The notes under the pieces: generated by a model
Seen by the model: the letters and a program-made list of their open reading frames with translations, nothing else
Databases searched by the model: none
What the model was told of the DNA's origin: nothing
Shown: positions 1 through 64,000 of the stretch, one piece after another
Layout: each line of letters begins with the position of its first letter
How positions within the stretch are numbered: position 1 is the stretch's first letter
DNA from: a virus
Taxonomy: Duplodnaviria; Heunggongvirae; Uroviricota; Caudoviricetes
Strand: one strand, 5' to 3'
IMG/VR virus record: IMGVR_UViG_3300010882_000011
Coordinates: 1 to 64,000 of that record
DNA: 64,000 bases
Made by a program: the position numbers and the translations under genes

Positions 1-27804: not shown

Positions 27805-28083
27805 TCAGTTTACATTTCTATTGGTAAGATAACAATCAGTTCTGAAATCGAACTTGAAAGTTTCGAGAGCCCAATGAAAGTTTTCAGAAGTATTAATCTT
27901 GCGAATGCCTTTATGGCCTTTGATACTCGCGTAAAACTTCTGGTAACCCGAAGCAGGTTCATCAACAAACACATGGATTTTGGTGTTCGATGGTTTCGGG
28001 TTCTTCGCTTTAGAATGAGCGATTAATACTCTACCAGTTGGTAGGTTGTGATGGATGATAGTTTCCATAACAATTTCCGTCAT
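27805..28083 (-). CDS. hypothetical protein
   Basis: Track ORF of 92 aa; ends in TGA followed two codons later by TAA. Confidence 0.45.
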   Translation of the reverse strand: MTEIVMETIIHHNLPTGRVLIAHSKAKNPKPSNTKIHVFVDEPASGYQKFYASIKGHKGIRKINTSENFHWALETFKFDFRTDCYLTNRNVN

Positions 28084-28142
28084 TTGTTGTCATTTGACAG
28101 GCAGTCACGTTTCTGCCGTTAGGTTATGCGCAAATTGATAAA

Positions 28143-28176
28143 ACTAAGACTGCGCTTGCGCATTTGACGCAGTCTT
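28143..28176. promoter_or_regulatory. perfect 11-bp inverted repeat (CTAAGACTGCG-N12-CGCAGTCTTAG) in divergent intergenic region
   Basis: Sits in a locally GC-richer non-coding region between divergently transcribed blocks; operator- or hairpin-like. Confidence 0.4.
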
Positions 28177-28404
28177 AGCATAAAGATGAGCCGAGAAGAT
28201 CGAGCAGAGATCGGCATAGGGATCTGCAAGGTGGATTACGCGTCAGCCCGCGAATGGATTGTTTTGAATTTTTCCATCGAAAATATGACGATTTGTCTTA
28301 GTTTTCCAAGCGATTTTCCAAACGCACCCACCAGGGGGCGTTTTCTATAGTGTACCCTCCTCCTCTCATAATATTCTCAAAATTTTGTTTTCCCCGAAAT
28401 TTTC

Positions 28405-28449
28405 ATTATTTTTGCAAATCCTAGTATAAATAAAATTAAACACATATAA
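28405..28449 (+). promoter_or_regulatory. putative Bacteroidetes-type promoter (TAnnTTTG -7-like motif TATTTTTG)
   Basis: tcattaTTTTTGcaaatcctagtataaataaa immediately upstream of the first recoded plus-strand gene; no Shine-Dalgarno. Confidence 0.35.
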
Positions 28450-29364
28450 ATGAAACTAATCTACTTCATCCGCCATTTTCGTAGTTTCCTTAAAACCAAC
28501 TACAGCGGAAAAGAATTTAAAACCTTACGTTCCAACATATGATCAACATTTTGGAAACTAATGCTACATGGCCCAGCTGCGTGAATACAAGGCATATTCT
28601 GCTGGCCTATAGCTATGCTATTTAGAAAGAGAATAGAGAAAAAAGCTATTAATAGCCTCATCAATAATTCAGGACTGTTATCAGCTCCTAAACAAATAGT
28701 AAATGCAGCCTTTGAATTACGTACATTTTACGCAGAATTATTAAGAGAAAGACAAGATTGTTACTGATACATAGAATGGAAGTTTCCGAATAAATTTTCT
28801 CCGCAAGAAAAAGAAGTTATTATAGATTATATAATGGCTTATGATTTCGATAGAATGATGTCAGTTATTAAAACTGGATTGGGAAGATTTTATTACTATT
28901 TGTTTTTTCATTTAGATAAGGAATGTTTTGGTGAACCAATTGTACCTAAATGATTCAAACCTCATCTTGAGAAATGGTATTGGCTTAGAATATGGTTATT
29001 CTTTCCTATACGTAATCCTTTAGATATGAAATTCTATATAGATACTAAATTTCTCAGAACAACTAACCTCTTTGAAAAAGAAATAATTGTAGGAACATAC
29101 AATACAACAGGTAGAGTTGAAATTGATGGAATAGGAATACAAGAATTAGGAGAACAATTTTATTATACCTCTGATTTTAAATATTTTACTTATAGATATA
29201 CTACTCCTCATGATAAAGTAAAAAAGGATGGCCAATGAGGAAGAATGTTTGGCTTTGGACATGGAGTACAACCAGACTTGTATCAAAGTAGAGGAGCATT
29301 AGGAATAGCTTCCAGAGGAATTTATCACGAACCAATGTATTATGACAGGACAAGCAATATATAA
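28450..29364 (+). CDS. Trp-rich hypothetical protein (304 aa) with 6 in-frame TGA read as Trp
   Basis: Single frame open from ATG 28450 to TAA ~29362 if TGA is sense. The TGA codons give ...SNIWSTFWKLM..., CYWYIEWKF, VPKWFKPHLEKWYWLRIW. Track ORF 29026..29238 is a fragment of this gene. Confidence 0.5.
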
Positions 29365-32300
29365 ACCATTTTTTTATCAAGGGGCTGAAGAGGAAGAACC
29401 AGTTAATCTGTTTCCAGAACAAGCGATACAATTAAGACAACAGACTGCACCAATAGTAGCAGGCTATCAACCTTCATTTAATTGAGGAGAAGATGTAGAT
29501 GAACCTACTAAACCAGGAATTGTTCAACACAAAGGAAACCTAAATCTTGGTAATTTAGAAGGCTTTGTACAAGAATTACAACAAGCTGGATTAAGTTTTA
29601 GAATAACCTCAGCAACAAGGGAGGGGACTAAAACTAAACAAGGTCGTACTTCCCATCATGCAGGCGGTAATGCTATAGATATTACTCCTATTCAAGGTTC
29701 TTCATACGAGGAGTTGCAATCACAAATTGCTTCCTCTCCTAAAATTCAGGGTATTTTTAGAAAATATGGAATGGGAATTTTAGATGAAACCAGTAAAGAA
29801 ATGTTAGAGAGGACTGGAGGAACTGCACCACATTGACATGTAGGACCAGATAGTAGTGCAACAGCTAATTTTAAGAAATGATTTGGTAGAGAAGGAGGAA
29901 AGATTCCTATGTATCAGGATGGTGGAGGTTACATATGAAACTCTGGTACTTCAGTTGTTCCCAAGATTACATCCGATTATACTTATAGAACAACTGCTCC
30001 TGTTCAACATAAAAGAGTAATTGTGCCAATTCAGGAAGAAACCTTAGTTACTGAGGAACCATATCAACATGCAGAAATACGTGCTGCTGATCCAAACAGG
30101 CCAATACGTCCAAATGTACCACAAAGCAAATTTAGAGAGTGAGCTGCAGATACATCCAGAGGATTACAATCTTATGTATCCTCTCTTGGGGCAACTTTTG
30201 TTGGAGATGTAATTAATACCCTACCTCTCGCAAAAGATGCTGCCGAATTATGAAGGAATACAACAGGTATTACCATATTCCCGCAAAGTAAACATGATGT
30301 ACAACGATGAAAAGAAGCAGACAGACGAAATCCAGGTAGTGGAAACTTTTCTGCTTTAAAGGAAGGAGTAGAAAATAATATAGTCGGTGCAGCTGCTGGT
30401 TATGGATTATCTAAAGCAATTCCTTGAATTGCCCAGTTACCAAAAGCATTGACTAATATAAAGGTGGGAAATTATACTATATTTCCAAAAGCAAATCCAA
30501 AAGCACATTATAGAAATATTGGTAATACTTCACAAGGATATAACAATGCACTTAAGTTAGAAGAAATTATACCTCCTATTATTGACAAAGAAGCTTATCT
30601 TTTATCTAAAGGAGCTATTCGTGATGAAGCAGGAAAGATAGTAGCTAGAGATGCTAATGGAAACTTTATTTTGACACCAAAACAATTTAACAAGGCATAC
30701 TATGAACGACAAGGTAAATTTGTGGACCCTAGACGATATAAAGGTAAATATTTTGTTGAAGTTGAAGGAGTTCCGATGGAATCTGGGTATGGCGGTAATT
30801 ACGGATATCTTCCAACTAGAGAAGGCCAATTTGCGGGGAATGTAAGTACCAGAAATCCTGGCGTAAGCTTTCATAAGCGTATTTTAAATTTTGGAAACAC
30901 GGAATTAATTCACAAATCTTTACCAAAACCTAAATATAAAATTATAGAAACAGAGCCTGGAGTGTTCTCGATGTCAAATAAGAATCTCAACAATTATGCT
31001 AATAAAATGAAAGCAAAATTAGAAGGAATGACATCAGATCAAAAATTTGCTGCAGCATTTACAGGATTAAAAGGTTCCAATAGATTAGTTAGTAATTCTT
31101 TTATTGATAACCTCAATCAATTTAACGGTGGAGGGTTTCGTTACATATATAACCTTGATAAAAACTGAGTATTAAAAGATCCTCATAGAACTCCAATACT
31201 TGGAAGTGAGAAAGCTTTGTTTTCCCAAGAACACAAACGCTCATTTTTGCCTGAATACCAAATTGGGGTAAATTCCAAAAGGCGTCCAGTTACCATACAA
31301 AGGAAACTAGATAATCAGCCTTATGTTGATAAAGATGGGATGCGAGTTATACATAATAACTTAAAGCGAGATGGGCTTCAAGTATATAGTGGTGGAGAAG
31401 AAGCGGTAGAAAACCTTATTAACAATAGCCACAGATTGCCAGACTATATAAAAGGAAAATATGATTTTGGTGATTTACGTAGTGTAAATCTTGGCATGTA
31501 TAAAAAGAAACCTTATATTATAGATTTCGAAATGACTAATCCTAAAAAACCTGTATTTTGATCCTTTCAAAAAGGTGGCAAACTCCGCAATCCCAATAAA
31601 GACTCCCTAATCAATCCAGAAATCAAACCCAACTTTGTTACTCGTCTTGAAGATCCTAATAGACAATTCCTAACAGGAACGGACAAAAAAGGAAGACCTA
31701 CTAAAATGACTCATCTAATGAGCTGAGGAGAGAACAATGGGCAAACTATTATCTATCCTGAAATACAGGAGATTAATGGTCAACTTCAACAGTTGGAAGG
31801 AATGGAAGCCTTTGATTCTGCTCTTCATAATAATGATTTTCTAGTTGCAAAGTCTCCAAGATATGCCAAATGATATAGTAGAAAGTATAAGAACTTTTAT
31901 CCTAAGTTTGCAGTTGGAGGAGCTATCTATACTACACCAACTAGTCCTAGTCAAGAGGAACAATTACCTGTTGTACAAGGAAAACCAATAGGATATCAAC
32001 CACAATATTTTAATACAACTCAAGAAGAGGAAACACCTCAAGTAACAGAAAATATAGAAGAAATGGAAAATAAAGAATCTCCGCTTTATAAACATAAGTT
32101 TGGAGAAACAAAAAATAAAGTAAAGGAATTTGCTGACGTAATGTACCCAATATTTAGTGAAGTATTAGGTGAGATGGGATTACCACAGGAACTTGCTAAG
32201 AATTTAACTAAGCAAGCTGCTCTTGAATCTGGATATGGGTTATCTCCAAGAGGAGCACAGGGATTCAATTTAGGTGGCATTAAATATTTTGGTGATAAAG

Positions 32301-32578
32301 ATTATCAGGGAACAAAACATAGCGATGGAAATGAATATACCGACTTTAATAATCTTCGAGATTATGCACAGTATGTAGTAAAACTATTAGCAAATAAATA
32401 TGGTATTACAGAATCTATGTCTGATAAGGAATTTGTAGATAGATTACATGGTAAAAATCCAAGTGGTGCAAACTATAGTGCAAGTTATGGAAAGTATCAA
32501 CAAACATTTGGTAATATGAAATCATTAGATAGATCAATTAATGAAATAATTAATAGCCAATTATTGGCACAAAGTTAA
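29342..32578 (+). CDS. giant peptidoglycan hydrolase (1078 aa): N-terminal M15 D,D/L,D-peptidase domain + C-terminal glucosaminidase domain; ~12 in-frame TGA read as Trp
   Basis: Track ORFs 30449..31168, 31217..31561 and 32063..32578 are all in frame 2, separated by TGA. The N-terminus has TSHHAGGNAIDI and APH(W)HVGPD, where a TGA falls on the conserved Trp of the VanY/M15 EPWH motif. The C-terminus has AQAALESGYG...FNLGGIKY, the glucosaminidase signature; TAA stop. Confidence 0.6.
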
Positions 32579-32579
32579 C

Positions 32580-32759
32580 ATGACTAACAAACAAAAATGA
32601 ATTGCAACAGCAATTATTATTCTCGCAATAATCGGAGTAATATGCGCTATAAAATTCCTTCCAGTATGAGCCGTAATAATGGCTATATGTACAACACTCT
32701 TCGGAGGTTTCTGTGGGTGGAATTTAAAGGGAAAAAGATTATCAAGTTTATTGGAATAA
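32580..32759 (+). CDS. small two-TM membrane protein (holin-like), 2 in-frame TGA
   Basis: MTNKQKWIATAIIILAIIGVICAIKFLPVWAVIMAICTTLFGGFCGWNLKGKRLSSLLE; immediately downstream of the hydrolase gene. Confidence 0.4.
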
Positions 32760-32764
32760 AACAA

Positions 32765-32800
32765 AAAAGGCGAGCCGTAATTGACTCGCCTTTTTCTTTT
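32765..32800 (+). terminator. rho-independent terminator (possibly bidirectional)
   Basis: ggcgag-N10-ctcgcc hairpin followed by TTTTTCTTTT, between convergent gene blocks. Confidence 0.5.
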
Positions 32801-32801
32801 G

Positions 32802-33524
32802 CTATCTTTCTTTTCAGATAGCGTATAATGTAAGATTATTATTAATATTGATTACATCTCCTGGAGCATATGTGGCCCCTAATCCATCAGGCTCAGTGTT
32901 TCAGCTAACTAGCTTTCACCAACCACGAATAATTGAGATATCATATCTTATTTTATATGTACTTCCTTTCATTGCTTGTTCTACTAATGAACCTCGGCCT
33001 CCATTGGCATCATAAGTTATAGTAGCAAGATTATTTTTATCCCCGACATTTACTCCCACCCAATAAGCATGTGAAAATGGCTTATGAATTGTGAAATTGA
33101 ATTCCAATTCTTCATCCCCAGTGAAATAGTTAGCCAAGTTCTGAACAGTTGAAAGATCTTGCCAATTCTCGGCAGTATCTAACTTGAATATATCATACTG
33201 GAATGCTCTAGTCCCATTTGTATGAACACTGAAACTTCAATCCCTTGTAGTTTTAAAGTTAACTGTTACTGTTTTCCCAATACCTAATTTATGAAGATTC
33301 AACAAAAAGAAATTAGTTCAAAGCTTAATATCATTTCATTGATACTTTTCATTGAAAATTGAAATTGTTTGTCTATCTCCAATCGGAACTTTTAAAACTT
33401 TTTCCGCATCAAGTGGTAGAGGGGCTGTATTTTCTGAGGCCTGAGTACTCATGTGGTTGTCAATTGCACCAGAGGATAATTCTGTAAATAATGAAGTATT
33501 TAAAACTGTTTGATTGTTTATCAT
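32802..33524 (-). CDS. hypothetical Trp-rich protein (~240 aa), ~6 in-frame TGA
   Basis: Track ORFs 33336..33524 and 32916..33137 join in one minus-strand frame via TGA, giving ...EKYQWNDIKLWTNFF...IIRGWWKLVSW...; TAG stop. Confidence 0.45.
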
Positions 33525-33919
33525 TATTTTAGTTCAATGTGCGGGTTATCTTTAAAATTCTTTCAATACATGCCAGCATCTATAGGAATTCCAATTTCTT
33601 GTGATGTTTTCAATATTCAGTCTATACACTCTTTCAATTGTTTAACATCGAAGTTCACCTTACCACCAGGACTGGCGTATAAGTCAACAGCTAATCCATC
33701 TTGATGTTTACTACGTTTTGTAACTCCATCCATTTGACTAACAATGGCCCCAGGAGCGGTACGTCCTTTAGCATATATTGCTTTCTGTTGTTCAAGTGTA
33801 CGGAATCCATCAGTAACTGTGAATTCTACTGGGCATTCTTTTATTGCTTCCTCAAGCAGTTGGATCATTTTTTCATTTACTCCAACTAAATTTTTACGGG
33901 TTCTTTGATTTAATTCCAT
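33524..33919 (-). CDS. endolysin, peptidase M15 (T5 Lys-like L-alanyl-D-glutamate peptidase), 2 in-frame TGA
   Basis: DGFRTLEQQ...SKHQDGLAVDLYA plus a TGA-read-through C-terminus ...IDWILKTSQEIGIPIDAGMYWKNFKDNPHIELK. This matches T5 Lys ...GADWN...DGGHVEL, and a TGA sits at the conserved Trp; TAA stop. Confidence 0.7.
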
Positions 33920-34710
33920 TACAGTATTTTTTTAGCATTATATAAAGTTCTAATCTGGGTCTCAGTCAATTCTACATTGTATAACGCAAACTCAGTAATT
34001 ATACTTCCATCTCCAAACGAGCCTCCTCTTTCTCCAAATCTTCAATCACCATTAGCTAGTTCTTGATCGGCAGGATAATCAGGTGGATATGGGGAAGTAT
34101 AAGTAAACCAATTTCCTTGATGAGAAATATAACTTACTCTATCATTAGCCATACTTGTCGAACACGCAATGAATTTCATATTAGAAGTGTTTGATTCATA
34201 TGTTCACGCCGATGGTCTTGTTGTTCCTGTACCACCAGTAGTCGTAAACGAGAGTGAGCTGGGATAACTGAACGGTCCTACATTAACACTGAATCCAGTA
34301 GCTGATGTACCACTCTTATTACCAGCTGATGTAAAAGTACCACCATCAGAAGGTCCAGCCTGGTTTGTAAAAACTACAAAAGTATAATCTCCAGTCATGA
34401 AATTAGGTGGAGTACCAAATGGATTATTTAGTGAAGCTAAGGGAGCAGTCATACTATTACCATTACGATTAGTTCCATCACCTCAATTACCAATCATTCT
34501 CCATCCCTTTCCGAATCCTTCTCCTACTTCAACAATATCAGAAACCATTGGTAAATCATATGAGTCAAATTCTCCCATAAACATAGCACCAGTAATTCTA
34601 TCTTGAATTCGTAGTTTATAGCCTTCGCTAACAGGAACCAGAATTGCATCTGCAAAATTTACATGAACAACTGGTCTTGGCAAGGTCAAATTATTAAATC
34701 TTGCTCTCAT
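33919..34710 (-). CDS. LamG-like (concanavalin A-like lectin/glucanase) domain protein, 3 in-frame TGA
   Basis: Track ORFs 34483..34710 and 34204..34452 join via TGA. The C-terminus GDWRFGERGGSFGDGSIITEFALYNVELTETQIRTLY resembles the LamG_3 motif (F.G.IDEVRIYNRALS..EI). Confidence 0.45.
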
Positions 34711-35009
34711 TATTTTTTCCTTTCTTCTTTTGTGTCAGAAACCTCTGACGGTTTTTCATATTCTCTATGTTTCCAAATACTTGTGATTGTATCCAGCCCA
34801 AGTAATGCAGCGGTACAATAGAATAAAGTTTCAATTATTACGGGAGCTGCAAATCCCAGAACTGTACAATAAATACATATAAAGATACACACAAGCCATC
34901 CTAAGATTCCTGCCACACGTTTACTACTAACACCTGTATCGTTCATAAATATATGAACAATAAATTGTTTAAACGATATATCTTTATATCTATCCATTAG
35001 TGTTTTCAT
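34710..35009 (-). CDS. two-TM membrane protein (holin candidate)
   Basis: VAGILGWLVCIFICIYCTVLGF and APVIIETLFYCTAALLGL helices; in a cluster with the M15 endolysin. Confidence 0.45.
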   Translation of the reverse strand: MKTLMDRYKDISFKQFIVHIFMNDTGVSSKRVAGILGWLVCIFICIYCTVLGFAAPVIIETLFYCTAALLGLDTITSIWKHREYEKPSEVSDTKEERKK

Positions 35010-35290
35010 TTGCTGGCATTGCGGGCAAAATTGGCCTGCTTCACAGTACTGGATGGAAAATCTTCTTTATTAGCCAAGACGTGTCTTGCATATTCTTGTA
35101 CACCTTTGCCAGCTCTATTTGCTTTGGCAGTGAACTTACCTTTATTCTCTGGTTTAATGTGAATTCCACTTTCGCCTTTCTTAATTTGACCACCTTTACG
35201 GTACAACCAAATATTTGGAAGATTTATCGTATTTTGGTCAGAATTTCCAGAAAGTTGTCGAATGGAATTTAATAGATCAACATAGTTCAT
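34997..35290 (-). CDS. hypothetical basic protein (~97 aa)
   Basis: Likely starts at the MNYVDLL Met inside track ORF 35006..35452; a TGA near the end reads through to TAA three codons later (...NASKWKH*). Confidence 0.4.
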
Positions 35291-35299
35291 ATTTTTAAA

Positions 35300-35465
35300 A
35301 TATTTATTATAGTTAGTGATAAATTTTTTCGCTTGTTTTGTTTTCTGCAAAAATATAACTAATTTTGCAAGATACAAAATATGAACTGTAAAAACACTTA
35401 ATAATATATTAGAAATGGATAAAATAGAAAACGCTAACAGATTACTGGACACCTTGACTAAGTGA
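35300..35465. promoter_or_regulatory. divergent promoter region with TAnnTTTG-like motifs
   Basis: AT-rich strand-switch region containing ...taattttgcaagatac... and tgcaaaaatataac. Confidence 0.35.
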
Positions 35466-36143
35466 GTGGACTTTGTGAATGCACAAGGAATCTGGAAAAT
35501 CCTAAAAGGGTTCTTTGTTATGATTTTACTTGTCGGGGTGGCTTATTATCTTTCTAATCCGACTAAAATCTTCGAAGTTTACGACAAATTTGAAACTGAC
35601 CAACATAATGCAGTTATTAAACAGAGATTTGAATTAACTAAGAATGTTAATGCTGAGCTTTTGAAGATGAGAGAGGATATGAAGGCCAGTAGGATATTCA
35701 TACAAGAATTCCATAATGGAAAAGAGAACTTAAGTTCAATGCCTTTCTTATATTACTCAATGAAGTTTGAAGTTTTAGATGATAAAACAGAATCAGTTTA
35801 TACTGATTTTCAAGGATTATCTACTAATAGATATAAGTTTATGTCATATCTCTATGAAAACCAATCTTTCGCAGTAGATACAAAAGCCTTTAAAATCATT
35901 GATTCAGAATTATATAATATACTATCTGCACAAGATATACACTATTCTATGTATTCAATGATATATGACCTTAACGGAATTCCGATTGCTTTCATCGGAG
36001 TTCATTGAAATAATGATAACTATAAAGTATTTAGCGAAGGAACATTGAAAAATATATTCAATCGTTATGTACAAAAAATAGTTGGAATGTATAATGTAAC
36101 TAAGTATAAAACATCTAAAAGTAAATCTAGAAAGGACGAATAA
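35466..36143 (+). CDS. membrane-anchored hypothetical protein (225 aa), 1 in-frame TGA
   Basis: Track ORF 35466..36008 extended through TGA to TAA at 36141; N-terminal TM. Confidence 0.45.
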
Positions 36144-37045
36144 TGAAACCTGATAAGGTTAATGGAAATGTAATGTATTATGATGATGAACATGTTTATG
36201 TAGATGCTAAGGATAATTCCAAGTACATATCGGTTACTACATTAATTCATCGCTATACGCACGAGTTTGACTCTGAATTCTGGTCATCCTATAAGGCTTT
36301 AGAGGCCTTAATGTGCGAAGAAGAATTTCAAATTATAAAAAAGACACTGTTGTCCACGAAAAAATTCAATCCAGTTATATTAAATAAGTTGGGAATTGAC
36401 AAAGAAGTCTTTAATGATAAAAAAGAAGAAATCCTTGTATCTTACGAGGAAGAAAAAGTAAAATCCTGTGCTCGCGGAACAGCTATTCACAAAGAATTTG
36501 AGGATAAGTATTACGAGTGTAATGAGCACGATTTCGGGAATTATGGTTTAAGTGGGAATTTCACATGTAAAAGAGATTACTATGAACTAGATTTAGATAA
36601 GGGGGTTTACCCAGAGTATTTGATTTCAAAATCATCAGAAGATAATATTTTAAAGGTCGCAGGACAGATAGATTTATTAATTAAGGATGGTAAAGATTTA
36701 TATATATGAGATTATAAATCCAATAAAGAAATAAAACAGAAGTCATACTACAATAGAAATAAAAGGTCATATGAGTGTATGAAATTCCCACTCAACCATA
36801 TAATGGATTGTAACTATATGCACTATGCACTGCAGTTGTCTCTGTATGCATACTTACTACAACAAATCAATCCAGAATTTGAAATAAAACAATTAAAATT
36901 AATCCATATAGATCACAGTAACAAAAGAACTGATTACGAATTAGAGTATCTGAAAGCTGATGTGCAGAAAATGTTGCAGCACTATAAGAAGCAGCTTAAG
37001 ATAGAAATTGAGCTTAATAAGGATAAACATGTCGTGCATATCTAG
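36143..37045 (+). CDS. PD-(D/E)XK nuclease (lambda Exo/YqaJ-type recombination exonuclease), 1 in-frame TGA
   Basis: Track ORFs 36143..36709 and 36779..37045 share a frame. The motif ...GQIDLLIKDGKDLYI(W)DYKSNK has D...(D/E)xK spacing; TAG stop. Confidence 0.5.
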
Positions 37046-37292
37046 TACTTTAAAATCATGGCAAGAAAATCAGGACAATGATTTAGCCGAAATAAGATTA
37101 CAAATTTGTAATGATTGTCCACTATGTGTTCAGAAAGACGAAAATGGGCCATATTGTGATTCTAGAAGATTTATAAATCATAAAAATGAGGTAGCCACAA
37201 GATGACTACCAGGATTCAAAAGAGGATGTGGATGTTACTTAAAATATAAAGTTCCACATCAACATAATAAGTGTGTGATAGGAAAGTGATAA
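37029..37292 (+). CDS. Cys-rich zinc-ribbon protein, 2 TGA
   Basis: ...ICNDCPLCVQKDENGPYC...RWLPGFKRGCGCYLKYK...; a TGA immediately precedes the TAA stop. Confidence 0.4.
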
Positions 37293-37293
37293 T

Positions 37294-37515
37294 ATGTTAT
37301 GGCTGATTAAGAAAATAAGAAATATAATCATTGGCACCTGGTACAATGTATTCAGGATGAATAACGAAATAGCAATGAAAAGATTAGTAACATGCTATGG
37401 TTGTGAGTATTGTGTGAGACTTACAAATGGCATAAATATATGTAAACAATGTGGTTGCGTTCTTGAATCAAAAGCAAGAGTGAACAGTGAAAAATGTAAA
37501 ATGAAATTATGATAA
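37294..37515 (+). CDS. Cys-rich zinc-ribbon protein (paralog of preceding)
   Basis: TCYGCEYCVRL...CKQCGCVLESKARV; a TGA directly precedes the TAA stop. Confidence 0.4.
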
Positions 37516-37835
37516 TGAACGAATTAATACCCTGTAATACTGGGGTAATCTTAAAATTTTACGAAGAAAATCCGTACGCTAGAGTTCAAACTTCTGGCGG
37601 AATACTAATAGGAGATGAAGGAAACAGAAGACAATTAAGCAATTCAACAGGTGAAATGGAAGAAGATATACAGATGGTAGCTTGCGCTAAAGTAATTGCT
37701 GTAGGACCAAAGTGTGAAAATGTAAAAGTTGGGGAGGATGTATTTTGTTATAAAGGTATAGCTCAACCAATCCCATTTTTCAAGCAAGGGTACTACAACA
37801 TAAGTGAGCAAAACATTATGTGTAGAGTAATTTAA
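37509..37835 (+). CDS. GroES/gp31-like co-chaperonin
   Basis: ...GGILIGDEG...AKVIAVGPKCENVKVGEDVFCYKG...IMCRVI follows the GroES pattern (GGIVL...KVLAVGPG...VKVGDKV...ILAIVE). Confidence 0.5.
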   Translation: MIMNELIPCNTGVILKFYEENPYARVQTSGGILIGDEGNRRQLSNSTGEMEEDIQMVACAKVIAVGPKCENVKVGEDVFCYKGIAQPIPFFKQGYYNISEQNIMCRVI

Positions 37836-37910
37836 ATTTAATTTATGGTCAGTACTGAATGATACACTTCATTTAGAAGTGAATTCAATAAGGGAAGAAA
37901 ACGATTAAAA

Positions 37911-38144
37911 ATGATGATAAATAATGATAAAATATTCTTTAACCCTGGAGATAAGGTTAAAGTAAAACACGAACTGGATTTTTGTCCAGTTATGTATGTA
38001 GTAGAAAAGGTAACGCGTTCTTATGTTAATAAAGACACGAACTCAAAAGAAAATACGTTTATAGGAATTAAATGCAGGTGGTATGATTCCAATTTTGCAT
38101 TACAGGAAGCTATTTTTTCAACTAAGGATTTAACACAAGCATAA
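37911..38144 (+). CDS. hypothetical protein
   Basis: Track ORF of 77 aa; TAA stop. Confidence 0.4.
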   Translation: MMINNDKIFFNPGDKVKVKHELDFCPVMYVVEKVTRSYVNKDTNSKENTFIGIKCRWYDSNFALQEAIFSTKDLTQA

Positions 38145-38431
38145 TGAGACTATATTTAAACACTCCGAAAATCCATTGCATAGAAGTAAATAATGTAGAT
38201 GAAATGGTAGAATTGGTTAAGAAGTTAAGAGGAGAACAAGAGGAGTTTAAAACAAATCTTCCTATTAATATACCCGCTTACCCTATAGGATATCCAAATT
38301 ATCCTTATAAAGCAATATGGCAGGTCATACCAGAAATGTTGCCAACTTATACGACATGTTCTACTGGAACTACAAATGTAGGTAAAAGTAACTGTTGTTG
38401 CACAAAAGACGAATTTAATACAAATATATAA
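38144..38431 (+). CDS. hypothetical protein
   Basis: Track ORF of 95 aa; TAA stop. Confidence 0.4.
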   Translation: MRLYLNTPKIHCIEVNNVDEMVELVKKLRGEQEEFKTNLPINIPAYPIGYPNYPYKAIWQVIPEMLPTYTTCSTGTTNVGKSNCCCTKDEFNTNI

Positions 38432-38437
38432 TAAATC

Positions 38438-63664: not shown

Positions 63665-64000
63665 ATGGCAGCTACTACAGCATGGGATGGGCAAAACGCT
63701 CTATTAGAAGATCCAATTGATAATGATTATCAAATAGACAACAGGCCACAAATCACGGATATAACTGGAATCTTAGATGAGCCAGTTGATGATACTCCGC
63801 ATGAGCCTCAAGATGAGGATGTAATGCACTTGTTCTTGAAGGAGCGTGGTATTAAAGATCCGTCCAAAATAACGTTTGAAAACGATGAAGGTGAAACCGA
63901 AGATGTTGACTTTAACTCACTTTCACGTGAAGAACAGTTGACAATTTTACAAGAAATAACTAGTCCAGGTCTTACTGATCATGAGACAGATGTTATTAAT
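63665..64000 (+). CDS. acidic hypothetical protein (partial, continues past window end)
   Basis: MAATTAWDGQNALLEDPIDNDYQIDNRPQITDITGILDEPVDD... in an open frame to the window end. Confidence 0.45.
   Translation, partial: MAATTAWDGQNALLEDPIDNDYQIDNRPQITDITGILDEPVDDTPHEPQDEDVMHLFLKERGIKDPSKITFENDEGETEDVDFNSLSREEQLTILQEITSPGLTDHETDVIN

Follow-up and report, generated by a model that had tools for sequence, protein, structure and literature searches.

A TGA-recoded gene for a giant, multi-module predicted peptidoglycan hydrolase, with a conserved two-transmembrane partner, in a distant relative of crAss-like phages

The 64,000-nucleotide stretch analysed here (the window; positions 1 to 64,000 of Caudoviricetes record IMGVR_UViG_3300010882_000011) contains a gene whose product appears to combine two wall-cutting domains in a single, very long protein, raising the question of whether such an enzyme would open the host wall at entry or at the end of infection. 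A preliminary description favoured a virion-associated enzyme or a tape-measure-like lysin over a simple endolysin. The gene (29342..32578; genes and gene segments are on the plus strand unless marked (−)) encodes a multi-module protein of 1078 aa, and its frame is open for 1078 codons only with TGA as a sense codon. It contains exactly 12 in-frame TGA and no TGG and stops at TAA, confirming the coordinates and the figure of about 12 TGA first given. With TGA translated as Trp, the motifs quoted at the outset are all present: SHHAGGNAID (aa 104-113), PHWHVGPD (aa 163-170, its W encoded by TGA), AALESGYG (aa 959-966) and FNLGGIKY (aa 975-982).

The phage reads TGA as Trp. Independent proof comes from the neighbouring endolysin: when it is aligned with four solved M15C enzymes, a TGA codon masked as X falls on the W of GGDW/GGEW. 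None of 56 genes in the window ends in TGA. In the hydrolase itself, the homologs P0011 and cr108_1, which use the standard code, have Tyr opposite TGA positions 362 and 795 (sequences read by eye). TGA and TGG occur at a ratio of 1:77 in the early genes of the window; Trp codon usage in the hydrolase is 12:0, compared with 78:81 in the other late genes (Fisher p = 3.9e-4). Exclusive use of TGA for Trp is the distinctive recoding trait of this gene. Its portrayal as the most heavily recoded gene holds by count (12 TGA; the next gene has 10) but not by density (1.1% versus up to 3.4%). Published work on recoded phages finds that recoding favours the late structural genes and the lysis genes (bioRxiv 10.1101/2021.08.26.457843), a pattern that the exclusive TGA use in the hydrolase fits.

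At the C-terminus lies a FlgJ-type GH73 N-acetylglucosaminidase domain (aa 916-1068; 32087..32545). The hydrolase alone scores 23.6 bits (E = 9e-5) against Pfam Glucosaminidase PF01832, below the cut-off of 30.2. The Pfam check originally suggested for the table-4 translation does not by itself identify either catalytic domain, since all single-sequence M15 and Glucosaminidase matches lie below the curated cut-offs, and homologs and profiles were therefore needed. A four-sequence GH73 profile that includes the hydrolase matches GH73 enzymes only among solved structures, namely FlgJ 5dn5 (E = 7.7e-7), Auto 3fi7 (1e-5) and FlgJ 2zyc/3vwo. The domain is 48%, 36% and 45% identical to the GH73 domains of the L003 ORF and P0002, and homologs in this 36-48% range score 88.8 bits (the L003 ORF, above the cut-off) and 63.6 bits on Pfam, so that the glucosaminidase assignment stands. 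Residue E962 lies in QAALESGYG, which lines up with QAALESGWG in FlgJ, and it is invariant in the GH73 alignment (A1); this marks it as the predicted catalytic-type (general-acid) Glu of the A-L-E-S-G motif. Compared with the FlgJ/Auto/AtlA family, the hydrolase matches the profile and keeps the ALESG catalytic-Glu and GGIK motifs, but is divergent enough to fall below the Pfam cut-off alone and has GANYSAS in place of YATDPxY.

The N-terminal domain (aa 59-188; 29516..29905) resembles M15/LAS-type zinc peptidases. Its motifs occur in the order RITSATR (aa 87-93), H106...D113 and H164-W(TGA)-H166, that is, H-x6-D followed by H-x-H and preceded by an (I/V)TSxxR strand, with H106 and D113 falling within the pattern S-x-H-x2-G-x-A-x-D. 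All three motifs are kept in the homolog P0004 (42% identity, E about 1e-31). Pfam scores are below cut-off for the hydrolase (M15_4, 13.9 bits, E = 0.085, cut-off 25; M15_3, 12.2 bits, E = 0.2, cut-off 23.2) and for P0004 (M15_4, 6e-4; M15_3, 4e-3; VanY, 6e-3; 20.7, 17.6 and 16.8 bits in its M15-clan matches). A sequence profile of the domain had no significant match in the PDB; hhalign against M15C gave P = 0.0046 and placed the first two motifs on those of M15C. Fold matches come from the AF2 model of P0004 (pLDDT 36.5 overall, 56-76 in the domain), for which the top 50 Foldseek PDB matches are, with few exceptions, LAS-fold proteins; the best are LdcB (E = 0.02, prob 0.94) and VanYB (prob 0.97), and others include VanY, VanXY, ChiX, T5/RB49 peptidases, MepA and hedgehog. 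The M15 claim is thus carried by the three ordered motifs shared with P0004, the sub-threshold M15-clan scores and the LAS fold matches, although the Pfam cut-off is never reached, and an M15/LAS-type zinc peptidase is the supported assignment. As had been proposed, a single ORF carries two muralytic domains, GH73 and M15-like. Proteins of this kind are known; the arrangement, with M15/LAS and GH73 joined in one giant chain, is new.

The two catalytic domains are not separated by about 600 aa of linker; they lie ~730 aa apart, and the interval holds two conserved modules. The first, with a Gly/Ala-rich segment (aa 272-529; 30155..30928), has 10 relatives (P0006-P0015; exhaustive search, pairwise BLAST) and the signature PKANPxAHYRNIG..GY ... 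Y.G.YFVE. In this signature Y, R and E are invariant and H nearly so (alignment A3), and they may form a catalytic site; its AF2 model (pLDDT 52.8) had no fold or PDB match. The second module (aa 740-856; 31559..31909) is common to MT837925 and the cr108_1 'morphogenesis protein' (30% identity to the latter, E = 1.6e-11; tblastn, BLASTP). In addition, the first ~50 aa of the hydrolase (29342..29491) carry short motifs, AIYKPFFYQ ... GYQPS, whose counterparts were found by eye in P0004 (which also has an SLT domain matching PHROG 342), the L003 ORF and the L013/L014 hydrolase, and the domain that follows differs in each bearer. A different short N-terminal module, ending in [FY]ADGG, recurs in cr108_1, P0002, P0006 and cr109_1 gp90, and cr125_1 gp057 has a related FEDGG junction close to its start; here BLAST matches only the pairs cr108_1-P0002 and cr109-cr125. 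A constant N-terminus attached to varying domains is expected of an address label rather than of an endolysin, and the ~50-aa region may be such an address or assembly label.

One base past the hydrolase stop begins, as first described, a gene for a 59-aa two-TM protein (32580..32759; 2 TGA), with hydrophobic spans at aa 7-24 and 29-47 and a charged C-terminal tail (NLKGKRLSSLLE). It is 46% identical to the L013/L014 partner (E = 3e-11). An ungapped 45-aa alignment with the cr108_1 partner scores 79 (shuffles, 27±5.5; 0/2000), and of 637 window ORFs it is the only one retrieved by an HMM of two crAss-like partners (E = 3.2e-4; the next ORF, 0.77). The hydrolase/two-TM pair recurs in four phages while the hydrolase domains vary: M15 and GH73 (window), GH73 and a C-terminal domain (L013/L014), zincin and phage-tail lysozyme (cr108_1) and GH73 alone (L002). 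Judged by this conservation, the 59-aa protein is a functional partner of the hydrolase; it may be a holin-type membrane permeabiliser, an ejection accessory or an immunity factor. The label 'holin-like' suits its size, two TM spans, charged tail and position beside a muralytic enzyme, but does not extend to homology with a described holin family: the best PHROGs match is holin/anti-holin at E = 0.81, and the best Pfam match, SLATT_1 (E = 0.0085), is below its cut-off. A 14-bp GC-rich hairpin flanked by T and A runs (32763..32796) is predicted to be a strong bidirectional terminator between two convergent operons, and L013 has an equivalent hairpin 3′ of its two-TM gene.

The first rightward operon carries the hydrolase as its second gene, which lies in the late, recoded half of the window and 7 kb upstream of TerL. 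The operon opens with a gene for a 304-aa Trp-rich protein with one hydrophobic span (28450..29364; 5 TGA), which overlaps the hydrolase start by 23 nt. This protein has no Pfam or PHROG match and is not homologous to the product of the gene upstream of the cr108_1 'morphogenesis protein'; its gene is absent from L014, a related 161-kb phage in which the hydrolase is the first operon gene. Tail-to-tail with the hydrolase operon, on the opposite strand and 1-2.5 kb from the hydrolase, lie two genes of an endolysin operon. One encodes a canonical endolysin, a 131-aa M15C L-Ala-D-Glu peptidase (33524..33919 (−); 2 TGA) that matches PHROG 465 (E = 7e-34), Pfam VanY (34 bits) and PDB 23ri, 8q2g, ChiX and Ply500 (E = 2e-18 to 3e-9). 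The product of the other (34710..35009 (−)), 99 aa long with two hydrophobic spans and a charged tail, is a second holin-like candidate that has no family match and is 44% identical to the product of the equivalent gene in L013/L014 (E = 6e-25). The presence of this separate endolysin bears out the view that the hydrolase is not a simple endolysin.

We consider it probable, with some reserve, that the hydrolase is a virion-associated wall-penetrating enzyme that acts at infection. This reading rests, indirectly, on module sharing with portal-adjacent and structural-cluster proteins and on a two-step link to a virion protein. Specifically, L012 has the middle module in a protein encoded directly after the portal. 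P0011, which also has this module, is encoded after a 'virion structural protein' and before ORFs of 875, 920 and >4435 aa, and has a match to a PHROG 'tail protein' (E = 5e-19). Cellulophaga phage phi4:1 gp041, annotated as 'structural protein, experimental MS/MS proteomics', in turn has modules in common with P0011 and with the cr108_1 protein; the hydrolase is connected to gp041 by two module-sharing steps (through cr108_1 and P0011), with no directly common module. Also in favour are the small endolysin and second holin-like gene that adjoin the hydrolase operon, and a hydrolase with neither signal peptide nor TM span (highest 19-residue hydropathy window, 1.18). Against it, the gene appears to lie outside any head or tail gene block, its counterpart at the same position in L014 has only 433 aa, the two-TM pairing persists in four phages despite changing catalytic domains, and a signal-less muralytic enzyme with a small two-TM protein right behind it has the classical signature of a holin-endolysin pair.

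This signature is the starting point of the strongest alternative, rather unlikely in our estimation but deserving serious weight: the hydrolase would be a second, unusually large endolysin, with the 59-aa protein as its own holin, for lysis from within. The pair would then work at the end of infection beside the M15C endolysin and its holin-like gene. The missing signal peptide, the two-TM protein with its charged C-terminus one base downstream, and the retention of the pair with swapped lytic domains, typical of lysis cassettes, all agree with such a role, as do the position of the pair next to the endolysin operon in both the window and L014 and published surveys in which lysis genes are the most biased to recoded codons. 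However, a length of 1078 aa with at least five modules would be without precedent among endolysins for a Gram-negative-type host, the non-catalytic modules turn up again in the portal-adjacent and structural-cluster proteins, and the phage already has a complete small endolysin. Moreover, the cr108_1 pair is 17 kb from a separate, annotated lysis cassette, and the 59-aa peptide matches no holin family. Adjacency to a holin is also compatible with a virion role: in phi29, the tail hydrolase gp13, holin gp14 and endolysin gp15 are encoded in a row.

A sub-variant of the virion reading, which we regard as improbable, treats the hydrolase as a polyprotein or cargo precursor in which [FY]xxGG motifs are maturation-protease sites, so that the particle would carry separate M15, middle-module and GH73 pieces. 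Such motifs coincide with the homology-block borders of the hydrolase (aa 190, 741 and 855), as MYQDGGG (29909..29929), SFQKGG (31562-31579) and KFAVGG (31904-31921), and mark module exchange points between P0010 and P0011. Within the window they are concentrated in three proteins, and across 17 family proteins [FYM]xxGG occurs 22 times against 5.9 expected, although 4 of the 22 are nothing but FNLGGIK from the GH73 active site. Adenovirus, ASFV and bacteriocin-leader proteases do cleave at Gly-Gly, but no such protease was found in the window, and a flexible hinge or recombination junction would account for the same pattern.

The suggestion of a tape-measure protein with lysin domains, for which the length of the hydrolase speaks and muralytic domains in T5 Pb2 and mycobacteriophage tape measures provide precedent, did not hold up and is very improbable: there is no tape-measure match in Pfam or PHROGs, it does not have tail genes as neighbours, the phage's TerL and portal are distantly related to those of short-tailed crAss-like phages, and the L014 ortholog is far shorter. 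Least credible of all, to the point of being almost negligible, is that this is not one real gene but a series of short ORFs in the standard code, or else a decayed pseudogene; public gene callers do break the ORF into fragments, but the HxH motif spans a TGA and is kept as HWH in P0004, homology blocks continue across the TGA positions, the endolysin independently establishes TGA as Trp, and no gene in the window uses a TGA stop.

Two-lytic-domain virion-associated hydrolases are known from phi29 gp13 (lysozyme-like and M23 peptidase) and Staphylococcus phage HydH5 (CHAP and LYZ2). Like these, the hydrolase unites a glycosidase and a peptidase in one protein distinct from the phage's endolysin and, much as gp13 is encoded beside holin and endolysin genes, it is encoded near holin-like and endolysin genes; it differs in its M15/LAS and GH73 pairing, much greater length, two extra conserved modules, probably Gram-negative host and predicted rather than established place in the virion. 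Large internal virion proteins of the T7 gp16/phiKMV gp36 type, with an experimentally known core/ejectosome role, are ejected, as the hydrolase would be, and carry a wall-cutting domain needed to cross peptidoglycan, but each has just one lytic domain, a transglycosylase or a lysozyme, and in sequence they are unrelated to the hydrolase. Phi4:1 gp041 (739 aa) belongs to the same mosaic module family and shares the xxGG junctions; unlike the hydrolase, it combines a phage-tail-lysozyme-type domain with two zincin-like HExxH modules, has no adjacent two-TM gene and uses the standard code. Closest in organization is the cr108_1 'morphogenesis protein' (QOR58947, 574 aa), which has the aa 740-856 module and a C-terminal glycosidase and is followed, after a tRNA-Asn gene, by a homologous two-TM gene (58 aa), the pair holding the same place upstream of TerL and portal. 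The cr108_1 protein differs in having Phage_lysozyme2 (PF18013) instead of GH73 as the glycosidase, an HExxH module in place of M15, another N-terminal label, the standard code and half the size.

In a virion-associated role, the long, modular, late-expressed hydrolase would be built into the particle as head/tail-lumen cargo or an ejection protein, and delivered at infection to open locally the peptidoglycan of a Gram-negative host, probably a member of the Bacteroidota. In this scheme the glycan strand would be the target of the GH73 domain, and the peptide stems or cross-links that of the M15/LAS-type zinc peptidase, while the N-terminal label and two middle modules may serve particle incorporation or spanning of the envelope. 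From the codon usage we infer the timing: because all 12 Trp codons are TGA, the hydrolase could not be made before the phage switches the cell to TGA as Trp, and the switch would keep a dangerous wall hydrolase silent early in infection. A broader and decidedly doubtful proposal is that crAss-related Bacteroidota phages possess a hitherto undescribed toolkit, of which the hydrolase would be one example: cargo proteins assembled combinatorially at [FY]xxGG junctions out of enzyme modules (M15, GH73, SLT, phage-tail lysozyme, HExxH zincins and the new 'PKANPxAHYRNIG...YFVE' module). Such proteins would bear short N-terminal address labels, may be cut at Gly-Gly after packaging, and would be delivered into the host envelope with the dedicated 59-aa membrane partner.

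These observations bear on how short-tailed crAss/N4-type phages cross peptidoglycan. A study of N4 ejection proteins concluded that the hydrolytic activity needed is not in the known ejection proteins (PMC13434306), and the crAss001 structural atlas mentions no wall hydrolase (PMC10172136). A family of large modular hydrolases that occupy a fixed place in the genomes of crAss-related phages and come with a conserved membrane partner provides concrete candidates for this wall-crossing activity, and the hydrolase brings to light two conserved modules without known function. Standard gene calling shreds recoded genes of this kind, leaving them invisible in protein databases. The gene also offers a clean case of a dangerous enzyme that would be held behind a genetic-code switch. 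If the toolkit proposal were true, it would supply both the missing wall-breaching activity of crass-/N4-type ejection systems and a new enzyme family.

When TGA was read as sense, the interval 29342..32578 (+) resolved into a single 1078-codon ORF with 12 TGA, 0 TGG and a TAA stop, followed one base past that stop by a 59-codon ORF for a two-TM protein (32580..32759, +), as expected from the preliminary description of one gene with ~12 TGA codons and a small peptide directly after it. A GC-rich hairpin of 14 bp (32763..32796) lies between the 59-aa gene and a convergent minus-strand operon. The ratio of TGA to TGG among Trp codons is 12:0 in the hydrolase gene, whereas the remaining late genes together stand at 78:81 (p=3.9e-4). 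No match to the whole protein was returned by a word-indexed search at E<=0.001, an IMG/VR peptide scan, PDB phmmer or NCBIfam, and 20 kb of the window gave no megablast match to phage genomes. TerL and portal, however distant, have crAss-like relatives (~22% identity, E=6e-33 for TerL).

The two halves of the window differ in codon usage. Minus-strand early genes of the left part (1..about 28083) have a TGA:TGG ratio of 1:77 over 5876 codons, and the mostly plus-strand late genes of the right part (28450..64000) carry 90:81 in frame (28 genes); TGA serves as a stop in 0 of 56 window genes. Aligned with the 131-aa endolysin of the convergent operon, four solved M15C peptidases show the Trp of their GGDW/GGEW motif opposite a TGA that had been masked as X, and two TGA positions of the hydrolase gene lie opposite Tyr in standard-code homologs (sequences read by eye). 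Judged from codons and alignments, TGA is Trp in this phage. The layout is the known pattern of phages that switch code late in infection, in which early genes keep the standard code and the late genes for structure and lysis are recoded (bioRxiv 10.1101/2021.08.26.457843). A tRNA search of the window yielded only tRNA-Met, two tRNA-Glu and tRNA-Pro, with no TGA suppressor, and the code-switch genes must therefore sit in the other ~106 kb of a genome that measures ~170 kb in public assemblies. Contig copies from other samples, compared for TGA/TGG polymorphism, were 100% identical across 20.5 kb.

Between the early and late blocks lies a divergent intergenic region of 366 nt (28084..28449), where relaxed ARAGORN settings and Rfam in E-value mode gave no tRNA (and so no suppressor) or Rfam match, and where folding is not unusual (z=-0.41). 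By eye, its GC content seems to exceed the window mean (0.30-0.41 per 2-kb bin), and it contains several hairpins and a TATTTTTG element ~40 nt ahead of the first late ATG, which matches the Bacteroidota -7 promoter consensus TAnnTTTG. Elsewhere in the window, the long fibre-like genes (45262..61152, +) use mostly TGG for Trp (TGA:TGG 2:9, 0:4, 4:9, 7:10 and 6:19), unlike TerL, portal and the hydrolase, in which Trp is mostly or only TGA; the fibre-like genes may have been acquired recently from phages that use the standard code. Two of their products, of 697 and 525 aa, share the C-terminal end F(V/L)ITYL, and the former has collagen-like G-x-y runs. A 555-codon table-4 ORF with 13 TGA (8498..10165, +), antisense to a TGA-free early gene for a 573-aa protein (8422..10143, -), is almost certainly a shadow ORF arising from TGA read as sense, and a reason for caution when early-region genes are called under code 4.

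The C-terminal domain (aa 916-1068) had been described as a glucosaminidase. Although the table-4 translation alone gave a marginal Pfam result (Glucosaminidase E=9e-5, yet at 23.6 bits short of the 30.2-bit cut-off), the domain shares 48% and 36% identity with the two GH73 domains of a recoded 677-aa ORF of phage locus L003, which itself scores 88.8 bits in Pfam, and 45% with P0002, a protein from a crAss-like contig. A four-sequence profile matched GH73 structures only (FlgJ 5dn5 E=7.7e-7, Auto 3fi7 1e-5, FlgJ 2zyc/3vwo), with which the catalytic-type Glu E962 (AALESGYG) is aligned. The homologs and family profile thus settle the GH73 assignment.

For the N-terminal domain (aa 59-188), the proposed M15 peptidase was upheld as to motifs and probably as to fold, but not as to Pfam membership (M15_4 E=0.085, M15_3 E=0.2). 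Its one database relative, P0004 (499 aa, 42% identity), likewise comes from a recoded contig, pairs the M15-like domain with an SLT transglycosylase, and shares the motifs RITSxxR, S-x-H-x2-G-x-A-x-D and H-W-H-V-G-P-D; it gives three Pfam matches to M15-clan families below threshold (E=6e-4 to 6e-3). Alignment by hhalign to M15C sequences placed the first two motifs of the domain correctly (P=0.0046). Fold modelling and searches used TGA-free pieces or database homologs, and the fold considered here is that of P0004 rather than the window's own protein. The AlphaFold model of P0004 has an overall pLDDT of 36.5 (56-76 within the M15-like domain), and nearly all of its best 50 Foldseek PDB matches are LAS-fold proteins (best E=0.02, probabilities up to 0.97), among them LdcB, VanY, VanXY, ChiX, the T5 and RB49 L-Ala-D-Glu peptidases, MepA and hedgehog N-domains. 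In view of these motifs, sub-threshold matches, profile alignment and fold matches, we accept an M15/LAS-type zinc peptidase fold as quite probable. Directly after P0004 lies a repetitive 2255-aa ORF with 58 in-frame TGA (L006:10454-17221, +), from another recoded phage, which probably encodes a fibre or giant structural protein.

The ~730 aa between these domains, previously taken for a linker of ~600 aa, instead hold two conserved modules. An exhaustive HMMER search with the TGA-free segment aa 363-608 found ten relatives of 158 to 3119 aa, all with a module of ~150 aa (PKANPxAHYRNIGGxxGY ... YxGxYxVE; hereafter HYRNIG) with invariant Y, R and E and a nearly invariant H; together with a preceding Gly/Ala-rich segment, the homology spans aa 272-529 (30155..30928, +). 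On sequence, the residue pattern looks catalytic. The second module, aa 740-856, has counterparts in crAss-like phage cr108_1, in its 'morphogenesis protein', and in a faecal phage contig that lacks annotation. Pfam, PHROG, NCBIfam, PDB and fold searches matched neither module: an AF2 model of the middle fragment from a 10-sequence alignment reached pLDDT 52.8 and had no Foldseek match in PDB or BFVD, nor did a profile find one among PDB sequences. An ADP-ribosyltransferase-like reading of the HYRNIG...VE signature had no support at all and was dropped. About 10 database clusters contain the HYRNIG module, some of their proteins being 880-1227 aa long.

Module borders of the hydrolase coincide with a motif, [FY]xxGG, at aa 190, 741 and 855 (29909..29929, 31562..31579 and 31904..31921), which is enriched across the hydrolase family (22 observed versus 5.9 expected) and could be a hinge, recombination junction or cleavage site. 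The broader [FY/KR]xxGG is concentrated in three window proteins: the hydrolase, a 97-aa PHROG 20603 protein (34997..35290, -; YRKGG) and a 147-aa Cys-rich protein (38438..38881, +; FKRGG, YGKGG and LEGG). In the database protein P0012, the PHROG 20603 module is fused to the HYRNIG module between two junction motifs.

The 59-aa protein aligns without gaps to proteins of 58-60 aa encoded downstream of the hydrolase in cr108_1 and phage locus L002 (score 79 versus 27±5.5 in shuffles, with 0/2000 as high), and was the only match among 637 window ORFs to an HMM of those two partners (E=3.2e-4). Alignment scans revealed a further partner (46% identity) in a 161-kb recoded phage (L013, L014, L015). 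By these comparisons, the predicted two-TM protein is a conserved partner of the hydrolase. The 161-kb phage is a true relative that repeats the window's own order of early genes, divergent gap, hydrolase, two-TM gene (again one base past the hydrolase), terminator and convergent operon, the last with genes for a small peptidase of M15A type and for a protein homologous to the window's 99-aa one. Its 433-aa hydrolase comprises the N-terminal motif, GH73 (63.6 bits) and a C-terminal domain; an SLT-like reading of the C-terminal half, made by eye, was unconfirmed by Pfam at E<0.01. The pair is thus present in four phages, and the hydrolase architecture differs in each. The 304-aa gene upstream of the hydrolase and the gene preceding the cr108_1 protein are not homologous. 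A protein of 141-152 aa with an HE(S/V)GH motif and hydrophobic N-terminus (L001:6730-7155, L002:9579-10004, L013:3169-3627 (-)) adjoins the hydrolase upstream in cr108_1 and L002, whereas in L013/L014 its gene belongs to the convergent lysis-type operon; the window lacks a counterpart, and no family matched this protein.

The convergent operon (32802..35290, -) looks like the real lysis cassette. Its products are a 240-aa protein carrying a Listeria-Bacteroides repeat (Flg_new at 29.8 bits), the canonical M15C endolysin of 131 aa (33524..33919; PHROG 465 E=7e-34, solved L-Ala-D-Glu peptidases E=2e-18), a 263-aa protein of unassigned function, a 99-aa holin-like protein with two hydrophobic spans (34710..35009) and the 97-aa protein. 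The 99-aa and 97-aa genes recur at 44% identity in L014, where the endolysin slot holds a different M15 subfamily (M15_3). Given this separate endolysin and two-span protein, the large hydrolase is not the phage's ordinary endolysin, in agreement with its initial characterization as no simple one.

Elsewhere, the hydrolase modules occur in morphogenesis settings in every case. P0006 and locus L012 place them directly after TerL and portal, and the cr109_1 and cr125_1 proteins with an HExxH module are encoded between portal and major capsid protein. P0011 (1227 aa; HYRNIG, lysozyme and HExxH modules) is encoded after a 'virion structural protein' and before ORFs of 875, 920 and >4435 aa, and its C-terminus resembles gp041 of Cellulophaga phage phi4:1 (36% identity, E=2e-18), labelled in GenBank as a structural protein found by MS/MS, whose N-terminal lysozyme in turn matches the cr108_1 protein (E=4e-8). 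In cr108_1, a separately annotated lysis cassette lies 17 kb from the hydrolase and two-TM pair.

We therefore favour, with some reserve, a virion-associated, wall-penetrating enzyme. One chain would combine a glycan cutter and a peptide cutter with address and structural modules and, because every Trp codon is TGA, would be produced only once the code has switched. A second endolysin with the 59-aa protein as its own holin is the main alternative, though rather unlikely: the conserved pairing of an enzyme without signal peptide and a small two-TM protein, adjoining the endolysin operon, clearly speaks for it, but the size of the hydrolase, its conserved N-terminal labels, the non-catalytic modules common to structural-cluster proteins and the separate endolysin argue against it. 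Neighbouring lysis genes are also compatible with a virion role, as in phi29, where tail hydrolase gp13, holin gp14 and endolysin gp15 are encoded consecutively. A modular cargo toolkit, possibly Gly-Gly-processed and including a new enzyme module, is less probable still, and both a tape-measure role and a pseudogene reading of 29342..32578 were rejected.

Two lytic domains in one virion-associated hydrolase are a well-known arrangement (phi29 gp13, HydH5 and T7 gp16-type proteins). The window hydrolase is new in (i) combining M15/LAS with GH73, (ii) carrying two uncharacterised conserved modules and the junction motif, and (iii) having a conserved two-TM partner and Trp codons that are all recoded. 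Since no wall hydrolase has been described in the crAss001 particle (PMC10172136), and a study of N4 names wall-hydrolase activity as missing (PMC13434306), this hydrolase family provides a testable candidate.
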